A stretch of 64,000 nucleotides of DNA, taken from positions 186,001 to 250,000 of IMG/VR virus record IMGVR_UViG_3300050821_002957; one strand, given 5' to 3'. The notes beneath the pieces were generated by a model. The model saw only the letters and a list, made by a program, of their open reading frames with translations. It was not told where the DNA came from and made no database searches. The position numbers were made by a program, and so were the translations under genes. Of this stretch, positions 1 through 64,000 are shown one piece after another. Each line of letters opens with the position of its first letter. Positions within the stretch are counted from its first letter, which is position 1.

Positions 1-204
1 ATCAATATCTGAATGCTCATGATCCTTTACGATTTCGTTGTCGATGTGGTCGCATTGCCCAGAAAGGCTTCCAAATGTTCGAGCATCATCCGCACTGCAT
101 TCATTGTGGGCGAGAAATCCAAGCCCAACAGGGACAGCGTATCACTAAAATTAGAAAATTCTATCAAGAGGCAATTACTAAAATCAATGTTTCCCGAGAA
201 TTGA
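1..204 (+). CDS. Hypothetical protein, probably 5' truncated by the window edge
   Basis: Open frame to TGA at 204; no motif recognised. Confidence 0.35.
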
Positions 205-238
205 AACGTGTCCTGAAAGGGGTCAAGAAGATGGGACC

Positions 239-478
239 ATGAAGGTACTACAATTCCCTAAACCGCAACTGATTCAGTCAGTCGCACCCGGCCAAGTCTA
301 CGATGATTTGTATGTGATGGAAAAAACAGATCGTCGCCAAGGTGGACATGTGATCTGGCAATGTCGGTGTCAATGTGGGCGTATCACATACGTCACAGCC
401 TACCGATTAAGATTTCGAGTTATTAAATCATGTGGCAAATGCCGCAAAGGACAACATCATGAACAGCATTACGTTTAA
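239..478 (+). CDS. Small Cys-motif protein resembling the N-terminal module of HNH/AP2 homing endonucleases (no nuclease domain)
   Basis: W-Q-C-R-C-Q-C-G ... K-S-C-G-K-C pattern. Confidence 0.45.
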   Translation: MKVLQFPKPQLIQSVAPGQVYDDLYVMEKTDRRQGGHVIWQCRCQCGRITYVTAYRLRFRVIKSCGKCRKGQHHEQHYV

Positions 479-1193
479 GAACAAATTGCGTCCCTTATCG
501 GACGAGATCAAGAATGAATTGGCAGCAGTTCGGGACCAGGGCAACTCTGTTTTGGATTCTCTCCAGAGCGTTTTGCTCAAAGCACTCGTCTCGATCCACG
601 GTGCATGGCGACAGGAACCGATCCCGAACAAGAAAGCGATGTGGGATCATGTTTCAAAAGAAGCGAAGCGTATCCTCGTTGACAAACAACATGGCGGCGG
701 GGCCGATCATGGTTGGACATTAGGCACCTTCCAGAACTACATAAGTCGGGTGAAGAAAGCCATTGTATTTCAGGTGGACATCTACACCGCCGAAAGTGAA
801 ACCACGGAATTACTTCGTGAAGCTCAAATTCGTGCCGAGAAGCTGGCCGAAGACGCTGGCAGCATGAAGACCGAAAAGTTCATGGTGGCTGCAATTAAAG
901 CCGTCAAAGTTGATCGTGAAGCCAGAGCAAAAGCGAACGCCGAAAAGGAAGCAGTGGGACATGGATTTCATGGTCTTCCAAATCCGAATGAATTCAAGGA
1001 CGACGAAGCGCTCGCCCTTGGAACCATCAAGCAGTTCTATTCATATCTTGGATACATCCAAGATCGCATCAAAGGTGACAGCGATGCCGAGAAGCTGCTT
1101 CGCAAGATTCAGAAACAAGTCGTCACCTACAAGGAAGAACATTCTTCTGAGTTTGCTGAATTTGAAGAAGTGCTGGCTTCGGCGGCAGCTTAG
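459..1193 (+). CDS. Hypothetical helical protein
   Basis: Long ORF; AAGGA upstream of ATG 459; followed by a hairpin. Confidence 0.7.
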   Translation: MNSITFKNKLRPLSDEIKNELAAVRDQGNSVLDSLQSVLLKALVSIHGAWRQEPIPNKKAMWDHVSKEAKRILVDKQHGGGADHGWTLGTFQNYISRVKKAIVFQVDIYTAESETTELLREAQIRAEKLAEDAGSMKTEKFMVAAIKAVKVDREARAKANAEKEAVGHGFHGLPNPNEFKDDEALALGTIKQFYSYLGYIQDRIKGDSDAEKLLRKIQKQVVTYKEEHSSEFAEFEEVLASAAA

Positions 1194-1207
1194 GTCTCTC
1201 TTTTTCC

Positions 1208-1232
1208 GAAGAGGGTCATTTTGGCCCTCTTC
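1208..1232. terminator. Hairpin between convergent genes, putative terminator
   Basis: gaagagggtc / ggccctcttc inverted repeat. Confidence 0.55.
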
Positions 1233-1233
1233 A

Positions 1234-1386
1234 CTAATCTAAGGCGTTGTATTGATCACGAAGTTGAGTCTTTGTTAATCGTCCGTTTTCGTAATCCTCC
1301 AATAGTTCTGTCAATTTGTTTTCTCGTTCTTGTAGTGTCGATAAACAGCGCTCGACAGCCGGAAAGTTTGTTTTGAGATAAGTCAC
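1234..1386 (-). CDS. 50-aa late leaderless protein (MTYLKTNFPAVERCL...), absent from the ORF track
   Basis: TAAATA at 1397-1392, 5 nt, then GTG; open to TAG at 1234. Confidence 0.6.
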   Translation of the reverse strand: MTYLKTNFPAVERCLSTLQERENKLTELLEDYENGRLTKTQLRDQYNALD

Positions 1387-1459
1387 CAGAATATTTAGTC
1401 GTGGTAGAAATGGCTTTTAACTCCTTTTGTTTCAAGTAAATAGAGGTATCCCTTAAAAT

Positions 1460-1681
1460 ATGATGGTTAAGAAAACAAAGTTGGCGGATGGCGTGAGTAG
1501 TATCGAATTTTTAGATCGATACGACAAGCCATGCATCCTGCTCCGAGATACTTTGCCAGACGATGCCATCCCTGGGATTACATTTGTGGTGACCGGACAG
1601 ATTCATTTAGATTTGGATCAAGTACGATGGCTGGCTCGTGAATTGTCTCATTTTGCTGAATGGGGGAAATTTTTAGAATAG
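1460..1681 (+). CDS. Hypothetical protein, paralog of 44006-44383
   Basis: Shared IEFxDRY...HLDLxQVxWLxxELxH pattern. Confidence 0.6.
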   Translation: MMVKKTKLADGVSSIEFLDRYDKPCILLRDTLPDDAIPGITFVVTGQIHLDLDQVRWLARELSHFAEWGKFLE

Positions 1682-1711
1682 GATAAAAAATGCATCTACA
1701 CCTATTTCCAT

Positions 1712-2431
1712 TCAAATCAATCTCTGAGCAAGTAACGCCATGATTTCCTTCTCTTCCTGAAGCGAATGGCGTAACATCTCGTCGATCACGTCAACAGGCT
1801 CTTCCTGAGGTTCTGGCGGCTCTGGTGGGGTTGTTGGGGCCGGTGGTGGTTCTGGGGCCTTGGCCTGTTCCTGAACGTTCTGAGGCTCTGGCTGGCCGAA
1901 CATTGGATCGAATTCATCCAAAAGAGGATCGTAAAAATCTGTAAAAGTTGGTCGCCGGGTTTGCGGTCTTGGCCACAGTTCAAACCGATAGGTCATTGAA
2001 TTGAAAAAATGATCAAGTTCTTCGGCATCGTTCCCGGCTGGTCGAGTGCTATTTGACGGCTTGAACACATGCATACATGAAAACGCACCGAAGTAATGTG
2101 CTGTCATGTAAATTTCTTCGTTCGGTCGTGTAGGATTTCTGTAGATGCGACCGTTGCTTGAAAAGGTCTGATAGATCCAGCCATCTTGTTTCAACCGATC
2201 TTCCATTGCGACCACAGTTCGATGTAATTTGTTTTTTGGTGGTGCCGTTGTCGGTTTTGAAACAGGTGGCGACGGCGGTTTATAATCGGCCTGGGTAAAG
2301 ATCGATGGAAAGTTGTATTTCGTCGCAAGTTCAATGGCCCGAGCACGAGCAATTTCGCCTTCTTCGGGAGTGCCGGGTCTCAATGCAAGCGCTTCGAGAC
2401 TACGGATTTTTTGCTCTATGTCGTGGGCCAT
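1712..2431 (-). CDS. DUF2786-like N-terminal domain protein with Pro-rich linkers
   Basis: KIRSLEALALRPGTPEEGEIARARAIELATKY; related to 59628-60167. Confidence 0.6.
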   Translation of the reverse strand: MAHDIEQKIRSLEALALRPGTPEEGEIARARAIELATKYNFPSIFTQADYKPPSPPVSKPTTAPPKNKLHRTVVAMEDRLKQDGWIYQTFSSNGRIYRNPTRPNEEIYMTAHYFGAFSCMHVFKPSNSTRPAGNDAEELDHFFNSMTYRFELWPRPQTRRPTFTDFYDPLLDEFDPMFGQPEPQNVQEQAKAPEPPPAPTTPPEPPEPQEEPVDVIDEMLRHSLQEEKEIMALLAQRLI

Positions 2432-2450
2432 CTAGAGAGCATTTAGCTCA

Positions 2451-2648
2451 TTAGAGAGTATGCTTGCATTTACGACAGCGCAGACCGACTTCATCATAGC
2501 TGCCATCGCCATTTTCTCGGAACAAACGATGAACTGTTGCACGATGACAAAATGGGCATAGAAATTGAAAGAGGGCTTCTTCAGACATAATCAAGTCCTG
2601 AAGCAAGTCTTCGAGATCGTTCAAAAGGATTTCAGGTATTCCGTACAT
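2451..2648 (-). CDS. Zn-ribbon protein, late leaderless
   Basis: CPFC...CRKC; TAAATA 5 nt before ATG 2648. Confidence 0.6.
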   Translation of the reverse strand: MYGIPEILLNDLEDLLQDLIMSEEALFQFLCPFCHRATVHRLFRENGDGSYDEVGLRCRKCKHTL

Positions 2649-2657
2649 GGTATTATT

Positions 2658-2699
2658 TAGATGCATCTACTTGACAAGATCCGACGAATGTGATATCTT
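2658..2699 (+). promoter_or_regulatory. Sigma70-type promoter with TAGATGCATCTA palindrome just upstream of the -35
   Basis: Palindrome 2658-2669, TTGACA 2671, 17 bp, TGnTATCTT, ATG 6 nt later. Confidence 0.75.
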
Positions 2700-2705
2700 C
2701 CAATC

Positions 2706-3059
2706 ATGGCTTACATAGCAATGAGCGCTTGTGGACAGTGCCATCAAATTTTTTCGTACAATCCACATCTTGTCCCGTCTTTGAACGATGTGCCGTTTTG
2801 CCGTAATTGTGTCGAACGTGCAAATCCCAAACGCATCGCCAACGGTCTGGAGCCGATCAACATCCTCCCTGGCGCATACGAATCGGTCGCCGAAACTCCC
2901 GCTGAAGAGATGGAAACGGATTATCAATGCGATCAAGAGTACTACGATCCAGAAGAGCCGATGACGCCATACGACAGCGACGATGAATTTGAAGATGAAT
3001 TCAATGACGATATCGACCGGGACGATCTTGACGATTATCCACCGGCATTTCGCCCCTAA
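2706..3059 (+). CDS. Zn-finger protein with highly acidic C-terminal tail
   Basis: CGQC...CRNC; D/E-rich tail. Confidence 0.7.
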   Translation: MAYIAMSACGQCHQIFSYNPHLVPSLNDVPFCRNCVERANPKRIANGLEPINILPGAYESVAETPAEEMETDYQCDQEYYDPEEPMTPYDSDDEFEDEFNDDIDRDDLDDYPPAFRP

Positions 3060-3063
3060 AAAG

Positions 3064-3104
3064 TTGATACATCTATTGACTTCTGAACTGATCTACGGTA
3101 GACT
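3064..3104 (+). promoter_or_regulatory. Sigma70-type promoter with palindrome
   Basis: TTGATACATCTA-TTGACT-17 bp-TAGACT. Confidence 0.7.
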
Positions 3105-3132
3105 TGAAGAGTAGACAAAAGGACACCACCTT

Positions 3133-3387
3133 ATGAACGACAATCTCCCAATTCTTTACATCCCCGTCAACGGCCACAAAGTCGCAGACAAACCCGGCTG
3201 GACTAATAGCGTCGGCATTCCTTCCCAGTCGAGCGATGCGCTTTACGTCATCGCCCAGCGCAAGACAAGCCGTGGTTGGGGCTGCTCTTGCCGTGGATGG
3301 ATTCGTCATCGTCACTGCAAGCATCTTGAAGCCCTTCGCCTGCCTGCTAACGAACGTCCTTACGAAGTTCAACTGAAAGGCAACTGA
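3133..3387 (+). CDS. SWIM zinc-finger protein
   Basis: WGCSC...RHCKHL (CxC-xn-CxH). Confidence 0.7.
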   Translation: MNDNLPILYIPVNGHKVADKPGWTNSVGIPSQSSDALYVIAQRKTSRGWGCSCRGWIRHRHCKHLEALRLPANERPYEVQLKGN

Positions 3388-3718
3388 TGACAGCCGAAAA
3401 CCAAAAAAAGAAAAATTATTGTCTGGCGGCATCAAAAAAATCACGAAGAATCTGAAAATTCTAGAGGATTTGAAACAGACTCCTCTAGCGCAGGATCAAC
3501 ACAAAAGAATTGAAATAATGATCTCGGTCTTTAAGAGATGGCAGGAAATCATCACTCTAACTTTAGCGAAAATTGTTTTGACTGAGATCCTTATCGACGC
3601 CGCCACGCAAGACGCCATTGATTTCAAACAGGCAGAGGCAGCTTTGGAGGTCGAATACAATAAGGCCATCGATGAAGTGGATGCCTTTCTCGAATTTTGG
3701 ATTGAATTTTCTGTTTGA
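3387..3718 (+). CDS. Hypothetical helical protein; ATG 3387 reaches the 3419-3718 frame only by a -1 shift
   Basis: TGATG coupling at 3385-3389; A AAA AAG at 3404-3410. Confidence 0.5.
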
Positions 3719-3794
3719 GGCTGATACTCGGGCAGAGCGAGGGTTTCTTGGATAAAACACTCTATCAGCGGTGCCAGGAAACCCTCAAAAAATT

Positions 3795-3835
3795 TAGATA
3801 CATCTATTGACATCTGGTCGGGAATGCGGTATCCT
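3795..3835 (+). promoter_or_regulatory. Sigma70-type promoter with palindrome
   Basis: TAGATACATCTA-TTGACA-17 bp-TATCCT, ATG 6 nt later. Confidence 0.75.
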
Positions 3836-3841
3836 TTGAAT

Positions 3842-4138
3842 ATGAAGACACGGAAAACAGTCAACGTTGCGGAAATGCTTTTCACAGCGAACTATTTTAT
3901 GAAGCATTCCAAACCGGAGCAGGTTGGTGAGCGCCGGGGAACCGCCAGTTTGCTGGAATCGATGCTGCACGCCAGTGGCAACTACAGTGGTTTTGGCTAC
4001 ATCGAACTGACGAATGCCGGAACCAATCAGCAGAAGTTAGGTGACGAGAGCCGTGTGTTCTACTACGTTTCTCAGAACCTTCGGAATGACTACAAAGGTG
4101 TCGAAGATCGCAAAGCTCAGGAAGGATTCGTTTACTAA
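3842..4138 (+). CDS. Hypothetical protein, leaderless
   Basis: Start reassigned to ATG 3842 from promoter geometry. Confidence 0.7.
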
Positions 4139-4139
4139 C

Positions 4140-4541
4140 ATGGGACGCCGACTTGATCCTGAAGAACGAGATCGCCGAGCAGCCGAGCGAAAAGCTGCGA
4201 CCTGGGGCGGCAAGACTCGTCTGACGTACAACCCCGACGAAGAAGGCTACGGAAGTCCCGAACTGTGGCGCAGACTCTTCTCCGAACGTATGGGCCTTGA
4301 TGCTGCTCGTGCGACGGTCGGCAAGAAATCGCCTCGTGCCATTCTTGGTCTTGATGAAGTTCGCATTTACACTCAAGCTGCTTGGGATGTCTTGAAGTCG
4401 GCCTTTCGTAAGCTGGCCTTCAAATTTCACCCAGACTACAATCCTGGATCTGACACCGCCGAAGCCATGTTCAAAGAGATCCGGGGCGCTTACGAAATCC
4501 TGGAAGACGAATTCAAACGACACGGAGTTGATGCACGATGA
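4140..4541 (+). CDS. J-domain (DnaJ-like) co-chaperone
   Basis: ILGL...[17 protein letters not shown]...[11 protein letters not shown] with HPD motif. Confidence 0.85.
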
Positions 4542-5620
4542 TTTTACCGGACGATGTAAAGAAATTCGACAAGCTGTGTGCAGACTTAGTGAAGCTCATG
4601 AAGAAGATTCGTGAAACTTCACCAGAGGCCGAAATTTTCATGGAAGCCGAGGGTGGTTTAATGTTGTTCGATGGAAACAGCCGCATCGACGACGGTGAAG
4701 ATTTTAATTGGGAAGCACAACGAGGCAAATCACATTGGACGCCCGGTTTTGGAGGAGGAGCAATATGACACTTGAACAGTTCAAAGAAACTCGACATGGA
4801 AAAGCGTTGTTTGCAGTGTACACCCCAAAGGAAACTGGCATATGGGGCATCTACGGCGAGACAGACGATCCTGGTGGAAGCTGCTTCACTCCGCTGTTGG
4901 GCGTCTTCATTGGCACGATGGCCGACGCAATGGAAGTCGCTGTGGCACAGAAAAGATTTGTTTCCTGGGGCGGCGGTGGCGATTTACGAAAGTTGACGGT
5001 GCTGACGAAATGACTCCATTTTCGCTCGCAGACACACTTCTCAAAAGCTCGACTGATGCCGAACTGTACGACATCATCGACAAAGCTCGCAAAATTTTGG
5101 CCGAACGTCGAGACCAAAAGATTGCCGAAGAGACTGCGATTTTGAAACCCAAGATCAAAGCTGCATATGAGGCTGTCGCTGCGATTCAAGCTGAGTACGA
5201 TGCCGCCACGTTGTCGATTCAGAAACGAGTAATCAAGGAATGTCGCCTCGATCCGGCAATTCAGGTTCATGATGATCTCGCTGCCGAACTTTCAAATTTG
5301 GAATGGAAGTACCCACCGACCTCTGGAGGACCAATCGGATGACACCGGAACAAATCGAAGAACACGCCGAGCAAGTACAAAAACGTGATGAACACAAAGG
5401 CAAATGGCTTGTAGGGCACGGATGTCATCGTGGGGCGCTTACGAGCCGAGACAGTAGAGTCACGTATCACGATTCACTAGAAGCCTGTCGTGAATACATC
5501 CGGGAGCAAGAAGCATTTTATCTTTCCATCGGCTACATGATCTGGTTCGCCTACGCCATTGCACCGGGCAAGACAGACAAGGATCGTATTTCATTGCACC
5601 GGGGAAACTCGTACCAATAG
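4538..5620 (+). CDS. Four coupled hypothetical ORFs (4538-4768, 4765-5013, 5010-5342, 5339-5620)
   Basis: ATGA start/stop overlaps at each junction. Confidence 0.65.
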
Positions 5621-5703
5621 ACGTATCTGCTTCCTTGACAAACTCCACATCCATGTTGTAATGGTTCTGCCCTCGCTAAATAGAAACGAGGCATCCAAGA
5701 CGC

Positions 5704-5997
5704 ATGGCAAAGAATTTACCTCAAGATCAGTACCACATTGAACTTTGCACTCAATTCTGCGCTGACGTTGAAGCGCTGATTAACGAGAGCAACAAGAAAG
5801 CAGACGAAAGAGTCGCCAAGGCCGGAAAAGCTACGACACGACTCGGATACGTAGATGCAGTCCTCATTGTAGCGGAACGCCGGAAAATAGAACCGGACCT
5901 CGCAGCCGCCTACCTCAACCCAGAAATCAAACAGAAAATGCAGCAAGAGTGGGAGAACAAACACATGCTCCCAAAGTCTGCTCGATTACCGTTCTGA
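5704..5997 (+). CDS. 33: Late promoter transcription co-activator, T4 gp33-like
   Basis: YVDAVL...IEPD...LNPEIKQK...ARLPF; synteny with 59 and 32. Confidence 0.8.
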   Translation: MAKNLPQDQYHIELCTQFCADVEALINESNKKADERVAKAGKATTRLGYVDAVLIVAERRKIEPDLAAAYLNPEIKQKMQQEWENKHMLPKSARLPF

Positions 5998-5998
5998 C

Positions 5999-6277
5999 AT
6001 GACGCAGACGTATTTCACATTCGGCCATGATGGAGTGATAGAATTTCAAGGCTATCTTGACACTCTTTACGGAACGGTGACGCCCGACGAAGATGACAAA
6101 AATGTTCATCGTCTGCCGTACAACCATTCAGTGCTTAATCGTGATGTCTGGAAGACTCAGGACGAAGCGATAGCAGCATACCAAGCCTCAGTGACCAAAG
6201 ATGTTCAAAGTGTGATCCTACGTTATCGTAAAGCCTGTGAACAGTATCCTGGTTTCTTTGTGATGTGGCCTGAATGA
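5999..6277 (+). CDS. Hypothetical protein
   Basis: Coupled ORF between 33 and 59. Confidence 0.6.
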   Translation: MTQTYFTFGHDGVIEFQGYLDTLYGTVTPDEDDKNVHRLPYNHSVLNRDVWKTQDEAIAAYQASVTKDVQSVILRYRKACEQYPGFFVMWPE

Positions 6278-6903
6278 CCGGATACGATGCCTGCCGCCGT
6301 TTCATGGCGTTGAACAATCACTTCTTCCAACCGAATTATGATTTCTTTAAGTACAAAGGTGGAGTACCTCTCAAGTTTGATACTTATGATGCCAAGCGCC
6401 AAGACGAAAAGCACAGATATGATCGACTAGGCCGAAAATTTCAATCCGACGAAGACCTTGAAAATTTCATGGTCGCCAATCTTCTCGAATCCAAGAAGAG
6501 GCTGTGGGTCGGCGCACTGTTTGGTGGTGAAGCAGACAACGTTTACATTCGCTGGCAAGGTCGAACTCAGGCGATTCAGTACAATCTCACCAGTGAAGTT
6601 AGACGGCTTGTAGACCGGCTGGAGAGTTTCAATGCTCTTTTCAAAGTAGCCGACAATGAACATCCTGAAATCTTGAAAGCCTATCTTCGGGGCGACATCT
6701 CTTTAGAGAGTTTTGTAGTCCTTGACCTTTGCATTGGTTTCATTGACAACATCGATGTAAAGCTCAGTGATGATCGAAATTGGACCATTGTCAAGCATAA
6801 AGCCATTAAGTACAGACCTTTCCTCGAACGGCTAAATATCGACATCCCGGCGCTCCGAAAAGCAGTGCTGGAGTCGATCCGAGGATTGGGGGTTACAAGC
6901 TAA
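6274..6903 (+). CDS. 59: Helicase loader, T4 gp59-like
   Basis: ALNNHF...YDFFKYKG...HPEILKAYLRGDISLES...KYRPFL. Confidence 0.9.
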   Translation: MTGYDACRRFMALNNHFFQPNYDFFKYKGGVPLKFDTYDAKRQDEKHRYDRLGRKFQSDEDLENFMVANLLESKKRLWVGALFGGEADNVYIRWQGRTQAIQYNLTSEVRRLVDRLESFNALFKVADNEHPEILKAYLRGDISLESFVVLDLCIGFIDNIDVKLSDDRNWTIVKHKAIKYRPFLERLNIDIPALRKAVLESIRGLGVTS

Positions 6904-7175
6904 TGCCTGTTACAAAAGATACTCAATTGGACTACTTCATGGATGTCGTTCTTAGGAACTACTGTCGTGCTGCCGAAGAGTGCGAATTTTTATACCAAGA
7001 AGCAGAAGATTTAAGGAATTGTCTGACAATTCTTTTCCAAGAAAATTCCGATCTTCGATTTCGATTGCAAGAGGCTGGGCTTGAAGTTCCTGTCTCAAAT
7101 TTTGTCACGGCAGAAGAGGCTGCGGCAATGGACGATCAGGAAATGTTTCCAGTCGAAAATAACGATTTAGCCTAA
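6903..7175 (+). CDS. Hypothetical acidic coiled-coil protein
   Basis: TAATG coupling to gene 59. Confidence 0.6.
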   Translation: MPVTKDTQLDYFMDVVLRNYCRAAEECEFLYQEAEDLRNCLTILFQENSDLRFRLQEAGLEVPVSNFVTAEEAAAMDDQEMFPVENNDLA

Positions 7176-7185
7176 TGAATACGGG

Positions 7186-7326
7186 GCTGTCAGGCCGAAA
7201 ACTTGACAGTCCTGAAAACCGTGAGATGCTAAATATGTTGAGAGATTATGAAGGCAGCAACGCAGTGAGTTGCTTGCAGAAAGGCAGTGGATACAACGTT
7301 AAACATACGAGAGATACTACGAAAAT
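7186..7326 (+). promoter_or_regulatory. Gene 32 promoter and probable autoregulatory leader
   Basis: TTGACA 7203, TAAATA 7230, a hairpin, then an A-rich stretch with three ATAC repeats. Confidence 0.5.
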
Positions 7327-8334
7327 ATGTCGATTACAAAAAACACAGAGTCCCGTACACAGTACTTGGCCTCTCTCCGCAGCAAAGTCCAGGAGATGTC
7401 CTCTCCCAAGGGTTCCTCAAACAACACAAGACAGAATGATGATCGCTACTGGCGTCCAGAAGTAGATAAAGCTGGCACCGGAAGCGCAGTTATTCGTTTC
7501 CTTCCTCCGAAGTCTGGTAATGCTTTTCCGTTCGTCCAGCTTTGGAGCCACGGTTTCCAAAATCCCGAGAACAGCAAGTGGTTCATTGACAATTGCCCGT
7601 CCTCACTTGGTGGCCTTCCCTCTGATGTTTGCCCGGTTTGCGCCGACAACAACAGTTTGTGGAATGCAGACAAGGACAAGGAAAGTCCGCTGAAGAAGTT
7701 GGCTTCGTCTCGCAAGCGCAAGCTATCTTACATCAGCAACATTTTGGTTGTGAAAGATCCAAAACATCCTGAGAATGAAGGCAAGGTGTTCTTGTTCAAG
7801 TATGGCAAGAAAATCTTCGAGAAGATCAAGGACATGATTGATCCTCCAGCCGAATTCGCAGACATGCAGCCCATCGATCCATATGACATGGAAGAAGGCG
7901 CAAACTTCAAGCTCCGTCAGGTGAAGGTAGACAACTTCCCGAACTATGACAAGTCCAGTTTCGACGCTCCTTCGGCAGTCGGTGACGAAGACTACATCGC
8001 ATCAATCGAAGCACAGTTGATCGATCTGAATTCGTTGCTCGATCCGAAGCACTTCAAGCCATATGCAAAGTTGGCCGAACGCTTCACATTTGTAACTGGT
8101 GCAGCAGCCCCGAGCACCACATCTACAGGCGGCGACAGTGCTGTCTCTACTCCATCGGTTGAAGATGGAATGACCGATGATGAGCCGGTAGCAAAGCCAG
8201 CCGCAGCAAGGACCGCAACGTCTAAGCCTGCTGGTCGAACCGCAAAGCCGAAAGCAACTGCGGAAGTACCGGATGCAACACAAGATGACGATTACTTCGA
8301 GAAGTTGGCCGCACAGTCAGCAAACGAAGACTAA
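7327..8334 (+). CDS. 32: Single-stranded DNA-binding protein, T4 gp32-like
   Basis: DDRYWRPEVDKAGTGSAVIRFLP, HGFQ, CPVC, YGKKIFEKI, NYDKSSF, acidic tail. Confidence 0.97.
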   Translation: MSITKNTESRTQYLASLRSKVQEMSSPKGSSNNTRQNDDRYWRPEVDKAGTGSAVIRFLPPKSGNAFPFVQLWSHGFQNPENSKWFIDNCPSSLGGLPSDVCPVCADNNSLWNADKDKESPLKKLASSRKRKLSYISNILVVKDPKHPENEGKVFLFKYGKKIFEKIKDMIDPPAEFADMQPIDPYDMEEGANFKLRQVKVDNFPNYDKSSFDAPSAVGDEDYIASIEAQLIDLNSLLDPKHFKPYAKLAERFTFVTGAAAPSTTSTGGDSAVSTPSVEDGMTDDEPVAKPAAARTATSKPAGRTAKPKATAEVPDATQDDDYFEKLAAQSANED

Positions 8335-8356
8335 TCAGTAAGTTTGAAAAAGATAG

Positions 8357-8382
8357 CGGGGTCTTCGGGCCTCGCTTTTTTG
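8357..8382 (+). terminator. Intrinsic terminator with UUCG loop
   Basis: gcggggtc-ttcg-ggcctcgc followed by a T run; A run upstream suggests bidirectional use. Confidence 0.8.
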
Positions 8383-8384
8383 TT

Positions 8385-8621
8385 TTAGACAGGTACTTTT
8401 GGTTCAAGAAGTTTTTTGATTCCCCGGCGTGCCATCGTGGTCAGCTTGGGAATTTTTTTGGTTTTGAACTGGTTCTTCTTTTTCTTCTTTTTCTTCTTTT
8501 TCTTTTTCTTCTTCGGTTTTGGTGGTGTCAATCCTAGTGTCTTATAAATCGATTTCTTCTTCGGTGGCGACAGCAACGCCGAAGCATCAAACTCTTTTAG
8601 AAACTGGGTGAATGTAAGCAC
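8385..8621 (-). CDS. Poly-lysine basic protein with capsid-targeting-like N-terminus (MLTFTQFLKE)
   Basis: TAAATA 5 nt before GTG 8621; 13 consecutive Lys codons at 8475-8513. Confidence 0.65.
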   Translation of the reverse strand: MLTFTQFLKEFDASALLSPPKKKSIYKTLGLTPPKPKKKKKKKKKKKKKNQFKTKKIPKLTTMARRGIKKLLEPKVPV

Positions 8622-8656
8622 TGGAGTATTTAGTTTTTGCGTGCCTAAATAGCAAC

Positions 8657-8908
8657 ATGAACGAAGCAATTGTATACCAAGTACGCTCAGTCGATGCTTT
8701 CGGCAAACAGAACGTGGTCCATTCCTATGAAACCGAAGAGGCTGCAAAGGTCGCTATCAAAATGATGCAGAAGCGAACACGAAAGCGGTATGTTGTTCAT
8801 CCTGTCAAGAATCGGCCTGCGGAACACTGGGGCATTAACTTTCCACCCAACCATCCGAAGCATCCAGACAATCTTAAAAACCCACCAAAGAGCCGCCGTT
8901 TAAGTTGA
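8657..8908 (+). CDS. Small basic late protein
   Basis: TAAATA 8646-8651, 5 nt, ATG. Confidence 0.7.
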   Translation: MNEAIVYQVRSVDAFGKQNVVHSYETEEAAKVAIKMMQKRTRKRYVVHPVKNRPAEHWGINFPPNHPKHPDNLKNPPKSRRLS

Positions 8909-8939
8909 CAAGATTTGAACTCATGCGATCATAGTACGC

Positions 8940-9197
8940 ATGAATAACATTTTGCTGAACGATCCTGACACATTCATTCAATGGCGCAAAACCGATGAAC
9001 CCGGCGATAATCCAAAGTGGGAATCGCAGTGTGGTTATATCGAACAAACCAGCTTCGGGGATCGTCCAATATTCCAAGGATTTGTCGGCCCCAACCAAAC
9101 ACCCACTCAGACAAAGACCAGTCTAATTTCAATCAAACAAGAAGTCGAGCGGCTGTTTAAAAAGAATTATCAACTGACCTGGGCTTATCAAGATTAG
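8940..9197 (+). CDS. Hypothetical protein
   Basis: ORF downstream of TTGACA 8905. Confidence 0.6.
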   Translation: MNNILLNDPDTFIQWRKTDEPGDNPKWESQCGYIEQTSFGDRPIFQGFVGPNQTPTQTKTSLISIKQEVERLFKKNYQLTWAYQD

Positions 9198-12100
9198 GTC
9201 GGAATAAACATAGCGTTTTGATTGCGCTCATAAGATGTATCAGTGTTCTTTGCACGTAGGTCACCAGTATGAGTACTGTTATTGTTAGTGATCTTTGTGG
9301 TCTGTGGTGCAATGATCTGATGTCCGGTTCCTGATTGTCCTGACGTTCTGTTCAATTCAGAATTTACCGCTGAGACTTGTGCCAATTGAACACCAGTGCT
9401 TTCAGGAGACAATTTCGGTGTATCAAGTCTAGGAGCAGCAGTATTTGTAGCTGTGGCAACCATTGCAGGCATTGACGTTGCTGTTGGTCGATCTACAGGC
9501 TTTGGACTACGTGATAAAGCTGTCACCACATTCTTTTGATTAGCTACGTTCTTGATTGTATCGCCGTAACCTCTAGCCGTGGCATACTTCGCTCCCATGT
9601 TCTCAATGAACTTGTTTACATCTCCAGTCTTTTGATATTCGGCAAAGGCAGCGGCATACGGACCCTTTGGATTAGATAGGAGTTTTGCGTGAGCTATGAA
9701 ACCTTCTTCCATAGTCTTGTAATCGGCAAACTCTCTCTTGACTGAAAATCTTTTTTTGCCTGACCAACCCATCTTCAAAGGAGAGCCATCCAACTCTGTT
9801 GCTGTAGCTGCTTCTTTCGGTTTTGATTTTTGAAATTGAGCGAATTCAGCGGGAGTCATGTCTTCCTGGGTCGTTCTAGTCTGACTCATCGTATCGCTTT
9901 TTGATTTGGTGACTCCAAATGCATTGTTACCAATCGAATGCTTACCCCAACCAGATTCTACGGCCCATTGTGCAATTGTTACTTGAGCCGGAACACCAGT
10001 TGCTTTTTCTGCATCCATTGCCATCTGTGCGATTTCTGGTGGAACTTCGCCCTGCTTGTACTTGATGTTTTTGTTCTGTGTTCCGCCACCTGTTCCAAGA
10101 ATACCGATACCTGAACCACCAGCCGCCGTGACACCAGAAGATTGTGGCTGTGGCGTTGCAGGTGTCGGTGAGGTTGGTGAAGATGTCGGCGCAACTGTTT
10201 TCGTCTGTGTTGGCGATGTTGTCGGAGTGTGAAAGCTACGAGCAGTCTTTGCCAATTCAGGTGTAGATGAAATTGGAGTAGCAGGAGGCGGATTCAATCC
10301 TCTACGTGGCGTTACAGTATTTTGTGTCTGTTGGGTCGGAGCAGGCGCAGCACTAGGAGCCGGTGCTGAAGTAGTTGGTGCAGGCTTGGCTGTTTCTGCT
10401 GTCTTCTTACCGCCGCCAAATGGATGTAGAATTGAATTGATCTTATCAGAAATCCAATCAATGACAGATTTGATAGCATCGGTTACTGACTGCAAGGCAT
10501 CTGTCAAAATTTTGGTGTTTTGTGGGCCAATAATGTTTTCGACCATCTTCTTGATCGAATCGAAAACACTGGAGAAGGCCGTACTGATACTTGCAAACGC
10601 TTTGGTGATGGTCTCCATACCAGGGATCTTCATGATCTCTTGACCAAAGTTTTCAAATGATTTTGTGAATGCCTCGATTACCTTATCCAATGCATCTTTG
10701 ATGGTATCGAGATTGAACATCGTCAAGAACCATTTGCCAAGCGCACTGAACATTCCCAGTACACCATCTTTCAGTTCTTCTATTCCTTTGTCGAATGTCT
10801 TAGGATCAGACAAATCGGACAGACCATCGATGAACTTTGACAGTCCTTCAAAAAAGTCGCCGATGATCTCAATCATCTTGCCAAGACGTTTTGCGACAAA
10901 CTCCAGGATCGGTCCCAGAACTTTGAAGATTGGTTTGGATGCCACATAGAGAGCACTCAAAATGGAACCAATTGCTTTGAAAATGCTGGCAAACGATTTT
11001 GCGCTGGTCTTTCCAAGTGTCTTTCCAATTTCTGTTTTGACACCTGCCAATCCGAGCACGAAATCAATAATTCCGAACAGACCTTCGACCACGCCGCCTA
11101 AACCACCAGCGACCCGATCCATCATCGTCAATTTCTTTTTGTCTCCAAGATACTTTTCTGCGTGCATGAATGCCGGGATGAAATCGAAGATAGCAGTGAT
11201 TGCCATAATGACTTCGCCGACAACTGGAATGAAATCTAGGAATTCAGCCATTCGACCTGCGCCACCCAAGAGTTTTGCGCCCTTGAGCATCTCGCCGCCT
11301 TCGGCCAGGAGCTTAGTACCACCCTTTGCACCTGCTTCAGCACCTTCCCCGACTGCCTTTCCAACCTCTCCCAGACCCTTTGCGCCGTCCTCTACGGCTT
11401 CGATGCCGCTTGCCGCACCCTCAACACCCCTTCCAGCCCCAGAAGCGCCCTTGCCTCGTCCAAACCAGCGCTTGAACATGCCTCCTTCTTCAGCTTCAGC
11501 CCCACCTTTAGCAGTTTTGTTGCCGAGACCCAGCCACTTTCCAATTTTGCCGCCAAACAACCGTCCGATTCCGGCTTCAATGCCAGACATGAGACCGCCG
11601 AGCAAACCGCCCTTTTTCCCACCTGATTTTTTGGCGACATCAGCAAGCAATCCACCAGCATCGCCATCGGTTGTTTCCCGACGCTTTGCGTTCGCATCCA
11701 ATTCGGATTGATCTAGTTGCTTTGCAAGCAATTTGTTGATTTCTTTTAGTTCAATCAACTGCTCTTCGTCTAATTTTGCGACTCTCGAAAGCGGACCTTC
11801 TTTGTCGCTGGTAAGAATGCTCAATTTTTTGTCTTGATCTTTTTGGACACCTTCCATGAGCTTGAGCAAACCTGCGGTATTACTTTGGCTCGCCAGTTTT
11901 TCAGGATGTAATGTCGGTTCATCCAAATCCATACGCCCGTTTTGAACAAGCTCTGGAGCCGCCGCCTTTTTCAATTGTGGTGGTGCTTCAAATTTTTCTA
12001 CGTTTGGCATCGCATGAACAGCAGCAGTCATCATTGCTTTGACTGGACTGTTGTACGGATTTTTCATGCGCTCCGCTTCTTGCTTTTCCATATGGGCTAA

Positions 12101-13486
12101 AGCAGTCGGTTTCGGATGAGATTCTTCACCAAAAATTTCCGGCCAATCTGGTGTGCCTGAAGGCTTTTTTAAACTATCTTCATGCTTCTTTTGTAATAGA
12201 CCTTTACCATGCTTTCTGATGGACTCTAACCATGCATCACGTTCATCTAACTCTTGCTGCTTCTTTGGTGTGCTCTTCTGATAACCTGCCCAATCAGGAA
12301 TTGCATTACCCAAGTGATCCCGAACCAATTGCTGAGGAGCCGAGGACACAGATGGTCCGTGAGCTACTGCGGTCGGAGACGTTGATCCTATTGTTTGAAG
12401 TGGTGACTGAGATACTGGTGTTGACTGTCCTTGAGAACCAGCGGCACGTTCCCATAAAGGTTGATAATCAGGGCGCAACAATTCAGCACGCAAATTCTGA
12501 TGCTGTTCTGTGCTGATCTTACCCTTAGCGTGCAAATTTTCAAGAGCGGAGTGGCGAACATCTTCGTCTTTGATTTTTCCAAGATGTTCCTTTACGGTAT
12601 CATGATCATGTTTGACATCAGCATCGTCAAGCATCGGTTCATCCGGGCGTGGTAATACTTTTTTGATGTCACCGACTTTGAATTGATTAGCTTTTGTTTT
12701 CTGACGTGCTTCTCGACGATCACGCATTTTTTCGAGAATATACTTGGTAGCTAAACCGACAATCGGAGAGTGACCAGCCAAACCAGAGATGACACTGACT
12801 GCATCAATATTTTGCTTCTGTAAGAACGAACCCATTTTACCGAGCAAACCTGTACGCTGACGTGTCTCTTGCTCCAATGCCTTTTGTAGATTAAGAGTGG
12901 CATTAGTGAGAATCTTATTTTCGGTGCCGACAGTGCTGAATCGAACACTCTCTTGAATATCAGAGAGCTTTTTCTTTGCTCCTTCCAGTTCGTCCTTGCT
13001 GTACGTATGGTACTCGGACGCCATGCTATCAATATTTTCAGCGTGGCGTTTTCCTGCATCGGAATACACATTACCACGTCGTTGCTTAATCAGCTTTTCT
13101 TTGTCTTTCTTTTTTTGAAGCGCAGTAAGTTGATCGACGACTTTTTTGGTAGATGCTTCGACCTGACGAATCTTCTCGAAATCGTCATCATTGTTGTTGC
13201 CACCAGTAGACTTTCTTGGAGACCTTGGACGACTGCCACCGCCACCTGAAGACGAGTTACGAGGAGCAGATCCACCGCCGCCACCTGAAGACACGTTGCC
13301 ATCCTTTAACATGTCTGCTAGGTCTTCGGCTGCGTTTTCAGTGGCCTGTTGAAATACCTGATGGATTTTGGTCGTCAGCTTCTTGGACAGATCATCTAAG
13401 AGATCTTCTTTGTCCACAAGCGTCAGATTTGAAACATCAATCTGATTCAGGTCTACCCCGTTTTTTGTTGTCTTCTTGGATGGCAT
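9194..13486 (-). CDS. Baseplate hub / tail length determinant (gp29-like) with C-terminal GH73 (FlgJ-like) peptidoglycan hydrolase
   Basis: 1430 aa; Gly-rich and amphipathic repeats; AQWAVESGWG..NNAFG..YAT motifs; C-terminal APxT..NNNST; follows 26 and 51. Confidence 0.8.
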   Translation of the reverse strand: MPSKKTTKNGVDLNQIDVSNLTLVDKEDLLDDLSKKLTTKIHQVFQQATENAAEDLADMLKDGNVSSGGGGGSAPRNSSSGGGGSRPRSPRKSTGGNNNDDDFEKIRQVEASTKKVVDQLTALQKKKDKEKLIKQRRGNVYSDAGKRHAENIDSMASEYHTYSKDELEGAKKKLSDIQESVRFSTVGTENKILTNATLNLQKALEQETRQRTGLLGKMGSFLQKQNIDAVSVISGLAGHSPIVGLATKYILEKMRDRREARQKTKANQFKVGDIKKVLPRPDEPMLDDADVKHDHDTVKEHLGKIKDEDVRHSALENLHAKGKISTEQHQNLRAELLRPDYQPLWERAAGSQGQSTPVSQSPLQTIGSTSPTAVAHGPSVSSAPQQLVRDHLGNAIPDWAGYQKSTPKKQQELDERDAWLESIRKHGKGLLQKKHEDSLKKPSGTPDWPEIFGEESHPKPTALAHMEKQEAERMKNPYNSPVKAMMTAAVHAMPNVEKFEAPPQLKKAAAPELVQNGRMDLDEPTLHPEKLASQSNTAGLLKLMEGVQKDQDKKLSILTSDKEGPLSRVAKLDEEQLIELKEINKLLAKQLDQSELDANAKRRETTDGDAGGLLADVAKKSGGKKGGLLGGLMSGIEAGIGRLFGGKIGKWLGLGNKTAKGGAEAEEGGMFKRWFGRGKGASGAGRGVEGAASGIEAVEDGAKGLGEVGKAVGEGAEAGAKGGTKLLAEGGEMLKGAKLLGGAGRMAEFLDFIPVVGEVIMAITAIFDFIPAFMHAEKYLGDKKKLTMMDRVAGGLGGVVEGLFGIIDFVLGLAGVKTEIGKTLGKTSAKSFASIFKAIGSILSALYVASKPIFKVLGPILEFVAKRLGKMIEIIGDFFEGLSKFIDGLSDLSDPKTFDKGIEELKDGVLGMFSALGKWFLTMFNLDTIKDALDKVIEAFTKSFENFGQEIMKIPGMETITKAFASISTAFSSVFDSIKKMVENIIGPQNTKILTDALQSVTDAIKSVIDWISDKINSILHPFGGGKKTAETAKPAPTTSAPAPSAAPAPTQQTQNTVTPRRGLNPPPATPISSTPELAKTARSFHTPTTSPTQTKTVAPTSSPTSPTPATPQPQSSGVTAAGGSGIGILGTGGGTQNKNIKYKQGEVPPEIAQMAMDAEKATGVPAQVTIAQWAVESGWGKHSIGNNAFGVTKSKSDTMSQTRTTQEDMTPAEFAQFQKSKPKEAATATELDGSPLKMGWSGKKRFSVKREFADYKTMEEGFIAHAKLLSNPKGPYAAAFAEYQKTGDVNKFIENMGAKYATARGYGDTIKNVANQKNVVTALSRSPKPVDRPTATSMPAMVATATNTAAPRLDTPKLSPESTGVQLAQVSAVNSELNRTSGQSGTGHQIIAPQTTKITNNNSTHTGDLRAKNTDTSYERNQNAMFIPT

Positions 13487-13489
13487 TCA

Positions 13490-13798
13490 TTATCCGTTTA
13501 GTTGCTGTGGTCCATCAACTTTAGTAGTCGGATCGGGTAAAAGTTCATGCTTTGCTTGGTTACCCTTTTGGACGGCGTTGATGCGTTGCTGTTGAATGGT
13601 TGGTTCTGTCAAGTTCATTCTAAAGTTCAAGAATGTCTTTGCCGAACTGCGAAACCACGTCCAGGTCCATTGAGGGATCTCTTTGAACGAGGGCAGCATT
13701 TCAGGCATTGATCCGATGGTTGCCGACGCCAAAAGACCCAACATTAACTGGTTGTCTTTCGCCCAGGTTAGAATTTGTTCGATTGATGGCATGATCAT
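13490..13798 (-). CDS. Late protein with a hydrophobic segment; possible membrane or holin-like protein
   Basis: TAAATA 5 nt before ATG 13798. Confidence 0.5.
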   Translation of the reverse strand: MIMPSIEQILTWAKDNQLMLGLLASATIGSMPEMLPSFKEIPQWTWTWFRSSAKTFLNFRMNLTEPTIQQQRINAVQKGNQAKHELLPDPTTKVDGPQQLNG

Positions 13799-13841
13799 GG
13801 GACTATTTATGTCCAAGCCAATCAATAGATACATCAATAGT

Positions 13842-14003
13842 TTAGCGTTTTCTATTGTTCTCGTCGGCGATCCGTTTGTTTTCCGAATCGATGTAGTCTT
13901 TGATGAGAACTAGATAGGCATCACGTTCCCACGGTATCATTCCCTCGACCTCAGTCAACGAATACTTATGGTGAAACATGAGACTGAAGTTCACCATGAA
14001 CAT
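13842..14003 (-). CDS. 51: Baseplate hub assembly protein, short gp51-like form (53 aa), absent from the ORF track
   Basis: NFSLMFHHKYSLTEVEGMIPWERDAY matches the T4-like gp51 pattern. Confidence 0.85.
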   Translation of the reverse strand: MFMVNFSLMFHHKYSLTEVEGMIPWERDAYLVLIKDYIDSENKRIADENNRKR

Positions 14004-14029
14004 ATTCGGGAGTGAATTGTGGCTGAGGG

Positions 14030-14842
14030 CTATCCGAAAAAACTTGGAAGTCCCTCGATGTGGAGAGGTTCTTCATATCCACACTTTGAGCAATGGAACT
14101 GAGTATCATGTGCCAGCTTCGGAATTGATTCAAAAAACTTCTGAAGTTTGACAAACTGTGCCTGAGTTAGCTTCTCAACCCATTCTTGGATATCTTTGGT
14201 TGTAAAGTTGTTATAGACTGACTCTTCGTCAAAGACAGATTCGATACAAAGAGCAATAGTAATCAGAGCGTCGTTCACATTGTCCTTTGGAGTTACAACG
14301 GCCCCAGTCGCACGTAATAACTGTCTTGCCATCTTAAAATTTGGATAGCGCATGTTAACGCCAAGTGTTTCGGTCAAGAAAATCTGCTTCTGATGATCTT
14401 CGTTGAATTGTATCCTTACGTCATCCAGATTGATCTTAACTTTTACTACATGGTCACAATCGGCAATGATCGGTGCATCAGGATCATCATTGGACTTTTT
14501 GAAAATTCGACGTTTTTCAGCTTCTTCCGGCGTCAATGTCACTTTGTTGTGGCAACGATAACTCAATTCGACATTGGAATCTACCGAGCGTGAGCGCAAT
14601 TGTAAGAAGATGAATTCCAAATCGAAATTTGCCAGTTCTTCTACTTTGATTGGCGAAAGAGCACATGACGTGACTACCTGGACGATAGCATCGAGCATCT
14701 GCCTTTCATCTTCACCTTCCAATGCAATGAGCAACAGTTTCTCCTCTTTTACAAGGAACGGACGAAACTGGATTCCCTGGCCGGTGGACGGAATGATGAT
14801 TTCAAAATGGGGAACGATCTTTTCGAGATTGGGTAATGGCAT
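14030..14842 (-). CDS. 26: Baseplate hub subunit, gp26-like
   Basis: IPSTG..FRPFLVKEEKLLL..FDLEFIFLQLRSRSV..CSKC..EGLPSFF. Confidence 0.9.
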   Translation of the reverse strand: MPLPNLEKIVPHFEIIIPSTGQGIQFRPFLVKEEKLLLIALEGEDERQMLDAIVQVVTSCALSPIKVEELANFDLEFIFLQLRSRSVDSNVELSYRCHNKVTLTPEEAEKRRIFKKSNDDPDAPIIADCDHVVKVKINLDDVRIQFNEDHQKQIFLTETLGVNMRYPNFKMARQLLRATGAVVTPKDNVNDALITIALCIESVFDEESVYNNFTTKDIQEWVEKLTQAQFVKLQKFFESIPKLAHDTQFHCSKCGYEEPLHIEGLPSFFG

Positions 14843-14874
14843 ACTGATCGTATGTAGTCACCACAAAAACAACG

Positions 14875-15657
14875 TTATGTTAGTCCACCACTTGTGCCCG
14901 GACCATTATTGCTGCCGGGACCATTGACGGTCTGTGTAAACGGAACGTTCGTACCTGTGGCAGAACGTATCGCTGTTGTCTGACCACCATTGTTAGAGCC
15001 ACCATTGATGTAAGTCCAAGCACTCGCATATTTGTACGTAAAGGTCACTTGGATGGTCTGGAACGTATTGTTGTTTGCGTAAGCTAAAGGTTGTTGAGCA
15101 ATGGCAATAGGATACGCATCGATCAAGATAGTATAATAATTTGGGCTTACTTGAGCACCGCCGACCGACCCAGACCCAGAGTTTGCAAAATCTGGATATT
15201 GAACAATGGCAATGTCGGTGCAATATTCACTGATGTAGTTGAAATTGTTGGTGTTGAAATCCATCACCATGTACATCCAAGCCTCAAAAAACCAACGCTC
15301 ATTCATTTGGTTACCGCACATGAACGTCATAGTTGTGTCTTGATATTCCGGGCGATGAGGAATCTTGTACGATGGACCATAGGAACGATTGGTCTCCATT
15401 TGAAACTGATAGCTAGGAAGCTCAGACTGTTGACAATAAGCCTGTAATTCAATAGCCATCGTGGACGTGTCACCACTAAAATAGTCAGCCATCCAATCTA
15501 CAGCATCGTCGCTAAACTGGAGAATAGCGGATTGTGCATTGTAGATTGCGGTAGATCGCTGCGCCAGAGCTTGAGTAGGAATGGTAATGTCATAACAATT
15601 TTGAACAGCCCAACCTGTGCTATTCAATTGTGATCGGAATGCGTCGATGTTTAACAT
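14875..15657 (-). CDS. 54: Tail tube initiator / tube-fold protein, gp54-like
   Basis: CQQSELP..YGP..ERWFFEAW..DAYPIAI..VTFTYK; synteny. Confidence 0.7.
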   Translation of the reverse strand: MLNIDAFRSQLNSTGWAVQNCYDITIPTQALAQRSTAIYNAQSAILQFSDDAVDWMADYFSGDTSTMAIELQAYCQQSELPSYQFQMETNRSYGPSYKIPHRPEYQDTTMTFMCGNQMNERWFFEAWMYMVMDFNTNNFNYISEYCTDIAIVQYPDFANSGSGSVGGAQVSPNYYTILIDAYPIAIAQQPLAYANNNTFQTIQVTFTYKYASAWTYINGGSNNGGQTTAIRSATGTNVPFTQTVNGPGSNNGPGTSGGLT

Positions 15658-16844
15658 TATCGTCTCCTTTTTAACTTTTGAATCATTCGTTTGCTGTCAC
15701 TCCAGACTCGTTCTTTCTTTTCTTTCTGGAATTGCTCGACCGGCAAGAACACTGCAATCTCCCAATCAACCGGCTCCACGTTGAGTAGTTCACTCTTTAC
15801 CTGTGATGCCAAGTAACGTTTGATCGTCGGTTTAACTTCAGGAAACTGTGCCACGTTCTTGATCAAACCATATGACATTTGCAATTTTGTAATCTTATCT
15901 AATGATTTATCGTTCGCAAAGGAAAGTAGTTTGTCGAAGAGCTTTGCACGAAGTAACAATGGAAGATAATGAAGATTGAGACCCAGCCATCCGTCATCGT
16001 ACAGTTCGACGACGAAGATCAAAGGAAACTTATCCCAATATGGAAGATCGTCTTTGGTCTTTGCATCATAAAAATACATGAACATCTTTCCGACCAATGC
16101 TTCGGCGGCTGTCTGCCCTTGTGAAATTAATCTGGTACGGTTCGGTGACTTTTTTGTCTTGTTAACATTGTCGGTCAGCCAGTTGCGTGCGCCTTTGGTT
16201 AATGACTTGATGCCATAACGACGAAGTTTGAGACGTATCTTTTCAAAGAACGTTGGATTCCTTGGATCTTTCGGGGGAATCCAATCGCCTTGTTTGATGT
16301 CTGGCTTCTGCGCTGGGGGAGGAGCACTTGGTTGACCACCACGACTGACTTGTGTCGGTTGGGGACCTTCCGGCGCAGTTATTTCAGGCGCATATTGTTT
16401 TGCAACGTCTCTAATATCCTCTGGTGGCTTACTAGGATCGTAATAGCTCTTTACTGCATCTCGAATCGATTGAATAGAAGAGTTATGTGGGTCGAGTTTG
16501 TTCTGTTTGATGATCTGAATAATCTCGCTTTCAGAAGCCTTCTTGCCAATAGCCTTGATGTTTCGCCCGACCAAGTGTTTCAAGTCCTGCATTGCGCTAT
16601 GAGCAACAACCTTCTTCGCAGCTTCCTGGATCACTTTGTCATTTACGAGCGAGGATTTTGAGAGATGAGTTACAACGCTGGCAATGTCTTCGTTCGCAAC
16701 GGGGCGATTCGGTACGAGTTTATGAAAGGCGTCAGATATCAAACTCTTGATATTTGGAACTTTGTTGGGATCGAAAGAGACACTACGGACATACTTCGTC
16801 GCAATCTTTCGGATCTCTGCTTCACTAATAATTTGTTTTGGCAT
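15657..16844 (-). CDS. 2: DNA end protector, gp2-like, with about 190-aa N-terminal extension
   Basis: GKMFMYFYDAKTKDDLPYWDKFPL..GLNLHYLP..KRYL..FLPVEQF..VWSDS. Confidence 0.92.
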   Translation of the reverse strand: MPKQIISEAEIRKIATKYVRSVSFDPNKVPNIKSLISDAFHKLVPNRPVANEDIASVVTHLSKSSLVNDKVIQEAAKKVVAHSAMQDLKHLVGRNIKAIGKKASESEIIQIIKQNKLDPHNSSIQSIRDAVKSYYDPSKPPEDIRDVAKQYAPEITAPEGPQPTQVSRGGQPSAPPPAQKPDIKQGDWIPPKDPRNPTFFEKIRLKLRRYGIKSLTKGARNWLTDNVNKTKKSPNRTRLISQGQTAAEALVGKMFMYFYDAKTKDDLPYWDKFPLIFVVELYDDGWLGLNLHYLPLLLRAKLFDKLLSFANDKSLDKITKLQMSYGLIKNVAQFPEVKPTIKRYLASQVKSELLNVEPVDWEIAVFLPVEQFQKEKKERVWSDSKRMIQKLKRRR

Positions 16845-17368
16845 TAAAAACCACTCAGGTGCTTTTCAGTCAAGATCATCCATTCCCATCCATGCTGGTC
16901 GCAGAATTTTTTGGCTTCGGTCCACTTCGCTTGATTGATGATCCAATTTTTCTGTTCGGCGAAGTAACGACGTGTTTTTCGTTTTGGTTCTTTTGGGGGA
17001 ACAGTCGCCGTACTCCATTTACATTCGACCAATCGAGTAGTGATCTTCCCATCCCGATTTTTGGTGATAACTTTGAAGTCTACGAAGTAACGATGCATCT
17101 TTTTGTCGAGGGGTGAATAATATGGGATCACAGTCTCTTCGGAAGACCATCTCAGGACAGAAGGTTGGTCGTCAAGATACTTCATCATTCGCAATTCCAT
17201 CTTGGACCGATAAGTGATCGTATTGATATCACCATCGTATTTTTCTGGGTGAAGTGGTGTAAAGAAGCCTCTACGTGTTCCGTGGGTCTTTCTGCGTTTG
17301 TTCAGTTTTGACGGAGCAATTTCTTTAGCTCTCGGTTCCGGTTTGGGTGTTGGTTGCTGTTGATCCAC
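16844..17368 (-). CDS. 4: Head completion nuclease, gp4-like (TnsA-type fold)
   Basis: HPEKYDGD..YRSKME..WSSEE..HRYFVDF..NQAKW..ILTEKHL. Confidence 0.93.
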   Translation of the reverse strand: MDQQQPTPKPEPRAKEIAPSKLNKRRKTHGTRRGFFTPLHPEKYDGDINTITYRSKMELRMMKYLDDQPSVLRWSSEETVIPYYSPLDKKMHRYFVDFKVITKNRDGKITTRLVECKWSTATVPPKEPKRKTRRYFAEQKNWIINQAKWTEAKKFCDQHGWEWMILTEKHLSGF

Positions 17369-17373
17369 ATACG

Positions 17374-17392
17374 TATTTAGCCCATATAAATA
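17374..17392. promoter_or_regulatory. Back-to-back T4-type late promoters
   Basis: TAAATA on minus (17379-17374) and TATAAATA on plus (17385-17392). Confidence 0.8.
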
Positions 17393-17399
17393 AGTGCAA

Positions 17400-18455
17400 A
17401 TGCCTGCTCAAACCAATTTCAATTCTTGGGTTCAAGCTCAACAGACGAACCAATCAAACGGTCAAGATGCCCCGCTTGCCGGAATCGACACAAGTCAATA
17501 TACGTATTCCAGCTTCATTTATCCGCTTGACCTGGGTGCTCCGGGCGCAGGCAAGGATCACTACATGGTGTTCCATATTAATGAAACTTCTACGACACAA
17601 TATCAGACCACAAATGTAAACGGGGCGGCTCCTACGGGTCAGCCCACAATTGTTGCTAACGCCCAACAGAGTCAAGCAAATGGAATGGGTTCGACAACAA
17701 ATACTCCGTCGCAAAATGGAACCTCTACGTCGGGGCAGCAAGGCAATTCTGCATCAAATCCTTCATCAGTTGTGGCTTATCAACCGATCAAACGAGTAGC
17801 AACCACAATCGTTTTGTACATCCCTCAACATCAAGTCAACTATCATGCTGAGTGGGAAGCAGAAAATCTTGGCGTGGCCGCAGACGTAATGGAAGCGATC
17901 AAAGGTTCAGAGAGTTTGAAAGATTTGTTTAAGTCGGCTGGTGCTTCTGGCCTGAAAAATGCCGGAACCATGTTGAACGAATTGACTGACTTGAATTTGT
18001 CTGCCGCAACATCCGCAGCAACTCGAATTGCAATCAACCCTCACATGGAAGTCATCTTCAATGGTATCGGATTTCGTCAATTCCAGTTCAGTTTTCGATT
18101 CACCGCTCAAAGTGAAGCCGAAGCGTTGAACATCGATAACATCATTCGAGCGTTCAAATTTTATGCAGCCCCGGAGATTTTAGCTGGAGCCGCAGGCCGA
18201 TTCTGGATCTATCCGGCTGAGTTTGACATTCAGTTTTATTCCAATGGCACCGAGAATGATTTTTTAAACAAAATCAGTACATGTGCCTTGACCGACATGC
18301 AAGTCAACTATACGTCGGCTGGTCAGTGGTCCGCACATCGCCCGTACAAATCGACACCAGGACTTGCAGGTTCACCTAGCGTCTGTACCGACATTCAGCT
18401 TACATTCAAAGAACTCGAAATCATCACGAAGGAAAGAATTCTACAAGGATACTAA
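17400..18455 (+). CDS. 48: Baseplate tail tube cap, gp48-like
   Basis: INPHMEVIFNGIGFRQFQFSF..SEAEA..IIRAFK..LTFKELEIITKERI. Confidence 0.9.
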   Translation: MPAQTNFNSWVQAQQTNQSNGQDAPLAGIDTSQYTYSSFIYPLDLGAPGAGKDHYMVFHINETSTTQYQTTNVNGAAPTGQPTIVANAQQSQANGMGSTTNTPSQNGTSTSGQQGNSASNPSSVVAYQPIKRVATTIVLYIPQHQVNYHAEWEAENLGVAADVMEAIKGSESLKDLFKSAGASGLKNAGTMLNELTDLNLSAATSAATRIAINPHMEVIFNGIGFRQFQFSFRFTAQSEAEALNIDNIIRAFKFYAAPEILAGAAGRFWIYPAEFDIQFYSNGTENDFLNKISTCALTDMQVNYTSAGQWSAHRPYKSTPGLAGSPSVCTDIQLTFKELEIITKERILQGY

Positions 18456-18456
18456 A

Positions 18457-18802
18457 ATGGCTTACTCGCTTGGTGGAGATTTGTGGCCTTTGTGTACGTG
18501 TGGACATGGGTATTTGGCTCACGATGCACATAGTCTAAAGTGTCAAGATGACCCTTCCGATTGGGGATGTTGCTACTGCAAAAAGTGTGCTAAATGTCCT
18601 TGCGAGTACTTTACCGCAGACAAAGGATATTATGCCGCAGACAAAAGAACAACTCCATCAGATGTACGTTGAGTACATCGCTGAACTTCGACGCCTCAAA
18701 AATGAGAAGTACGGCGAACAGTTGGAATTTCAATTTGAAGAGAAGGCATTGGACATACCAGCATGGCGCAAGAACAAGAACAAACAGAAAGAAGCAAAGT
18801 GA
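18457..18802 (+). CDS. Two small ORFs: Cys-rich 18457-18672 and 18632-18802
   Basis: CTCGH...H...CxxCxCxxF pattern also seen at 42492-42632. Confidence 0.5.
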
Positions 18803-18935
18803 TTGACATCGGCGAATGGAAGAAAGCACATGGACTTCCGTCGCCACCTTATCAACCGACAAATGAAACCACAACTGTCTTTGTGAACAAATTTTCAAAC
18901 CCGAGTTTTTGGACAGTTCCACCTAAACGACCATC

Positions 18936-19540
18936 TCAATAACAGATGATGACGAATGGGATGTCTTCAAGCTCACTCAGGCGCACATCTTGTTCTTCTC
19001 GACAGCAAATGTCATCGAAGAGTTTATCGTCTTTGATCTGGCCGCAGTCAAACGCTAGGAACGTTTCATCTTCGGTCTGGCCGGTCAAGCGTGTCCATTC
19101 ACTCAGCGTGGCCTTGTAGACTGCCTCGTATGCATCCTTGCCTTCTCTAGTGCATCGGATGAATATGGCCTTGTCACACCCATGTGCCGTTACCGGCTTC
19201 TTTCTTTTATTCTTTGTCTTCGTCGCACCACTCATCGATTTTCCCATTTTGTTGTGATGTCCTTGATTACTGTGTCTGGCTCCGTAGTATAAAGCCAAAA
19301 AAGTTGAACTGCGTTATTGCCCCGAACTTGCATTTTCAAACCACCGCTGACTGACGTGAACTTGATATGTGGTTGTGCTCCTGCTCGAACAGGAGTGATG
19401 ATCCCCAGACCAATTTTTGTAACATGTGGTGATTCTTTTGCAGCAAGCACAACAGGGATAGCAGTAGGAATGACAGTCGAGTGGTTACCGGAAAACTTTG
19501 GTCCACGCAACAATCCTTTGAGTCCCTTATGACTGCCCAT
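18936..19540 (-). CDS. Two coupled hypothetical ORFs (19232-19540, 18936-19235)
   Basis: Overlapping stop/start. Confidence 0.6.
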
Positions 19541-19620
19541 GTGGATTATTTTGACACAGTACTAGGCCGCAGTGCAAGTGTATTCTTTCTGGAAGCACTC
19601 TTTGCGCTACATAACCTTAC

Positions 19621-20112
19621 ATGATCTGTAAGAAATGCCAAAATCGTATCCCTACTCGCATTGTAATCGAAGGCCGTCGCCGAAACCTTCAGCGCCGCAA
19701 GTATTGTTTAAAGTGCTCGCCATTCGGAGTCCACAACACTGGCGACCCACAAAAAATTTCTCTTCGAGGTACAGATCGAAAATGCGAAGGATGTATCAAC
19801 ATGATAGAACGTCGAAGACGATATTGTTCATCATGCATAAGCCGGATGCGCCGTCACAAAAGAAAACAGGTTGGTGTAGATGTGTTGGGAGGAAAATGTA
19901 TGGATTGCGGCTATAATCGATGTCTGGCTGCTCTCTCATTTCATCACCGTGATCCTTCAAAAAAGGAATTTACGATCAGTGAATTTTCGAGAACTACGAT
20001 GTCTCGATTCATTGCCGAAGTAAAGAAGTGTGATTTGGTTTGTGCTACATGCCACATCGAGAGGCACTATTTGAAAGATGGAGCCGAGTGGGAGAATCGA
20101 ACTCCCGAATGA
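19621..20112 (+). CDS. HNH endonuclease, homing type, overlapping the 3' end of a tRNA gene
   Basis: GGKCMDCGY..ALSFHHRDP..KCDLVCATCH. Confidence 0.88.
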   Translation: MICKKCQNRIPTRIVIEGRRRNLQRRKYCLKCSPFGVHNTGDPQKISLRGTDRKCEGCINMIERRRRYCSSCISRMRRHKRKQVGVDVLGGKCMDCGYNRCLAALSFHHRDPSKKEFTISEFSRTTMSRFIAEVKKCDLVCATCHIERHYLKDGAEWENRTPE

Positions 20113-20153
20113 TCGCTTTGCAGGCGAATACCTTACCACTTGGTTAACTCGGC
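20079..20153 (-). tRNA. tRNA-Cys(GCA)
   Basis: Acceptor GCCGAGT/ACTCGGC, T loop TTCGATT, anticodon loop CT-GCA-AA, encoded CCA. Confidence 0.93.
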
Positions 20154-20159
20154 GTAGAA

Positions 20160-20393
20160 CTATCGACGAGGAGAACGAAAGGCGTGTTCCCTAATAGCTT
20201 TAATCTCTGATCGCAAAGACTTGATTTCTGTTTGAAGAGGTTCGATCTGCTTATTGATGACATCAGTGATGAGATTTTTTAATTCTCCCACAGCGTTATC
20301 GTCATCGGGAAGTTGTCCCTGGAAAACAGTATCTTCAGTTCTCTTCGAGAGAGCATAGAACAGATGAGCGAACAAATAATTTTGAGTGAACAT
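20160..20393 (-). CDS. Small coiled-coil protein between the tRNAs
   Basis: TATATA 6 nt before ATG 20393. Confidence 0.55.
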   Translation of the reverse strand: MFTQNYLFAHLFYALSKRTEDTVFQGQLPDDDNAVGELKNLITDVINKQIEPLQTEIKSLRSEIKAIREHAFRSPRR

Positions 20394-20410
20394 GGTAGTT
20401 ATATAGAATT

Positions 20411-20487
20411 TGGAGCACCCGGTGAGAGTCGAACTCACTTTTCATCAGTTTTGCAGACTGTGCCCTCACCACTTTGGGTTCAGGTGC
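20411..20487 (-). tRNA. tRNA-Cys(GCA), second divergent copy with A at position 8
   Basis: Acceptor GCACCTG/CGGGTGC, TTCGACT, CT-GCA-AA, encoded CCA. Confidence 0.88.
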
Positions 20488-20508
20488 ATGAAAGAGATTG
20501 GTGTGCTT

Positions 20509-20598
20509 TTAACAGAAGTGATGAAGAACGACGGTCGTAACAATCGCAACGACGTAGGCTGCGAGAATTGACTTGATGATGTAACGTCCGTATTCCAT
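20509..20598 (-). CDS. 29-aa single-pass membrane peptide (MEYGRYIIKSILAAYVVAIVTTVVLHHFC)
   Basis: TAGATA 5 nt before ATG; hydrophobic helix. Confidence 0.5.
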   Translation of the reverse strand: MEYGRYIIKSILAAYVVAIVTTVVLHHFC

Positions 20599-20633
20599 GT
20601 CAGTATCTATCTTCCCACAAATTTTGAATTCTG

Positions 20634-22325
20634 TCAATAGAGGTCTTCACTAAAAAGAATCGTGCCGACGTATTGTCCATCTTTTCCATAACACGATGGC
20701 CTGCCGGAAGCCTTCTGAATCTGCATGGCTTCCTCTCGACCAACGAACCTACCCGTCGATGTCACAAACCCTTGTTCAGCCTTGAGAATGTCCAGCCGAT
20801 TAACATCAGGCATGACACGCACTACGTCAAGACAATGATTGTGCCGGTGACCGTAGTACACTTCTCCATTCGGCATCCTGATCGCAGAGCAAATACAAAA
20901 TTCAGATTCCATTCTCCGATTCTAACATAGTCCGAACGTGATCAAGTTGAGCTTTGGCAAAATCCAATTCAAGTTGTGCCTTGGCTAATTTTTTGTAGAG
21001 GTTTTCCAAGATTCGCTCTCGGTTCCGGCGCAGTCTTACAGCTACCTGCTGCGGTGTCGGTTGGAAACAGCGTCGGGACAAACGTCGAATCAACCACCAC
21101 AAAGCTCTCAGTCTCATAATGCTCTCCGCTTGCGATCCCAAGGCTTTCGTTCCGGCTTGCGCTTCTTGGTCTTGAACATCTCAGGCGCAATTTTGTAAGC
21201 CAGTGCTGCGTTCTGGACGCCGACTGCTCGCACCATGTTGTCTTTGCCCTCAGTGTTCGGAAGAGCCGCCAGTAGCGACAAGGCGTGCATCAGTCTCATT
21301 TGGTCTTCGCCTCCTTGATTCTTCTCATGCGCTCGATGTACCACAGTGTGCTGGCTTCTCGCTTGATTCGCTTCTTGCAATGCACACAGGTCACCGCATC
21401 TTTATCGTTGGTCTTCTCACCTTCGTCCCGTCCACAATAGGCGAACGTCTTGCCTTCAGGATTCGTGATCTCGATGCCGTGGATTTTCATGCCTTCGCCT
21501 TTAATGGACAAATTTCCTTCGCATGGGACAAGCGAAACTCATCGTAGTAATCGCCGATGTAACGCAAACCACAGTTACACATATACGAATGTGTTGGATG
21601 CCAACAGCCATAAGGAATTAGATTTCCAAACTGATCGAACTTTTGGTAACTGTGACCGAAAAATTCTTGAGTCGCTGCTTCCTTGCACTTTTCTCCTGAT
21701 ATGCTTGTTTCTGAACAGCGAGGAAGATGTGGTTGTTTGGTAGCTGGGCGGCGGTTATCATACAGATGAGGAAAAATTTTGGTCAGTGGCTTTGTCGAGG
21801 CTTCCGGCAATGTTGGTGTCGGCAATGTTGGTGTCATTTGCTGTTGCAGCTTTATCAACAACATTTCGAGATCGGCAAGATCAAATCCGATTTCCTCCAA
21901 TTTTGTCATGCTGCTGCTACTTTCTGCGCCATTGCTACCGGAACTGCGGTCAGGCGGCGCTCGTATTCATTCAGTTCTGCTCGAAGAAAAAGCTGGTCGT
22001 CACTCTGACCATTGAAAGTTGAACGGACCCGAGGAACCGGCTGTTGTGCGATTCCGAGTTTTTTGCAAGCGATATCGACATGCTCTTTGACGGTCGCATA
22101 AGCTGCCGGATCAAAAGGTTTTCCGGCTCGCAGCGACTTTTCTTTCAGGGACGTAAATACTTTGTACTGATCAAGATACCATACAATCTGGGCCTTGTCC
22201 ATACCTTTGAAGGCCGATCCACCACAAACCCAGCAGGTCATGTCGATTGGACGGCTGACACCTTCTCCGTCGATGCAAACCGTTCCGGTCCCTTTGCATC
22301 CCTTACAGGTGGGTGTCTTCTTCAT
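20634..22325 (-). CDS. Operon of about six small hypothetical ORFs, several Cys-rich (including 21906-22325, 21487-21909, 20634-20912)
   Basis: Coupled ORFs downstream of the promoter at 22332-22372. Confidence 0.6.
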
Positions 22326-22331
22326 GCTCTA

Positions 22332-22406
22332 AGAATAGCAAATTGAAATACCCATGTCAATAGATACATCTAAAAATTTTGACATTTTTCTAAGGTCTGG
22401 TAAGCT
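22332..22406. promoter_or_regulatory. Divergent sigma70-type promoters sharing a TAGATACATCTA palindrome
   Basis: Minus: TTGACA-17-TATTCT; palindrome 22361-22372; plus: TTGACA-16-TAAGCT. Confidence 0.7.
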
Positions 22407-22424
22407 AAGTGAAGCGAGGAATCC

Positions 22425-22883
22425 ATGAAAAAGTCACCGCCGAGTGCATTCGTAGAATTGATTGAAACCCAGAAGGCCGAAGCCGAAAAGGACAGGATCA
22501 AATGGGAGCACATCCATAGAGAAGAAGACGCTGAAGAAGCCACCTTGTACAAGAAATTCAAAAAGGCACTCCAAGAATACGATGGCGTGACGATTGACAA
22601 ACACGATCTGTCCATAAAAACAATCCCGGAGAAAAATACTGTTCAACTATTCATAGACAAACAATTGTGGATGTCATTCAGAGTCAAGCGACATTTTGGA
22701 AGTTGTTCGTGTGAAAATGTCTGTGACTGTCCTCGTTCGACTTGGATATCGCTTGAGTCAATTCAACATCGAAAGGCTGGTGAATATGGAGCGTATTTTT
22801 CATGTGGCGAATTTAGCGATGATAAGGCTTTCGCTCATGCAATCAAACAAGTCATGATTGATTATAGTTACGAGCACAGATGA
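22425..22883 (+). CDS. Hypothetical protein
   Basis: GAGGA RBS; Cys cluster. Confidence 0.65.
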   Translation: MKKSPPSAFVELIETQKAEAEKDRIKWEHIHREEDAEEATLYKKFKKALQEYDGVTIDKHDLSIKTIPEKNTVQLFIDKQLWMSFRVKRHFGSCSCENVCDCPRSTWISLESIQHRKAGEYGAYFSCGEFSDDKAFAHAIKQVMIDYSYEHR

Positions 22884-23488
22884 TAGTCGGACTTACAGGC
22901 GGCATCGGCACCGGCAAGTCAACAGTTGGACGAATGTTCCGTGACCTTGGTGCAACTCTCGTCTCTGCTGACGATTTAGGCCATCAGGCAATGCATTCGA
23001 CTGGCGCTGCTTATCAAGCCATCATTGACCGATTTGCTGATTCCATTCCCGCACTAATCAAACCAGACGGCGAGATTGACCGGCGTGTACTCGGTTATCA
23101 CGTCTATTTGAATCCAAGTGAACTGATCGATCTAGAGAAAATTGTACACCCAGCGGTCGAGAAGTTGTTTTTGGATTTCGTCAAGAAACTCGATTATGAT
23201 AACACATTGATCGTATATGAGTGTGCCATCCTTTTTGAGCACTGTATCGATCTTCGGCTGAATCCACCTATGGCTTGTACGATTGCAACATGGTGCCCGG
23301 AAGAAACTCAAATAACTCGGATCATGCAACGAGATAACCTGGACCGATCAGAAGTACTTCAACGAATAGAAAAACAAATGCCAGCCGATGTTAAACGTGA
23401 TTTGGCAGACTTCACGATTGACACGAGCACTGACGTAATGGATCAAGTTGCAAACATTTTATTGACAATTATCCAGACCAGCAAATAA
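22880..23488 (+). CDS. coaE: Dephospho-CoA kinase
   Basis: VGLTGGIGTGKST P-loop, DGEIDRR, IVHP, R..QRD, ADFTID. Confidence 0.9.
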   Translation: MIVGLTGGIGTGKSTVGRMFRDLGATLVSADDLGHQAMHSTGAAYQAIIDRFADSIPALIKPDGEIDRRVLGYHVYLNPSELIDLEKIVHPAVEKLFLDFVKKLDYDNTLIVYECAILFEHCIDLRLNPPMACTIATWCPEETQITRIMQRDNLDRSEVLQRIEKQMPADVKRDLADFTIDTSTDVMDQVANILLTIIQTSK

Positions 23489-24233
23489 GGAAGGCGGCAC
23501 CACTTGATTTGGTACTGAACGAACTTGACTGAGATGTTCAATTAGCTCGACCGCATTCTTTACAGCCTTGCCAGCCGCTACGTTCTGGCCCATATGCATT
23601 GCCGAATGAAACGCATTTTCAAACGTTGCCATGACGAGCTTCTGTTGCTCTTCTGACAATGCCTTGTACTTCGGAGATGCAACGAAGTCAAGTGTCTCAT
23701 TATAGCGATCTAAGTCCATAGTGAGAGTATTTAGATTTCAGCGTAGGCTTTCGCAAACATTATTTCATTGGGTTTGTATCGAAATCTGGTTGCAGAGCGA
23801 GCCATTGCTTCCGACTTGTAGACCTTCGCCCCAGCAGTATAGGCTCCAGAGGTCGCCTTGTTATTTTTAAGGACAATGGCGACATAGCCCAGTTCAAGTC
23901 GTTTTGTTTTTTCTACTGGTGTCGGCGGGGCCGGTGGAATTGCCTCTAATTCTTGTGCCGAAATTTTCAAAATTGCATTGAGACCGAGTGGGTCCTCTGG
24001 ATCGATTTTTTTCTTTTTCATTCAGTCCACTTATTTTCTATTGCTTCTTCTACCAATGCCTTGGATGTCGATCCCCATACTTTGGTCGGCAATAATTGAC
24101 ATGCTCGACGAATCCAGTCCAACAACCTGACATTTTCTTGTTGCAGCATCGCCATATCAGCAGGTAACTCATCAAGTTCGATTGCTACCTGTTCAAAAAT
24201 CAAATTGCGGAGATCGAAGGGATCATCTATCAT
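23459..24233 (-). CDS. Three small hypothetical ORFs (23459-23719, 23731-24021, 24018-24233)
   Basis: Coupled ORFs; TAAATA before 23719. Confidence 0.6.
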
Positions 24234-24709
24234 TTACAAATAAAATTTTCCTTGATATGACTCACTGCTTTAGTCAGAGACGTGAATTGTTTGATGCCAT
24301 AACGGTTACAGACAATATCGACATTTCCTTTACGCCAGAAGCCAGAAGGACATACTACATGCAGTTTGTCAGTACCAGCATATAGACCAAGTTCAAGAAG
24401 GCTGATCGGACTTTTCGTCGCCGGATCAAAGTACATAATGATTGCATCGGCAGCTTCAAGAGCATCCAATTCCCATTCGACTTGCTGACGAAATTGCCTA
24501 CTTGATGCCACGTTCCGCCAATCAGAATTCCATTGTTCACGTCGTGGATTGAGCAAGATCACATCGTACTTTTTAAACATTGACACGACATGCTTCTGCC
24601 ACGGCTTTGCTCTATTCTGTTCGATGGAGCCGCCCAGAAAAATACGAAATCCGTCTGAAGGGTAGCTGTTTGGTGCTTTGAATTCTTGGGCCACAACTGA
24701 AGATAACAC
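24230..24709 (-). CDS. Nucleoside 2-deoxyribosyltransferase-like protein
   Basis: IFLGGSIE..WQ..NPRR..QVEWEL..SPISLLELG..FWRKGNV. Confidence 0.85.
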   Translation of the reverse strand: MLSSVVAQEFKAPNSYPSDGFRIFLGGSIEQNRAKPWQKHVVSMFKKYDVILLNPRREQWNSDWRNVASSRQFRQQVEWELDALEAADAIIMYFDPATKSPISLLELGLYAGTDKLHVVCPSGFWRKGNVDIVCNRYGIKQFTSLTKAVSHIKENFICK

Positions 24710-24814
24710 GCATGTTGAGACCTGTCAAACTTGGAAATTTGACAACTCTTAAATTCGTGCGATGATGACTCCACAAGGACAGAAACATTGGAACCCTCAA
24801 CAGCAACAGCACCT

Positions 24815-25459
24815 ATGAACACACGAGAAGAGTATTTATTGGCAGCGGTCGAAAAGCTCAGGCCGATCTTCGTCAAGGCAAAATTAGAAATCCAACCGAT
24901 CAAAGTATCGTGTGGACTCCCATCAAAGAAAAAGGCGCTCGGCGAATGTTGGAGTAGTGAATGCACCTTCGACGGCACCCGGCATATTTTTGTCACACCA
25001 GAACATCCTGACGCTGTGAGTACGCTTGGAACATTGGCACACGAACTCGTTCATGCATGTCTGCCGGATGATGCTAAACATGGTCCAAAATTCAAAGACG
25101 CCATGAAGCTCATCGGTCTCGAAGGCAAAGCGATTCATGCAGGTCCAGGACCAGAACTGCAACTCATCATCGAAAAGATCGTCGAAGAATTGGGCGATTA
25201 TCCGAATCCGACATTGAAGCCCAAACCAAAGTCGAAAAAAGAACGTGCCGAAGGAAAGAAGACATTCAAACTTTTCTGCCCACGAAAGCGCAACGGTGAT
25301 AAATCTTGTCTGCTTACGGAAAAGACGAACGGCGGCGACTACAGTGTAACCGTAAGTCGTAAGATGCTTAAGATGGCATTTCCGATTTGTGTCTGCGGCG
25401 CTGAAATGGAAATGGAAACGGAAGATTATGAACTCTACAAGCTCGGAGAAGCCGCCTGA
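24815..25459 (+). CDS. SprT-like Zn metallopeptidase-domain protein
   Basis: LGECW..TLAHELVH..HGPKFK; C-terminal CxC; start uncertain. Confidence 0.75.
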   Translation: MNTREEYLLAAVEKLRPIFVKAKLEIQPIKVSCGLPSKKKALGECWSSECTFDGTRHIFVTPEHPDAVSTLGTLAHELVHACLPDDAKHGPKFKDAMKLIGLEGKAIHAGPGPELQLIIEKIVEELGDYPNPTLKPKPKSKKERAEGKKTFKLFCPRKRNGDKSCLLTEKTNGGDYSVTVSRKMLKMAFPICVCGAEMEMETEDYELYKLGEAA

Positions 25460-26360
25460 TTATTTGGGTGGTATACTTTCCTCTCTACGGGAAAAAATAG
25501 CACAAAATCTTTTGGATGAAATGAGTCAGTTATTGTTCAAGATTCATCATCCTGATTCTGGCAGGGTCATTGAATCTGTTGTCCAAATGTTGTCGGATAA
25601 CAAGTTGACCATCCTGGCGGCGTTGTGTACAAATAGTCAGGACAGCGAAAGCATCCAAGTTATCGCCACGACCATAATAATGCGACTGGCGTCAAAACAA
25701 AACATTGAGATCACCAGTACCGAGATGTTTGTCGATGCTACGAACAATTTTTTGCTGTTAGTAAATTTCGAGAACCTTCGGCGCAGAGGATATTTGGAAT
25801 ACCTCTGGCAGCGAGACATGTTCTCTACAGCAGAAGATCCAATGGCATTTAACAAGATCACTCCAGAAGGCGCAGTGTACACTCAACAAGAATTTCTGAA
25901 GCGGTACGAAGGGACGGGTAAAACGGTTCAGTAAATGGCAGCAATCACGCATTATCATGGGTGTCCTAGATTTTGGCACGCCCCACCAAACAACTTGGCG
26001 TGTATCTGCTCGGACATTAGTCGTAAACTGGACGGAGTGATCTATGACACTTTCATCGATCCAATTTATAACAAATACCATAGCTTCCATCCAGACGTGG
26101 CCTATGAGCGAGAACCGGAACCGAATGCAGTGGACCAGTTGCCTGTTATAATGAAAGCCATGATCGACCCAGAAGAAGTGATTCGTGTCTGTGCTCAGGA
26201 AGCCAAAGAGGATTTTCATCAGTCTGCGGTTGAACAACTTTTGCAAAAATTTAATGGATCAGAACCAGATTTTGGTAACCGGGCTGCGGAACTAGCTGAA
26301 GAGTTGCGACGAGTACAAAAAGAAAAAGATACTCTTACATTTTGGTCCTGCGCCGGTTAA
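25428..26360 (+). CDS. Two hypothetical proteins (25428-25934, 25935-26360)
   Basis: Coupled ORFs. Confidence 0.6.
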
Positions 26361-26510
26361 GGTTCCTATTGATAAGATTCCTATTGATCATGTGCCTGTC
26401 AAAATACCACAACGAAAAGCACGTCCGATCCGAGATGAATCTGTTTATGAAAATGCAAGACGACTTGGTATCGAAGATATCGTCGATGATCTATTGGACA
26501 ATTTATTCAA

Positions 26511-26810
26511 ATGATTGGAACATGTGACCTCTGTAAACGAAGAGAAGTCGATGTCACCCGACACCATCTGATTCCTCGAACGACACACAAAAACAAAAAG
26601 ACCAAAAAAGAAACCAAATTTGAAGATCGCATCAAAACGGTTCCTCTCTGCCGACCGTGCCATAATCAGATCCACCACATCTTTACAGAAAAGGAACTGG
26701 AACGACAATGGAACACGGTCGAGCATTTGTTGACCCATCCAGAAGTCATCAAATTTGTAACATGGATTTCCAAACGTGCGGTCGGAGCACGTCTAAAAGT
26801 TAGAGCTTAA
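26511..26810 (+). CDS. Small HNH-family protein
   Basis: CDLC..TRHHLIP..LCRPCHNQIH. Confidence 0.8.
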   Translation: MIGTCDLCKRREVDVTRHHLIPRTTHKNKKTKKETKFEDRIKTVPLCRPCHNQIHHIFTEKELERQWNTVEHLLTHPEVIKFVTWISKRAVGARLKVRA

Positions 26811-26828
26811 AAATTGAATGAGAGTAAA

Positions 26829-27008
26829 TTACCGTCTCAAGAGATTTTCTGTATGTTTCAAAAACATCTCGTGCGACTGCATCAGAGCATACAAGGCAAG
26901 CTGATCACGTTCGTCGGGAGTTGCTTCGAGCTTCATGAAGAGGCTCGGAATGATTACGAGTGTTTGGTAGGCTCCCAACACTGTGCAGGACGTTCCGTCA
27001 AGTTTCAT
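26829..27008 (-). CDS. 59-aa protein, tandem paralog of 27164-27349, absent from the ORF track
   Basis: MKLDGTSCTVLGAYQTLVIIPSLFMKLEATPDERDQLALYALMQSHEMFLKHTEN. Confidence 0.75.
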   Translation of the reverse strand: MKLDGTSCTVLGAYQTLVIIPSLFMKLEATPDERDQLALYALMQSHEMFLKHTENLLRR

Positions 27009-27163
27009 TTGAGAATCACCCTTTTGTGATTAGTAGTTCTTTGGGTTAAAAGTTCTCGGCCATCCCTTTTTGCTGTTCATCCATACACAGCAAAGTGAAA
27101 GTAACTGTTTTTCACAGTTTTGTGGGTAACTCAAAGAATTTAAAGGATTGTGAGCAATTTTGA

Positions 27164-27349
27164 TCATCTCTGAGACCTTGTGATGTTCTCAGTGTGGCGC
27201 AAAAACATCTGATGGCATTGCATTAGCGCATACAAAGCAAGCTGATTTCGTTCGTCTTCGGTCGCTTCTAGCGTCATAAACAAAGAAGGAATGATCACCA
27301 AAGTATGGTAAGCATTCCGAATCGTACACAGTTTTCCATCGAGCTTCAT
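27164..27349 (-). CDS. 61-aa protein, tandem paralog of 26829-27008
   Basis: Shared TLVIIPSLFM.LEAT.DER.QLALYALMQ. Confidence 0.75.
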   Translation of the reverse strand: MKLDGKLCTIRNAYHTLVIIPSLFMTLEATEDERNQLALYALMQCHQMFLRHTENITRSQR

Positions 27350-27429
27350 TTGGGGAGCCTTTCAAGCCTTCTTTCAAGCCTCTATTAAAGTGTCCTTAAT
27401 CACACCACGACCGGCGTGTTTTGTAACGA

Positions 27430-27493
27430 ACGTAATAGTACGTAAACGATACGTAATTTGACCCAGAATAAAGCAAGTGTACTAAGGTGTCAA
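27430..27493 (-). promoter_or_regulatory. Sigma70-type promoter followed by three helically phased TTACGT repeats
   Basis: TTGACA-17-TATTCT; acgtaa at 27430, 27440 and 27451. Confidence 0.65.
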
Positions 27494-27546
27494 GTTAATT
27501 TTTCATAAACATGCAGAAATGTTTTAGGTTACCCAAAAGATAGGAT

Positions 27547-28062
27547 CTAGTGACCATCTGACGACCAATGAGGAGGATCGGATAACAATTTGATGACACC
27601 GAATTTCGCACCGGCTGCATGAAGAGTAATAGGACCGTCGATCAGTGTACCATCGGCCAACGTGATGGATGCGCCTGGATAATGAATGTCCATGTCTACA
27701 GCAAGACGTTGGGTATGTCGAGAAGTAAGTGCCGGTGGATAGACAATCCCATAGCCCACAGTCATCTGTTTCGCCGCAACAATAGATGCTGAGAGGTTTC
27801 CATGATCCCACTGAATGTTCACGCCTGCCATCACTGGAACAGCACTGGGCGCAATCTGGCTGGCAGCAATCATAGCGGAGTAATGCATCAGAAAGGCACG
27901 CTCTGCTGGTCGATAGGTCGCAGAGATAGTTACTGTAGCACCCGCAGTTTGTAATGCAGAGATGAACGTCTTGCAGTTAGTCTTGAAAGGATCGATCAAA
28001 TCGTCAAGAGAGACGGAGGTAGGAAAAAGTTCGCACCAATTTGGTCCAGATAAAATAGTCAC
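27547..28062 (-). CDS. Peptidase M15-type cell wall hydrolase, candidate endolysin
   Basis: YRP..R, SRH-x6-D, DPPH Zn ligands; late promoter 5 nt before GTG. Confidence 0.75.
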   Translation of the reverse strand: MTILSGPNWCELFPTSVSLDDLIDPFKTNCKTFISALQTAGATVTISATYRPAERAFLMHYSAMIAASQIAPSAVPVMAGVNIQWDHGNLSASIVAAKQMTVGYGIVYPPALTSRHTQRLAVDMDIHYPGASITLADGTLIDGPITLHAAGAKFGVIKLLSDPPHWSSDGH

Positions 28063-28087
28063 ATCTTTATTTATCTGGACACAATAA

Positions 28088-28117
28088 GAAGCCCCGACTT
28101 TTTAGATCGGGGCTTCG
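28088..28117 (-). terminator. Intrinsic terminator
   Basis: gaagccccga / tcggggcttc inverted repeat. Confidence 0.7.
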
Positions 28118-28171
28118 GATACTGACCTTGGAAAGGTCGGGAGAATTACGTCTCCATCGATAGTGAAATAA

Positions 28172-29254
28172 TTACTGCGCTGATGCCGTTTCTTCGGGAG
28201 CAGCTACCGAAACCACCTGATGACCATTCATTGCAGCTTCGCCGATAGCCGTCGCAGTGGATGCCAGATCCTTCTTGGATACGGTTTGCTTGACGGTTGC
28301 GCCGATGAAGGGCTTCCATTTGGTTTTGATCACGTCGGCACGCAACGCATCGAATGCGAGTAACATGGCACGACGAATGAAGATCGGACGAGTTTTGTCA
28401 CGCTGGCCGGTTGCGAACGTCTCGACCAATTCCGACCGCAGAGCATCAACAGGATTGCCCTTGGGCAGCGAATTCTCCAACGGATTGAAGAAGGCTTCCA
28501 TGAACAACATGCCCTTTTCACGGTCGATGTCGAACATCTTCAGGGCGGCGGCGGCGTAAATCGGAATGCGCTTCGTGCCCAGTTCGTCGTTCACGCTGCC
28601 GTGCGAGCGAAACAGAGTTGCGATGGTTTCGTAGACCGAATCGAAATACTCACGCTTGGTCTTGTACTCGTCGTTGATTTCGAGACGAGACATTGCCTTG
28701 TTGATGCTGCCCGGTTTGATGTTCTCTGGGAGCATGTAGTATTCGACCATCTCCCACTTGTGAGTGTCCACGTTTGCAAAATGGGCGAGGTTGGTCTTGG
28801 TGCGCTTTGCAACGCCCATGACGAGAAGATTGTCGATCAGAGCTTCGATGTTATCCACATGAATGCCGGTCAGCACTGTGGTTTCATAGCTCACTTCTGG
28901 ATTGATCTCTGCTGCTTTCAGCACTGCGTTGCACCGATGTTGCAAATCGATGCCGTCTGCGGTGTCCGTAAACAACAGAGGTTCTCCAGTGTTGCGAAAA
29001 TGTCCATTAAGCATCTGCCGTGCCATCGATTCGACCACCGACCAGTTGATCGGGCGATTCGTGACCTTGGGGTCCTTAAGGTTGAACTTCAGCAAAAATT
29101 CGGCAAGCTGCTTGTTTAGGCACACCGTGAACACTTTCACTTTGCTGTCTTTGCTGGATGCTTCGAGCGTCTTATTGAGAAGTGCCAGGGCTTTGCCTGA
29201 CCCTTTCAACGTTTGGATCTGTTGATCGTCAATCGTTTGAAGATTGGTAGTCAT
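28172..29254 (-). CDS. ParB/DGQHR-like domain protein with variant DLQHR motif
   Basis: LAEFLL..NRPI..V..MARQM..G..TGEPLLF..IDLQHR..AV. Confidence 0.65.
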   Translation of the reverse strand: MTTNLQTIDDQQIQTLKGSGKALALLNKTLEASSKDSKVKVFTVCLNKQLAEFLLKFNLKDPKVTNRPINWSVVESMARQMLNGHFRNTGEPLLFTDTADGIDLQHRCNAVLKAAEINPEVSYETTVLTGIHVDNIEALIDNLLVMGVAKRTKTNLAHFANVDTHKWEMVEYYMLPENIKPGSINKAMSRLEINDEYKTKREYFDSVYETIATLFRSHGSVNDELGTKRIPIYAAAALKMFDIDREKGMLFMEAFFNPLENSLPKGNPVDALRSELVETFATGQRDKTRPIFIRRAMLLAFDALRADVIKTKWKPFIGATVKQTVSKKDLASTATAIGEAAMNGHQVVSVAAPEETASAQ

Positions 29255-29342
29255 AGAAGTCTTTCTTAGTTCTGAATTGAAAACGATTGGCTCAACACGC
29301 CGAGAATTTTTGACGTTTGTCCTTTCGTCTGCCTTCTCTTGT

Positions 29343-29359
29343 AGCAACGTTGATGCCAA
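29343..29359 (-). promoter_or_regulatory. Sigma54-type (-24/-12) promoter
   Basis: TTGGCATCAACGTTGCT with GG and GC 12 nt apart, 88 nt upstream of ATG 29254. Confidence 0.55.
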
Positions 29360-29591
29360 ACCTGTCTCACACACGAAAACCACGCTTTTTCAACATACGA
29401 AATTCTGTCTTCGCTGTTGTTTCACTTTTTGGATGCAAAATTTTCTGCAAAAGATGCACGAAACTTTGGTTGTGATGAAAAAACTGCAATTTTTGTATAC
29501 CACCAGTGACGACATATGGACACTAGGTGACGGCCATTAGACATCATTGGCGCAGGTAACATATGTTAAATGGCGACACATGACCCATAAA

Positions 29592-29845
29592 GTAAAAGGG
29601 AGCAAAGTCTATGCGACTCGGCTCCCTGGACTACAAGCATTTGCGAACTATTCAATCAAGTATATAATGAGACCAGTGCTATTGCCTGTTGGTAATCATC
29701 CGCACACCCGGCAACTACCAAGTCCCCGTTGAAGTCGATGCGACGGACGTGAACATTTCTAGTTCTTTCGACCCGGCCCCGAAATGGTCAACCGTGAGTT
29801 TCAGGTCTAGCACTCAACGTTCGCTCGTCACTAATGGCTGAGTAC
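29592..29845 (-). ncRNA. Putative structured noncoding RNA of about 250 nt
   Basis: TTGACA-17-TACATT promoter (29880-29852); several helices; terminator hairpin 29598-29626 plus T run; no credible ORF. Confidence 0.55.
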
Positions 29846-29942
29846 ACTATTAATGTACCACCTGGAGTGATCCTTGTCAAACTTGGTACATACATATTTA
29901 CGAGTTGACAAAGTTACATCTAATATGCTAGGCTAAATCCGC

Positions 29943-30411
29943 ATGATAAAAGTCACGAAAATCATTGAAACGTGCGGAGCCTGTCCTTCGCAGTGGAGTG
30001 GAAGAACTGACGACGACAAATACCTCTACATTCGTTATCGTTGGGGATTTTTACGGATCGAATTAGAGGGTGATACAATATTTGAAGGTACGTTCGGCGA
30101 CAGCCTTGATGGTGTCATGACCTTTGAAGAGCTTGTCGAGCATACCGCACAAGAAATCGATTTTTCTGAAGCAAAATGGGTCGCCAGCAGAGAGGAAGTC
30201 CATGAATTACACTACTTTTGAAAAATTTTTGGAAGAAAAACGTCAAAAAGCTCCAAAAATGAAGAAAATAAACAAGTTTTACTGGTTTTTGGCAATCGGG
30301 ACAGCGTTTTTTTGCATTCTCGTCCAGCTTTATGGCATCTATGCAGAAGCGCAGATGCAAGAAAACTACTGTCAAGGAAAAGCCTTCATCGAACGCCTCT
30401 ATAGCGAATAA
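29943..30411 (+). CDS. Two hypothetical ORFs (29943-30221; membrane protein 30202-30411)
   Basis: Promoter TTGACA 29905; CPSQW motif; hydrophobic helix. Confidence 0.65.
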
Positions 30412-30414
30412 TTT

Positions 30415-30455
30415 TTGATACATCTATTGACTTCGGTCGGCATTTTTGCTAAGAT
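30415..30455 (+). promoter_or_regulatory. Sigma70-type promoter with palindrome
   Basis: TTGATACATCTA-TTGACT-17-TAAGAT with TG extension. Confidence 0.7.
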
Positions 30456-30463
30456 GGACTCAT

Positions 30464-31108
30464 ATGAAACGTGAGATTGCCTACGAAGGAATGAAAACGC
30501 CGTGGGGTAAAGCGCAAAGTGCTCAGGAAGTCATCACTGGCATGTACTTCGTCACCACCGCTGGTCATGGCGGCATGAAGCTCAGTATCAAGTTGAACAA
30601 ACTGATCCCGGACTACATGCGGAACCAGGGTGGATGGTACGAAGAGGACATCGACTGGTGCATTCCTTACGTAATTCTGGCAACTCACGATCTCTTGACC
30701 AATCCCAAGTTTGGTGAAGACGTAGACAAGGCTGTTGCCCTACTTCGGAATTGGAAGCCGATGATGTACGAGCGCTTTTTCGATGTCGTCCTCAAACCCG
30801 GCGAGTCCATGAAGAAGGACGAAATGACATGGCAGTCGTACAACGCCGACAAGTTGCAAGTGCTCGCCGCCTGGGGTTCCGGCCAAAATGTTCGTCTTTC
30901 CCCGCCAGCATACGGTGACGGTCCTCTTGTCGAATACGTAGTCAAGCCGGGTTTCGTTCTCGTAGTCGCTGCTGTCGGCGGTCGCACCAATCACATCACA
31001 GAACACGAAGAGGCATATTATCTTGTGCCCGACGCCGAATATCAGGCTCATGGTCCTCATGGCTTCATCGTCGATCCAACCCATCATCAAAAGGTGAGTC
31101 ATGTTTGA
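30464..31108 (+). CDS. DUF7007-like protein
   Basis: TPWG..TAGHGG..WYEED.DW. Confidence 0.7.
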   Translation: MKREIAYEGMKTPWGKAQSAQEVITGMYFVTTAGHGGMKLSIKLNKLIPDYMRNQGGWYEEDIDWCIPYVILATHDLLTNPKFGEDVDKAVALLRNWKPMMYERFFDVVLKPGESMKKDEMTWQSYNADKLQVLAAWGSGQNVRLSPPAYGDGPLVEYVVKPGFVLVVAAVGGRTNHITEHEEAYYLVPDAEYQAHGPHGFIVDPTHHQKVSHV

Positions 31109-31279
31109 AAATTTGAAACACATCTTAGAAGTTTCGGAGCTTGACATCAAGACCGAATTGAATCGTGTCGAAGCACACCTAGAAACGATTCGAGGAAAAG
31201 CTGATGGTCCGATTCTCCGAGTGTACGAAAATTATCGAGATAAATTGAAGCAACTTTTGAAACAAGAAGGGAAGTAGTC

Positions 31280-32959
31280 ATGCAATTTCAATCACCAGAC
31301 GGCAAGATTGTTGAAGGTTGGATGCAAGCACACCGACCGACCAAGGGTGACATCCTCTACTACAACCAAGAGGGTTTCTTGCAGGCTGTCCGAAACAAAG
31401 AGATGTTGATCACGACGTTCGGTTGGAGTATGCCGGTGACCCATCGTGACACTGGCAAGCTCACTGGTTTCGTCTACGCCAACCGAGACCCTTCAGCCTC
31501 TCTGATCGACACCTGGATTCGCATCATCTACAACGGTGACGAAATTTATCCGGTCATCCAAACCGAGAAGTGCTCTATCTGTGGCCGGATCGCCAAAGGC
31601 ATTCATCCCAGAGAAGGCTGCATCTTCGGTCGCATGGAAAAGGAACGTGCTGAAGAAGCAATTCGTCTCGCAAAATGGCGTGATGATCGTGTCAAAAATC
31701 TTGTTAGTGGATTCTTCGGATATCGAGAAGAGCATCCGACCGTCAACACCATCGTGAAGTGCGCCACCGACATCACACAATACACCGCAGAGGGTGCGTA
31801 TGGCGAGTACCGTATGCATCTCCACCATGTCCTGTCCTTCCACGGCAAAGGCTACATGCCAGCGCTGTATCGAAAGCTGGCACAAGGTGGTATCGAATGG
31901 GAAGGCAACGATAAAGTGTACAAGACTTACGACGAAGCCATCGAAGCCGGAAAGAAATATCTGACAGATCGTGTCAAGCGGGACAACGAATCCTGGGCCA
32001 ATTTTGAAGCACAGCAGGCCGATATCAAGCGCCGGAAAGAAGCAGGAGAATTTGACAACAAATGATGTTGCCAATGTCTCTCTTTGTTGCTCTCATTGCC
32101 TTCTATTTTGCAGTGCGACCGGCATTCAACATCCAAAAGCTGCGAGACGAAGCCTGGGCGACAATTTTGAAGCAACAGGGAAGAACGTTGATTCTCAGAC
32201 AGGAAGTTTGGAATGATTTTAAAGAAAATTTCTGAACGAGCAATGGGCACGCCGGTCGAAGGCATCGAGATTCGCCTGACCACTGCCGAAGCCAAGTTAG
32301 TCCACAAAATTTTGTGTCATGGTGCAGCGAATCCACCAAGAGATCGAAGCGGAAACTCCAACTATGAAGAGCAGGAAACGGCTCGACAATTAGCTATCAA
32401 GATGGAAGAGACCTGGAAGATTCAACTATGAAGAGCAACTATCCACCAGGAATGACAACTGGTCGCAGCGGAACTGACTGGAAAGTGCCTCAGATGTGCG
32501 ACAAAGGTCATGTCTGGACGACACCAATGTTCAACGAGCTTGGTGGCGCTTTCTACGTCGATGAAGACAGTGGGCCGATGTGTCCGCAATGCAAAGGTCT
32601 GGAAACTGGTAACGTTGACCTTGCGGAGCGCACGTACAAAGTCATTTGTGAAGCAGGACAAGCTGACAAGGTTTTGCATGTCGGCCCGGAGGAACCCAGC
32701 TATGCCTTTTAAGGAAGACAATTCGCTTTGCCACTGTGGATGCGGCCAGCTTGCTCGTCTGGTCAAGAATCCCATCAATCGCTTCGAGCAGTTTTGCAAG
32801 GAAATCGAAGCAGGACCATTTTCGATTTTATCCGCCAAAGATGAAATCAAGCAGTACATTCGTCTCTCGATGGAAGATGGTCATCGTCGTGGCTTCCATT
32901 CAGGATATCAAAAAGCTGCGACCGAAGCTGCCGAAGATGCAGCCGGTGAGAGCATATGA
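31280..32959 (+). CDS. Hypothetical ORFs (31280-32065, 32213-32431, 32428-32712, 32702-32959)
   Basis: Co-oriented coupled ORFs. Confidence 0.6.
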
Positions 32960-33135
32960 AAAGAGGCCGAAAACCAAAGTTCACACAAGAAGAGATTGAT
33001 CACATGAAAGAACTCTATCACCGCAAAGAAGGAACTCGGTGGGGCATTGGTGACATCGCTCGTCTGTATCGCACTACGTCGGCGACAGTGAACCGGGCTA
33101 TCGATGGAAAATTGCCTGCGAAAGACGCTGTATGA
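32956..33135 (+). CDS. 59-aa helix-turn-helix DNA-binding protein, absent from the ORF track
   Basis: GRKPKFTQEEI..IGDIARLYRTTSATVNRAI, resolvase-type HTH; ATGA coupling at both ends. Confidence 0.75.
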   Translation: MKRGRKPKFTQEEIDHMKELYHRKEGTRWGIGDIARLYRTTSATVNRAIDGKLPAKDAV

Positions 33136-33749
33136 TTCATCAGGACCAGATTTATCACATGTTCGCCGACACTCGAATGTTTTTCGGCATTCCTAATTTT
33201 TGGAATGTCGTGACGAATCTTCCATTCATTGTCGTTGCGATTTACGGTCTATGTCGTCTCAAAAAAATCAATGACGTGAACGAGATGACAAACAAATACG
33301 TCATCCTGATCGCAACTCTGATGATTGGCCTCGGCTCCAGCTATTATCATTGGAACCCAAATGACAACACTCTGCTGTGGGATCGTCTTCCAATGGCTAT
33401 CGTCTTCATGGGAATTGTTGCCGCCACTCTGAAGAGATTTTATGGTAGTTTGGTCTGCCTCGGAATTGGAAGTGTCTTGTGGTGGCACTTTACCGGCGAG
33501 CTTCTGCCGTATGTCATTGTCCAATTTGGAGCCTTGCTGTTAGTGACCATATTCGACTGGAAACGTCTGTGGGCCGTGATTATGATGTACGCCATAGCAA
33601 AGGTACATGAACACTTCGACCATCAAATCTATCAAGCCTTTCCGCTCAGTGGTCACTCGATGAAACATCTCTTCGCTGCGGCTGCGATCCTGACGTACAT
33701 AAATTTGACGATGGTAGCGAGAAAATATGACGATCTACGACACGAGTAA
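33132..33749 (+). CDS. Alkaline ceramidase-like (CREST) membrane hydrolase
   Basis: NVVTNLPF, GSSYYH, WDRLPM, SGHSMKH; several TM helices. Confidence 0.8.
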   Translation: MIHQDQIYHMFADTRMFFGIPNFWNVVTNLPFIVVAIYGLCRLKKINDVNEMTNKYVILIATLMIGLGSSYYHWNPNDNTLLWDRLPMAIVFMGIVAATLKRFYGSLVCLGIGSVLWWHFTGELLPYVIVQFGALLLVTIFDWKRLWAVIMMYAIAKVHEHFDHQIYQAFPLSGHSMKHLFAAAAILTYINLTMVARKYDDLRHE

Positions 33750-36207
33750 GACCACGAAAAAACCCGGCGAACCAGTCTACGGCAATCAAGTGGAAGCAGA
33801 CCTCGCTCGACTGAATAAAGGTCTGGCGCACGCTGTAAAGAACGACGACAAGACGCTGATCGAATTTTACGGGAAGAAGATCGCTCAACTGAAAGCCGCC
33901 GACCTGATTCAGAAAACAGTGAAAGTGCCGAAGAACCAAAAGAAGAAGGGTAAGAAAAAGAAATGAGCTACTTGAACAAAATGATCGCCACGTTCCTGTG
34001 GATGATTTTCATCTTGATGTACCTCGCCACCGTTTGTTCGGCGGTTGGTATGGGTGCCTTGATCTACATTGGCATTCCATTTAAATGGTGGCATCTTGCA
34101 CCTTGGTGGCATCTTCTTTATGGTGTGATCGTCACTTGTGCATTGGTGCCGCCTATTGTCAAATATGCAGATGTGGTCGGCGTTCCAATAGAAAACTTTT
34201 TGGATGCGATCTGGCAAACAATGAACAACTTTTGGGACAAAGAATGATGGACATTACACTTCCACACTACGTCACTCGGGAAGATGCCGAAATGCTTTTG
34301 CGAGGTTTAGGAGTCAAAGCATTTCGTTGTGTTTGGGATGGTGACTATCGAACCTTGTCGATCAAACCTTACGTACCAGACGAAGTGGACCGGCTGCGAT
34401 TTCAAGCAATGCTCAGAAAGGAAAACTGCCAATGTCAATGACACTACTTGGATATGTAATGAACGAAGCTGGGATCGAAGATCAGGTGATGATGATCAGT
34501 CCCTTTTCGGTCATTCAGATATTCCCGGATGGTTCGGCAATGTTGTATAAAAACAACATGGTCTCCATCGATAAGATCAATCTCTCGCCGACCGACATCA
34601 AATTCATCAAAGAGAGACTTTAATGCCAGTGCCGCTGCCGTACAGAAAACCAAATCCGAATCATACGCAAGAGCAGGCCGATGCCAGAGAGCGCAAGCGT
34701 CAGCGCCGGATCGAAGACCAAAAGCGTAAAGGAACCTACGTCCCGACTCGTGAAGAAGCTCTGTACGATGCATTGGTCCCGGCGTTCAGAGCAGGTATGA
34801 CAAAGGATGAAGTTCGCAATCTGGTCATGGCGGCTCGTATAGTCACCAACATGGGCACTTCTTTTACGCTTGACATGTTTGAGAAAATGTTGGAAGACCT
34901 AATGCAGCAAAACCTTTTCGTCAATGATATCCTGGAAGTGACCGCATTGGAAAAGGAAGGAATCTCGACGCCCATTGTGATCGAGACCGGAATCAAAAAA
35001 TGATCCAGATCCGATTCAGTAATTTTGTTTGTTTTCTCGCCGGATGGCTTGCGGGATGGATCGTCCTTGGGTTTTCGTACTTGGCAGCGAGAGCCGTGGT
35101 CGCTTCAAAACGTCTGAAAAAGTTGGAGGAAAAATATCGTGATTGATCAACTGATTCGTACTCTCAAAGGGGTTCTCCCGGAATCGACCTGGGATTTCAT
35201 CTTTGACCAATTTGAAATGAAGAAGGTTCGTTTTACAGAGCCGGTATATGAAGCTGTCATGCTCAACAGGCGTTACATGCTTGTTCGTGTGACCCAAAAG
35301 GAAAAAGAAGAAAAACCATGAAGACCATTTATGAAGCTACAAAAAATTCTGATCAAACCGAAGGCCGGGGACAGACCGTTCGCATCGCAGCCTTCTCAAA
35401 AGTAAACGATGCTCGACGTGCCGCCAAAGGCCAAGGTGTAATGGGCTACGGCGATGGTGACGTACAGAGCCTCGAAGTCTACGATTCCTTTGAAGAGTAT
35501 GAAGGCGTCAACAAAAAGACTCTTCGTAAACGTGCATTGGCGAAACTTACACCAGAAGAAAAAGAGGCTCTCGAACTCTAATGTACATTCCTGACATGCA
35601 TAACGTTCCGTGGCCGACGCAGCTTGCCTACTGCGCTGTTGTTGTCTTGGTACTGGCAATCGTGCGGATGATCTTCAAAACGAAAGGATAAGTCATGAAC
35701 GAACTTACAAAAAAAAGAGAAGAAGGAAAATTATATTCCGGTAAGATTCCGACCGATTACATTCCACTAATTTCGGACGAACGACTACAAGAACTTGCTC
35801 GTATCCGGCCACTCATTGTTCGCAACGGAAAACGGGTCTATGTGACGAATACAAGCCTCGATGACCTTAAAGGAATAGCCTTCACCTGGGCAGAAGGAAA
35901 GTCTGTCGGTAACGTTGCGAAAGACCTCGAATCGTTTCATACCATCATTACCTATCATACCTGGGCCTATTATGGTTTCTTCAAGCCGACACAGGCCGAA
36001 GTGCTGGCAAAGCTCAATCAAGAATTCACCAACGAGGCTCTTCAAAACGTCGTGGCATACTCGACGCAGGGTCCTGAAACGTCAGACGACTTGAACAAAA
36101 ATCCAGACGTGTTGAACGATGGATACCACGAAGCAGTCACGACTCTCTATCGACAAAAATTTCAGCCTTTACAACCGAAATTGATTTGTGCTAAAATTGA
36201 CGCATGA
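33727..36207 (+). CDS. Run of small hypothetical ORFs (33727-33966, 33963-34247, 34244-34441, 34432-34623, 34623-35003, 35139-35321, 35318-35581, 35695-36207)
   Basis: Tightly packed co-oriented ORFs. Confidence 0.6.
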
Positions 36208-36362
36208 CCGCTGCAAAACAAATTCGCACAATCACACCGCCAACTCATGAAGAAATCGCAGTTCTTGCCTATGAACTGTGGGAAATTCGTGGTTGCCCGG
36301 AAGGGTCCTCTGAAGAGGATTGGTTCTCAGCCGAACGCCAGTTGACCGAAACTGCGTCGTAA
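36204..36362 (+). CDS. DUF2934-family protein (52 aa), absent from the ORF track
   Basis: EEIAVLAYELWEIRGCPEGSSEEDWFSAERQL; extended -10 box 6 nt before ATG. Confidence 0.85.
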   Translation: MTAAKQIRTITPPTHEEIAVLAYELWEIRGCPEGSSEEDWFSAERQLTETAS

Positions 36363-36379
36363 CCAAAACAAAGGAAATT

Positions 36380-37237
36380 ATGGGACGTACTGTCAAGCGA
36401 GTGCCTCTGGATTTCGACTGGGAACTGAATGAGCCGTGGGAAGGGTTTTTGAATCCTCTCTACAAGGCTCGCAAATGTGAATGTGAACATGGCCTGTCCC
36501 CAGAAGGCGAATTCATGCATAAGCAATGGTATGGATACGTCCCATTTTTTCCGAAAAAACCATTCGGCCCGGATCATCCTGCCGTCGTTCGTTTCGCCCA
36601 AAGACAACTGACTAATTCGCCGGAATATTATGGAAAGGGTGACTCTGCTCTACGCCGGGAATGTCAGCGTCTTGCCGGTCTGTTCGACACTCGGTGGTGC
36701 CATCATTTGGACGCCGAAGACGTAAAGGCCCTGGTAGATGGAGGACGCCTCCGCAACTTCACCAGCAGCGCAGAAACGCCACCAGAAGGCACTCTAGTAA
36801 AGTACCCGACACCAGATGCGGTCAACGAATGGAGCATTGGCGGTTTCGGACATGATGCTCTTAATTGTTACATGGTCATCGAAGCCAAATGCCTGCGGCT
36901 AGGTTACCCGTACCAATGTGCTTTGTGCAACGGTCATGCGGCAATTTGGGATAATCCAGAGGAAAAGGCAGCATACGAAGCCTGGGAACCGACCGAACCG
37001 CCGACCGGCCCTGGATACCAATTATGGGAAACGGTTTCCGAAGGCTCGCCGATCTCTCCGGTCTTTGCAACCGAAGAAGATTTTACTCGATATTTGCTCC
37101 AGAGCGGTTATTCTCGTCGAGCCATCCGAAATTTCATCAAATCCGGCTGGGCACCTTCGGCGACGATTGTAGACGGCGAATTGAAGCCGAACATTCACGC
37201 TGCCGAAGATTTTGGGCAACTGAGCATTCAAGCCTAA
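36380..37237 (+). CDS. Conserved phage hypothetical protein
   Basis: MGR.VKRVPLDFDW..GYQLWETVSEGSPISPVFAT. Confidence 0.75.
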   Translation: MGRTVKRVPLDFDWELNEPWEGFLNPLYKARKCECEHGLSPEGEFMHKQWYGYVPFFPKKPFGPDHPAVVRFAQRQLTNSPEYYGKGDSALRRECQRLAGLFDTRWCHHLDAEDVKALVDGGRLRNFTSSAETPPEGTLVKYPTPDAVNEWSIGGFGHDALNCYMVIEAKCLRLGYPYQCALCNGHAAIWDNPEEKAAYEAWEPTEPPTGPGYQLWETVSEGSPISPVFATEEDFTRYLLQSGYSRRAIRNFIKSGWAPSATIVDGELKPNIHAAEDFGQLSIQA

Positions 37238-37260
37238 ATTTCCAGACTTCCTAAATAGTA

Positions 37261-37341
37261 TAGCCGACGCACGCCGAAACCCGTTAGAATAACTTCCAAT
37301 GGGGTCACGGCGAAGCCGTGCGCCGAAGGCGCAAGCGGTTG
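37261..37341 (+). ncRNA. Putative 80-nt late small RNA, or a complex terminator
   Basis: TAAATA 37252 with no start codon after it; closing stem and GAA-loop hairpins. Confidence 0.45.
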
Positions 37342-37357
37342 ACACTTTTGGATATCG

Positions 37358-37897
37358 TTATTCTACTGGTGGAACCTCGATTTGATCTTTGTGGATGAGT
37401 GTAGGGAAGCTCAGATGTGGGAACTGGACGGCGATTGCGTTCGATGCCATCCGATTTTGAATTCCCGGCCAGACGTTCTGAACTCGTTCATCCATCGCAT
37501 CCAACGTCTCAAGTACAGTCCCCTTAGGAACAAAGTGACCGGCAATGTTGCAGCCAAACTTGAGAACAACAGTCTTCATTTTTAAAATCCATCGACAAAC
37601 ACTGCTTGGATCTGCTGCCAGGAAAGCTCAGTCCATCTCCCTTCTTCTTCAATCCACATCCGTACATTTTCAAATCCCTCGTTGAATACTACCGTTCTGT
37701 ATTCTTCGGCGTGGCTGAAAGTAACGTCTGGGCGAGATGGCAATCGGAGCTTGTAGCGCAACATCGAGACTATTTACACGCTCATGCAATTCTTTTGGAA
37801 CCTGAACTGTGATGTCAGATAGGATTATATCCAATCTTGCAATTATTTCGGATCTCGTCGGAACAGGATATTGCTGATTGACGTAAGTAACACTCAT
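37358..37897 (-). CDS. Small hypothetical ORFs (37358-37579, 37582-37764, 37670-37897)
   Basis: TAAATA 6 nt before ATG 37764. Confidence 0.55.
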
Positions 37898-38145
37898 GTC
37901 AAATCGTGCATGAACCGAATCGCAGCGGCGGCGATCTGCATTGCTTCTTCTCGCATCAATTGAGGATTACGAACTTTCTTTTTCTTCTTGACTTCATCCC
38001 ATAGCTCATCGACTTCTTCGTACAGGATGCCCCAGCCTTCATGTGGAGAACTAAAGGGATCATTTTTACTCGCCACTCGACGGACTTCTGCATCGACCAG
38101 CGCATTCATCTCGGCCAACTTCGTTTCGTTAAGCTCTCGTGCCAT
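37894..38145 (-). CDS. MazG-like nucleotide pyrophosphohydrolase
   Basis: SPHEGWGILYEEVDELWDEV..EEAMQIAA. Confidence 0.7.
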   Translation of the reverse strand: MARELNETKLAEMNALVDAEVRRVASKNDPFSSPHEGWGILYEEVDELWDEVKKKKKVRNPQLMREEAMQIAAAAIRFMHDLT

Positions 38146-38208
38146 TATTTCTCCAGGAACTCATTGTGATTCGTTTGCCACATACTCCACACTTCTGACA
38201 GCAAGGTC

Positions 38209-39325
38209 TCACATGCTTTCCTCCTGTTCTGTGACATGAACAGTGGCACGTCGCTGCATTTTCTCGATGATTGCACCCGGAACCTTGACTTCGACCTTCT
38301 TTTCTTTCTTCCAAAAACTCATCCATCCTATCCAGGCGCACGTAGCGTACTGCCCTTTGATTTCCCAACAATTCCCACTGTGCCAATAAATCCGACAGAC
38401 GTATTCTCCATCAGCGTCTTCTGTAAGAGTGACGCCAGCCACAGCTTCAACTTCCACACCATGTTTTGGAGAAAGTCGGAGGATCATGCAAATGCGCTCT
38501 CGACTAACGTCATGATTCTGTCTGGAACCTTAACTACAATCTTAGACCGTTTTTGCGGAGTGTCAAATCGGTAAAGCGTCCCATCTGTATTCATCAACTT
38601 CCGTGTTTCCGAATCAAAAATCAATTTGTGAAATGATCCGTCAAATTTCTTTATCCCTGTTTCGTATAGCATTGCGTTGCTCCCGAACTTCAAAATAAGA
38701 CATCACGAACATGTACTTCAATTTATGATTCAGGCACAATGTCCACTGGACCGGCAGCAGAAGGAAGGGCGGGAATAGACTCTTTGAAGAGGATAGGTTG
38801 AGCTACTTCGTCATAAGGCATCGAAACGATAGAAGCAGCAAGTCTTTGGACACATTCTTTGAGCATCCTGTTGTGCTGCTCGACCGCTTCATCCCATGTC
38901 GAACAACGCTCACAAGGTTCATAATCTTCTTCGCCACCAAAAACCATCGTCTCGAAAAGAATAGGCTCGTTGCTGTCGCCGAAGTTGTGATCGAGAACCA
39001 AGAAAACCGTGCTGACGGTATAGGGACCAACCTTCGTAAAAGCAACCCTGCATTCTTCACGAGACGGCCAGAAGCAATCCAAGTCAAATTCGACCGGGAC
39101 ACGATTAATAAGCTGGTAGGTTTTCTTCATAAAATGCTGCCTTACCCGTTCGTCTTGTCGTCTCCAGCCTTCTGATTTGTAATAACACGCATCTCGATTA
39201 AAGTCTGGTCGTTTTTGTGCAGCAACATAATCTTCCCAAGATTCGATATCAACCTCTGTCAGAAGGGAAGGACGAAACCAAAAATCAAAATCCTGTGGAA
39301 GTACATGATAATACCTGATGATCAC
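38209..39325 (-). CDS. Hypothetical ORFs (38209-38487, 38484-38693, 38723-39325)
   Basis: Last has the VSTVFL.LDH..FETMVFG phage motif. Confidence 0.6.
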
Positions 39326-39693
39326 AACAGCTTCAAGGTTCCTGTGATTTTGTCAACCTCGTCGGCGTAATCCGGCCCAATTGCCAGACACGTCTTCGTT
39401 GGGACACCACCAAATTCCGTATGGCCTGCGTCTGTGATCACATAGGCCGTCAAATTTGCTGCTCGTGCCTTGGCTTCGATCTCCAGCAATTGTGCTTCAG
39501 AATCGACACGAACACAGATTTTTGTCTGACCCTGAATCATCCATTTCGTCTCAATGGATCGGGGACCAGAATCACCCAAAACACAATCGATCAAAAATGC
39601 AATCGAAGCGTGTGCTCCCTGTGCGACCATCTTGCCCTTTCGCATGTTCAGGTCGTTCCGCATTACGATTACTTGTTTGATCTCTTTGCTCAT
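39322..39693 (-). CDS. pth2: Peptidyl-tRNA hydrolase, PTH2 type
   Basis: KQVIVMRNDLNMRKGKMVAQGAHA..DAGHTEF..TCLAIGP..ITGTLKLL. Confidence 0.95.
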   Translation of the reverse strand: MSKEIKQVIVMRNDLNMRKGKMVAQGAHASIAFLIDCVLGDSGPRSIETKWMIQGQTKICVRVDSEAQLLEIEAKARAANLTAYVITDAGHTEFGGVPTKTCLAIGPDYADEVDKITGTLKLL

Positions 39694-41717
39694 CGTTCTA
39701 TACCATCACAACCATTCGTATGTGTGTCACCGTGGGTTGAACCGCACGCACATGTCTTTAGTCTCTTGTTGTTTTGTCCCCTTCCATCCTTCCATTCTAT
39801 CCCAAAAGGACTCTCTTCCCAAGCTGGCTGATGCTGCTTCACTAGGCGTTCGTATTCCTTGATGGGCAAGTAGACGCCAATAGGAGTTTTCTCTCGTCCT
39901 GACACCAGCAGCGTCGGACCCTTCCCCGCCCACTTCTTGAACTTCTCGACACTCTGCGCTGAGATGTGTTTCAGTTCCGACATTAAAGCTGTTTTCATTG
40001 CTTTCTCTTTTCTTAAGCCATTCAGTTTCGACATTATTATTGGAAATGATTCTTCGTATGCCATCAATAAAAAAGACGGCTGTGAACGTACCATCTTCAA
40101 AGTAGTCGATGCCGTATTCAGTACAACAATAATCGGCGTAATATCCGATAGGTACAACCTCTTTACGTCCTCTGTCCAAATTGGATCTTTATGAGCACAG
40201 AATGTCTCATAGACACGCCGGTCATTGATTACGCAAGACTCGTTAACACCGTTGTACGTTATCCAAGTGTCTGTCATAACGTCGAGATGTCATGTTCGGC
40301 AACCGCTTGATGCAATTCGTCTACGTTGATAACCGGAGGCGTCTGAATTGCCAGATCAGAAACTAGGGTCGCTCTTTTGCTGTCGGCGACGAGTTTTTTC
40401 ATTTCTGCCTTGGCCTTTTCAATGGCTGCTTCTGGAATCTCTTCGGCAACGTCACCAAATTCGTCATTGGTCCATTTACTGTCGTTCGATATCGGAGTCC
40501 CATTGACATCGACCAGTACCCATTCGGCGTGACCTTCTTCTGTTTCGATGCCGACATCGGTGCCCATGACAAACCATTCGATGCTGCTGGTGATCTCTTC
40601 CATCATCTTGACAACTTGCTTGATGGTGTTGATCATGTCTACATTGTCATCATCTGCGGTGGACCATGCACTGATCGAAACTGGTTCACGATTGGGAATG
40701 TTGACAGTGACCTTGCCGTCCTCTTCGATGACGACCTTTACCTTTTCGATAGGGGTGTCTTCCATTTCGACACAAAAGTCGCAGGTACATTTTTCTTCTT
40801 CGTCAACCTGCTGTTGCTCGGCTTGGACAAAACTGCCGGGATCGATTCCTACGTCAAAATTTTCGTTTTGCTGCTCGCTCATAACTTTTTGCTCCTTCGC
40901 ATGTGCTGCCTCACAACGACAGCAACAGAATGAGTTTTCCATCCGAACCTCTGCACACCGCTTACAATAACGAACGTCTGTACAACAGGTATTCCCATCA
41001 TTGTTTGGCGTCTTCAAAATTTGACAGACTGGACAGCTATCGTCACCACTACACAAGATGTAAGGCAAACCGTTCCTTTCCACGTCTTCTTTCCACTCGT
41101 CAAGTTCTAGTTCGCTTTCAAACCACAATCCGTCATAATTTGCGATATGAAAAATGACGCTCAGATTGCCTCCGCACCCTTTGGGACTTCCTTGACGACG
41201 GTAAATTTCAATGCGTTTCGTGGGACCTCGGCGATCACGTCACAAATGCGCTCATAGGCAAACTCCTGACTATCCGCCTTCACGTACAGTGTTGCCTTCT
41301 GTCCCTCGACTTTGTAGATTGCCATTTTTCAATTGTACCAGAATGTGTGTCGGAACTTCTACTGTCACTTCGACCAACGGAGGCTCGCCAAAAATACTTC
41401 GGAGTAACTCTTCTTTCCATCGCCATTGTAGCTCATCGAATAACTGCCTCTTAGTAGGTCGGGCGTCCATCAATTAACCAAATGACGTAAGGAATCACGA
41501 AAGTCCACATGAAGACTGCCATTGCACCAAAAACAAAACCGCCAGATTGAAAGGCGTATTCGATCATAATGCACGCCATAATGACAGCCATTGCAATGTG
41601 ACCTTCATAGCGTTTCTTTGTGTCGAAGAAATTTTTCCAAATTGAAATAATGTTCATTATAATGCTCCAATGTCCTCGCCGGGTTCTTCCATGTGCTCTC
41701 GCATGAAACCGTTCCAA
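39690..41717 (-). CDS. Hypothetical ORFs (39690-40277, acidic Cys-rich 40274-41128, 41270-41473, membrane 41451-41657)
   Basis: Co-oriented ORFs. Confidence 0.55.
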
Positions 41718-41869
41718 TATTGGATGTCGGCCCCACGAGTCGCACAGGATTCACAACCTGCCAGATGTGCCTTTACTGCTTCTTGTTCTCCGAGAGTCAG
41801 ACGGCAGTTATGAAAGTCTAGCAACGTCTCGTCGCTCATGTGTTCATATGCTTGTTGTGCTGTGTTCAT
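41657..41869 (-). CDS. zf-HC2 (anti-sigma type) zinc finger protein
   Basis: H.SDETL..VKAHLAGCESC (HxxxCxxC). Confidence 0.75.
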   Translation of the reverse strand: MNTAQQAYEHMSDETLLDFHNCRLTLGEQEAVKAHLAGCESCATRGADIQYWNGFMREHMEEPGEDIGAL

Positions 41870-44800
41870 GATTTTTGTCTCAACTGAATTATACGATAGT
41901 ACGGTGCATCTTTAAAAAGACCGTGGATTGAATCAGGTTTTGACGGAGTGTACGGTGAAGATGCTCCATGTCGATTCTTGATTATGTATCGTTTACCGTC
42001 ACAGATTGCAACGATAACTTCCGCTTTGCACAGATCGTTAAAATTTCTGATGTTTATGGGGACGTTGTAGTTTGTTGCTTCACAATTAGGCCAATGACGA
42101 CCTAGGTTGAGATCGGAATGACAACTAGGACAAATGTCATCTTGAAGTCGCCGATCTAAAATTTTTTGATAAAAACGTTGAAAATGTGAAATTAACCAAG
42201 CGGAATGAGGTTTGGGTCGCAAATATTCGATCCAATACGAGTACCATTCATCCCATGTTTCTTCTAAAAAGAATGCCCTATTGTCGAATTGTTCTCTAGC
42301 AATTCTTAGGACTTTTATCGCACCAACTACATCCCAGTCTTTTTCATCTGCGGTCGTCTTCTCCGTAGATGTCGTCAAGGGAATCAAAATCGCCATTTGG
42401 TTGTCCCCATCGACGCCAGGGATGACTGACCGGCAATTCGTCTTCAGTTTTTCTTGCTGCGTCTGTTGGATCTTGATATTGCTGTTCGTCACTACTGTTC
42501 TCCCTGATCATGTTTTTCTTCCTTTTTTAAAACGAAAATCTTACAGGAACAATTCTTGCAGGTAGGCTTGTGATCCTGTCGGGTATGTCCACATGTACAG
42601 GGATCGTACTTGGTGCAAGAAACATACTGCATTACTTTTTCTTTGGTGTTTTTGCCGGGGTGCCGTATTCTTTCGTCCAGACTACAAGACCGTCTTGAAA
42701 GGTTTTGTATGGGCCAAGCGTATTGTGGTTTGCCGCTACGAAAAACCAGCCGGTTGGATATTGCGTAGCAGTCCAGATTCCATTTTGGAAGGAGCCGGAT
42801 TTGAGGGTCTCCCAGCCTGCCGGATTCGATTTATTGTTGTTGCTGGGCATCTTCTTCATCTTGGGTTTTGCTGAAGAGACTCTCTAATTCGGCTACCTCT
42901 TCGACTTGCTTCATTAGTTCGTCAAGTTCTGGAACATCCAATCCCAAAGCATAGACTAAGTTCTGATTCATTTGGTAAATCTGAACCAGAGCTTGCATCT
43001 GATACGGGTTCAAACCCATATGCTGCAATGAAAGAATGAAACAGCGCTGGGCTTTCAAGGAATCTGCAATATATGATTTCGGATTTTGCATTACTTCCTG
43101 CACAACATGATCTCCTTATATTTACACGAATTGTCAATCTGTCAAGCGAGGGATCGACCTGACTTTGTACAACAGGGTTTGTTGGGTCTTTCGGCGTCGA
43201 TGAGCGAAGCGAAAATGACCGACCCTCCCCTTTCCTTTACCGAAGCTCGCAGCCCGTCCGAGACGGCCTGCGCTTTCGTCCAGGTTTCTTCGACCAAGGT
43301 CAGTAGCCTCGGTTCGTTTTGCGGAGTTAATTCTACTATGATGATGCGATACGACATTTGAAATAGTGAATAATGTGCTCGGGGACCAAAACGTTTATTA
43401 CTACCGGAACAGGATCATAACCATCAGAAGGGACTCTACCATAGACCGTTCGGAACATGTCCATGATGTCTTTCAAATATCGTCTGGCAAGCTCTTCTCG
43501 CTCGTCATCGTCCATTTCGTCGAATTCAAAACTCAAAACATCAAACTCCGCTCGGCCTCTTCTTTCGCCTGTGCTTTCGTCTTCCAAAAAGTTCTGGGAA
43601 GGTTCTCGACTACACAACACCACGTACCATCATACGAATAGACTTTGGCAACTTCTTTTCCGAGACCATCGTAAAGTCTTTCCGTGTTCGACCACCAATG
43701 AGCTTTTTCCCAACGTGCCGCAGCGAGAGTCGTCATTGTTTCATCCAAACCATTCGACGAAGATGTAGTTTGCTTCGTCGAGACCATATTTATCTTGTAA
43801 GCCATACGATTCACTCTCTTCTCCGATACAGAACGTCTCCAGTTCTTCGTCAGACAGTTGGGCAAGCTGGGCTTCGGCAATCGCAAGTTCGTCCGGGCGC
43901 TCGGCAGTCTCGAATGAATGCTTCTGAGGCTCGTGGCGATTGATTGCGCCGCTGTCAAGTTGAATCATCAACCAGCCTTTGTACAACAGCGGATAGGTTT
44001 CTTTACTAATTGTCGTCGTCTTCATTTTGTCTTTCCGCTTTGGCGCAGCCTTTCAATTCGCCTTGATCCACCCAATGCTGCAATTCTTGGATCAGCCACT
44101 TGACCTGTTCGAGATCAAGATGCATTCGAGTCGTAAGCAGAACGTCGTCAGAAATTGGAAAGGGAATCCAGCCGGTCGTCTCTGTAGTCTTGACGCCCAA
44201 TCTCGCTGCATCGTGCGCCATGATCTGAGGATTTGCATCACGAGGACCAAGCCAGACTGCCGAAGTACCCGGCTGGTCGAAATCGGCAAGACTCGACTGC
44301 TGTAATTCGCAGAGAACGCCGTAACGATCACTGAATTCAATTACATGAAATCCCCGACAAGTCTTCGTTCGTTTTATTTTCATTTTTTTCCTCGACGTAA
44401 TTCCAGGCCAACTAGAAACAGAGACAGAAGGAGAAAGAAGATAGCAGAGAGGATGATACCCGACACTTCGTCAATTTCCATAGTTGTACCAACACTGTGT
44501 ACCAACACTGTATACCATACTGTCGAGAAGGAAGAGATCCAACCGTCTGACCTATGTTCCCAAAGGGCATCTTTTTTACTACCCTTTGGCATATAATCTT
44601 TGAAAGTGTCAATAGCATATCACTAGGATTATTCCCTGTCAATAGGTATCAAAAAATTAATTTATTTCTTCAGCCGTCTGAGAGAAATCGACCTGAATAT
44701 CTAACCGGAGATCGGGAAGTCGGTCGTAAAGCTCCAGTTCCTTTTGAATGATCGGCTCAAAGTCTTCATAATTCAGCGTTCTAATCGAAGCGACTACGAG

Positions 44801-46377
44801 AACCTTCGCCGGAATGACTTTTTCTGGGATGAATTCGATTGTTGCCCCAAGAACGTTCGGAAGTGCAGCAAATTCCGCTCGAAGTGCTTCAAGTTCTTCT
44901 GAATTTGGAGTCATTTATTCGTCCGGGGATTGAGAATCGACAAATAAATGAGGCCAGCAGCGCCCAAATCGATAATTCCACTGATTCCGTTGCCTCTGAA
45001 GAATTGTCCGAGACCCAGAAATACCAGAATTGCGAAGAAAATCCAACAAAAAACTTGTATTATTCTCATAAATCAGTCCAGTGAGACGATTCTTTCGTTC
45101 GCTCCGACACAACCTCGGTGAATCCGTCCGTCCCGGCCCATGTAGCGGACCATCGTCACCGCATGAGGCCGATGAGACCTGTTTGATTCCTTCTTTTTCA
45201 TGAACCGCTTCAATGCCTTTTTCAAAATGTTCTTCATGGAACTCTCCGTATTCATGATAACACAAACTTATTCGTGGATTGTGATCTTTAAAATCCTGTG
45301 CGGCGGAATCCATGTCATCCCGTCGTCAATCCAGACACCGACCGTAGAAATAACGGCATTGACTTTCTCTCGTGTCGCTGCAATCTCAGCCGTTTTTACT
45401 TCATTCGAGTTGTTCATATACCACAGAATCATTTCTTTTCCTTATAATCGCCCCAAGGACGCTTCTTATTTCTGTTGATCAAGATTCCCAGACCTATCGG
45501 AACCGCAAACATGAAAAGGACCCAGACGGTGGCAGGCAGGTAGATCATATAGTCGTCCCTACAAACCCCTCACCAGTCCACCGCTGCCATAGTTCAACAT
45601 CGTTTCGTCTTTCCGCAAAGGACGTTTCTGTCCTGCATCCACAACGACGCATTTGCCACAGGTCGAGCAGTGGAGCTTGGTTCCATCGAGGAGGTCTTTA
45701 GCTTCCATTTCGTTAATTCTTCATCAGATGATCGTGAATCTTGGTAAAGACTTCCTGAACTTTTTTGACAAAGAACTCGTCCAGTGCAATGATGTCGGCA
45801 GTTACGATCTGACCCTGCGTCGTAGACAGGAAATTGAAGAGGGCGGCTGCTGCGTCAAATCCTGCGGTTACCGGATCAAGAGCGACCGGAGCCAGAGATG
45901 CGACATTCAAATTTGGAATCACTTCTTTGATCGGCTCTCCTGCAATGACAGCAGCGGCTCCAGTGATGACTGCTTCATGCGGATCGACCAGGGTGTCAGT
46001 GAGAGCTTTCGCAACACCTTCTGGACTGATGTCGTGAACTCGGTCAGGAACACAGAGAGGCTCGGCGGCTTTTTCCAAAGTCTTCAGAACATTGTCAGAA
46101 ATCTTGGATGCTTGATTAGTTTGATATTTCATATACTACACTCATATAGCATCGATCAATAAGGCTTCTCAAATACGACGGAACATCTGGGGCAACGCAT
46201 GTCTTTGTAATTCAGTTCGACATTGCAGGACGGACAGAAATAGGCTCCAGAAATACTCTGCATGTCCGGGATGAAGCGACAGACAGGACAATAGCCGCCT
46301 TGCAATCGTTCTTTACAGCCGTCGTCGTGGAAAGTTACAAAATTAGCTTTCATTTTTTCATCTTCCTTTTTTGTCAT
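41866..46377 (-). CDS. Array of small hypothetical ORFs (including 41866-42492, 42831-43103, 43336-43623, 43741-44025, 44006-44383, 44657-44914, 45713-46132, 46156-46377)
   Basis: Co-oriented coupled ORFs; no family recognised. Confidence 0.55.
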
Positions 46378-46618
46378 GGCGACTGTCGTAGTGACTCAGA
46401 CCCGGCTTTCGCTTGCTTCCCAGATGTTGGACGTGCTCGGGTTTGGATCGCTTCAGAATGTCCGGGAACATCTTCAGAATCGCTGCGGCCTTCTGTTGCT
46501 GTTCTTCTGTCAGAACAAACTTCTCACGGCGAGTTGTCTGGGCGGCTTGTTCGTACAAATCGTCCATGTATGCCTTGGCTTTGGCTTCTTCGGCAATGAA
46601 TTCTTTAAACGTCAGCAC
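46358..46618 (-). CDS. Putative internal head protein (MLTFKEFIAE)
   Basis: Close to the T4 capsid-targeting sequence MKTYQEFIAE. Confidence 0.6.
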   Translation of the reverse strand: MLTFKEFIAEEAKAKAYMDDLYEQAAQTTRREKFVLTEEQQQKAAAILKMFPDILKRSKPEHVQHLGSKRKPGLSHYDSRHDKKGR

Positions 46619-47359
46619 TGATTTTTTTGTTCCGTAAAAACAGAGGGTTTCCTAAGGCTTTGGAATTGTGATAGGTGCGAAGATAATCTTGTATTTCGCT
46701 CAGATGCTTTTTTGGAGCCTCCCAATCAAGCCGCTTCATCGTATAGTAAGAGAAGGAGAACCTTTCGCCTATCAAAGATTCTCGAAAGACCATTACCTTT
46801 TCCCAATTGTCAGGTCCATAATAGCCATCGAAGTAGTTTGTAAGATACTCGATCTCTTCTTCGGTCAAAGGCAATTCTTGTTCTTGTTCATGCTTGAGAA
46901 GAATAGGCAAAGAAAAAGAAGAAGAGGAGTCCCCGTCAGAAGAAAGTTTCTTATTGATGTGTTGTTCGAGTTGGACGAGAATTTGTGGTGTGATCATTGG
47001 TAGTCTTGTTCTGTGATGGTATGGCGGATCGTCCCAGTGGCACATTGACTTGATACTGCGATTGTGATGGTGTCCCCAGGCTTGAGCATGTGCAGCATCG
47101 ACTTGTACGAATGCATGGGAACAGGTTCAAATTGCTGGCCGGTACGTTCCAGGATCTTTGCAATTTCGTAACAGGTAGGTGCGCCGCCGTGTGACAAAAT
47201 ATCTTGAATCTCTGTCACTGGGATGTCGTTGAGCTTCTCTTTCCAATGACAGTTAATCCTAGTTCCACAGGTCGCCAGCCGCTTCTGCTCTTTTGCGTCG
47301 AAGGGAGAGTCGGGTCCTAGTTGACAATCTTCGCATTGCCGGTTTGCTTTTTTGTTCAT
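46605..47359 (-). CDS. Two hypothetical ORFs
   Basis: Coupled ORFs. Confidence 0.5.
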
Positions 47360-47736
47360 GGGGTGGGTAGCTCGGAAATTGCGATCCAGGAATAAGTCAA
47401 GAATGCCGTCAGGCCGATCACTGCGAAACACTGAATGAAATATGTGATCGGATCGAAGACATATAGATGCTGAAAGAAGATGATATCGAAGTGATAGACA
47501 GCCTGCGAATGAAACCCAGGCACGACCCAATCCCGCCAGTCATACTTGTCAACTTGTCCTAGTCCAGTCAGCCAGACAAGCACAAAGGCCGTCCAGTGCG
47601 AGAAACAGTAGGGACAAGAAAACAAACGAATTCCCTTGGTCCACTCCCGGAATTTCTCGAACATGACCGACCGAGTGACTGTGATTGTCAGGGCCATGTT
47701 CGCCAGCGATATCACCAGTAGAGCTTTGAGTCCCAT
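47356..47736 (-). CDS. DUF1360-like membrane protein
   Basis: TM..FEKFRE..LFSCPYCFSHW. Confidence 0.65.
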   Translation of the reverse strand: MGLKALLVISLANMALTITVTRSVMFEKFREWTKGIRLFSCPYCFSHWTAFVLVWLTGLGQVDKYDWRDWVVPGFHSQAVYHFDIIFFQHLYVFDPITYFIQCFAVIGLTAFLTYSWIAISELPTP

Positions 47737-47740
47737 TGTG

Positions 47741-48349
47741 TTATGCCGGAACGAAGACACCTTCATTGGCGATGATGTTCTTCATGATTGCCCGGAGACG
47801 ATCTGCCGCTGCGCCATACTTCTTTCCGAATGTGATGGCGGCTTGGCGAGATGATTCCCAGATTTCGATTTGCTTTTCGTTGACATGAGGATCGAGGTTC
47901 CAGACATTGGACGGCTGGAAATATCCTCTTCCTCGCTCAAAGGCATTTTCGATCAGGTACATTTGATGCATACTGAAGACAGCTTTGAGGCGGCGTACCA
48001 TATCGTCGGTTTCGATCATGTTGTTGTATTGTCCGTCCAGGCCGGAAAACTTGAACTTGTTTTCGAGAGTGACGACCGACATCAGACAGGCTCCCAGGCC
48101 ACAGACTTCACAATATGGCTGGAGTTTCTTGGCGGTAGCCTTTGAGTCTTTCTTGTTTGCTTCGATGATCTTTTCGACTTCGGTGTCTTCGTACTTCCCG
48201 TCTTTGTACTTGGTTTTGGGAGAGTACATTTTGACGAAGGCTTTCCCGGTTCGGATGGCTTTATATCTTTTGATCGACTTCAGCACATCTTTGGCGACGG
48301 CGATTGCACGTTCTTGTTTTGGGGTCAAAGTTTCATTAGTAGTAGGCAT
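47741..48349 (-). CDS. Hypothetical protein, leaderless
   Basis: TTGACA-17-TATCCT-7 nt-ATG. Confidence 0.75.
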   Translation of the reverse strand: MPTTNETLTPKQERAIAVAKDVLKSIKRYKAIRTGKAFVKMYSPKTKYKDGKYEDTEVEKIIEANKKDSKATAKKLQPYCEVCGLGACLMSVVTLENKFKFSGLDGQYNNMIETDDMVRRLKAVFSMHQMYLIENAFERGRGYFQPSNVWNLDPHVNEKQIEIWESSRQAAITFGKKYGAAADRLRAIMKNIIANEGVFVPA

Positions 48350-48479
48350 ATCGGGAAGGATACCTTAGTATTTTCTAGGTGTCAAGTTTTTGCGGCTGGC
48401 TCCGAACAAAAGGGACCCAATGAAGAAGGCAATGAAGAACTTTCCGATGGTTTTCATATTCTTGGAGTATAGCACTACC

Positions 48480-48700
48480 GGAGTCCCAAAGGCAGGGACC
48501 CTTTTCAGGATTTCTATAGGGTCAAATTTTTGGTCCGGGAAAATTTTGAGATTTTTGGGGGATGGGACCCTTTTCGGAAATTTTGCTGGGACTTTTTTCT
48601 GGTACGTCCTCGGAAACGGTAGGGTGGGGTTGTATAACGCCTGCGGATGGGAACCCTAACCCGGAAAACACTGTGTATTCGACCCCGTACCCCATGTGTT
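48480..48700. repeat. Noncoding GGGACCC / T-tract repeat region at a strand divergence point (origin- or pac-like)
   Basis: GGGACCCTTTTC at 48495 and 48564, variants at 48588 and 48650; AAATTTT tracts. Confidence 0.45.
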
Positions 48701-48835
48701 CTCAAGCACTTGCGTCGATGCGGCTCGGCGAGTCTACATATATTCAGGGTGATGTTCGTCTCTACCCATCCTCATGAGCGTGGCTGCTAACACGACGAGC
48801 GACAAGGCCACGCTCTAAAAAATCCTCAAAAATTA

Positions 48836-48877
48836 TTGATACATCTGTTGACATTGGATAGATGCATCTGCTAATCT
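48836..48877 (+). promoter_or_regulatory. Sigma70-type promoter with two palindrome copies
   Basis: TTGATACATCTG, TTGACA, TAGATGCATCTG in the spacer, TGnTAATCT. Confidence 0.75.
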
Positions 48878-48883
48878 AGTCAT

Positions 48884-49377
48884 GTAGTCAAGAGGTTCAA
48901 GACAAATAAACGAAAGGCGGCGAGATTGCAAAGCATGAGGAGGACATAGGCGCTCACTTGAGTATGCTGGTTTCAAATGATCGGCAACGAGAGCGACAAG
49001 AGCATTTGATGCAAGCCGTATGATGCTGGTGCGGCCCAAGCTGAAATCTAATCCGTGTTGCTCGGGTCATATGGCGAGACACGTCGGAAAGAATCCCAGC
49101 GTCATACACTCCAGCGACCAATGGTGTATGATTGGTTGATTGACGGATGATCGACGGCGAAGAGCGGACAAGTGCTGAGAGACGCCCTGAATCAGTAGCC
49201 GTAGATGTCACGAGGATTGCACAGCTTTTCATCCGGCTTGTGCGACTGCGACGAAAGAACGAGAGACGATATGCGCTAACTTGAATAACATACCCTGCTC
49301 GGGTTTAAGAGCCTTAAAATTTACTCCTTTCCTGAGGCGCTTTGCAGAGAAACACTGCGGAGCGCCTTATGTGTTTT
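48884..49377 (+). ncRNA. Putative large structured noncoding RNA of about 490 nt
   Basis: No ORF of 60 aa or more on +; many helices and pseudoknot-type pairings; 15-bp terminal hairpin 49333-49369. Confidence 0.6.
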
Positions 49378-49399
49378 GGGCCTGCTATATATTTGAAAC

Positions 49400-49624
49400 A
49401 TGCTGTACTGCGCCCGGTGTGACAGAAACTTTTTTGACGGCGAGGATATAACAATTCGCTCGGTGGCCGGAACTGAGCAAGCATATCATCACGGCTGTCA
49501 CGTTGACCTCTGCGACGAACTCAGAGAAGTTGCAAAGTCATTCGGCCCGACTTTTGACCAGGACGCCTACGTGCCTGTGATGTTTTTCTCCCGGACCTTT
49601 CGTGATTCGCAAATTGTTCACTAA
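49400..49624 (+). CDS. Small Cys/His Zn-binding protein
   Basis: CARC..YHHGC. Confidence 0.55.
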   Translation: MLYCARCDRNFFDGEDITIRSVAGTEQAYHHGCHVDLCDELREVAKSFGPTFDQDAYVPVMFFSRTFRDSQIVH

Positions 49625-49691
49625 CGAACACACCACTACAGGTTGCGCTTTGTGATATAAAGTTGACAGGTTTCTTGTAAGTTGTTCATAA

Positions 49692-50444
49692 ATGCCTCAA
49701 AACAGTTGCCATATGATGTGTTATCAGCAATTGGTTAGAAGTTGTGATAAACTGGGTTTCATGAAGAACGCCTATCGAATCGTCGGGACGGTCGTCTACA
49801 TCACGGTCGAAACCACCGGCAAGACAAAATTGAAAAAAGAAACGTTGATCGATGTCGCCGACCTGGACATGCTTCTCCATCATCCTGTGAAAACTTGGTA
49901 CGCTCATCTTGCAAAAGCTCCAGCCGGAAAATTTTATGTACTCGGCAAAGAATATTCTGCGGAGACACGAAGCTCGACAACACAAATGCTGCATCGTGTT
50001 CTCATGGGCGATCCCCGAAAAAAGTCTGGCAGAGCAATCGAGATTCATCACGTAGACAATGACGGCTTGAACAATCGGCACGAGAATATGGAGCGCAAAT
50101 CACATCGGGGAAACATTCGAGCGCATTGGCCAGAAAGAAACTGGGTGCCTTACGATGAGTCGCTTGATCGAATTGTCGTCTTCAAAAAACTTGTCCAGAT
50201 CGGCAAAGATATTCAGGCGACATATGAACTGACTCGCCAACAGCTATGGAAGATTCGCACAGGAAAAACATTGGAGTCAGCAGCGGCAAAGGCTTTTTGG
50301 TTCGCTGTGCTCGATGCATATCCTCAGTTGTTTCATAAAGAATGGAGAAGTGCGCCCTGGAAAGTCGGAGCGGCTGCAATCAAACAGTTTTGTGTTTCAA
50401 AAGAAAAAGGTGTGACGGCTGAAAAGTTGTCTGTTTCTTGGTAA
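49692..50444 (+). CDS. HNH homing endonuclease-like protein (start may be 49761)
   Basis: LIDVAD..MLHRVLMG..IHHVDNDGLNNRHEN. Confidence 0.8.
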   Translation: MPQNSCHMMCYQQLVRSCDKLGFMKNAYRIVGTVVYITVETTGKTKLKKETLIDVADLDMLLHHPVKTWYAHLAKAPAGKFYVLGKEYSAETRSSTTQMLHRVLMGDPRKKSGRAIEIHHVDNDGLNNRHENMERKSHRGNIRAHWPERNWVPYDESLDRIVVFKKLVQIGKDIQATYELTRQQLWKIRTGKTLESAAAKAFWFAVLDAYPQLFHKEWRSAPWKVGAAAIKQFCVSKEKGVTAEKLSVSW

Positions 50445-50807
50445 ATTGTTGAAATAGCTGGGGATTGGTCTGGGCGATGTAATGGGGCTGGTGTGGAACT
50501 GCCCCGGCACACAGGCAGTTAGGACCAGCACGTTTCCCTCTTACCGTACACACGACCACGCTGTTTGACCACTTTGCTCCATTCCACTCCCCATTTGGCT
50601 ATCAAGTCGTTTTCAGAGTATCAAAATATAAATTGCAACATTTCAGCATCGATTCATCGGTCGTCAGATTCCACGGCACGGCCAAACTCTCTGCCTGTTA
50701 CGATGCGGTTTGCTGCCAATTAGACGAAGCTGGAGCGGTCGGTTCGTGGTGGCTGATATCTGAAGGCACTTGACAGAACAGCCACGCCGTGTGACGATCA
50801 AAAAGAA

Positions 50808-53800
50808 CATGAATCTCTGCATCCAAAAACAAAAAGCCGCTGCGTCTCTTCTATTGACGGCGGCTGCGGCATCTCACCACCAACAGCAGCAGCAACACCA
50901 CGACGATCTATTTGAATGCGTCACAGACGAACAGCGAGCAGAAGCGGCGAAGTTGCAAAAATTGGTCGAAGAGAAGGCAGAATCGATGCAAAGGCAATTT
51001 GATGATATTGCAATGAATCATAATTGGAACAGATGGACCTGTGCCTATGTGTTTCTTCATCCCGATACCAAAGACGGAATATATTGCTGGTCAATGATGT
51101 CGGACAAAATGATTCCAAGTCGAGGAGCAGCGGTCGAGCGCATGGCAAAGATCGGCTTCGATTTTCAAAATTCGCCGCACTACTTGTTCATGAATCAGAG
51201 AAGAGAAAAATGACAGAAAAAGTGCATGGCTTCAGACTGCTTCAATGGACTGACTGCAACAATTACATCTACGCCAAACCATACGACATAGAGGACAATG
51301 GTCAATATCGTTGGATGATCAGACAGAACATCAACAATGAAGACAACGAATTTTTGTATGATGGACTGCCATACCTCTACTGGAGAAAATGGAATCCGCA
51401 AGAGGCAAGACGATTTTTGGCGTTCTACACAGAAGAAAATGCAGTGGCTTTTTTCAATCGGTGGGTCGCATCAGAAGAAGAGCAGCAGCAACAACAAGAA
51501 GAGATAGACCCACAAATCAAACTTGAATTGCGAAAGGCGTTGGTGTACAATCTATCACATGATGACTCCACAAGAGATTCACAGCTTGGCGATCCAGCAT
51601 TTGGCCGGGAACATCGTCTTCGCACAGAATGTTCCGCCCGACATGGTTCCGAGTGTGTTCATGCCTTTGATTTTCATGACGGAAGAACAAAAGACTGAGC
51701 TAGAAAACAAGCTGGTGTCCGGTGATGTTGCCGATATTTACGAGCATATCTCTGAAGCCGGTCCACAGTCGGTCAATGGATTTCCGATCTTCATGTCGTA
51801 CAAAACCATTTCAAAAGACGATTTGGCTGCATTGGGAGCGAAAGTTGAATTGTTGAAAGGTCCTGGAGATCAGATATGAAGTTCGCTTGGCGTTGTAAAA
51901 TCTGCTCGAACGGTGAAATCATTTCGGTCAAGAACGGTGACAGCTTTCTAAAGACGATTGAAACAATGGCCTTCGATGTCATGGCGGCGCACAAAGCACT
52001 CGACCTGACTGGCTGTCCTGCGACTGAAAATGACATCGAAGCCAAAATTGTAGCCGAAGAAGAAGGATTTGTATCGAAGCAAGGACTGCGGCTCCGTAGT
52101 GCAGCGGTCTATTCGACTTACAAACGATTGACAATGAAGTGAATCCATGCGATCCTGGATGACACACACGCATACACAAATGAAATTTCTCAAAAAAGGA
52201 ATATGAAGAGATGAGTAGCAAAGCAGCAGCGACGATCAATAACAACAAGACAAAGCCTTCCGACGCACATGCAACGCTCGGAATGGTCATAGGGCCAGAG
52301 TACAAGCGTGATGCAGTCCACAGCGCCGTAGAGCCTGTTGTAGCCGGTTGTCTGCTTCGACCGGGCACACATGTCGGTTTTGTCGGTGACATGAACAATC
52401 CGAAAGAGGTTGGTCCGTCAGCAAATCCTGTCGGGGTGATCGATCCATATCTGAAATCTGACGTTCGTCCTGGTGAATGGGTCTGGATGTTCGTCTATCC
52501 TCGGACCATTACATCATTGCGGCACGTCTGGTCGCATCCTGCAATTCCTGACGAAAAAGAAATTGCTGCTGCTGTGTCGTCTGTCGATCCTGACGTTGCT
52601 GAATCTGAAGCATGGATTAAGAACTATGCGAGAGGCATCGGTGTGGACTACAACGAATTACTTCAGCACGCTCACGCCAAGGTAGACAATGACGACTACT
52701 GGTGCGAAGGTGGACGTTTTGAAGGTGAATATACTCCTGACGATTTCTGGGAGCACTTTGAAAAGGTGACCGGGCGTAGCGTCGATGAAAATAATCGAGG
52801 AAACTTCTTCTCATGCAGTTGCTAGTCAAGACGTTTCAGACACCAATAACAAAATTGTGGGGACTCTCTACGGACGCTATTGTCGGCGCTCAACCCCATG
52901 TGATGGTGATGTGTGAAGACCCTGTTGTGCCGTGGCGTTGGCGTGATCGATCAGACATTTGTAAATATCCTGATATGTTGTTTTTAAGTGAACTAGAGGC
53001 CATTCAATTTGCTCTTAATCATCGAATGGTTGTGATGACAAGCACCAATGTAACCATCACAAGCATTCAGGATTCTTTCGACATTGGGCCTGCCTTGGTC
53101 AAACAAGTGGATCAGATGTTTACCGATGGTGCTGATTTTGATCCTGAGACGGTGAACAGAATGCAACTACGTCAAGAGATGAAAGAAAAGCTCGCCGATT
53201 TGTTGTGGGATCATGCGGTTGATTCGATAACCACGCCATCTGAATCACACCAATGGAAAGGTTGTTCTGTTTGTCAAGAAATCGAGGAGCTTTGGCTGAG
53301 GGTCTATGGTGCTGCGGTTCGGGACCAACAACAAGAAGAGAAGATCGACCCAGCCGTCAAGTTGCAATTACGCAAAGCTGTGTTAGATTTGAGTCAGACC
53401 GATAAAAAATGCCACTACGTCACCAAAGAATGCCCAGACGTGATCGGCGGCGACAACAAAGACGTGAGCGACAGCATGAAAAATGTGGTGCATGATGTTG
53501 GTATGTAGGTGAACGAATGTTTTATGTATTAGACGAAAACGTTAGTACTGATTTGTACATCTTAACTAGGCACACACCCACCGTGAAGACAGGCTGGCTG
53601 ATTTATCAGGAAGACTCGATTTGGAATAAGTTTTTGGCTTACGATCCAGTAGACAATAATTGGGTCTGGAAGAAATGGTCGTATGAAGATCCCAATTTCA
53701 TTCACTTTCAAACAAAAGAATCGGCAGAACAGTTCTACAATGCCATCAAACGTAAATGGGATTTTCAGAAACAGGTCGATCAACAAGTCTTAGATAAGAG

Positions 53801-55240
53801 CGTCTCGGCGATCCTTCGCAAGGCCACACTGGAAATCAAAAAGGTAAATCATGTTACATCTCAAGAGCAATTCATGGATCATTCGCCTGTACAAGTTTTC
53901 GGAACGGATGAAGAGCGGCTTTCACGGTTGGTCTCACACTAGGACAAGCTACATCGAGACAGACGATACTACCAATCTTTGTTACATGGTCAGGTCGATT
54001 GTTATTTATTTGCCCTTCATGATCTTTATGCGGGTGGCTGCGATTTGGGCAATACTTGAAGCAGCAGCACTTTATCCCATGTCGAAAGTTGGCTGGCGCT
54101 GGTGGATTGTGCCGGGATGGATCGTCGGCACCATTGTAGTACTAGTGATTTTTGTCGTCGGCTGCATCTTACTCTATGAGTTTCTTGACGAATATTTCAA
54201 GAAAAGATTCAAAGAAAGATCCGCCAAGCCTCCATCAGATTGGACCAAAGTCGTCGGCGAGTTCATTGTTGCTCGACACAACGACATCTGCCCAGAAATT
54301 GTGATTGACCCGACAAAAAAAGAGAGATAATAATGAAAGCTGTTCTGAAAAACTCGCTGCTGCCGTACATATTCAATTTTGTCAAGGCTGCTCTGAAAGA
54401 CCTTTTCAATTTTATCAAAGAAGAAGTGTTTCCGTTTCGCATGTACGTCTGTGTCTGGATCTTGATTATCTGTGGCATCGTCATCGGTATCGAAAAATTG
54501 TCTTACGAACAAACTGTCTGGAATGGACCTGCGAAAGTGATAGGTGCGAATCTTACGAGTGCAGATCACGTTGAGTTGACTTTAGTGACGACTGATGGCA
54601 CGAACAAAAAATTCACGACAGAAGACAACACTATTGTCTTTGCGTACATGACGGGCACGACAACATTTCAATGTGCAATCGCTGAAATGGGTTCGGCGTC
54701 TTGTAAGGCACCCATCATAAAAAAATGAATTTCTGGGTTAAAATTTTCAACATTACTCGGCCTGAAGATTGGCTTGGTAAAATTATTGAAAGAGAGAACA
54801 ACATGCTCCTCAAAGCCTCAATTACGCTTTTCGACAGTCATGGACATGCTAGAGCAACGAAAGAATTTGCATTTGAAGACCGAGACTACACCGATTATTG
54901 GGATAGACTAGACTTTGACCCGGCACCCTGCGACTATGGAACAATCACTAAAGTCAGAGTTGTGATTGGCAATCAAGAGCGTTGGATTGATTGTTTCACC
55001 AAAATCCCTAAAAATGATACCCTTTACATTTTGATGTACAGCATTCCCTGGAAAGAAATGATGATCGACGTTAGAGCTTCACTGCTCGCATCGGTCACTA
55101 AGAATTTTTCGTCGTTGAAATCCCTGTTGTACGAGCGTTCTCCTCTTCCATCGTCCTTGTCTTTATCTTGCCGACAAAAAGCAAAGGCGGAAAACGTCGA
55201 GACACAGGTTGTTCCGGCGCAAAATCCTCAATTGTTTTAA
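50808..55240 (+). CDS. Array of hypothetical ORFs (50808-51213, 51210-51698, 51559-51879, 51876-52142, 52211-52825, 52813-53508, 53517-53942, 53851-54330, 54333-54728, 54725-55240)
   Basis: Co-oriented ORFs; three share a QQQEE..LRKA module; two have TM helices. Confidence 0.6.
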
Positions 55241-55359
55241 GATCGGCTGACCACATGAAGTGCGGCCACCAGCCATAGTGAGACTTTCGGACTATCAAAT
55301 AGCCTCCACGAGTCAACCAACGGCCTATGGAAAATATAAGGCAATTCGACATTAGTGAT

Positions 55360-56247
55360 TCAATAGCGGTTATGATGATCGTATCTGTTTCTGGTGGCTT
55401 TTTGATACGCCTTAGCTACATCCGTACTAAATCCATGATCACGAGCAACAATGTGTTGAGAACCGTCTGGATGCTCAAAGACGCCTAAGTTTTTCTTCTG
55501 GTGATAGTCGTTCGGTGAGTGCCCAGTATTGCCGTGATAGTCCTGAAATTTCTGAACAAGTGGATGCTGATTCAGACGATGATGTTCTGCTTCTTGCTCA
55601 GACGTTCCTGAGTAATGTCTACCGTTGTTCTGGTCGTGGTTGTGGACCAAGGTATTGACAAACTGTTTGTGATTGATACCTTTTGGAAACTCTTTGTTCT
55701 TGGTCAGCTTTTGAAACTCTCCAGGCTTGATGTCTCGCACATGGCCGACGTGAGACCATTCATGTTTTTCGTGGTCATGATCAATCAATGGAGGAAAGAT
55801 GCCGCTTTCTTTGTTTGAACTGTAATGATTTGATCCTTTCTCCGGTTCGTAGCGAAGAATACGATAGTTTCCGTTCACCCAATGATCGCCACCTTCTGCG
55901 TGGTTTTGCATGGCACCCAGGCTCATTCCGTCGTGTTCTGAGGCTTTGTGATGCTTGTCGAGTGCGGCTCTGATGGCAACTTTTGTTCCAGAATGGATGT
56001 GTGCATCTTTGCCGTCAAGAACAATGTGATGCGGTGTGTCATGTTTCAAATAGGCTCTGGACGAACCTTTGGGCATGTTACCTTCGATGCCAGTCTTCTG
56101 TCCGCTGTTGGTCAATTGTTTGATCTTTTTTGCGAGCAGGCTTTGCTTTGGCGCATACGAATTTGAAGACGTAACAATCGACCGGAGTTCAGGATGAAGC
56201 TCTTCGACGATTACATTGTGGATGAAGTCTTTAAAATTGACCAGCAT
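55360..56247 (-). CDS. His-rich atypical protein kinase-like protein, putative internal head protein
   Basis: GSSRAY, KVA, QNHAE, DYHQKKNLG, IVARDHGF in kinase order; late leaderless; NFKDFI..VEE N-terminus. Confidence 0.65.
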   Translation of the reverse strand: MLVNFKDFIHNVIVEELHPELRSIVTSSNSYAPKQSLLAKKIKQLTNSGQKTGIEGNMPKGSSRAYLKHDTPHHIVLDGKDAHIHSGTKVAIRAALDKHHKASEHDGMSLGAMQNHAEGGDHWVNGNYRILRYEPEKGSNHYSSNKESGIFPPLIDHDHEKHEWSHVGHVRDIKPGEFQKLTKNKEFPKGINHKQFVNTLVHNHDQNNGRHYSGTSEQEAEHHRLNQHPLVQKFQDYHGNTGHSPNDYHQKKNLGVFEHPDGSQHIVARDHGFSTDVAKAYQKATRNRYDHHNRY

Positions 56248-56256
56248 GTCCAGTAT

Positions 56257-56511
56257 TTAGTCGAACAAACTGGCCTGATGAATCTTGGACAAATGCTTTT
56301 CTAAATTGGTGGGAGTCTTGCCGCCTTTCTTCTTCGCTGAGTGTGTCCATCCTGCGTCAGAGACGGTCGCTGTGTGGTCGAGACGAGGATGGGTATACTT
56401 GGTGACCCCGGACTCATTCGACGCCTTCTGATAGCCGTAATTGCGGAGCACAGCCTGGACTTTCTTGCTCGATTTGGACTCGGCGATCAGAAATTCGCTG
56501 AAGGATTGCAT
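56257..56511 (-). CDS. Putative internal head protein (MQSFSEFLIAE)
   Basis: Late promoter 5 nt before ATG; capsid-targeting-like N-terminus. Confidence 0.65.
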   Translation of the reverse strand: MQSFSEFLIAESKSSKKVQAVLRNYGYQKASNESGVTKYTHPRLDHTATVSDAGWTHSAKKKGGKTPTNLEKHLSKIHQASLFD

Positions 56512-56539
56512 GACTGTATTTAGCTGTATAGATATCCAT

Positions 56540-56758
56540 ATGAAGATTACACATCAAACAGAATTCGACCTCTTCGTGGCGCTCCTGCCTAGGGTGGTTG
56601 CTCAGAATCCGATTACAGAGCCAGCCGAAGTCATGGCAAAGACACAAGAGCTTATGGAGAAAGCCATTGAACATCTGGAAGAGAAAGGCATCGTTAAAGA
56701 CAGCACGCCTAACAAAAAGTTGAGCATTCGTCCACCAAACCGTTACGCTGAACTGTAA
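56540..56758 (+). CDS. Small late protein
   Basis: TATAGATA 5 nt before ATG 56540. Confidence 0.6.
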   Translation: MKITHQTEFDLFVALLPRVVAQNPITEPAEVMAKTQELMEKAIEHLEEKGIVKDSTPNKKLSIRPPNRYAEL

Positions 56759-56762
56759 TATT

Positions 56763-56978
56763 TCAGCCTTTAATAAAACTCAAGAGTTGGCGTGGACTGA
56801 TTTTTTCACATTCGGCTTCGATCTCAACGATGCGGCGTTTGGGAATATCATAATGAGGGAATCGGCCACCGTGAAACCAGCAACGTTTGATGTTGAGCCG
56901 GTCTGCCATCGTATGCAAATTTGGAATGCTGTACGGGACGCAGATCAGGTGTCGAGCGCCATCGGTATAGTAAATCAT
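56763..56978 (-). CDS. DUF4031-like protein
   Basis: HL..LHTMADRLNIKRCWF..PHYDIP. Confidence 0.7.
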   Translation of the reverse strand: MIYYTDGARHLICVPYSIPNLHTMADRLNIKRCWFHGGRFPHYDIPKRRIVEIEAECEKISPRQLLSFIKG

Positions 56979-56988
56979 TGAAATATTT

Positions 56989-57531
56989 ATGAGCTATTCG
57001 TACAAATTCAAAACCAACATCTATTATGACAAAATTGCAAAGGACTTGGCCGGAAGCGAGATTGGCGATGTCACGCAATTTCTGAACGAACTTGCAGAGG
57101 CATTGAAAGCTCGCCATACGCCGGAAGAAGATCAGGTGATTGTGATGCTGCCTGAAGATGCATTCTTTGGAACACTGGCGTTAGGTATTCAGGATGCAAT
57201 CACAAATGCCCAAGAGAAGGTCAAAGAGAACACTCGTATTGCCTTTGCCCAGCCGACACATGAACAAATTGAAGAGAAGATCAAAGAACTGCTTAACGGT
57301 GGTACTGATACATCGGTCGATATTCCATTTGATCCTGATTTGGTGGCGCTTCCTCTTGAAATGCGACGGGCTGAACAGATGAGTGGCATTAAGAGCAATC
57401 CAATTGAATGCCGATCTGATCTTTCAAGAGAAGAGCACATCAAACGAACCACCGATACGCTTCTTAGGAATACAGAAATAATGCTAGGCGACAAACAATA
57501 CAGAAAGCAAATGGGTGATCCTACCGTTTAG
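56989..57531 (+). CDS. Hypothetical protein
   Basis: 180-aa ORF. Confidence 0.6.
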   Translation: MSYSYKFKTNIYYDKIAKDLAGSEIGDVTQFLNELAEALKARHTPEEDQVIVMLPEDAFFGTLALGIQDAITNAQEKVKENTRIAFAQPTHEQIEEKIKELLNGGTDTSVDIPFDPDLVALPLEMRRAEQMSGIKSNPIECRSDLSREEHIKRTTDTLLRNTEIMLGDKQYRKQMGDPTV

Positions 57532-57935
57532 CGGTTTTTAAGGGTGTTTCTAGGATCAAACGAACCAACATTCTGAGCTTCAGCTTTCTCTCGCACACGG
57601 AGGCGTTTTGAACTTTGAATACCTAATAGTTCTTCGAGCTTCAGTTTTCCGCCTCCTCCCTTTTTGATCCATTCGCTATTGTCACTTTCAAATTCTAACG
57701 AGTCGATCTCAGTGTCGGTGTCAAAATAGGTTTCGTCAGCCTCACTGTCCAACAAAGCGAAGATGGGCCGCTTGGTGTTCTTGTCATAGAATTCATCTTT
57801 GGCTGGATCGTATTCGAGTTCTACTTCAGTGGTCCAACGTTTTGGCTTTGCTGCGATGTTCGAGGCCGGGAGTGGCAATGGTTTCTTTGATACTGCTTCT
57901 TCTAATTCTTTCTTCTTTGTCAATTCGATATTCAT
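57528..57935 (-). CDS. Hypothetical charged protein
   Basis: 135-aa ORF. Confidence 0.6.
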   Translation of the reverse strand: MNIELTKKKELEEAVSKKPLPLPASNIAAKPKRWTTEVELEYDPAKDEFYDKNTKRPIFALLDSEADETYFDTDTEIDSLEFESDNSEWIKKGGGGKLKLEELLGIQSSKRLRVREKAEAQNVGSFDPRNTLKNR

Positions 57936-58265
57936 AACGTATTTGTCTGACTATGTATCACGTTGAAGTCACAGATTGGGCACAAATAATGTGGGAGTCG
58001 TTTCACCGATCCCAATCGGAAATTGTACGCCACTAGGATGTGGGCGCAACGGAGACATTTCAATTTTATTTTGTCCATATTTGGCACGTCGAGCAATGAC
58101 GAAATCCCATCTCAGCTATCCATCGATGTCCTCGCACAAAGCATTTCGATTCACGGACAAAAAATTCTTTGTAGTGTCGATAGGCTTGAGGCATATGAAG
58201 TGTCCACCAAATCAGCCGCACCAAATCGTTCTTCGGTCGCCATGTGTACCACCAAAGACCAATAT

Positions 58266-58733
58266 TCATTGCTGTAATTTTTTGTATGCATCTCGTGCAG
58301 GCATGATACCTTCCCGACCGAGTTCTTTCATGGCTCGTGCGTTCTTATAAGATTTACCACCGTTCTTTGGGCGCTTGTAGACACCTGCGCTACCTGAGAC
58401 AGTCACTTCATCATTGTGGTCTGGTTTCATGAAATGTAGAGCTTTGAGTGCTGTCGCTTTGCCCTTTGGATGAGTAGCATCATAATGGACAAAGTGATGA
58501 AAACCGTGAATGCTGCTTACGTTCGCTCCGAATCTTGTGAAACCCTTTGCTTGAGCATCTTGAACAGAATCACCCTGTTTGCCGCCAGCTTTTATATAAT
58601 CGGGATGATGATTGGCATAGTGTTCTCCATGATGACTGAACAAATGTGCTTCACCAGACGGACTCATCCATCCTCTCATGGCTTTTTCTGGTTGCCACGA
58701 TTCGTTGATGAATTGGATAAAGGTCAGTAGCAT
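58266..58733 (-). CDS. His-rich putative internal head protein (MLLTFIQFINE)
   Basis: Capsid-targeting-like N-terminus; GWMSPSG..H motif. Confidence 0.6.
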   Translation of the reverse strand: MLLTFIQFINESWQPEKAMRGWMSPSGEAHLFSHHGEHYANHHPDYIKAGGKQGDSVQDAQAKGFTRFGANVSSIHGFHHFVHYDATHPKGKATALKALHFMKPDHNDEVTVSGSAGVYKRPKNGGKSYKNARAMKELGREGIMPARDAYKKLQQ

Positions 58734-59311
58734 TACTCTTCCGGTTTATAGTCTTCCTTCGGATGCGTTGCGTGGAAGACCGGCGCTTTCTTTGTTCCCA
58801 TGCCTTTCACACGCTCGACATGATGAAAACGCTTTGCCAATTCGTGATGAACATGATCGGCATCGATGTCATGAGCTTTGCGTGGAGACTCGGGGAAGTT
58901 GCCGGTGAATGCGCCACCTTTGTGAGTCGCCTTGTGAATTTGATCCAGCGTGTGACCCATCATCTTTTTGTTCGACTGGACGTTCAGAACATTAGATGCG
59001 TACACATGATGATACTTCTTGTCTAGTGCATGAGGATCGTGAACGCCGGGTTTCTGGTTGCTTCCAAATTCGTGTGCTGTGACGTTGTGACCTTTTTCAC
59101 GAAGGCGCTTTGCGTGCGCTGCTTCGTGGCCTGCACCGAAATCGAGAAGATGGCGACCTGCCTTGTCGTTGTGTTTAGCTTCGACAGCTTCGACGTGACG
59201 AGGCACCAGGGCCTTTGCGCCGACTGCACCAGCCGCACGAGAAGTGCTGTTGGCGATTTTCTTTTCTTCGTCGCTAAATTCGAGCAGCCAGTTGGTAAAG
59301 GACTTCATCAT
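58733..59311 (-). CDS. His-rich class I SAM-dependent methyltransferase-like protein, putative internal head protein
   Basis: LLDFGAG motif I, VTAHE motif II, YHHVYASNVLNV; late leaderless; KSFTNWLLE N-terminus. Confidence 0.7.
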   Translation of the reverse strand: MMKSFTNWLLEFSDEEKKIANSTSRAAGAVGAKALVPRHVEAVEAKHNDKAGRHLLDFGAGHEAAHAKRLREKGHNVTAHEFGSNQKPGVHDPHALDKKYHHVYASNVLNVQSNKKMMGHTLDQIHKATHKGGAFTGNFPESPRKAHDIDADHVHHELAKRFHHVERVKGMGTKKAPVFHATHPKEDYKPEE

Positions 59312-59627
59312 GCCAGTATTTAGCTGGCTTTGACTCCTACTTCCTTCAACTTACGAGGACGGCCTGCTTTGCGTCCCTTTACACGGTCGTACACACTGCG
59401 CTTGTGACTGTATCTGCGGCTACGAAAGATTTTATAGGCACGCTGAGTCAAAGTTTCGTCTTCTTTCATTTTAACACTCTCGATTGGAGTAGCGAAAATA
59501 TTGACCGGGCCGCAGCCTGTAAATTCGTATCCACAGTGTTCGCAGCCGAGACACGGTTCATTCACACAAACACCCGGCGAAAGTTTCTTTGGTTTATCGT
59601 TTGAAAGTTGAAATGCCATGACGGTAT

Positions 59628-60167
59628 CTATGTCACATGTAAATGCATGTGCTGTTGCAAATCCTTTGGTGTCTGACCAGCGAAGCGAATCATACCCGAG
59701 ATGTAATGAGTCCAGCCATCTGGTGTGATTTCGATTTGATGATCGTACATTCCAGGCCGGTCGGAAACGAACATCAAACTTTGAGGACGGCGTTCGATTC
59801 TCCATCCAAATTTGCGAAGCACGGTCATGTACTGATCGGAGACAGGTTTCGGGGCAGGTTGTGCCGCTGCTCCTGGAGATGGCTGTGGAATGGGCGCTGG
59901 ATCGGGCTGTAACGTCGCCAGATCGATTCCATGCTTCTCGGCAAGGCGTTCGGCCTGCTGACGTGCATTGATGCCTTCCGCAGCCGTTCCAGGCCGGGAA
60001 GCCAACGCCATCAAATTTCTGATTGTGGCAACGTGATCTCGTTCTGGACCTGATTTGATCTCTTCGTAATAGAGATGAATCACATTGTCGCCGATGCCTA
60101 CACCATGAATGCCATTTTCACCCAGGAACTCATCTCGAATTTTTGCTTTGGTTTCAAGAAGTGTCAT
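59628..60167 (-). CDS. DUF2786-like domain protein with C-terminal module shared with 56257-56511
   Basis: IRNLMALASRPGT..AERLAEKHGI; VLRKFGW..DH..GWTH..G.TP..L..H. Confidence 0.6.
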   Translation of the reverse strand: MTLLETKAKIRDEFLGENGIHGVGIGDNVIHLYYEEIKSGPERDHVATIRNLMALASRPGTAAEGINARQQAERLAEKHGIDLATLQPDPAPIPQPSPGAAAQPAPKPVSDQYMTVLRKFGWRIERRPQSLMFVSDRPGMYDHQIEITPDGWTHYISGMIRFAGQTPKDLQQHMHLHVT

Positions 60168-60177
60168 GTGGTGAAGA

Positions 60178-60390
60178 CTAGTGTTCAGGTTCCTCCGAAA
60201 ACACAAAGTCAGCTAGTTTGTCGGCGGTCAACAGTACATCAGAGATCCTGACTGTTGAGCCATTGGAATTCGCAGCAGTTGATTCAAGCTCCGCTGCGAG
60301 TTGCAGAATTTCAAGTTTCAAAAAGCGTGCGTCCGGTTTCTGATCGACTGCTTGGACGGTGATGTTAGTAAGGTTCTTCTCGTCACTCAT
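60178..60390 (-). CDS. Helical-hairpin protein, clip-less paralog of 60383-60712
   Basis: LKLEILQLA..VRISDVLLTADKLADFV. Confidence 0.65.
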   Translation of the reverse strand: MSDEKNLTNITVQAVDQKPDARFLKLEILQLAAELESTAANSNGSTVRISDVLLTADKLADFVFSEEPEH

Positions 60391-60712
60391 TGGTTGTGGC
60401 GGCTCCTACCATTACATAGCGATTCAGCTTTTCTGCGGTTGCCATTACCTTCTCAAGGCTGACTCGACCGGGCGAGCAAACCAATTCAGTCCCACGTCCA
60501 CCTTCTCGGCGAGGTAACCAATAGTTGCCGCCATCCTTTGTGTCTCTGAATTTTTCCATCAATGTGGCGATGTATTCTTCTGCTTTGACCTTGGGAAGAT
60601 TGCCCACGTCGATGTAGAAGATTCTTGATTGTGTGCTGCTTTCCTCAATTTGAAATGCCATCTTGAGCGTTTCGAGGCGCAGGAGTTGTTCGTGTTGCAT
60701 GTAGTCACTCAT
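60383..60712 (-). CDS. Mini protein carrying the T4-type portal (gp20) clip segment
   Basis: RIFYIDVGNLPKVKAEEY and YWLPRREGGRGTE are gp20 signature strings. Confidence 0.8.
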   Translation of the reverse strand: MSDYMQHEQLLRLETLKMAFQIEESSTQSRIFYIDVGNLPKVKAEEYIATLMEKFRDTKDGGNYWLPRREGGRGTELVCSPGRVSLEKVMATAEKLNRYVMVGAATTNE

Positions 60713-60748
60713 GCAACTATATATACGTTCAAGCTCTTGGAAACAGGA

Positions 60749-61033
60749 TCAATTCTCTTGGACTCGTATTCCTATTTCTTCGGCTTCTTGAGCACAAACC
60801 TCAAGCACCACTGCCGGATGCATCCACTGCATTAGCATCGCAGTGGTTCGGCATGTGTCGCAATTTCTAATGTGCTCTTCGATGCCCACCATCTTGATAG
60901 AATTTGTTACGACGATTTCCACTGCATCAAACGTATTGTCCTGAGCACTAGTAAATGGAAATTGCCGGAAGGGATCTTCATTAAGGAGATCCAGAATCTG
61001 TTCTTCCGTTGCATGAAAACTTAATTTGGCCAT
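60749..61033 (-). CDS. zf-HC2-like protein
   Basis: HATEEQI..IEEHIRNCDTC. Confidence 0.5.
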   Translation of the reverse strand: MAKLSFHATEEQILDLLNEDPFRQFPFTSAQDNTFDAVEIVVTNSIKMVGIEEHIRNCDTCRTTAMLMQWMHPAVVLEVCAQEAEEIGIRVQEN

Positions 61034-61297
61034 GTTCAAAGTTCTGTGGCGACCACTTTCAAAATTGAACGTAAGCGCCACTCGTCGTCGCCCTCGCACG
61101 AAATCAGGCGCAGTGAGAAATATGGAAATCCCATTTGGTTCTTCTCTTCGATCACTTCAAACTCCATACGATCAGGCCGCAGATGCTCTTCCCACGCTTT
61201 GACAATGTGAAGGCGCAACTGCGGAGCAAGATGGCTGAACGCACTATCAGGATTGTCGTATTGGCCGGGAGTGAAAACAATCACTCCCGGCTTCATT

Positions 61298-61939
61298 TCA
61301 GTTGGCTGATACGCCGTTGGTTTCTTCTTCGCCATCTTCGTCTTCTTCCGGCTCGTCGGCGAGCGTTTGCATGAAGGCTTCTTTGGCGGCGGCATCCATT
61401 CCAATCAATTGTAAAAGAGGCGTAGCAGAGACTAACGTGACGCCGTAGTAAGTGCTGTCGGGATTACGAGGTGGACGATCAGGAAGTTGTGAACCATAGC
61501 GGCCTTTCCCAGGTGCTTCTTGAAAGCCACGATAGAACTCGAATGTCTCATCATCGAGATTCACGATGTAGGCGTACTCACAGAACAAACTATCGAGTAG
61601 GAAGCCGTGAGAATCGATCATGACACCAAGCTCTTCGTCGAGCCACGGAGCGAGACTGCCCTGAGCTTCACGCAACAGGCAATACCAATCCTCAAGTTTC
61701 TGTTTGCTCACTTCGAGGTTGGCCCACTTCTCGTTTGCGGCGATTTGTTCTGCGGTCGGCGGTTCATCGCTGTCGATCAAGACGATGGCTCGTGCGACCT
61801 TTTTCATCTGTTCGATTGACGATCCGATAATGTCGTCAATCAAGTCTGATCCAAGCCCGTCTGGATAGGAGTCGAAATGGTTGTATGTAACCTTGTCGAG
61901 TCCGTCAATTCTGAATCCGAATGCGCCTCGTGTTCCCAT
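61298..61939 (-). CDS. Conserved phage protein (YxHxD(G/S)YPxGxG family)
   Basis: MGTRG..YNHFDSYPDGLG..EYAY; related to 62526-63293. Confidence 0.7.
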   Translation of the reverse strand: MGTRGAFGFRIDGLDKVTYNHFDSYPDGLGSDLIDDIIGSSIEQMKKVARAIVLIDSDEPPTAEQIAANEKWANLEVSKQKLEDWYCLLREAQGSLAPWLDEELGVMIDSHGFLLDSLFCEYAYIVNLDDETFEFYRGFQEAPGKGRYGSQLPDRPPRNPDSTYYGVTLVSATPLLQLIGMDAAAKEAFMQTLADEPEEDEDGEEETNGVSAN

Positions 61940-62438
61940 TGTTGGGTCCTTTCGTACTGAATGCTTCTTTCAAAAATGCTGTTTGAATCTTGAACGCAAG
62001 TTGTCGTGGTTCTGTGAATATTGTAACACCCTGCGTCTCTTCGTTGCTGAATGTAAAGTCCACGGCGCTCTGCTGAATGTCCTCAGAAACGCCAAAAACG
62101 GCCAAGAAGCCGTCGATGGACACGATGCTATGGAAAGTGACCTCTTTGATCACGACGCCCGTCTCTTCATACGTCTCACGAATTCCGGCCTCTTGCCATG
62201 ACTCATGACGTTCGATGTAACCACCGGGCATACAAAACTCTCCCCGGCCCGGATCGATGTTGCGTTGAAGGCCAAGGATGCCGATGTCGCCGCCATTTTC
62301 ATCGACGATGGGCACAGCAATTATGATGATGGGGAATGGATTCAACCAGACATTCCTACCGCAGTTCTCACAATGAAAAGGATAGGCGTTCGATGCGTAC
62401 TTGGTTCCGCAGTAATGACAATGATCGTTTGCTTTCAC
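61905..62438 (-). CDS. Nudix hydrolase with N-terminal Zn ribbon
   Basis: CHYCG..CENCG; Nudix box GGYIERHESWQEAGIRETYEETG. Confidence 0.92.
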   Translation of the reverse strand: MKANDHCHYCGTKYASNAYPFHCENCGRNVWLNPFPIIIIAVPIVDENGGDIGILGLQRNIDPGRGEFCMPGGYIERHESWQEAGIRETYEETGVVIKEVTFHSIVSIDGFLAVFGVSEDIQQSAVDFTFSNEETQGVTIFTEPRQLAFKIQTAFLKEAFSTKGPNNGNTRRIRIQN

Positions 62439-62454
62439 ATTCCGAAGTGTACCA

Positions 62455-62488
62455 CAAAAGAAAGGCCAGCCGAAACAACTGGCTGGCC
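62455..62488 (-). terminator. Intrinsic terminator
   Basis: ggccagcc / ggctggcc hairpin with T run on minus. Confidence 0.65.
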
Positions 62489-62525
62489 GTAGAGAGGAGA
62501 AGGAGGAAATTTAGGCGTTGACGAC

Positions 62526-63293
62526 CTAAACAGGCTCGACCGGATAATTCGGCAGACCGAGACCGGCGATATGCTTGCATGAGCCATGAACACGATGGGC
62601 CATGCAAGAACACTGCCAGCGATGATTGGTCTTGTGCTGACCGATGGTGTACTCGCTCGTGCTGTCCGTGAATGATTTGACCGTGAAGCGATTGGTGTAG
62701 AAGGCAGTGTCCTCCAAGCGAGTCGAGGTACGGGGTATCAGTACCTTCGGCAACACAGCGGGAAGCGGTTGGCGCTTCGGAGCACCAGGAATATGAACTT
62801 CCTCGCACGAGATGTCATTGCCGTCATCGTCGATGCTGACCTTGAAGCAAAAGACCATCGGCAGACCATTGACCATTTTGCCGGTGTCCACGACGTAGCG
62901 ATACTCGATGTCGCAGGGATCTTTCATCATGATGCCACATGAAATGAAATCGAGGCGTTCCTTTTTCGGAACAGAAGTGAACTCACGCTTTTCGTTCGGG
63001 TCCTTTGGATTGTGCGAATGCTCGTGCAGCTTGCCTGCGGCATCTTTGAATTTGTAATCGACGGCGAACATCTCACCGAGGAACACGACGTATCGGGCAG
63101 CGAGAAAAGCATCGTCATCCAGACGATTGTCCTTGAGCTTCTTGCAACGGCGAAGGAACTTGTACAGATCGACGCCAGCGCCCTTGGGATAGCCGTCGCT
63201 GTGACGATAAACGATGGCGCTAAGATAGGGCTTGTTCGTTACTGGATCGATGTATGTGCTGTCGATGAAGTGTGTCGTTGACCGTGTGCTCAT
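62526..63293 (-). CDS. YxHxDGYP-family protein fused to a SWIM zinc finger, leaderless
   Basis: MSTRS..YRHSDGYPKGAG; WQCSC..SCKHI. Confidence 0.7.
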   Translation of the reverse strand: MSTRSTTHFIDSTYIDPVTNKPYLSAIVYRHSDGYPKGAGVDLYKFLRRCKKLKDNRLDDDAFLAARYVVFLGEMFAVDYKFKDAAGKLHEHSHNPKDPNEKREFTSVPKKERLDFISCGIMMKDPCDIEYRYVVDTGKMVNGLPMVFCFKVSIDDDGNDISCEEVHIPGAPKRQPLPAVLPKVLIPRTSTRLEDTAFYTNRFTVKSFTDSTSEYTIGQHKTNHRWQCSCMAHRVHGSCKHIAGLGLPNYPVEPV

Positions 63294-63299
63294 GTATCT

Positions 63300-63328
63300 A
63301 AGATAGCAAAGATACATCTAAAAGTCAA
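63300..63328 (-). promoter_or_regulatory. Sigma70-type promoter with palindrome inside the spacer
   Basis: TTGACT-17-TATCTT; AAGATACATCTA at 63309-63320. Confidence 0.7.
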
Positions 63329-63574
63329 CCACAGAGAGGAACTTTATTCTCTTCCTTTTCAACAACTTGAATCCACTTTCTCAGGTAGTAACGAGCGTCG
63401 TATTTTGTGCTCGTTTCTGCTTGAACAAATGGCGTTGGTTTGCTTTCAAGAATGAGTGGCATCGGCGTGGCTTTCAACATTGCGAGTTTGAAACGAACGT
63501 CGGGCCGTCTATCGAATCGCACGATCATTTCAGGAGCGTATTGAATCGCTGTACCGCCCGGTGTGGATCGTTGT

Positions 63575-64000
63575 TTAAGAATTTCGATTTTGAGCGAGTC
63601 GTTCATTCTGCTCCAGCATGTACATTTCAAAATACACTGACGACGTGACATCGTTCTCCGCACACGCCAATGCGAGTTTGAAAAACTTTTCGTCAGTCTT
63701 CATGTACTCTTGAAGTTCTGTGATTGCTTGTGCTGCACTCTTAAAAAGAATGCCAATGCCGCCAGCTTCACGCCATGCTTTGATGTTCGCTTCAAAGTCG
63801 TCAATGAGGATGTCGCCGGTCTTTGCGTACTGAGCTTTTTCTTTTTTGTGTGCGACGATCTTTACGAGATCCGGTGTCCACATCAACTCTGGAAGTTCAT
63901 TGTCAAGCCAGATGCGTTTGTGCTCATCACTCTTTTCAATGTGCGAAGACGCAGCAGAAAGAATGCCGGGTGTTGCGACTCGGCTGTATCGCACAAAATT
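63575..64000 (-). CDS. 5'(3')-deoxyribonucleotidase-like HAD phosphatase, 5' truncated
   Basis: ILSA..K..WL..ILIDD..NI..W..AGGIGI. Confidence 0.8.
   Translation of the reverse strand, partial: NFVRYSRVATPGILSAASSHIEKSDEHKRIWLDNELPELMWTPDLVKIVAHKKEKAQYAKTGDILIDDFEANIKAWREAGGIGILFKSAAQAITELQEYMKTDEKFFKLALACAENDVTSSVYFEMYMLEQNERLAQNRNS

What the first reader, a model, noticed from the sequence alone, without database searches (positions are those of the whole stretch)
29500..29900. Overlapping sense/antisense noncoding RNA locus
Seen: a minus-strand promoter (29880-29852) gives about 250 nt ending at a terminator (29626-29594). A plus-strand TTGCGA-16-TATAAT (29641-29668) would start near 29675, exactly where AGTGCTA pairs with TAGCACT (29808-14) to close a 140-nt domain. 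Internal helices: 29689-97/29713-21, 29768-73/29786-91, 29751-57/29816-22. The 5' end of the minus RNA (29825-38) also complements two 8-mers beyond the terminator (29533-40 and 29505-12), in pseudoknot order. Inference: an antisense-controlled switch or attenuator upstream of the ParB-like gene, reminiscent of plasmid copy-control RNA pairs.
Basis: partly seen in the sequence, partly recalled or inferred. Interest (0 to 1): 0.6.

Follow-up and report, generated by a model that had tools for sequence, protein, structure and literature searches.

The report
Structured small RNA of a megaphage

Summary
The window is part of a 405,631-bp IMG/VR virus record. The 690-nt gap at 29255-29942 holds a real minus-strand transcription unit. 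It has a promoter (29880-29852) of a class found 82 times in this phage, against 3.4 expected. The predicted 5' end is G29845. A conserved core runs 29845-29665, followed by a variable AU-rich linker and a hairpin with a U tract (29627-29586). Only two metagenomic relatives have the element. The core is 77-82% identical among the three, against 35-60% for the rest of the gap. No frame is conserved. A four-hairpin consensus fold carries 7 compensatory pairs and many G-U pairs that fit only the minus strand. Rfam has no match. Two soil metatranscriptomes each hold a contig over just this RNA (29634-29846 and 29620-29876). The downstream 360-aa gene has its own conserved sigma-54-like -24/-12 motif. 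Five relatives have that gene without the RNA, so a stand-alone small RNA is more likely than a leader. The plus-strand promoter is real in sequence, is matched in one relative and is absent in the other. The function of the RNA is unknown. "ParB-like" is only weakly supported.

The parts
29852..29880 (-). Promoter of the small RNA: TTGACA, 17 nt, TACATT, with a TGn extension
   Evidence: Conserved in L004 and L005. Member of the phage-wide class TTGACN-N13-15-TGnTAnnnT.
29586..29845 (-). Predicted small RNA of about 260 nt, from the 5' end G29845 to the end of the U tract. The true 3' end is not mapped.
   Evidence: Promoter geometry. RNA contigs at 29634-29846 and 29620-29876. Covariance model match at 29579-29846.
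29665..29845 (-). Conserved structured core. P1 pairs 29845-29837 with 29818-29810. P2 pairs 29790-29778 with 29762-29750. P3 pairs 29749-29737 with 29708-29697. P3b pairs 29728-29721 with 29716-29709. P4 pairs 29688-29684 with 29679-29674.
   Evidence: 77-82% identity against 35-60% in the flanks. RNAalifold and pair counts. Coordinates checked.
29628..29664 (-). Variable AU-rich linker between the core and the terminator
   Evidence: 40-61% identity with a 12-nt indel.
29586..29627 (-). Intrinsic-terminator-like hairpin (29627-29597) followed by UUUUACUUUAU
   Evidence: I3. Hairpins at the same place in L004 and L005.
29641..29668 (+). Promoter-like site on the opposite strand (TTGCGA-16-TATAAT), inside the linker. 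Function not shown.
   Evidence: A counterpart in L004 and none in L005.
29343..29358 (-). Sigma-54-like -24/-12 motif TGGCATCAACGTTGCT, 88 nt before the start codon of the 360-aa gene
   Evidence: The same GG-N10-GC register is found in L004-L008.
28172..29254 (-). 360-aa gene downstream of the RNA on the same strand. It has a weak ParB/Srx-like N-terminal fold.
29905..29934 (+). Divergent promoter of the leaderless 92-aa gene (ATG at 29943)

Best explanation
This is a stand-alone gene for a structured small non-coding RNA of a 405-kb soil phage. Shown: a promoter of the phage's standard sigma-70-type class, with an extended -10, sits at 29880-29852. It would start transcription at about G29845, which is the first base of a 5'-terminal hairpin (P1). 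Shown: a conserved core of about 180 nt folds into four hairpins (P1, P2, P3/P3b, P4). Shown: a variable AU-rich linker and a GC-rich hairpin with a U tract follow the core. Inferred: this hairpin ends the transcript near 29586. Inferred: the RNA accumulates as a discrete species that is separate from the mRNA of the 360-aa gene downstream, because that gene has its own sigma-54-like promoter. Inferred and untested: the RNA acts in trans, either as a base-pairing regulator or as a protein-binding or decoy RNA. Its invariant unpaired stretches would be the contact surfaces, namely the P1 loop (CAUUAGUGACGAGCGAAC) and the GAUUAnnAACAGGC segment. Its target is unknown.
For: The promoter is conserved in all three homologues with its TG extension. 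It belongs to a class with 82 sites in the genome against 3.4+-1.0 in shuffles, and 50 of these sit 4-12 nt before a start codon that opens at least 40 aa. This one has no conserved ORF. Every frame of the core has stops, the indels are 1, 2 and 4 nt long, and peptide fragments jump between frames in the three sequences.

The core is 77-82% identical against 35-60% for the rest of the gap. The consensus fold has 64 pairs, 93.7% of cells paired and 7 pairs changed on both sides. Only 1 of 500 shuffles reaches this, and slid controls give 31-42% paired. Each sequence has 11-15 G-U pairs, so the same fold loses 8-13 pairs on the opposite strand. Fold z-scores on this strand are -2.2, -2.45 and -1.9, against +0.11 on the other strand. 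A terminator hairpin is kept in all three with different stem sequences.

Two soil metatranscriptome runs from two studies each hold a contig on just this RNA: 29634-29846 in X2 and 29620-29876 in X1. No listed contig covers 29463-29613 or 29916-30066. In X2 this contig is one of only two pieces on 4.5 kb.

The downstream gene carries a sigma-54-like motif in 6 of 9 loci. Five loci have the gene without the RNA, including L008, which keeps the gene order.
Against: There are only three distinct sequences, so the covariation statistics are weak. The structure was also derived from the same alignment it is counted on. The RNA evidence consists of contigs, which show neither strand nor true ends nor level, and DNA carry-over cannot be formally excluded. 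The contigs stop 35-50 nt short of the U tract, and X1 runs 30 nt beyond the predicted 5' end. The U tracts in L004 and above all in L005 are poor, so termination may be partial. The RNA always lies upstream of the 360-aa gene on the same strand (3 of 3), which also fits a leader. No target, partner or phenotype is known. The sigma-54 reading of the -24/-12 motif is by consensus only.
Confidence: 0.6

Rival explanations
1. The RNA is a cis-acting leader: a riboswitch-like or protein- or RNA-dependent attenuator. The conserved core would sense a signal and decide whether the hairpin at 29627-29586 stops transcription or lets it run into the 360-aa gene. The short RNA seen in the libraries would then be the terminated leader.
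For: The order promoter, conserved structured domain, terminator, gene is on one strand in all three homologues. The long transcript 29845-29255 folds with z -3.0. The U tracts are weak in L004 and L005, which fits conditional termination. Short RNAs residing in 5' UTRs and made by premature termination are described for jumbo phage phiKZ (PMC10914365).
Against: About 330 nt of poorly conserved sequence lie between the terminator and the start codon. A conserved sigma-54-like promoter sits within that stretch. No conserved antiterminator pairing was seen. The linker that would have to carry it is the least conserved part. Five related loci have the gene without the RNA. No contig lies on 29463-29613. 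Rfam gives no riboswitch match.
Confidence: 0.17
2. This is the first reader's model: a sense/antisense RNA pair. A plus-strand RNA from the 29641-29668 promoter (start near 29675) would pair with the minus-strand RNA and control termination or stability, as in the copy-control systems of plasmids pIP501 and pT181.
For: The site has a perfect -10 TATAAT with TTGCGA at 16 nt. A promoter-like site with a TG extension lies at the equivalent place and orientation in L004. The layout resembles pIP501-type attenuation, with the antisense promoter between the target region and the terminator (my knowledge of that system). The X1 contig runs 30 nt past the minus-strand 5' end.
Against: L005 has no counterpart. 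The site is not of the phage's promoter class. It sits in an AT-rich linker where -10-like hexamers arise easily. No plus-strand terminator is conserved, so the transcript would run into the 92-aa gene. The plus-strand fold has z +0.11. G-U pairs favour the minus strand. Both contigs include the antisense promoter itself and 40-55 nt upstream of its start, and one ends within 1 nt of the predicted minus-strand start. The regulated gene has its own promoter.
Confidence: 0.1
3. The conservation acts on DNA, not RNA. The core would be a protein-binding region, for instance an upstream activating region for the sigma-54-like promoter or a binding site of the ParB/Srx-like protein. Its transcription would be incidental.
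For: The region lies 290-500 bp upstream of a sigma-54-like promoter, and such promoters need upstream activator sites (established knowledge). The neighbouring protein has a weak ParB-like fold. In the window alone, RNA positions 19-64 are complementary to the -24/-12 region.
Against: Compensatory changes keep helices, and the G-U pairs are strand-specific. No conserved palindrome or repeat array is present. A dedicated conserved promoter and terminator bracket the region exactly. RNA contigs coincide with it. Relatives with the sigma-54-like motif and the gene lack the region.
Confidence: 0.06

Closest known systems
Short structured RNAs of jumbo phage phiKZ seen by ONT-cappable-seq and Grad-seq (PMC10914365)
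   Same: They are phage-encoded, abundant, short, structured RNA species. Each is bounded by a promoter and a terminator and lies upstream of a protein gene. Their function is unknown.
   Different: There is no sequence or Rfam relationship. The phiKZ species are described as residing in 5' UTRs, whereas here the downstream gene appears to have its own promoter. The phage and habitat differ (soil, host unknown).
Antisense-RNA transcriptional attenuation of plasmids pIP501 (RNAIII) and pT181 (RNAI), compared from my knowledge
   Same: The layout is alike: a sense promoter, a leader, a promoter-like site on the opposite strand inside the leader, then a terminator before a gene.
   Different: The antisense promoter has a counterpart in one of the two relatives, and no antisense terminator is conserved. 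No alternative antiterminator fold was found. The downstream gene is not a replication initiator, has its own promoter and lies 330 nt away.
Bacterial and prophage trans-acting small RNAs with intrinsic terminators, such as DicF (compared from my knowledge)
   Same: It has its own promoter, a length of 50-300 nt, a conserved 5' part, an AU-rich stretch before a terminator hairpin with a U tail, and no ORF.
   Different: It is much more structured than typical seed-type sRNAs, with four conserved hairpins. No target or chaperone is known and there is no homology.
Riboswitches and other terminator-coupled leaders
   Same: A conserved folded domain is followed by a terminator hairpin on the strand of a downstream gene.
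   Different: There is no Rfam match. The linker, which would be the expression platform, is not conserved. The gene is distant and has its own promoter. The element is absent from most loci that carry the gene.
Type III toxin-antitoxin loci (ToxIN)
   Same: The order is promoter, non-coding RNA, terminator, protein gene.
   Different: The RNA has no tandem repeats. The downstream protein is not ToxN-like and gives no Pfam hit.

Membership tests
Any Rfam 15 family | A covariance-model match at or near the family's gathering score | tested here: not met
   The whole window at gathering threshold gives only a tRNA at 20082-20153. Positions 29200-30000 at E <= 10 give only a 15-bit snoU61 chance match.
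Independent small-RNA gene | Own promoter, conserved in homologues | tested here: met
   TTGAC(A/G), a 16-17-nt spacer and TGnTACAYT are present in all three, and the site belongs to an 82-member phage promoter class.
Independent small-RNA gene | Intrinsic terminator at the 3' end | tested here: inconclusive
   The hairpin is conserved in all three. The U tract is good in the window, moderate in L004 and poor in L005. The simple scan did not call it. The 3' end is not mapped.
Independent small-RNA gene | No conserved reading frame | tested here: met
   There are stops in all six frames of the core. The indels are not multiples of three, and the frames differ between homologues.
Independent small-RNA gene | A discrete transcript of the predicted strand and size | tested here: inconclusive
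   Contigs at 29634-29846 and 29620-29876 in two metatranscriptomes fit the predicted unit. Contigs give neither strand nor true ends.
Independent small-RNA gene | Transcription unit separate from the neighbouring gene | tested here: inconclusive
   A sigma-54-like motif is conserved before the gene. No contig lies on 29463-29613. The gene occurs without the RNA in 5 loci. No TSS data exist.
Structured RNA (conserved secondary structure) | Helices kept by compensatory changes | tested here: met
   7 of 64 pairs are changed on both sides and 93.7% of cells are paired. 1 of 500 shuffles reaches this. There are only 3 sequences, so the support is modest.
Antisense-RNA attenuation (pIP501/pT181 type) | Conserved antisense promoter and a terminated countertranscript | tested here: not met
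   The promoter-like site has a counterpart in L004 but none in L005. No conserved plus-strand terminator was found. The plus-strand fold has z +0.11.
Antisense-RNA attenuation (pIP501/pT181 type) | Mutually exclusive terminator and antiterminator folds in the sense leader | not tested
   No conserved alternative pairing was noticed by eye, but no systematic search was made. The linker is the least conserved part.
Riboswitch or cis-regulatory leader | Constant association with, and closeness to, the regulated gene | tested here: not met
   The terminator lies 330 nt from the start codon. The gene is present without the element in L006-L011.
Type III toxin-antitoxin RNA | Tandem repeats in the RNA | tested here: not met
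   Tandem Repeats Finder gives no rows for 29200-29950.
ParB family (neighbouring 360-aa protein) | Sequence match to a ParB/Srx domain model | tested here: not met
   Pfam, NCBIfam and the PDB sequence profile give no relevant hit. The only hit is phrog_5931, of unknown function.
ParB family (neighbouring 360-aa protein) | ParB/Srx fold of the N-terminal domain | tested here: inconclusive
   The AF2 model has pLDDT 75.5. ParB, Noc, KorB, Srx and BrxU top the lists, but at Foldseek E >= 0.2 and VIA Z 3-4.7 over residues 39-162. A GIDLQHR motif recalls the DGQHR motif of ParB-like and DUF262 proteins (my reading).

The most novel reading that the evidence does not exclude
The conserved 180-nt core is the sensor domain of a new kind of phage regulatory RNA that is functionally tied to the ParB/Srx-like gene next to it. 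It could be a ligand- or protein-responsive attenuator that adds a second input to the gene's sigma-54-type promoter. Or it could be an RNA partner of that protein. The opposite-strand promoter would supply a countertranscript in some lineages.
Probability: 0.1. Interest if true: 0.7.

Novelty: new member of a known kind. Interest (0 to 1): 0.42.

Why it matters
Very large phages of uncultivated soil bacteria are known almost only from DNA, and their RNA biology is essentially blank. This locus is a concrete, testable non-coding RNA gene of such a phage. It has defined ends, a fold and evidence of presence in environmental RNA. It also comes with a clear picture of the phage's own promoter class, which mostly drives leaderless mRNAs. 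That class points to about 14 further promoters without an ORF. If a target or partner of the RNA were found, it would be one of the first functional small RNAs of a megaphage. As it stands it is a new RNA family of a familiar kind, not a new mechanism.

Tried and rejected
More homologues were sought in several ways. blastn against INPHARED phages found nothing. Three IUPAC or protein-pattern scans of IMG/VR with the neighbouring proteins gave only distant, unrelated loci. Two conserved RNA blocks scanned against IMG/VR found nothing. One block against the JGI metagenomes gave 18 hits. Only L015 was real, and it is identical to the window. The same block against 185,579 GTDB genomes gave 25 hits, all chance.

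All 12 contig look-ups for homologues of the 360-aa protein were used. Two gave the RNA. Six gave loci without it. In P0013's contig (L012) the gene starts at base 73, so no upstream DNA was available. Three had no DNA on file, and in P0003's contig the gene also starts at base 68.

Covariance model R1 found no further copy in the genome or the loci. A 16.9-bit match at genome 292668-292852 lacks P2-P4 and lies in an ORF-dense stretch, so it was rejected. A self-blast of the gap against the genome showed no paralogue.

A coding reading was rejected. tRNA, tmRNA and tandem repeats were all absent.

Conserved pairing between the RNA's 5' part and the downstream leader is strong in the window only (-40 against -27.5+-2.5, and -50 against -39.5+-3.9). 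It is absent in L004 and L005, so it was not used.

A plus-strand terminator formed by the inverted repeat around the RNA promoter is not supported, because L004 gives z about 0. A phage sigma-54 or activator was sought. There is no Sigma54_DBD hit. The PF00158 hit is a weak AAA+ match, and that model also rings in all 14 control genomes, so it is uninformative. One literature query failed on syntax.

No alternative genetic code was used.

Full report
Context. The window is bases 186001-250000 of a 405,631-bp IMG/VR virus record, rated complete by CheckV. The finding lies in a 690-nt ORF-poor gap at 29255-29942. On one side is a minus-strand 360-aa gene (28172-29254). On the other is a plus-strand 92-aa gene (29943-30221). 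INPHARED has no similar DNA. Rfam 15 has no match here, either at gathering thresholds or at E <= 10.

The observation. The minus-strand promoter TTGACA-17-TACATT, with TG before the -10, is at 29880-29852. The plus-strand TTGCGA-16-TATAAT is at 29641-29668. The region as a whole has 5 promoter-like sites against 2.4+-1.7 in shuffles, so a single site means little without other support. The minus-strand hairpin 29627-29597 followed by UUUUACUUUAU is real. The simple scan missed it because of its long, internally paired loop.

Homologues. The 360-aa protein has 16 metagenomic relatives at 50-83% identity. I fetched nine of their contigs. Only the two closest carry a region alignable to the gap: L004 (83% protein identity) and L005 (80%). 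A pattern scan of the JGI metagenomes added L015, which is identical to the window and so is the same phage. Scans of IMG/VR and of 185,579 GTDB genomes found nothing further. All comparative statements therefore rest on three distinct sequences.

Conservation. Conservation is concentrated in 29846-29665, at 77-82% identity. The linker (40-61%), the hairpin region (53-75%) and the 330 nt down to the start codon (35-52%) are barely alignable. The core has indels of 1, 2 and 4 nt and stops in all six frames. Short peptide similarities jump between frames in the three sequences, so the region is not coding.

Structure. RNAalifold on the minus-strand RNAs gives five helices followed by the terminator:
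- P1 is a 5'-terminal hairpin that pairs 29845-29837 with 29818-29810.
- P2 pairs 29790-29778 with 29762-29750.
- P3 pairs 29749-29737 with 29708-29697.
- P3b pairs 29728-29721 with 29716-29709.
- P4 pairs 29688-29684 with 29679-29674.

Of 64 pairs, 7 show changes on both sides and 93.7% of cells are paired. Only 1 of 500 column shuffles reaches these values, and sliding the partners by 1-3 columns drops pairing to 31-42%. P2 and P3 are 100% paired with two compensatory pairs each. Each sequence uses 11-15 G-U pairs, so the same fold on the opposite strand loses 8-13 pairs. Single-sequence folds give z -2.2, -2.45 and -1.9 on this strand and +0.11 on the plus strand. With three sequences, and a structure derived from the same alignment, this is supportive but not conclusive.

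On the plus strand, helices a and b keep only 3-5 of their 7-9 pairs in the relatives. Helix d (29751-57 with 29816-22) is kept, but it overlaps the better supported P1 and P2. The two 8-mers beyond the terminator lie in sequence that L004 lacks and L005 has replaced.

Promoter class. The pattern TTGACN-N13-15-TGnTAnnnT occurs 82 times in the phage genome, against 3.4+-1.0 in shuffles. Fifty of these sites are followed 4-12 nt later (mode 6) by a start codon that opens at least 40 aa, which means leaderless mRNAs. The two neighbouring plus-strand promoters, at 29905 and 30427, are of this kind. The RNA promoter belongs to the class but is not followed by a conserved ORF. By the class geometry its start is G29845, the first base of P1. 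The plus-strand TTGCGA-16-TATAAT site is not of this class.

RNA libraries. Two soil metatranscriptome runs from two studies hold parts of 27500-32000. Laid on that stretch (4,501 letters), X2 has only two contigs, and one spans 29634-29846. X1 has nine, and one spans 29620-29876. No listed contig covers 29463-29613 or 29916-30066. Per-contig word depths were 23.1 and 7.1, against 2-4 for the other pieces. The tool warns that such depths are poor measures, so I use them only as a hint. The contigs contain the proposed antisense promoter and 40-55 nt upstream of its start. One of them ends within 1 nt of the predicted minus-strand 5' end. This fits the minus-strand unit. Strand, true ends and absence of DNA carry-over are not shown. 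The contigs stop 35-50 nt short of the U tract. That could be 3'-end under-coverage or processing within the AU-rich linker.

Relation to the downstream gene. TGGCATCAACGTTGCT lies 88 nt before the start codon, at 29358-29343 on the minus strand. It matches the sigma-54 -24/-12 consensus register GG-N10-GC. The same motif stands before the gene in L004, L005, L006, L007 and L008, although those upstream regions are otherwise unalignable. It is not enriched genome-wide. L006-L011 have the gene but not the RNA, and L008 keeps the surrounding gene order. These points favour two separate units.

The 360-aa protein. It has no Pfam, NCBIfam or PDB sequence match. An AF2 model (pLDDT 75.5) brings ParB, Noc, KorB, sulfiredoxin and BrxU to the top of the lists, but only at Foldseek E >= 0.2 and VIA Z 3-4.7. 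'ParB-like' is therefore plausible but unproven.

The antisense model. L004 has a promoter-like site (TTCAAA-18-TATTAT, with TG) at the same place and orientation. L005 has none. No conserved plus-strand terminator was found. I rate a real antisense transcript at roughly one in four, and an antisense-controlled switch at about one in ten.

Comparison with known systems. The nearest described things are the short, abundant, structured RNAs bounded by a promoter and a terminator in jumbo phage phiKZ (PMC10914365). More generally it resembles sRNA genes with intrinsic terminators. It is not a member of any Rfam family. It fails the defining features tested for pIP501/pT181-type attenuation, for riboswitch-like leaders and for type III toxin-antitoxin RNAs.

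Verdict. This is a real, conserved, structured small-RNA gene of a soil megaphage. It is a new family of a known kind and its function is unknown. The antisense and switch part of the finding is not supported.

Noticed in passing
Whole genome G000; in the window at 2671(+), 22360(-), 22379(+), 24728(-), 29880(-), 29905(+), 30427(+), 63328(-) and others: There is a phage-wide promoter class TTGACN-N13-15-TGnTAnnnT with 82 sites against 3.4 expected. About 50 sites sit 4-12 nt (mode 6) before a start codon, so most of these genes would give leaderless mRNAs.
   Followed up: partly
Genome coordinates 7048+, 31488+, 121434-, 129786-, 131172-, 183961+, 234848+ (window 48848), 284590-, 284615+, 285576-, 295629-, 307314-, 315909-, 323933+: Fourteen further promoters of that class have no ORF of at least 60 aa starting within 150 nt. 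They are candidates for more non-coding RNAs or small peptides.
   Followed up: no
Window 29343-29358 (-); L004:2879, L005:2891, L006:2927, L007:2930, L008:2974: A sigma-54-like -24/-12 motif (TGGYMH-N5-WTGCW, GG-N10-GC register) is conserved before the 360-aa gene in 6 of 9 loci. It lies 55-106 nt before the start codon, or 257 nt in L008. It is not enriched elsewhere in the phage. A sigma-54-dependent gene in a phage would be unusual.
   Followed up: partly
Window 29827-29783 (-) against about 29385-29329 (-): In the window only, RNA positions 19-64 can form a long, nearly continuous duplex with the stretch that holds the -24/-12 motif. The duplex energy is -50 kcal/mol against -39.5+-3.9 in shuffles. 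It is absent in L004 and L005. This is unexplained.
   Followed up: partly
Window 29848-29860 and 29884-29896: A 13-nt inverted repeat brackets the RNA promoter. A comparable repeat with different sequence seems present in L004 and L005 by eye. Folds do not support a terminator, and an operator is possible.
   Followed up: partly
Window 29847-29876: The X1 metatranscriptome contig extends 30 nt upstream of the predicted 5' end of the RNA. This could be a second start, opposite-strand transcription or DNA carry-over.
   Followed up: no
L008:2828-3247: A relative keeps the gene order (DUF7007 gene, 360-aa gene, Amidase_2) but has no small RNA. The element is therefore gained or lost as a module.
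   Followed up: partly
Window 20082-20153 (-): A tRNA gene, with an Rfam tRNA score of 62 bits.
   Followed up: no
Window 30446-31108 (+) and 33132-33749 (+): A DUF7007 protein (E 7e-32) is syntenic with the locus in relatives. A 205-aa protein matches the Ceramidase family (E 7e-11).
   Followed up: no
L015 (JGI contig Ga0210388_10000015, 321,331 bp): It is identical to the window over the aligned stretch L015:5673-6015 (window 29560-29900), although the IMG/VR record is 405,631 bp. It is either the same phage assembled twice or a near-identical strain.
   Followed up: no
G000:C1:277501-277872 (-): A 366-aa open frame gives a weak AAA+ match to Sigma54_activat (28 bits). The model also rings in all 14 control genomes, so this says little.
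   Followed up: no

What the first reader, a model, noticed from the sequence alone, without database searches (positions are those of the whole stretch)
48836..49377. Large structured noncoding RNA behind the only doubly operated promoter
Seen: a near-consensus promoter with two palindrome copies drives about 490 nt with no substantial + ORF, ending in a 15-bp hairpin (49333-49369). Pairings found by eye: 48973-79/49003-09; 49018-29/49096-107 (12 bp); 49054-64/49075-83; 49115-22/49131-38; 49154-58/49198-202; 49217-25/49236-45. The loop TCATCCG (49229-35) complements CGGATGA (49144-50), suggesting a pseudoknot. GTGTATGA (49124-31) competes for 49102-09, suggesting a switch. I do not recognise it as tmRNA, RNase P, 6S, SRP or an intron. 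Inference: an unclassified phage RNA acting as scaffold, sponge, ribozyme or replication primer.
Basis: partly seen in the sequence, partly recalled or inferred. Interest (0 to 1): 0.75.

Follow-up and report, generated by a model that had tools for sequence, protein, structure and literature searches.

The report
Conserved noncoding RNA gene in jumbo phage
A roughly 490-base stretch of a 405-kb T4-like soil phage, with its own regulated promoter and terminator but no protein-coding capacity, is conserved in five other metagenomic phage contigs with compensatory base-pair changes, so it is most likely a previously undescribed phage noncoding RNA whose function is still unknown.

Summary
Window 48837-49377 has a sigma-70-type promoter of a 17-member phage promoter class, a perfect palindrome in its spacer, about 490 nt with no coding signal, and a 15-bp terminator.

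Folding energy is no better than for shuffled sequence (z -0.71). No Rfam family matches. One soil metatranscriptome showed no transcript.

Comparative data decide the case. Five other phage contigs carry a collinear homologue (G001, L151, L152, L153, L154). The flanking proteins of the most distant one, G001, have no homologues in this genome. Against L151 the RNA has identical runs of 25, 21 and 20 nt. The neighbouring gene has 52% identity at third codon positions and a longest identical run of 16 nt.

Several helices covary:
- a new 5-bp helix, Pc, paired in all six members with four different arm pairs;
- the hairpin with the invariant UCAUCC loop;
- the terminator.

His 48973/49003 helix is not conserved.

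Verdict: a real, unclassified, partly structured phage RNA family. Function is unknown. I favour a trans-acting RNA. A long regulatory leader is the main rival.

The parts
48470..48700 (+). Second conserved noncoding element (E1). It has repeats of GGATGG(G/T)ACC(C)TTTT and a core GGTAGGGTGGGGTTGTATAAC..GGATGGGAACCC..AAAACACTGTG. It is separate from the RNA.
   Evidence: Three of the genome's five GGGACCC copies lie here. It is conserved in G001 at a different place (82% over 54 nt) and in L151. A three-way alignment gives mostly invariant pairs.
48778..48816 (+). Hairpin GAGCGTGGC..GCCACGCTC upstream of the promoter. It is probably the relic terminator of a lost upstream gene.
   Evidence: Local z is -2.6. 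It is homologous to the sequence just after the stop codon of the DUF7574 gene in G001, L138 and L140.
48837..48846 (+). Upstream promoter-class motif TGATACATCT, one base before the -35. Its centre lies near -41.5.
   Evidence: The consensus AGATACATCT sits at a fixed position in 17 promoters. It is conserved in L151, L153 and L152.
48848..48853 (+). -35 hexamer TTGACA.
48860..48869 (+). Perfect palindrome AGATGCATCT inside the 18-nt spacer. It is a presumed operator.
   Evidence: There are 8 copies against 0.44 expected. It is kept in L151 (AGATGTATCT), half kept in L153 and lost in L152.
48872..48877 (+). -10 hexamer TAATCT.
   Evidence: The same hexamer is used by the class member at genome 11089. 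The homologues have TACGCT, TATGCT and TATGAT at the same spacing.
48884..49377 (+). Predicted noncoding transcript of about 490 nt. The start is inferred from the -10 position and the end from the terminator.
   Evidence: No coding signal. Collinear homologues. The ATG-TAG at 48882-48887 is not conserved in L151.
48907..48966 (+). 5' conserved block: GAAAGGCGGCGAGATTG.AAAGCATGAGGAGGA..TAGGCGCTC..TTGAGT.
   Evidence: Identical runs of 21 and 15 nt with L151. Also found in L153. CATGAGGAGG is present in L152.
49015..49035 (+). Helix Pc: GCCGU (49015-19) pairs with GCGGC (49031-35). It sits between the invariant GCAAG and CCAAG.
   Evidence: 5 of 5 pairs in five members, with four different arm pairs. 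In L154 the script took the wrong GCAAG; I read GGCGT/ACGCC from its A13 row.
49025..49054 (+). Block c: GCTGGTGCGGCCCAAGCTGAAATCTAATCC. It is the most conserved stretch.
   Evidence: 90% identical to G001 over 30 nt. It is the core of model R1, which hits L151 and L154.
49054..49083 (+). Nested helices P2' (49054-58/49079-83) and P3 (49061-64/49075-78), with a CAUA-containing loop.
   Evidence: The rows of A13 and the segment folds show CGUGU/ACACG changing to CGUGC/GCACG in L154 and CGAG/CUCG in L151. CUCG/CGAG changes to CCUG/CAGG in G001.
49083..49094 (+). Block d: GTCGGAAAGAAT.
   Evidence: Conserved in G001, L151 and L154, with a variant in L152.
49144..49150 (+). CGGATGA, complementary to the loop of hairpin f. 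It is a candidate pseudoknot or kissing partner.
   Evidence: GGATGA occurs exactly once in own, L151, L153 and G001, 81-114 nt upstream of TCATCC.
49217..49245 (+). Hairpin f, with the invariant loop UCAUCC.
   Evidence: The stems differ: own TTGCACA/TGTGCGA, L151 GTCACACA/TGTGTGAC, L153 GTCGCAC/GTGCGAC, G001 GGCTTGGTACCT/AGGTGCCAAGTC. The positional helix test gives 0 of 300 shuffles reaching the G001 score. Duplex energy matrix.
49259..49279 (+). Block g: GAGACGATATGCGCTAA.
   Evidence: ATGCGCTA is conserved in G001, L153 and L152. ATGCG is invariant in the five members aligned there.
49333..49377 (+). Intrinsic terminator: a 15-bp stem, a 7-nt loop and the tail TGTGTTTT.
   Evidence: It is conserved with compensatory changes in L151, L153 and G001. 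The RNAalifold column-shuffle z is -7.6 on the + strand against -4.1 on the - strand.

Best explanation
Window 48884-49377 (+) is a free-standing gene for a noncoding RNA of about 490 nt. It belongs to a family not described before.

Inferred steps:
- Host-type (sigma-70-like) RNA polymerase starts at a promoter of the phage's AGATACATCT-TTGACA class, which otherwise drives leaderless mRNAs for small proteins.
- The factor that recognises the AGAT-NN-ATCT motif upstream of the -35 also finds a perfect copy inside the spacer here. It should therefore damp or time this promoter.
- Transcription stops at the 15-bp intrinsic terminator.

Shown by comparison:
- The RNA has a modular architecture. 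It consists of a purine-rich 5' block, helix Pa around a variable hairpin, helix Pc, a long conserved single-stranded block (GCCCAAGCUGAAAUCUAAUCC), nested helices P2'/P3, GGAAAGAAU, a GGAUGA element, hairpin f presenting UCAUCC, AUGCGCUAA and the terminator.

I infer that it acts in trans as an RNA. The invariant unpaired blocks and the UCAUCC/GGAUGA pair would be contact surfaces for a protein, another RNA or further copies of itself. The partner and the biological effect are not known.
For: (1) It is noncoding.
- No codon-usage signal in six frames.
- Random-level stop counts in own, L151 and G001.
- Indels of 2, 4 and 14 nt inside the conserved blocks.
- The ATG-TAG is not conserved.

(2) It is homologous across phages.
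- A collinear anchor chain links own and G001, with z about 6 against dinucleotide shuffles.
- In 19.9 kb of the window, the only DNA matches to G001 are one coding stretch (66%) and the two noncoding patches (82% and 90%).
- None of G001's neighbouring ORFs has a homologue in this genome.
- Model R1 scores 51.7 bits on L151 and 66.7 bits on L154.
- L153 and L152 share the 5' block, block g and the promoter. L153 also shares the terminator.

(3) It is under purifying selection.
- Identical runs of 25, 21 and 20 nt with L151.
- The adjacent 74-aa gene has 52% third-position identity and a longest identical run of 16 nt.

(4) Helices covary.
- Pc is paired 5/5 in the five members scored, with four different arm pairs. 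Cross-combinations average 3.4 of 5. L154's arms were read from its A13 row.
- Hairpin f.
- P2'/P3.
- Terminator.
- RNAalifold on own+L151 gives z -2.63 on the + strand and -1.0 on the - strand.

(5) It is a transcription unit.
- The promoter class has 17 members. The promoter is conserved in four family members with the same 18-nt spacer.
- The terminator conservation is strand-specific.
Against: - No transcript was seen. The one metatranscriptome that holds this phage has a single 256-nt contig on the neighbouring gene (49429-49684) and none on the RNA. A second run search listed no RNA run. Depth there was about 2, so this is weak evidence.
- Single-sequence folding is no more stable than shuffles in own (z -0.71) and G001 (z -0.57).
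- RNAalifold on the MAFFT three-way alignment gives a slightly unfavourable covariation term.
- Most individual helices fail a positional test in G001.
- P1 core and P2 never vary.
- There are only six members. Four of them were found through the same neighbouring gene and are related by descent.
- G001 lacks the promoter motif.
- In L152-L154 a small ORF follows the RNA with no obvious promoter of its own. That fits a cis-acting leader as well as a trans-acting RNA.
Confidence: 0.6

Rival explanations
1. It is a long cis-acting leader or attenuator. The RNA would be the 5' untranslated part of an operon, and its terminator a regulated stop. Read-through would depend on a signal sensed by the conserved structure (riboswitch-like or antitermination-like) and would switch on the genes downstream.
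For: - In five of six members the RNA lies upstream of, and on the same strand as, the 74-aa gene family.
- In L152, L153 and L154 a roughly 46-aa hydrophobic ORF starts within about 25-40 nt of the RNA's terminator, with no recognisable promoter between them.
- The terminator is the best conserved structure.
Against: - The association with the 74-aa gene is an ascertainment effect, because four members were found through that gene.
- Two more distant homologues of the gene lack the RNA.
- In G001 the RNA follows a DUF7574 gene, and the next called genes converge on it, so nothing lies downstream to switch on.
- In own and L151 the 74-aa gene has its own conserved -10 (TATATATT) at the leaderless distance.
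- No Rfam riboswitch or leader family matches.
Confidence: 0.2
2. It is a replication origin of the T4 R-loop type. The transcript from the early-class promoter would stay annealed to the template and prime leading-strand synthesis. The repeat element E1 next to it would be an iteron-like origin component.
For: - In this genome the region is the switch point between a 22-gene minus-strand block and a 10-gene plus-strand block.
- T4 oriE, oriF and oriG lie at such points, oriE depends on an early promoter, and oriE has iterons (PMC3016281).
- The first 100 nt of the transcript are purine-rich, in the top 1% of genome windows.
- The E1 repeats lie adjacent.
Against: - There is no AT-rich unwinding element downstream of the promoter. 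GC is 0.48-0.56, above the genome mean.
- T4 origins share no sequence motifs (PMC3016281). Here collinear blocks and covarying hairpins are conserved along about 450 nt.
- In G001 the element has no promoter, lies between same-strand and convergent genes, and is 1.7 kb from E1.
Confidence: 0.07
3. It is a decayed gene cassette. The promoter, the leaderless ATG and the terminator would be what is left of a small early gene whose reading frame has been destroyed.
For: - The ATG lies 28 nt from the -35, against 29 nt in 14 of 17 class members. It is followed at once by TAG.
- The region lies in a plastic neighbourhood with a free-standing HNH-like nuclease gene.
Against: - Stops are at random density in all frames and there is no residual codon bias.
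- The ATG is not conserved in L151.
- The sequence is more conserved than synonymous sites of the neighbouring gene.
- The frame is broken by indels inside the conserved blocks, and the helices covary.
Confidence: 0.05

Closest known systems
ROOL and GOLLD RNAs (large ornate RNAs of phages and prophages; Rfam; PMC12286853)
   Same: Encoded by phages, several hundred nucleotides long, noncoding and of unknown function. They have conserved long-range or loop contacts. In ROOL and GOLLD, contacts first read as tertiary turned out to be intermolecular kissing loops. That is a possible reading of UCAUCC/GGAUGA here.
   Different: No Rfam match at any threshold in three members. It is not next to a tRNA island; the only tRNA of the window is 29 kb away. 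Predicted structure is far less extensive and folding energy is at the shuffle level. Nothing is known about multimerisation.
Lambda PR'-tR' 6S transcript and other promoter-proximal terminated phage transcripts
   Same: A strong phage promoter is followed after a few hundred nucleotides by an efficient intrinsic terminator, with genes beyond it on the same strand.
   Different: The lambda transcript is 194 nt and is a by-product of Q antitermination (my own knowledge). Here the body carries conserved blocks and covarying helices, and one member has no downstream genes.
T4 replication origins oriE, oriF and oriG (PMC3016281)
   Same: A T4-like phage, a site at a point of transcriptional divergence, an early-type promoter, and repeats nearby.
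   Different: T4 origins share no sequence motifs, and the oriF/oriG primer RNAs come from MotA-dependent middle promoters (PMC3016281). That they run into an unwinding element is from my own knowledge. Here the sequence is conserved, the region is GC-rich, and the G001 copy is neither at a divergence point nor near E1.
phi29 pRNA
   Same: A phage-encoded RNA in which a hairpin loop is complementary to another unpaired segment of the same RNA. In pRNA that complementarity builds a ring of RNAs (my own knowledge).
   Different: pRNA is about 174 nt and is tied to the packaging motor of phi29-like podoviruses. No sequence or context similarity was found, and the comparison is an analogy only.

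Membership tests
Any Rfam 15 family (including ROOL, GOLLD, OLE, HEARO, 6S, tmRNA, RNase P, SRP, group I/II introns, riboswitches) | Covariance-model match at or near the family's gathering score. | tested here: not met
   At the gathering threshold the window has only a tRNA at 20082-20153. In E-value mode on 48700-49500, on 48200-48900, on the G001 loci and on L151, the only matches were eukaryotic snoRNA and lncRNA models at 13-20 bits with E of 0.36 or more.
ROOL / GOLLD | Location near tRNA islands in phages or prophages. | tested here: not met
   The single tRNA of the 64-kb window is 29 kb away.
CsrB/RsmZ-type protein sponge | Many GGA motifs, well above expectation, presented in loops. 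| tested here: not met
   GGA observed against expected: 7/11.0 (own), 7/11.6 (L151), 13/13.9 (G001).
T4-type R-loop origin | A promoter followed by an AT-rich DNA unwinding element. | tested here: not met
   GC is 0.43-0.56 over 48850-49250 against a genome mean of 0.46.
T4-type R-loop origin | Origin activity (initiation of DNA synthesis, RNA-DNA hybrid). | not testable with these tools
   Needs infected cells. The phage is known only from metagenomes.
Regulated leader / attenuator | Downstream genes on the same strand that depend on read-through of the terminator. | tested here: inconclusive
   Such genes are present without a visible promoter in L152-L154. In own and L151 the next gene has its own -10. 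There are no downstream genes in G001.
Protein-coding gene or recent pseudogene | An open frame or residual codon bias, with the frame kept among homologues. | tested here: not met
   There are indels that are not multiples of three inside the conserved blocks.
Structured RNA in general | Folding energy below that of shuffled sequence. | tested here: not met
   z is -0.71 (own) and -0.57 (G001). Only the terminator and, weakly, 48990-49109 stand out locally.
Structured RNA in general | Helices kept through compensatory changes among homologues. | tested here: met
   Pc, hairpin f, P2'/P3 and the terminator. The sample is small (six members). Several counts were read from sequence rather than from a structure-aware alignment.

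The most novel reading that the evidence does not exclude
A new family of large modular phage RNAs that works as an RNA-only or RNA-protein assembly. The invariant UCAUCC loop and its GGAUGA partner would form an intermolecular contact, as the kissing loops of ROOL and GOLLD do. The long invariant single-stranded block would capture a host component early in infection. Dosage would be set by the operator inside its own promoter.
Probability: 0.2. Interest if true: 0.8.

Novelty: new variant of a known kind. Interest (0 to 1): 0.68.

Why it matters
Very few noncoding RNAs are known from T4-like or jumbo phages, and almost none have a known role. This is a self-contained RNA gene that moves between otherwise unrelated genomic contexts. 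It is kept more strictly than the neighbouring proteins and has its own promoter, with the class's recognition motif repeated inside the spacer.

It gives a small, well-defined object for experiment: a promoter, a roughly 490-nt RNA and a terminator. Tests can ask what such RNAs do, including whether phage RNAs other than ROOL and GOLLD form higher-order assemblies.

The promoter class found on the way implies that this phage makes mostly leaderless early mRNAs. That is of interest for phage gene-expression strategies in soil hosts.

Tried and rejected
- blastn of the region against 50,697 phage records found no match. tblastn and pattern searches with the two flanking proteins in the phage collection and IMG/VR also found nothing.
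- Homologues of the left-flank 202-aa protein sit in unrelated contexts, or no DNA was available for them.
- The metagenome scan with the 74-aa protein returned only a second assembly of the same phage, 100% identical over 12.2 kb.
- Exact-pattern scans with blocks of the RNA:
  - CCAAGCTGAAANCTAATCC and GCTGGTGNNNCCCAAGCTGAA each gave G001 plus one chance hit inside a coding region.
  - CCAAGCTGAA-gap-GGAAAGAAT gave 63 hits. All but G001 are unrelated coding sequences.
  - The 5'-block pattern gave nothing.
  - The genome-contig scan gave one intergenic 20-nt match in Fulvivirga with no other block. I judge it chance; about 4 are expected.
- Model R1 found only G001 in 50 T4-like IMG/VR records and no paralogue in the phage's own genome.
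- Close relatives of G001's DUF7574 gene (L138, L139, L140) lack the RNA. Homology stops about 45 nt after the stop codon.
- I looked for complementarity of the RNA to the phage's own genes. There are two 16-nt matches, both in mid-gene, and I judge them chance.
- The 92-aa minus-strand ORF 48954-49232 has no Pfam hit and a negative coding score.
- The 74-aa ORFs next to the RNA in own and G001 are not homologous.
- MAFFT alignments could not be used for pair counting of Pc, f and P3, because gaps fell inside the arms. I used anchor-relative extraction in scripts instead.
- Structure prediction, fold search and complex prediction were not used. No protein claim depends on them.

Full report
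**Setting.** The window is bases 186001-250000 of a 405,631-bp virus record, GC 46%. Hits to gp32, the gp2 DNA-end protector, baseplate hub and tail-tube proteins, and a 1430-aa protein with a glucosaminidase domain mark it as a T4-like jumbo phage. It comes from soil metagenomes. The finding lies in a 1.05-kb gene-free gap. To the left is a 22-gene minus-strand block ending at 48349. To the right is a plus-strand block that starts with a 74-aa ORF at 49400.

**Checking the observation.**
- The 15-bp hairpin 49333-49369 with a T-rich tail is picked up by the terminator scan.
- The palindrome AGATGCATCT occurs 8 times in the genome against 0.44 expected, nearly always at a promoter.
- There is no ORF above 45 aa on the + strand.
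- No frame has a positive codon-usage score between 48560 and 49400, and stops are at random density.
- The amount of pairing is not above chance. The MFE z-score is -0.71 for the whole transcript.
- In 120-nt windows only three places stand out: the terminator (z about -3), a hairpin upstream of the promoter (z -2.6) and, weakly, 48990-49109 (z -1.8).
- Rfam gives nothing.

**The promoter.** A self-BLAST of the gap showed that only the promoter-proximal 45 nt recur in the genome. Aligning those copies defines a class of 17 promoters: an A-rich tract, AGATACATCT, one base, TTGAC(A/T), 17-18 nt, then TANNNT.
- In 14 of the 17 an ATG lies exactly 29 nt after the -35, six bases after the -10, and opens an ORF of 39-214 codons. 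These are leaderless mRNAs.
- The finding's promoter is a member: TGATACATCT-G-TTGACA-N18-TAATCT.
- It is unusual in two ways. First, it has a second, perfect copy of the motif inside the spacer. One other member, at genome 357345, has an inverted copy there.
- Second, its ATG, 28 nt after the -35, is followed at once by TAG.
- The motif is a palindrome of the form AGAT-NN-ATCT centred near -41.5. That is the position of a class II activator (inference). A copy in the spacer should then act negatively (inference).

**Transcript evidence.** Four public runs hold the sequence. In the one metatranscriptome, a single 256-nt contig covers 49429-49684 (the 74-aa gene) and nothing covers the candidate RNA. 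Depth is about 2. A second query restricted to the RNA listed no RNA run. This is weak negative evidence.

**First homologue (G001).** The nearest IMG/VR relative by gp32 (64% amino-acid identity) is a 53-kb contig, G001.
- A DNA search of that record with the gap gave two noncoding matches. Window 48628-48681 matched at 82%. Window 49025-49054, inside the candidate RNA, matched at 90%.
- With 19.9 kb of the window as query, these two patches and one coding stretch at 66% were the only matches.
- A chain of collinear exact matches links own 48775-49279 to G001 4523-3914 on its minus strand. Its score is about 6 standard deviations above dinucleotide shuffles.
- None of the ORFs around the G001 copy has a homologue in this genome.
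- In G001 the element follows a DUF7574 gene. Closer relatives of that gene (L138, L139, L140) lack the element, and homology ends about 45 nt after the stop codon.
- The element therefore behaves as a self-contained module.

**More homologues.** A word-index search with the 74-aa neighbour found a 77%-identical protein on L151. An exhaustive HMMER search found more distant ones.
- L151 is syntenic with the whole gap, including both promoter motif copies, the RNA and the terminator.
- L153 has the promoter, the 5' block, GGATGA, hairpin f, block g and the terminator.
- L152 is a shorter version without e and f.
- L154 has the 5' half and domain B, then a terminator of its own.
- Model R1, built from own and G001, scores 51.7 bits on L151 and 66.7 bits on L154.
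- Two more distant homologues of the 74-aa gene (L155, L156) lack the RNA.
- Fifty other T4-like IMG/VR records also lack it.

**Noncoding and under selection.** None of the members has a conserved ORF. Conserved blocks are interrupted by indels of 2, 4 and 14 nt. The ATG-TAG of this phage is absent in L151.

Between own and L151 the adjacent 74-aa gene is 72% identical in DNA. Identity is 52% at third codon positions, and the longest identical run is 16 nt. The RNA has identical runs of 25, 21, 20, 15 and 14 nt. Its conserved blocks are 72-75% identical, separated by variable stretches at 27-46%.

**Structure.** Thermodynamics alone gives no signal in own or G001. RNAalifold on the MAFFT three-way alignment is unconvincing, with a covariation term of +1.1. 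Column-shuffle tests on the reliable own-L151 alignment give the following:

| Region | z, + strand | z, - strand |
|---|---|---|
| Whole RNA | -2.63 | -1.0 |
| 49000-49119 | -2.25 | -0.17 |
| Terminator window | -7.6 | -4.1 |

Specific helices are as follows.
- **Pc.** Five bases starting at the last G of the invariant GCAAG pair with the five bases before the invariant CCAAG. The script scored 5/5 in five members, with four different arm pairs: GCCGU/GCGGC, GGCGU/ACGCC, GUUGA/UCAGC and GGCAU/GUGCC. Cross-combinations average 3.4 of 5. For L154 the script picked the wrong GCAAG; I read its arms, GGCGU/ACGCC, from its A13 row.
- **Hairpin f.** The loop UCAUCC is invariant and the stems differ in all four members that have it. 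In a positional test none of 300 shuffles reached the G001 stem score. G001's arms pair poorly with the arms of the others.
- **P2'/P3.** It shows U-A to C-G in L154, CGAG/CUCG in L151 and CCUG/CAGG in G001.
- **Terminator.** T-A changes to A-T in L151 and C-G to U-A in G001, where a 90-nt insertion sits in the loop.
- **Pa.** A further helix, CGCUC with GAGCG, encloses a hairpin of different sequence in each member.

- The 5' arm of the 12-bp stem lies in the loop of Pc. Only its GCUGG/CCAGC core is kept, without variation, in four members. L152 and L153 lack it.
- In its favour, L151 and L154 can extend the core with different sequences, which I read from the rows.
- Helix 48973/49003 loses its 5' arm in L151.
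- GGAUGA and UCAUCC each occur exactly once, 81-114 nt apart, in own, L151, L153 and G001. The pair never varies. It is therefore compatible with a pseudoknot or an intermolecular contact but not proven.

**Interpretation.** Four features point to a noncoding RNA gene:
- the promoter is conserved in four members;
- strand-specific conservation of the terminator, which five of the six members have;
- nucleotide-level selection is stronger than in the neighbouring gene;
- the helices covary.

The pseudogene reading is excluded by the same data. The R-loop origin reading fits the position in this genome and T4 precedent (PMC3016281). It does not fit the GC-rich body, the extended sequence and structure conservation, or the G001 context.

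The leader/attenuator reading remains the serious rival. In L152-L154 a small hydrophobic ORF follows the terminator closely, with no visible promoter. Against it, own and L151 have a separate conserved -10 for the next gene, and G001 has no downstream genes.

A CsrB-like sponge is unlikely, because GGA is not enriched. What the RNA binds or does cannot be told from sequence.

**Comparison with known systems.** The closest kind is the group of large phage and prophage RNAs of unknown function, ROOL and GOLLD. They form homo-oligomeric cages held by kissing loops (PMC12286853). This RNA is not a member: it has no covariance-model match, no tRNA neighbourhood and much less predicted structure. 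It is best described as a new, small family of phage noncoding RNAs with its own regulated promoter.

Noticed in passing
Whole genome. In the window: 3065, 3796, 30416 and 48837 (motif starts): There is a class of 17 promoters, AGATACATCT-N-TTGAC(A/T)-N17-TANNNT. In 14 of them an ATG lies six bases after the -10 and opens a 39-214-codon ORF. This phage therefore seems to express many small, presumably early, genes from leaderless mRNAs. Shine-Dalgarno motifs are rare upstream of its genes: AGGAG in 4% and GGAG in 10% of 278 starts.
   Followed up: partly
window 48470-48700: A second conserved noncoding element (E1) has repeats of GGATGG(G/T)ACC(C)TTTT and a nearly invariant core, GGTAGGGTGGGGTTGTATAAC...GGATGGGAACCC...AAAACAC. 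It is present in L151 in synteny, and in G001 1.7 kb away from the RNA. In both this phage and G001 it lies upstream of a gene on the opposite strand. Its function is unknown.
   Followed up: partly
whole genome: GGGACCC and GGGTCCC are strongly under-represented: 5 + 3 copies against about 17 expected of each. Three of the copies are clustered in E1. This may reflect avoidance of a GGWCC-type restriction site.
   Followed up: no
window 48365-48475 (-): A 36-aa ORF (from the MKT start: MKTIGKFFIAFFIGSLLFGASRKNLTPRKY) is hydrophobic and lies just upstream of the 202-aa gene on the same strand. It may be a small membrane protein. The promoter-like site 48385-48357 lies inside it.
   Followed up: no
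window 49692-50444 (+); L151 1771-2205: A free-standing HNH-like nuclease ORF lies two genes downstream of the RNA. The Pfam HNH_3 hit is weak (E 0.004), and the start is probably at 49761 (MKNAYRIV). L151 has an Endonuclease_7 gene at the same place instead. This looks like a plastic region with exchangeable nuclease genes.
   Followed up: no
L152 ~841-988, L153 777-917, L154 ~315-448: A conserved ORF of about 45-48 aa for a hydrophobic protein (for example MRVILKIDNSEDAEVVLALDLIQRICYVIMGLVAGYILSIADLYLS) lies between the RNA terminator and the 74-aa gene in three relatives. It is absent from this phage and from L151.
   Followed up: no
window 48760-48830; G001 4540-4475; L138, L140: The hairpin and about 20 nt before it are homologous to the 3' end and terminator region of the DUF7574 gene of G001. 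The local ORF 48562-48777 ends at the homologous stop codon, but this genome has no DUF7574 homologue. This suggests the RNA module arrived together with the end of that gene.
   Followed up: partly
genome 951 and 405065 (outside the window): The first and last promoters of the class, near the two contig ends, are followed by near-identical starts (…TATTCATGAGCG) and ORFs of 149 and 168 codons. These are either paralogues at both ends or a sign of terminal redundancy.
   Followed up: no
window 49400-49624 (+): The 74-aa protein (CxxC ... HHGC ... C) has at least 14 homologues in metagenomes and no Pfam family. One of them is on a 374,748-bp contig (L155), which may be another jumbo phage.
   Followed up: partly

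What the first reader, a model, noticed from the sequence alone, without database searches (positions are those of the whole stretch)
55360..56259. Kinase-like protein that appears addressed to the capsid interior
Seen: motifs in protein-kinase order, namely GSSRAY (Gly loop), KVA (beta-3 Lys), QNHAE (helix C Glu), DYHQKKN (catalytic D and N) and RDHGF (DFG equivalent). It has a late leaderless promoter, the N-terminus MLVNFKDFIHNVIVEE, and is very His-rich. Known: T4 internal proteins use MKTYQEFIAE, are cut by gp21 after Glu and are injected with the DNA; the T7 gp0.7 kinase is made early, not packaged. Inference: a pre-packaged kinase that could phosphorylate host defence proteins before any phage gene is expressed.
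Basis: partly seen in the sequence, partly recalled or inferred. Interest (0 to 1): 0.78.

Follow-up and report, generated by a model that had tools for sequence, protein, structure and literature searches.

The report
Capsid-addressed kinase-like phage protein
A 405-kb T4-like soil phage encodes a protein from an unnamed, phage-only family that has a minimal protein-kinase-like fold, a T4-style late promoter and an N-terminal tag like the one T4 uses to load proteins into its head, so it is probably an enzyme injected with the DNA.

Summary

- **T4-like phage.** The phage has homologues of the major capsid protein gp23, the prohead protease gp21 and the late sigma factor gp55.
- **Late promoter.** CTAAATA lies 6 nt before the ATG. 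Genome-wide, this late-promoter motif sits 5-6 nt before the ATG of some 33 ORFs, including portal and neck genes, which implies leaderless late mRNAs.
- **Capsid tag.** The N-terminus resembles the T4 IPI presequence and ends in I-V-E, a gp21-type cleavage motif. This is conserved across the family. Unrelated proteins in this genome carry similar tags, including an Acb1 fusion whose relatives start almost exactly like T4 IPIII.

A packaged kinase-like enzyme is therefore plausible. Packaging, catalysis and substrate remain untested.

The parts
56254..56260 (-). CTAAATA, a T4-type late promoter element (the Aeh1-like variant)
   Evidence: Read directly. Genome-wide, the same motif sits 5-9 nt before the ATG of 45 ORFs, including portal gp20 and a neck protein. 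The genome has a gp55 homologue. The literature places TATAAATA at -13..-6 and the Aeh1 variant CTAAATA from -12 (PMC1524935).
56248..56253 (-). 6-nt spacer (CTGGAC) between the promoter element and the ATG. The predicted transcription start is at 56248 or 56247, so the mRNA is leaderless or has a 1-nt leader.
   Evidence: Sequence. The spacing rule comes from PMC1524935. No Shine-Dalgarno sequence can fit in 6 nt. This is inferred, not measured.
55360..56247 (-). ORF of 295 aa (stop codon included), belonging to an unnamed phage-only kinase-like family
   Evidence: ORF. It has 297 homologues at E<=0.01 and 148 clusters at 50% identity in an exhaustive HMM search. There is no Pfam or PHROG hit. 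AlphaFold models reach pLDDT 84.6 and 92.6.
56203..56247 (-). Codons 1-15 (MLVNFKDFIHNVIVE): a putative capsid-targeting presequence ending in I-V-E, a gp21-type L/I-x-E cleavage motif
   Evidence: 146 of 189 full-length relatives start with aromatic-x-x-aromatic-aliphatic. 143 of 149 have [LIVMAF]-x-E-(x) directly before the LHPEL anchor. Real T4 IPI starts MKTFKEF and ends its presequence in ITE; IPII and IPIII start MKTYQEFIAE. The cleavage rule and the targeting residues 4 and 7 are from PMC9026906. Model confidence is low here (pLDDT 38-55 for residues 1-10).
56050..56067 (-). GSSRAY (residues 61-66): a phosphate-loop-like turn leading into the strand at 64-69. It is not a canonical GxGxxG loop.
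   Evidence: R64 is invariant and G61, S62 and S63 are conserved at >=90%.
55981..55983 (-). K89, the candidate beta-3 ATP-binding lysine
   Evidence: Invariant in 51 divergent sequences. It lies in the strand at 86-91.
55894..55908 (-). QNHAE (residues 114-118), with E118 as the candidate alpha-C glutamate
   Evidence: Q114 is invariant; N115 and E118 are conserved at >=90%. The segment lies in the helix at 110-119.
55489..55509 (-). DYHQKKN (residues 247-253), the candidate catalytic loop with its Asp and Asn
   Evidence: D247 is invariant and N253 is conserved at >=90%. Most of the family has D-x4-N, and this subgroup has one extra residue. The segment lies between the helix at 229-241 and the strand at 254-258, which is where the catalytic loop sits in PKL folds.
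55429..55443 (-). RDHGF (residues 269-273), the candidate Mg-binding DxG (DFG equivalent)
   Evidence: D270 and G272 are invariant. The segment comes directly after the strand at 264-268. The ends of the structural alignments to ULK1, EphA2, PLK4, CDK6, Rio1 and PRPK place D270 on their DFG Asp. The target residue numbers are from memory.
56257..56511 (-). Upstream neighbour: an 84-aa basic protein starting MQSFSEFLIAE, with its own CTAAATA 5 nt before the ATG. It is a candidate small internal head protein.
   Evidence: The N-terminus compares with T4 IPII/IPIII, MKTYQEFIAE.
58266..58733 (-). 155-aa His-rich (8.4%) protein starting MLLTFIQFINE, with a tag-like N-terminus
   Evidence: No Pfam or PHROG hit.
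58733..59311 (-). 192-aa protein starting MMKSFTNWLLE, the most His-rich in the genome (11.5%). It has a weak SAM-methyltransferase match and CTAAATA 5 nt before its ATG.
   Evidence: Methyltransf_23 matches at E 9.5e-5, below the curated cut-off.

Best explanation
The ORF encodes a member of an undescribed, phage-restricted family of minimal protein-kinase-like (PKL) enzymes. These resemble Rio, Bud32/PRPK and APH in having little substrate-binding C-lobe after the DxG.

**Proposed sequence of events:**
1. The gene is transcribed late from a gp55-type promoter (CTAAATA) as a leaderless or nearly leaderless mRNA.
2. The first ~15 residues act like the T4 capsid-targeting sequence and bring the protein into the scaffolding core of the prohead.
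3. The gp21-family prohead protease cuts after the I-V-E motif (E15).
4. The mature ~32-kDa enzyme stays in the head with the DNA and is injected at the next infection.
5. It then uses host ATP to phosphorylate host, or possibly phage, targets before any phage gene is expressed. This would be functionally parallel to packaged T4 Alt and to the early T7 kinase.

**Shown here:** the ORF, family conservation of the catalytic-type residues, a PKL-like predicted fold, the promoter motif and its genome-wide spacing, the presence of gp21, gp23 and gp55 homologues, and conservation of the N-terminal tag with its [ILV]-x-E end.

**Inferred:** packaging, cleavage, injection, ATP use and protein substrates.
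For: **Fold**
- Models reach pLDDT 84.6 and 92.6.
- The Foldseek PDB top 50 are all PKL. The best hit is Rio1 at E 1.4e-3, probability 0.90-0.95.
- AFDB clusters and Swiss-Prot return kinase, BUD32, RIO, APH and choline kinase families.
- In a Foldseek-independent search of 48,161 chains, 47 of the top 50 are PKL.

**Catalytic set**
- K89, D247, D270 and G272 are invariant; E118 and N253 are at >=90% at 24% mean identity.
- Each sits in the expected secondary-structure element.

**Late expression**
- Promoter motif statistics.
- The portal and neck genes carry the same motif.
- The genome has a gp55 homologue.
- 15 of 38 relatives have TAAATA within 45 nt upstream.

**Targeting**
- gp21 protease E 1.4e-38 and gp23 E 2.3e-141.
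- The presequence is conserved across the family.
- It is similar to the real T4 IPI, IPII and IPIII presequences.
- A tag-like N-terminus occurs in 6 of 740 ORFs, against 0.23 expected.
- Relatives of the Acb1 fusion start with a near-verbatim T4 tag, MKTYVEFIAE.
- The MCP carries L-M-E before the region that aligns with mature gp23.

**Other**
- Sequence from the gene is present in a soil metatranscriptome.
- Functional precedent: the T7 kinase disarms defences (PMC13645617), and T4 internal proteins are anti-defence cargo (PMC3012670).
Against: - No sequence or profile method ties the family to kinases.
- The Gly-rich loop is not canonical.
- This protein's D-to-N spacing is +6.
- The target's tag is longer than, and less like, MKTYQEFIAE than the tags of its neighbours.
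- The N-terminal pattern used for the enrichment test was defined after seeing the cases.
- Internal L/I-x-E sites are not significantly depleted.
- No cultured phage has a homologue, so no virion proteome exists.
- The RNA-library contigs could be DNA carry-over.
- Nothing addresses the substrate.
Confidence: 0.5

Rival explanations
1. It is a packaged PKL-fold enzyme, but not a protein kinase. It would phosphorylate a small molecule or a nucleic-acid end, or act mainly as an ATPase as Rio and Bud32 do. Candidate substrates include a host metabolite, a nucleotide immune signal or RNA/DNA 5'-OH.
For: - The fullest structural coverage is to small-molecule kinases: APH(2'') aligns over model residues 6-295, and homoserine, streptomycin and choline kinases also appear.
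- Minimal archaeal RNA kinases (Ark1) are among the hits.
- Only one helix follows the DxG, so there is no activation segment or peptide-binding lobe.
- Neighbouring tagged proteins look like small-molecule or nucleic-acid enzymes: Acb1 and a methyltransferase-like protein.
Against: - Rio, PRPK, PINK1 and other eukaryotic-type protein kinases score as well or better.
- Minimal kinases such as HopBF1 do phosphorylate proteins (hit).
- No substrate pocket could be examined.
Confidence: 0.2
2. It is a late-expressed PKL enzyme that is not packaged. The conserved N-terminal segment would be part of the protein's own structure or regulation, and the enzyme would act inside the producing cell late in infection.
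For: - The target's N-terminus deviates from the T4 10-mer.
- In the better model, residues 11-30 have pLDDT 77-84, so they may pack on the core.
- Strong conservation of a segment also fits a structural role.
- Internal cleavage-motif depletion is not significant.
Against: - Residues 1-10 are poorly ordered.
- The linker between the aromatic motif and the [ILV]-x-E site varies in length while both ends stay conserved.
- The same tag heads unrelated proteins in this genome and in relatives.
- The family is found with gp21 and gp23 on the longer contigs.
Confidence: 0.2
3. It is a catalytically inert, His-rich internal head protein, a pseudokinase scaffold or DNA-associated filler with no enzymatic role.
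For: - It has extreme His content and a basic pI of 9.0, shared with adjacent tagged proteins.
- T4 internal proteins include non-enzymatic basic proteins.
Against: - The invariant residues are exactly the catalytic-type Lys, Asp, Asp and Gly, whereas most His are not conserved beyond the close subfamily.
- Pseudokinases usually lose these residues.
Confidence: 0.05
4. It is not a kinase-like fold at all. The PKL resemblance would be a common alpha/beta arrangement picked up by weak structural matches to a large PDB family.
For: - Kinases are over-represented in the PDB.
- A PDB profile search gave only spurious weak hits, cGAS at E 0.29.
Against: - 47 of the top 50 in a redundancy-reduced, Foldseek-independent search are PKL.
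- Hits span many unrelated kinase families.
- Invariant residues fall in the right elements in the right order.
- SAICAR synthase is itself a fold relative of PKL (my own knowledge).
Confidence: 0.05

Closest known systems
T4 internal proteins IPI, IPII, IPIII and Alt (capsid-targeting sequence cargo)
   Same: - An N-terminal presequence with aromatic residues three apart, followed by an aliphatic residue and ending in L/I-x-E.
- A gp21-family protease in the genome.
- A gene located away from the head module, among other tagged genes.
- As with Alt, the cargo would be an enzyme that modifies targets on arrival.
   Different: - There is no sequence relation in the mature part.
- The presequence is 15-16 aa, closer to the 19-aa IPI type than to the 10-aa IPII/IPIII type.
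- The aromatics are at positions 5 and 8 rather than 4 and 7.
- The enzyme is kinase-like, not an ADP-ribosyltransferase or a nuclease inhibitor.
- Packaging is not demonstrated.
T7 gp0.7 protein kinase (T7K)
   Same: Both are phage-encoded kinase-type enzymes with a non-canonical DFG position (DPV in T7K, DHG here). T7K is shown to disarm defence systems by phosphorylation (PMC13645617).
   Different: - There is no detectable homology: no PHROG hit and hhalign probability 0.2.
- T7K is early and not packaged; this gene has a late promoter and a head tag.
- It has no C-terminal shut-off or DNA-binding domain.
Rio1/Rio2 and Bud32/PRPK atypical kinases
   Same: - They are the best structural matches.
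- N-terminal helices precede the N-lobe.
- The C-lobe is minimal and ends soon after the metal-binding Asp.
- Most of the family has a D-x4-N catalytic loop.
   Different: - The Rio and Bud32 signature sequences are absent.
- There is an extra beta-hairpin at residues 73-84, with an invariant D78-G79 turn.
- An insert of about 80 residues lies between the N-lobe and the catalytic loop.
- The family is found only in phages.
APH-type small-molecule kinases (APH(2''), choline, homoserine and streptomycin kinases)
   Same: They give full-length structural alignment (model residues 6-295) and share the Lys, D-x4-N and Asp arrangement.
   Different: There is no Pfam APH hit and no profile match to E. 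coli SrkA. The helical substrate-binding subdomain after the DxG is missing.

Membership tests
Protein kinase-like (PKL) superfamily | Bilobal fold: an N-lobe beta-sheet with helix C and a C-lobe carrying the catalytic loop | tested here: met
Protein kinase-like (PKL) superfamily | Invariant Lys in beta-3, paired with a Glu in helix C | tested here: met
   K89 is invariant and lies in the strand at 86-91. E118 is conserved at >=90% and lies in the helix at 110-119. The salt bridge itself could not be measured because no coordinates were available.
Protein kinase-like (PKL) superfamily | Catalytic loop Asp followed by Asn five residues later, then a metal-binding Asp (DFG/DxG) after two short strands | tested here: met
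   D247 is invariant and N253 is conserved at >=90%. The spacing is +5 in most of the family and +6 in this protein. Strands at 254-258 and 264-268 are followed by invariant D270-x-G272.
Protein kinase-like (PKL) superfamily | Gly-rich GxGxxG phosphate loop | tested here: not met
   Only GSSR (residues 61-64) precedes the strand at 64-69. It is conserved but not canonical. Many atypical PKL families also lack the canonical loop (my own knowledge).
Protein kinase-like (PKL) superfamily | Sequence or profile match to a curated kinase family | tested here: not met
   No Pfam, PHROG or PDB profile hit was found. One of 51 members gives a weak Alpha_kinase hit at E 0.037. HHpred against full libraries could not be run.
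Protein kinase-like (PKL) superfamily | ATP-dependent phosphotransfer | not testable with these tools
   The co-folding job with ATP and Mg was not folded by the tool and gives no evidence either way.
T4-type capsid-targeting-sequence cargo | N-terminal presequence with targeting aromatics (T4 positions 4 and 7) and an aliphatic residue next to the second aromatic | tested here: met
   F5, F8 and I9 are present here. 146 of 189 relatives have the pattern. The real T4 sequences were read, and the determinants are from PMC9026906. The register is shifted by one residue.
T4-type capsid-targeting-sequence cargo | L/I-x-E cleavage motif at the end of the presequence | tested here: met
   I13-V14-E15 is the only [LI]-x-E in the protein. 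143 of 149 relatives have [LIVMAF]-x-E-(x) directly before the conserved LHPEL.
T4-type capsid-targeting-sequence cargo | gp21-family (Peptidase_S77) prohead protease and a T4-type head in the same phage | tested here: met
   PF03420 matches at E 1.4e-38 and PF07068 at E 2.3e-141. Two of five partial contigs from relatives carry both.
T4-type capsid-targeting-sequence cargo | Made while proheads assemble (late transcription) | tested here: met
   The CTAAATA late motif lies 6 nt before the ATG. The portal and neck genes carry the same motif, and a gp55 homologue is present. This is in silico only.
T4-type capsid-targeting-sequence cargo | Physically present in virions with a processed N-terminus, and injected | not testable with these tools
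   No cultured phage has a homologue, so no proteome is available.
T7 gp0.7 (T7K) kinase family | Sequence homology to the T7K kinase domain, with the DPV motif | tested here: not met
   hhalign of the family profile against T7 gp0.7 gives probability 0.2 and E 0.28. There is no PHROG hit. The motif here is DHG.
Rio / Bud32 atypical kinases | Family signature sequences and Pfam RIO1 / Kinase-like membership | tested here: not met
   They are the best structural neighbours, but there is no Pfam hit even at E<=10 for 36 members and E<=5 for 51 members.

The most novel reading that the evidence does not exclude
T4-like soil phages may pre-load their heads with a set of enzymes. All would carry the T4 capsid-targeting tag and be delivered with the DNA to act before any transcription. 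The set would include this kinase-like protein, an Acb1 (anti-CBASS) fusion, a SprT-like protease and a methyltransferase-like protein. The kinase-like family would then be the first virion-packaged kinase described in a bacteriophage.
Probability: 0.4. Interest if true: 0.85.

Novelty: new variant of a known kind. Interest (0 to 1): 0.72.

Why it matters
**What is already known.** T4 internal proteins are injected anti-defence cargo. The T7 kinase has recently been shown to disarm many defence systems by phosphorylation.

**What this would add.** A kinase-type enzyme carrying the head-loading tag would join these two ideas. It would be a catalytic counter-defence or host-takeover activity that is already present when the DNA enters, with no need for early gene expression.

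**Why it is testable.** The family has about 150 clusters at 50% identity, has no Pfam or PHROG model, and occurs in uncultured T4-like phages. It therefore offers a compact new PKL scaffold. It also provides a direct test case: the tag can be tried in T4 itself.

**Wider questions it opens.** The same genome suggests that Acb1 and other enzymes may also be packaged, and that late genes are translated from leaderless mRNAs. Both points bear on how large T4-like phages organise infection.

Tried and rejected
- **Co-folding with ATP and Mg.** The tool did not fold it, so it gives no evidence.
- **ESM Atlas look-alikes.** No kinase lead came up. The Atlas's own model of the protein is poor. A weak 'IpIV internal head protein' neighbour (score 0.50-0.62) is below any useful threshold.
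- **Profile against PDB sequences.** There was nothing at E<=10 with the close alignment. The divergent alignment gave only a cGAS segment at E 0.29. I considered a nucleotidyltransferase reading and rejected it: there is no D-x-D after the GS, and the fold hits are all kinases.
- **hhalign of the family against T7 gp0.7 and E. coli SrkA.** Neither was significant.
- **Pfam on 36 and 51 members at loose thresholds.** No recurring family appeared. There was one Alpha_kinase hit at E 0.037.
- **Pfam on ten longer multi-domain relatives.** No fused domains gave a functional hint.
- **Depletion of internal L/I-x-E sites in tagged proteins.** The count was 6 against about 9.6 expected (P 0.16), which is not informative.
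- **Sigma-70 promoter and terminator scan around the gene.** Nothing rose above shuffled controls.
- **BLASTP among the tagged and His-rich proteins.** They are not paralogues, so the shared N-terminus is not due to common descent of whole proteins.
- **tblastn against 50,697 cultured phage records.** There was no homologue, so published virion proteomes cannot be used.
Full report
**1. The observation**

The minus-strand ORF at 55360-56247 encodes 295 aa.
- GSSRAY at residues 61-66
- KVA at 89-91
- QNHAE at 114-118
- DYHQKKN at 247-253
- RDHGF at 269-273
- the N-terminus MLVNFKDFIHNVIVEE

His content is 11.2%. That ranks second of 631 ORFs of at least 60 aa in the genome, where the mean is 2.5%.

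On the minus strand, CTAAATA (56260-56254) is followed by CTGGAC and then the ATG. The TAA inside this motif is the stop codon of the preceding 84-aa ORF.

**2. The genome**

- The window is bases 186001-250000 of a single 405,631-bp IMG/VR virus record.
- It encodes a T4-type major capsid protein (PF07068, E 2.3e-141), a gp21-type prohead protease (Peptidase_S77, E 1.4e-38), a T4-type portal, a neck protein and a homologue of the late sigma factor gp55.
- The capsid protein is 61-63% identical to those of Pelagibacter phage HTVC008M, Methylophilales phage Melnitz and Synechococcus phage S-SKS1.
- The DNA is held by soil metagenome runs.

**3. The family**

- Pfam and PHROGs give nothing for the protein.
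- A word-indexed search finds 297 metagenomic relatives, all unnamed or 'hypothetical'.
- An exhaustive profile search of 1.84 billion representatives finds only 148 clusters at 50% identity. No cultured phage has a homologue.
- In IMG/VR, 40 viral contigs carry a relative. Of five long but partial contigs, two carry both gp21 and gp23, and a third shows a sub-threshold gp23 fragment at its end.
- This is therefore a small family of uncultured T4-like phages.

**4. Kinase-like or not**

*Conservation.* I aligned 51 divergent members (24% mean column identity).
- Nine columns are invariant: R64, D78, K89, G111, Q114, D247, G255, D270 and G272.
- G61, S62, S63, N115, E118, N253 and a few others are conserved at >=90%.
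- Most members have D-x4-N, the canonical spacing. This protein's subgroup has one extra residue.

*Structure prediction.* Two AlphaFold models were made, from the close and from the divergent alignment. They reached pLDDT 84.6 / pTM 0.78 and pLDDT 92.6 / pTM 0.88, with the same topology. The conserved residues map as follows:
- K89 lies in the strand at 86-91.
- E118 lies in the helix at 110-119.
- D247 to N253 follow the helix at 229-241.
- Two short strands (254-258 and 264-268) come next, followed immediately by D270-H-G272.
- This is the arrangement of the catalytic loop, beta-7, beta-8 and DFG in PKL folds (my own knowledge of the fold).

*Fold searches.*
- The Foldseek PDB top 50 are all PKL proteins with both models. 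The best hit is A. fulgidus Rio1 at E 1.4e-3, probability up to 0.95.
- AFDB clusters return hits dominated by kinase-like families, and Swiss-Prot returns only PKL kinases: BUD32, RIO, APH, choline and homoserine kinases.
- The Foldseek-independent search of 48,161 representative chains puts PKL proteins at 47 of the top 50 places. Two SAICAR synthetases and one spurious local match fill the rest.
- The ends of many alignments (ULK1, EphA2, PLK4, CDK6, Rio1, PRPK) are consistent with D270 lying on their DFG Asp. The target residue numbers are from my memory, so this point is indicative only.

*Against.*
- TM-scores are 0.2-0.36, and Z never reaches 8. The tool notes that this level is common for models without true relatives.
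- No sequence-profile test connects the family to any kinase family.
- The phosphate loop is not GxGxxG.

*Verdict on the fold.* I read this as a real but very remote PKL fold of the minimal type, like Rio, Bud32 and HopBF1. It has a complete catalytic set, an extra hairpin at residues 73-84 and an insert of about 80 residues. I put about 0.8 on 'PKL-fold phosphotransferase or ATPase'.

**5. Late and leaderless**

- The literature places the T4 late promoter TATAAATA at -13 to -6. In Aeromonas phage Aeh1 the consensus is CTAAATA, starting at -12 (PMC1524935).
- In this genome, 45 of the 152 NTAAATA occurrences lie 4-9 nt before the ATG of an ORF of at least 40 aa. The peak is 25 cases at exactly 5 nt and 8 at 6 nt.
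- Against my gene list, TAAATA occurs 34 times at that spacing, compared with 0-9 times for each of 14 permuted hexamers.
- The portal and neck genes are among the genes carrying the motif.
- A 5-nt spacer puts +1 on the A of the ATG. The 6-nt spacer here puts it on that A or the base before it.
- Only 22% of ORFs have a Shine-Dalgarno-like motif.
- Among relatives, 15 of 38 have TAAATA within 45 nt upstream. It mostly lies 23-31 nt away, with an SD-like leader. Late expression looks conserved, but the leaderless layout does not.
- A soil metatranscriptome holds 100%-identical contigs over the 3' end of this gene and over the 192-aa tagged gene. DNA carry-over cannot be excluded.

**6. The head tag**

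*The T4 reference.*
- The T4 record gives IPII and IPIII as MKTYQEFIAE, followed by Ala.
- It gives IPI as MKTFKEF, then TSTTTPVST, then ITE, followed by Ala.
- The review PMC9026906 states that gp21 cuts after L/I-x-E. It also states that residues 4 and 7 of the tag carry targeting and residues 8 and 10 carry processing.

*The target.*
- The target has F5, F8 and I9, followed by I13-V14-E15. That is the only [LI]-x-E in the protein.
- Among relatives, 146 of 189 start with the aromatic-x-x-aromatic-aliphatic pattern.
- 143 of 149 have [LIVMAF]-x-E-(x) directly before the conserved LHPEL.
- The stretch between these two ends varies in length.
- Some relatives read MKSFKQFI... or MKTFKQFL..., very close to T4 IPI.
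- Residues 1-10 are the least confident part of both models.

*The same tag on other proteins in this genome.* None of these proteins is related to another beyond the tag.
- MQSFSEFLIAE: the 84-aa ORF directly upstream.
- MLLTFIQFINE: 155 aa.
- MMKSFTNWLLE: 192 aa, methyltransferase-like.
- MKTFLEFILTE: 134 aa.
- MKTFAQFMTE: 303 aa, with an Acb1 domain at E 5.3e-22.
- MLKFQQWLAE: 356 aa, SprT-like at E 3.5e-11, lying next to the capsid gene.

*Enrichment and support from relatives.*
- A pattern for this tag matches 6 of 740 ORF starts, against 0.23 expected from internal positions. The pattern was chosen after seeing the cases, so the P value is optimistic.
- Relatives of the Acb1 fusion begin MKTYLQFITE, MKTYQQFITE and MKTYVEFIAE. 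The last is 9 of 10 identical to the T4 IPIII tag. This is the strongest sign that a T4-type tag operates in this phage group.
- The capsid protein has L-M-E directly before the segment that aligns with mature gp23. The T4 cleavage position is from memory.
- In a related 204-kb contig, the gene after the kinase-like gene starts MFSFKQFITE.

*Verdict on packaging.* I put about 0.55-0.6 on actual packaging and processing of this protein.

**7. Function**

- By analogy, a packaged kinase-type enzyme would act on arrival, as the T4 Alt ADP-ribosyltransferase does. It could disarm defences, as the T7 kinase does (PMC13645617).
- Nothing here identifies the substrate.
- The absence of a peptide-binding C-lobe leaves a non-protein substrate or an ATPase role open. 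So does the good coverage by small-molecule kinases and the appearance of the Ark1 RNA kinases among the hits.

**8. Verdict**

A kinase-like fold is likely and head addressing is plausible, but anti-defence protein phosphorylation is untested.
- The family is undescribed, with no Pfam or PHROG model and no paper found.
- It is best filed as a new variant of known kinds: T4-type tagged head cargo, and phage PKL enzymes.

Noticed in passing
G000 genome-wide; in the window at e.g. 56254-56260, 56517-56523, 56984-56990 and 59317-59323 (minus strand), and 8645 and 17386 (plus strand): The late-promoter motif NTAAATA (mostly CTAAATA) sits exactly 5 nt (25 ORFs) or 6-9 nt (19 ORFs) before the ATG. 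This implies leaderless late mRNAs in a T4-like phage. Only 22% of ORFs have a Shine-Dalgarno-like motif. Relatives keep the motif but usually with a 23-31 nt leader.
   Followed up: partly
G000:C1:369676-370587 (+), outside the window (locus L017): A 303-aa protein has an Acb1 anti-CBASS domain (E 5.3e-22) and a C-terminal part containing a DGHHR motif (ParB-like, by my own reading). It starts MKTFAQFMTE. Its 40-odd relatives start MKTY[LQV][QE]F[IL]xE, up to 9 of 10 identical to the T4 IPIII capsid-targeting sequence. This suggests a virion-packaged Acb1. I found no paper linking Acb1 with the tag.
   Followed up: partly
G000:C1:19294-20364 (-), outside the window (locus L015): A 356-aa SprT-like metalloprotease-domain protein (E 3.5e-11) starts MLKFQQWLAE. 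It lies close to the major capsid gene, separated by a 155-aa ORF, and is another tag-bearing enzyme candidate.
   Followed up: no
window 55360-56247, 58266-58733 and 58733-59311 (all minus strand): Three tag-bearing proteins in this 4-kb cluster rank 2nd, 8th and 1st for His content among 631 ORFs (11.2%, 8.4% and 11.5%, against a 2.5% mean). All have pI 9.0-9.6. Most of the His residues in the kinase-like protein are conserved only in its close subfamily. The reason for the His-richness is unexplained.
   Followed up: partly
window 58733-59311 (-): This 192-aa tagged protein has an LDFGAG-type SAM-binding motif and a sub-threshold Methyltransf_23 match (E 9.5e-5). It may be a packaged methyltransferase.
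   Followed up: no
T4 record NC_000866, gene 57B (locus L022:11953-12411, minus strand): T4's own Acb1 (57B) lies next to ipI and starts MMEFKDFSTG, which resembles the IPI presequence MKTFKEF. I did not examine whether T4 Acb1 is itself head-targeted.
   Followed up: no
locus L018:6926-8125 (+); homologue at G000:C1:259773-261326 (-): In a related 204-kb contig, the gene after the kinase-like gene encodes a His-rich GP88-domain protein that starts MFSFKQFITE. Its homologue in this genome (517 aa, 8.7% His) has a different called start.
   Followed up: no
window 55292-55623 and 58758-58990: A soil metatranscriptome run holds 100%-identical contigs over just these two stretches of the 4.6-kb region. 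One is the 3' end of the kinase-like gene and the other lies inside the 192-aa tagged gene. DNA carry-over is not excluded.
   Followed up: partly
whole record G000; window 9194-13486 (-): At 405.6 kb, the genome is about twice the size estimated from CheckV completeness for the relatives that carry the same family (roughly 180-190 kb). The window also holds a 1430-aa ORF whose only phage-database match is a lysin-like segment of a Flavobacterium phage.
   Followed up: no

Follow-up and report, generated by a model that had tools for sequence, protein, structure and literature searches.

A small gene on the minus strand of a giant, T4-related phage, known from a soil metagenome contig (genome 405,631 bp), raises the question of what a methyltransferase-like protein with a late-type promoter and the N-terminus of a head protein might do for its phage. 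The window analyzed here comprises 64,000 nucleotides (positions 186,001 to 250,000 of IMG/VR record IMGVR_UViG_3300050821_002957), and all coordinates refer to it unless the 405-kb genome (G000) is named. The reading towards which we lean, with modest confidence, is that of a late-made, head-loaded and catalytically competent minimal class I SAM-dependent methyltransferase (MTase), injected to act at entry, of which we infer the loading, the injection and the activity. The core of a preliminary description of this DNA is well supported at the level of sequence, with virion loading and injection as predictions.

The methyltransferase gene and its neighbours

The features of the locus are collected in Table 1. 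The preliminary description had assigned the span 58733-59322 to the gene; this span does hold a genuine ORF, the start of which lies at 59311, and its end fell one base short of the full promoter-like heptamer. Neither the MTase nor its tagged neighbours could be assigned to a family by searches of PHROGs, PADLOC and NCBIfam, and the downstream 155-aa gene was also without a match in Pfam. A homologue of this gene lies 3' of the MTase in the closest relative (L120) as well, and it was considered as a conserved functional partner, but it recurs only in that 94%-identical relative, while others adjoin, e.g., a PAS-domain protein or a GNAT; given these differing neighbours, no partner is claimed. 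The MTase protein is basic (pI 9.4) and the proteins of its cluster are basic and His-rich.

Table 1. Features of the methyltransferase locus in window coordinates.
Feature	Position	Strand	Basis or remark
MTase ORF, ATG to TAA, 192 aa	58733-59311	minus	ORF read
Predicted capsid-targeting propeptide, codons 1-11, (M)MKSFTNWLLE	59279..59311	minus	Likeness to the T4 tag; putative gp21-type cut after L-L-E
Predicted mature methyltransferase, residues 12-192	58736..59278	minus	Motifs, AlphaFold2 model, tag-less relatives
TAA stop of the MTase gene	58733..58735	minus	One-base overlap with the following ATG (TAATG)
Late-promoter-like heptamer CTAAATA	59317..59323	minus	Followed by 5 nt (59316-59312), then the MTase ATG
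Upstream ORF	59320-59805		Stop codon overlapped by the CTAAATA heptamer
Downstream 155-aa gene	58266..58733	minus	MLLTFIQFINE start (tag-like), pI 9.6, 8.4% His; translationally coupled to the MTase gene
84-aa gene	56257..56511	minus	MQSFSEFLIAE start (tag-like), pI 9.7; CTAAATA at 56523-56517, 5 nt ahead of ATG
295-aa gene	55360..56247	minus	Start MLVNFKDFIHNVIVEE, basic, His-rich (11.2%); looser tag, IxE-type site at residues 13-15; CTAAATA at 56260-56254, 6 nt ahead of ATG

Fold and spread of the family

The three motifs from which a minimal class I MTase core had been proposed are present in the protein, LLDFGAG at residues 55-61, VTAHE at 77-81 and SNVLNV at 106-111, and they fall on conserved columns. 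Specifically, L56, D57, G59, G61, V77, T78, A79, S106, N107, V108 and N110 are invariant or nearly so in the 93-sequence family alignment, with D57, G59 and G61 of motif I invariant, and E81, after beta2, is replaced only by D among the aligned relatives. The polar residues N21, T23, R25, H66, N85, H91, Y100, N107, N110, Q112, N138 and R144 also belong to the invariant set. The acidic residue that ends beta2 in class I MTases binds the ribose of SAM. Structure prediction agrees with the proposed core, as the AlphaFold2 model (pLDDT 86.1, pTM 0.82) adopts the class I SAM-MTase fold. Its strand order is beta1, beta2 and beta4-beta7, a conserved loop replacing beta3 and no strand being called between beta2 (76-80) and beta4 (100-105). 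Confidence is low for residues 1-7 (pLDDT <50) and for residues 23-30, which hold the invariant TSR; a short helix is modelled at residues 5-10. Foldseek gave a probability of 1.0 to many SAM-MTases, and VIA-align against solved class I SAM-MTases gave Z scores of 13-16 over about 140-165 residues, the best being CgnL (16.3), a TehB-like MTase (15.8), KedS8 (15.4), TylM1 (14.9) and PsmD (14.7). No DNA methylase appeared in the top rows of either structural comparison. Concerning sequence models, Pfam Methyltransf_23 (PF13489) matched the window's MTase (P0001) with 22.6 bits (E = 9.5e-5), under the gathering threshold of 27 bits, and a precomputed match to it is present in many relatives, which places the family at the edge of that model; a sequence profile search of the PDB gave nothing significant (best E = 0.63). 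The 192 aa consist of the tag and one Rossmann-type core without any extra domain, as the earlier remark on the missing target-recognition domain would have it.

By its modelled fold, the protein is a minimal class I SAM-methyltransferase, with predicted activity. Like the Methyltransf_11/12/23 enzymes (CgnL, TylM1, KedS8, TehB-like, PsmD, UbiG), it has a Rossmann-type core, a GxGxG motif I, an acidic residue after beta2 and a post-beta4 motif of the 'ss.vl..v' type, with an rmsd of 2.5-3.2 Å, but identity to these N-MTases is only 10-19%, a loop stands in place of beta3, and the signature segments ANxTSR (N-terminal) and NxPxSPRK, both invariant, are the family's own. In the model, the fold is closest to small-molecule, sugar and peptide N-methyltransferases and not to DNA methylases, although fold neighbours do not fix the substrate. 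The segment ASNVLNVQ occupies the ordinary post-beta4 motif position of Methyltransf_11/23-type enzymes. The suggested link of NVLNV to MTases near phosphorothioation loci was dropped, since PADLOC (E up to 0.1), NCBIfam and PHROGs gave no match; no dnd-type genes were found at any of the loci examined.

The family is virus-only and comprises more than 200 unnamed proteins. No homologue was detected among the 50,697 deposited phage genomes of INPHARED by megablast or tblastn (E up to 1e-3), and a search of 185,579 cellular species genomes gave only eight matches, all of them on MAG/SAG contigs in a phage-like or giant-ORF context, so the family is treated as viral. Among the relatives, locus L038 carries the gene in the head cluster, in the order gp23, 457-aa gene, GP88-family gene, MTase. 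In L023 and L039 it is directly preceded by an ADPrib_exo_Tox gene, the start of which is tag-like. The window's MTase is the single-domain form; the domain is also found (40-41% identity, E = 1e-34 to 1e-35) inside two polyvalent proteins, which form a class for which injection has been predicted. The first one (L070, 2276 aa) combines it with LPD38 (E = 2.7e-31) and the second one (L081, at least 2831 aa) with ART-PolyVal (E = 6.8e-32), sigma-70 r2/r4 and MutS_I. Polyvalent-protein modules are domains recurring in large multidomain phage proteins together with LPD or ART-PolyVal (Iyer et al., 2017). Many relatives lack the tag, often having a strong Shine-Dalgarno sequence and lying in arrays of small early-type genes, which implies that packaging is not needed for the function of the enzyme.

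Putative late promoter and capsid-targeting-like N-terminus

The late, leaderless expression proposed for the gene finds support in the arrangement CTAAATA-N5-ATG, which occurs 23 times in the 405,631-bp genome vs 0.45 times in Markov-simulated sequence, other spacings each occurring at most five times. The heptamer itself is common to head and tail genes, standing also ahead of gp23, gp22, gp20, TerL, the tail tube, gp8 and the head-closure genes, and in the closest relatives CTAAATA or ATAAATA is kept 6 nt ahead of the MTase ATG. The late promoter of phage Aeh1 is CTAAATA starting at -12 (PMC1524935). For the canonical T4 late promoter TATAAATA there is no enrichment (5 per strand vs about 11 expected) and no copy at the N5 spacing; judging from these counts, CTAAATA and not TATAAATA is the motif in use in this phage. 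Given its placement 5 nt ahead of the ATG, the MTase transcript is predicted to be leaderless, its 5' end being the A of the ATG, and the fixed spacing points to leaderless late mRNAs as a widespread feature of this T4-related phage. As the MTase ATG follows the upstream stop codon after a gap of only 8 nt, the gene might instead be translated from a longer transcript by termination-reinitiation. Two Logan contigs from RNA libraries are identical to the locus, a soil contig of 233 nt over 58758-58990 and one of 332 nt over 55292-55623 (at the 295-aa gene); both are silent on starts, strand and level and may stem from DNA carry-over.

The N-terminus (M)MKSFTNWLLE agrees with that of T4 IPII/IPIII (MKTYQEFIAE, read from NC_000866) at residues 4, 7, 8 and 10. 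Residues 4 and 7 of the T4 tag mediate targeting, residues 8 and 10 processing, and gp21 cleaves after L/I-x-E (PMC9026906). Counted from the second Met, the MTase has F at position 4 and W at position 7, where T4 has Y and F, and its L-L-E at positions 8-10 fits the gp21 cleavage motif; the capsid-targeting-like character noted earlier thus extends to all four functionally mapped positions. The double Met would move the register of the tag by one if the 5'-terminal AUG is used. There is also a second L-x-E (L70-R-E72) inside the fold, where cleavage, if the site is accessible, would destroy the enzyme. The consensus of 42 tagged homologues is M-K-[TS]-F-K-Q-F-[LI]-x-E, with F at position 4 in 37 and Y in 2, an aromatic residue (F/W/Y) at position 7 in 39, and E10 in 41/42. 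The tag is absent from 24/121 family members examined, and the tag-less relatives open with M-F-x-x-E-E..IAN, which corresponds to F12 of the window's MTase, i.e., to the predicted cleavage product. Three fusion proteins (P0031, P0040, P0052) carry the tag at the extreme N-terminus, about 140 residues from the MTase domain. On the core tree, all 52 rows classed as tagged (of 126) fall inside one 85-row subtree, with 5 state changes vs about 30 in shuffles.

The tag is not confined to the MTase. Tag-like N-termini number five in the genome vs 0.55 expected (1262 ORFs). Unrelated proteins that bear the tag include the window neighbours and the Acb1 homologue and SprT-like protein of the same genome. 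Genes next to the MTase in relatives encode a tagged GP88-family protein (MLSFRQFLAE) and a tagged 976-aa HEAT-repeat protein. One further regex match, at G000 363489 in a DNA polymerase B fragment, was set aside as chance, in line with the roughly 0.5 false positives expected. The other CTAAATA-N5-ATG genes have different N-termini, so the tag is not general to leaderless genes. The machinery for handling such a tag has its counterparts in the genome, which encodes homologues of the gp21-type prohead protease (PF03420, 130 bits, G000 24661-25110), the gp22-type scaffold (T4_CASP, PF25623, E = 8e-67), gp23, gp20 and the gp55-type late sigma factor. An L-M-E|A site lies ahead of the Pfam domain in the gp23 homologue. 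The function of the T4 tag has been demonstrated only with the scaffold of T4 itself, and the phage presented here is far from T4, its gp32 being about 40% identical to cyanophage gp32s.

From its likeness to the T4 tag, we consider that the MTase is probably loaded into the head, processed by a gp21-type protease and injected with the DNA. Independent evidence at the family level supports delivery at entry, namely the tagged unrelated neighbours, the tag-less starts at the predicted cleavage product, the occurrence in polyvalent proteins and the Alt-like ADP-ribosyltransferase neighbours. Alternatively, the enzyme could be a late cytoplasmic MTase that is never packaged, the decapeptide serving as an aid to leaderless initiation or as an N-terminal helix, and its T4 likeness being convergent or vestigial. 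The short helix at residues 5-10 and the many tag-less relatives that keep every catalytic motif would suit such an enzyme, but residues 1-7 of the model have a pLDDT below 50, the other CTAAATA-N5-ATG genes lack such an N-terminus, the decapeptide is detachable and found on unrelated proteins, and its agreement with T4 covers precisely the four mapped positions; we regard a cytoplasmic role as unlikely. None of the papers searched joins 'capsid targeting sequence' with 'methyltransferase'.

Possible targets and relation to known injected proteins

The preferred course, head loading followed by injection, can be outlined in four steps. A gp55-type late sigma factor would transcribe the gene from CTAAATA, giving an mRNA that begins at the AUG. 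The first 10-11 residues would then bring the MTase into the gp22-type prohead scaffolding core, as expected from tag homology, and a gp21-type protease would cut after L-L-E11, leaving a 181-aa basic enzyme in the head with the DNA. Finally, in the next infection the enzyme would be ejected with the DNA and, using host SAM, would methylate its target before phage gene expression. This target is most likely not DNA; the likelier candidates to us are host proteins and small polar molecules, e.g., a nucleotide-type signal, with a role in host takeover or counter-defence. The MTase would work alongside the tagged Acb1-like and SprT-like cargo of the same phage and, in relatives, alongside Alt-like ADP-ribosyltransferases.

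Protection of phage DNA by a DNA methyltransferase, acting either on progeny DNA late, ahead of packaging, or on the incoming genome in cis, as has been proposed for P1 DarB, appears improbable to us. The basic pI of the protein and its predicted late timing, which would suit methylation of DNA about to be packaged, are compatible with it, and DarB sets the precedent of a virion-borne methylase (PMC5512222). Nevertheless, the protein has neither a (D/N/S)PP(Y/F/W) or PC-type catalytic motif, the post-beta4 segment being ASNVLNVQ, nor a target-recognition domain, its best structural matches are N-MTases acting on small molecules, sugars and peptides, PADLOC and NCBIfam returned no match of the R-M type, and a few tens of 20-kDa copies without a translocase would protect 405 kb slowly. 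Least of all do we expect an inert internal protein that reuses the MTase fold, e.g., to condense DNA as a filler or to bind SAM or a host factor. T4 IPII and IPIII, which are without known enzymatic role (PMC9026906), and the basic, His-rich proteins of the cluster would speak for it. Against it, relatives sharing only 43-50% identity hold motif I, the acidic residue that binds the ribose and some 25 polar residues round the predicted active site invariant, which is typical of an active enzyme.

Compared with known systems, the predicted head-loaded MTase comes close to the T4 internal proteins IPI, IPII and IPIII, with which it shares an N-terminal decapeptide with aromatic residues at 4 and 7 and L/I-x-E at 8-10, small size, basic character, a cluster of tagged genes, and the setting of a gp21-type protease, a gp22-type scaffold and putative late promoters. 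Unlike them, its mature form is a conserved enzyme fold and not a small non-enzymatic inhibitor (IPI*) or a protein without an assigned role, and none of the T4 internal proteins is related to the family in sequence. T4 Alt is an ADP-ribosyltransferase packaged in the head and injected (PMC5512222). It resembles the MTase in being an enzyme, and for the MTase, too, we predict head loading, processing by the protease and injection, with modification of host targets at entry; the MTase gene lies directly 3' of an ADPrib_exo_Tox gene with a tag-like start in relatives, and the two domains are fused in polyvalent proteins. The chemistry differs, NAD-dependent ADP-ribosylation in Alt vs a predicted SAM-dependent methylation. 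P1 DarB offers a third comparison, as a head-carried methyltransferase thought to act at entry, which is what we predict for the MTase, and both DarB-like modules and the present family occur in polyvalent proteins. DarB-type modules are EcoKI/TaqI-like N6-adenine DNA MTases that carry NPP(Y/F) and are joined to an SF2 helicase and LPD36 (PMC5512222), whereas the MTase family has no NPP(Y/F), helicase or LPD36, resembles small-molecule N-MTases and would be loaded via a T4-type tag. Tentatively, and as a possibility that we rate below the head-loading reading itself, this virus-only family may enter the host with the DNA in two unrelated ways, through a T4-type tag in T4-like phages and as part of polyvalent proteins in other phages, and methylate a host immune signal or protein. 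In the phage presented here it would be one item of a pre-loaded counter-defence kit together with the tagged Acb1-type anti-CBASS nuclease and SprT-like peptidase. Methylation would then join ADP-ribosylation (Alt) and stoichiometric inhibition (IPI*) as a third chemistry delivered by injection.

The capsid targeting sequence of T4 loads a few lineage-specific proteins, and to our knowledge details have been established for just a single injected enzyme, Alt, and a single inhibitor whose target is known, IPI*. Here, the same tag is found on a conserved, uncharacterised MTase family, as well as on an Acb1 homologue and a SprT-like peptidase of the same genome. If the head-loading reading is true, a known delivery route would gain a new type of cargo. 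It would also provide an experimental handle, since the tag rule would allow cargo to be forecast from the sequence, F12 is the expected mature N-terminus and the tag-less relatives are natural controls. T4-like phages would then pre-load enzymatic counter-defences that act before transcription begins, which would change the view of the timing of defence and counter-defence in early infection.

Putative late promoters in a T4-related phage

The gene for P0001, the flagged methyltransferase (MTase), belongs to a phage related to T4, whose DNA comes from soil metagenomes and whose whole genome (G000, an IMG/VR virus record of 405,631 bp) is rated complete by CheckV. The window, which spans bases 186001-250000 of G000, contains the gp32 gene (PF08804, E-value = 2.5e-44) and a T4 baseplate gene, and G000 encodes outside it the Gp23 major capsid protein (E-value = 3e-140), the T4_CASP scaffold, Portal_T4, the large terminase, the tail tube, gp8 and a head-closure protein. 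Also encoded are a gp21-type prohead protease (PF03420, 130 bits) and a homologue of gp55, the T4 late sigma factor (E-value = 4e-19). Judged by gp32, the nearest deposited phages are T4-like cyanophages, with an identity of only ~40%. The window genes are readable without an alternative genetic code. Near its baseplate and tail tube-like genes lies a 1430-aa ORF with a C-terminal glucosaminidase/SLT-type muramidase domain (PF01832, E-value = 1.3e-18), which probably serves as a tail-associated lysin or hub protein.

The canonical T4 late box TATAAATA shows no enrichment in G000; the motif that stands out is CTAAATA. At 5 nt from the ATG (N5) it occurs 23 times versus 0.45 in simulated sequence, and no other spacing exceeds five occurrences. 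It also stands ahead of the capsid, scaffold, portal, terminase, tail tube, gp8 and head-closure genes, there with longer leaders. CTAAATA is the published late promoter motif of Aeh1 and begins there at -12 (Nolan et al., PMC1524935); under this geometry N5 puts +1 on the A of the ATG, and the 23 genes would yield leaderless late mRNAs, of which a single literature search found no report in a T4-related phage. The arrangement of the MTase gene recurs in an 84-aa gene (N5) and a 295-aa gene (N6). The box is kept 6 nt ahead of the start in the two closest relatives, L120 and L121 (CTAAATA or ATAAATA), and the same heptamer arrangement was found in the loci of other relatives (contigs L023 at 4375 and L025 at 7486). 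The late leaderless expression proposed in the preliminary description is thus a prediction, with strong sequence statistics and a published motif precedent behind it. A 233-nt contig from an independent soil RNA library is identical to 58758-58990, but shows neither starts nor strand and may reflect DNA carry-over. The heptamer overlaps the stop codon of the upstream gene, so that, instead of leaderless initiation, ribosomes might reinitiate on a longer transcript.

Coordinates of the features discussed (window positions unless prefixed; L numbers are contigs or genome stretches)
Feature	Location	Strand	Details
MTase ORF (P0001), His-rich tagged cluster	58733-59311	minus	192 aa
Putative MTase promoter	heptamer 59323-59317, ATG at 59311	minus	N5
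CTAAATA-N5-ATG, examples	59312-59323; 56512-56523; 8645-8659; 2649-2660		
His-rich tagged cluster, other genes	55360-56247; 56257-56511; 58266-58733	minus	
Upstream syntenic genes	59628-60206; 61905-62438; 62526-63317	minus	
Muramidase-domain ORF	9194-13486	minus	1430 aa
Acb1 homologue	L020:6676-7587 = G000 369676-370587	plus	303 aa, outside window
SprT-like protein	L005:294-1364 = G000 19294-20364	minus	356 aa, outside window
Alt-like ADP-ribosyltransferase genes (PF03496)	L023:7188-7997; L039:3781-4716		directly upstream of MTase
Giant ORF	L070:323-7150		2276 aa; MTase domain, LPD38
Giant ORF	L081:2-8494		at least 2831 aa; MTase domain, ART-PolyVal, sigma-70 regions 2 and 4, MutS_I, DUF3990

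The N-terminal tag and its bearers

The T4 internal head proteins IPII and IPIII both start with MKTYQEFIAE, and IPI begins MKTFKEF (genes read from NC_000866). The first ten residues of IPIII are enough for incorporation into the head, with residues 4 and 7 determining targeting and 8 and 10 processing, and gp21 cleaves after L/I-x-E (PMC9026906). From its second Met, P0001 reads M-K-S-F-T-N-W-L-L-E, with aromatics at 4 and 7, L at 8 and E at 10, which bears out the capsid-targeting-like N-terminus noticed earlier; as far as sequence can tell, P0001 has the features of T4-type tagged cargo. The tag pattern stands in the same register in 42 of the 121 family members examined (consensus M-K-[TS]-F-K-Q-F-[LI]-x-E, E at position 10 in 41/42). 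Additional members carry one-residue variants, and in others the start is probably mis-called, the tag lying just inside the called N-terminus.

Five facts speak for this segment being a detachable address and not part of the enzyme. Firstly, 24 of the 121 members lack any N-terminal extension, and their start (M-F-x-x-E-E..I-A-N) coincides exactly with F12, the predicted P0001 cleavage product. Secondly, in three fusion proteins the tag keeps the extreme N-terminus, followed by an unrelated ~140-residue segment and then the MTase domain. Thirdly, the same tag heads unrelated proteins: the products of 155-, 84- and 295-aa genes in the window; a GP88-family protein (MLSFRQFLAE), a 976-aa HEAT-repeat protein (MKKFKNFLSE) and Alt-like ADP-ribosyltransferases in the loci of relatives; and an Acb1 homologue and a SprT-like protein elsewhere in G000. 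Fourthly, the P0001-type N-terminus is absent from other genes that have its promoter spacing. Finally, five tag-like N-termini were observed versus 0.55 expected among 1262 candidate ORFs. That the MTase is made late, as its promoter suggests, and then stays unpackaged in the cytoplasm is, against these facts, unlikely. In a 141-kb relative, the head cluster runs scaffold, gp23, a 457-aa gene, the tagged GP88-family gene and the MTase.

The Acb1 homologue starts with MKTFAQFMTE and has CTAAATA 15 nt upstream. At residues 15-155 it matches the anti-CBASS nuclease family Acb1 of Pfam (E-value = 5e-22, 78.6 bits), and a second, C-terminal domain corresponds to phrog_2859. Its alignment to T4 57B (29% identity, E-value = 5e-14) begins at residue 10, which marks the decapeptide as an addition here as well; the protein may be an anti-CBASS enzyme that the capsid carries ready-made. 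The SprT-like protein (MLKFQQWLAE; SprT-like zinc metallopeptidase domain, E-value = 3.5e-11), whose gene closely follows that of the major capsid protein, is a candidate third tagged enzymatic cargo.

In a maximum-likelihood tree of the MTase core, built without the tag columns, all 52 tagged rows fall inside one 85-row subtree (SH-aLRT 89), and five state changes separate tagged from tag-less or giant rows versus ~30 in shuffles; from a quick search, unrooted and with weak deep support, the tree tells that the tag clusters but not in which order events took place. The four tag-bearing cluster proteins have a basic pI (9.0-9.7) and an unusually high histidine content (6.0-11.5%; G000 ORFs of at least 100 aa average 2.7%, 99th percentile 8.7%), an enrichment not found in more distant MTase relatives.

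Fold and conservation of the methyltransferase

P0001 contains the three MTase motifs of the preliminary description (residues 55-61, 77-81 and 106-111). Pfam gave only a below-threshold match to Methyltransf_23, and the family profile found nothing significant among PDB sequences. From the family alignment, AlphaFold2 gave a confident model (pLDDT 86.1, pTM 0.82; confidence low at residues 1-7 and 23-30), which Foldseek matched to SAM-dependent methyltransferases with probability 1.0. VIA-align ranked CgnL (Z = 16.3), a TehB-like MTase (15.8), KedS8 (15.4), TylM1 (14.9) and PsmD (14.7) highest, followed at Z 13-14 by many more small-molecule, sugar, peptide and rRNA N-methyltransferases. No strand is called between beta2 (76-80) and beta4 (100-105), a stretch forming a conserved loop (G83, N85, H91). 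To the extent that sequence is informative, P0001 has the features of class I SAM-dependent MTases.

We regard a DNA methylase protecting phage DNA as distinctly improbable: DNA methylases do not hold the top of the structural list, the (D/N)PP(Y/F) motif is absent, and P0001 has no room for a target-recognition domain, whose lack had been correctly noted. P0001 does not show the features of DNA MTases or of Dnd-linked proteins. The suggested link of NVLNV to phosphorothioation was not upheld, as no defence- or Dnd-linked model matched in PADLOC or NCBIfam; ASNVLNVQ directly follows beta4, at the site of the ordinary hydrophobic motif of Methyltransf_11/23-type enzymes, and is no special signature.

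In 5.8 billion proteins, a word-based search turned up 207 relatives of P0001; almost all are unnamed and come from metagenomes, with many on contigs of 140-175 kb. The family alignment (93 sequences) has 25 invariant columns, including motif I (L56, D57, G59, G61), S106-N107-V108, N110, the N-terminal N21-x-T23-x-R25 and N138-x-P140-x-x-P143-R144. That these hold down to 43% identity points to a functional gene under selection and makes an inert fold very improbable.

Family architectures and proposed role

The MTase family belongs essentially to viruses: they make up 88-100% of the look-alike clusters in the ESM Atlas, and in 185,579 species genomes the family was found on just 8 contigs, each from a MAG or SAG. 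Tagged single-domain proteins occur on T4-like contigs. Tag-less single-domain proteins lie in long arrays of small co-directional genes of early-region type, and a strong Shine-Dalgarno often precedes their start. In a third architecture the MTase domain (40-41% identity, E-value ~1e-35) sits >1,200 residues deep in giant proteins, two of which (on L070 and L081) are polyvalent proteins judging by Pfam content. A sigma-factor domain within such a protein (L081) is worth noting. Polyvalent proteins have been proposed to be packaged and injected with DNA, and their reported MTase module is a DarB-type adenine methylase (Iyer et al., PMC5512222), which differs from the P0001 family. Some relatives (L028, L033 and P0078) carry a conserved ~150-aa N-terminal domain fused ahead of the MTase domain, with the motif GDNVYVHRSAL and no Pfam match; those with this form include a Prochlorococcus single-cell contig.

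A recurring companion of the MTase is an ADP-ribosyltransferase: in two T4-like contigs its gene lies immediately upstream and has a tag-like start (MKRFKEF, and KSFKEY from a TTG start), and in L081 it is a fused domain. Genes upstream of the MTase cluster are syntenic with L120, where they are SWIM-like, NUDIX and DUF2786 genes; as the downstream genes vary, the MTase lies at the edge of a conserved block.

In the mechanism that we consider most likely, the MTase would be synthesized late from a gp55-dependent promoter and docked by its tag to the prohead scaffolding core, where the gp21-type protease would remove the tag after L-L-E. The basic 181-aa enzyme (whole P0001: pI 9.4, 11.5% His) would remain with the packaged DNA and, ejected at the next infection, could methylate its target with host SAM ahead of phage transcription. 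Every step of this route is inferred, from what the data do show: the fold, its conservation, the agreement of the tag with the T4 determinants, the machinery genes, the promoter statistics and the architectures of the family. The same delivery would apply as for T4 internal proteins and Alt, the head-packaged ADP-ribosyltransferase, and in concept the MTase resembles DarB and the polyvalent-protein effectors. As target we favour a host protein or a small polar or nucleotide-type molecule over DNA, because the model's nearest folds are those of small-molecule and peptide N-methyltransferases, the DNA-MTase motif is missing, and the co-cargo of this phage and its relatives (Acb1-like, ADP-ribosyltransferase, SprT-like) consists of host-modifying or counter-defence enzymes. 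The tag-less, apparently early forms fit an enzyme required from the outset of infection, a need that can be met by early expression or by pre-loading. Given that we found no relatives in deposited phage genomes and, in the literature searched, no paper linking a capsid targeting sequence with a methyltransferase, the MTase would represent a new class of enzymatic cargo for a known loading route, from an uncharacterised family also present in a second, independent delivery format.
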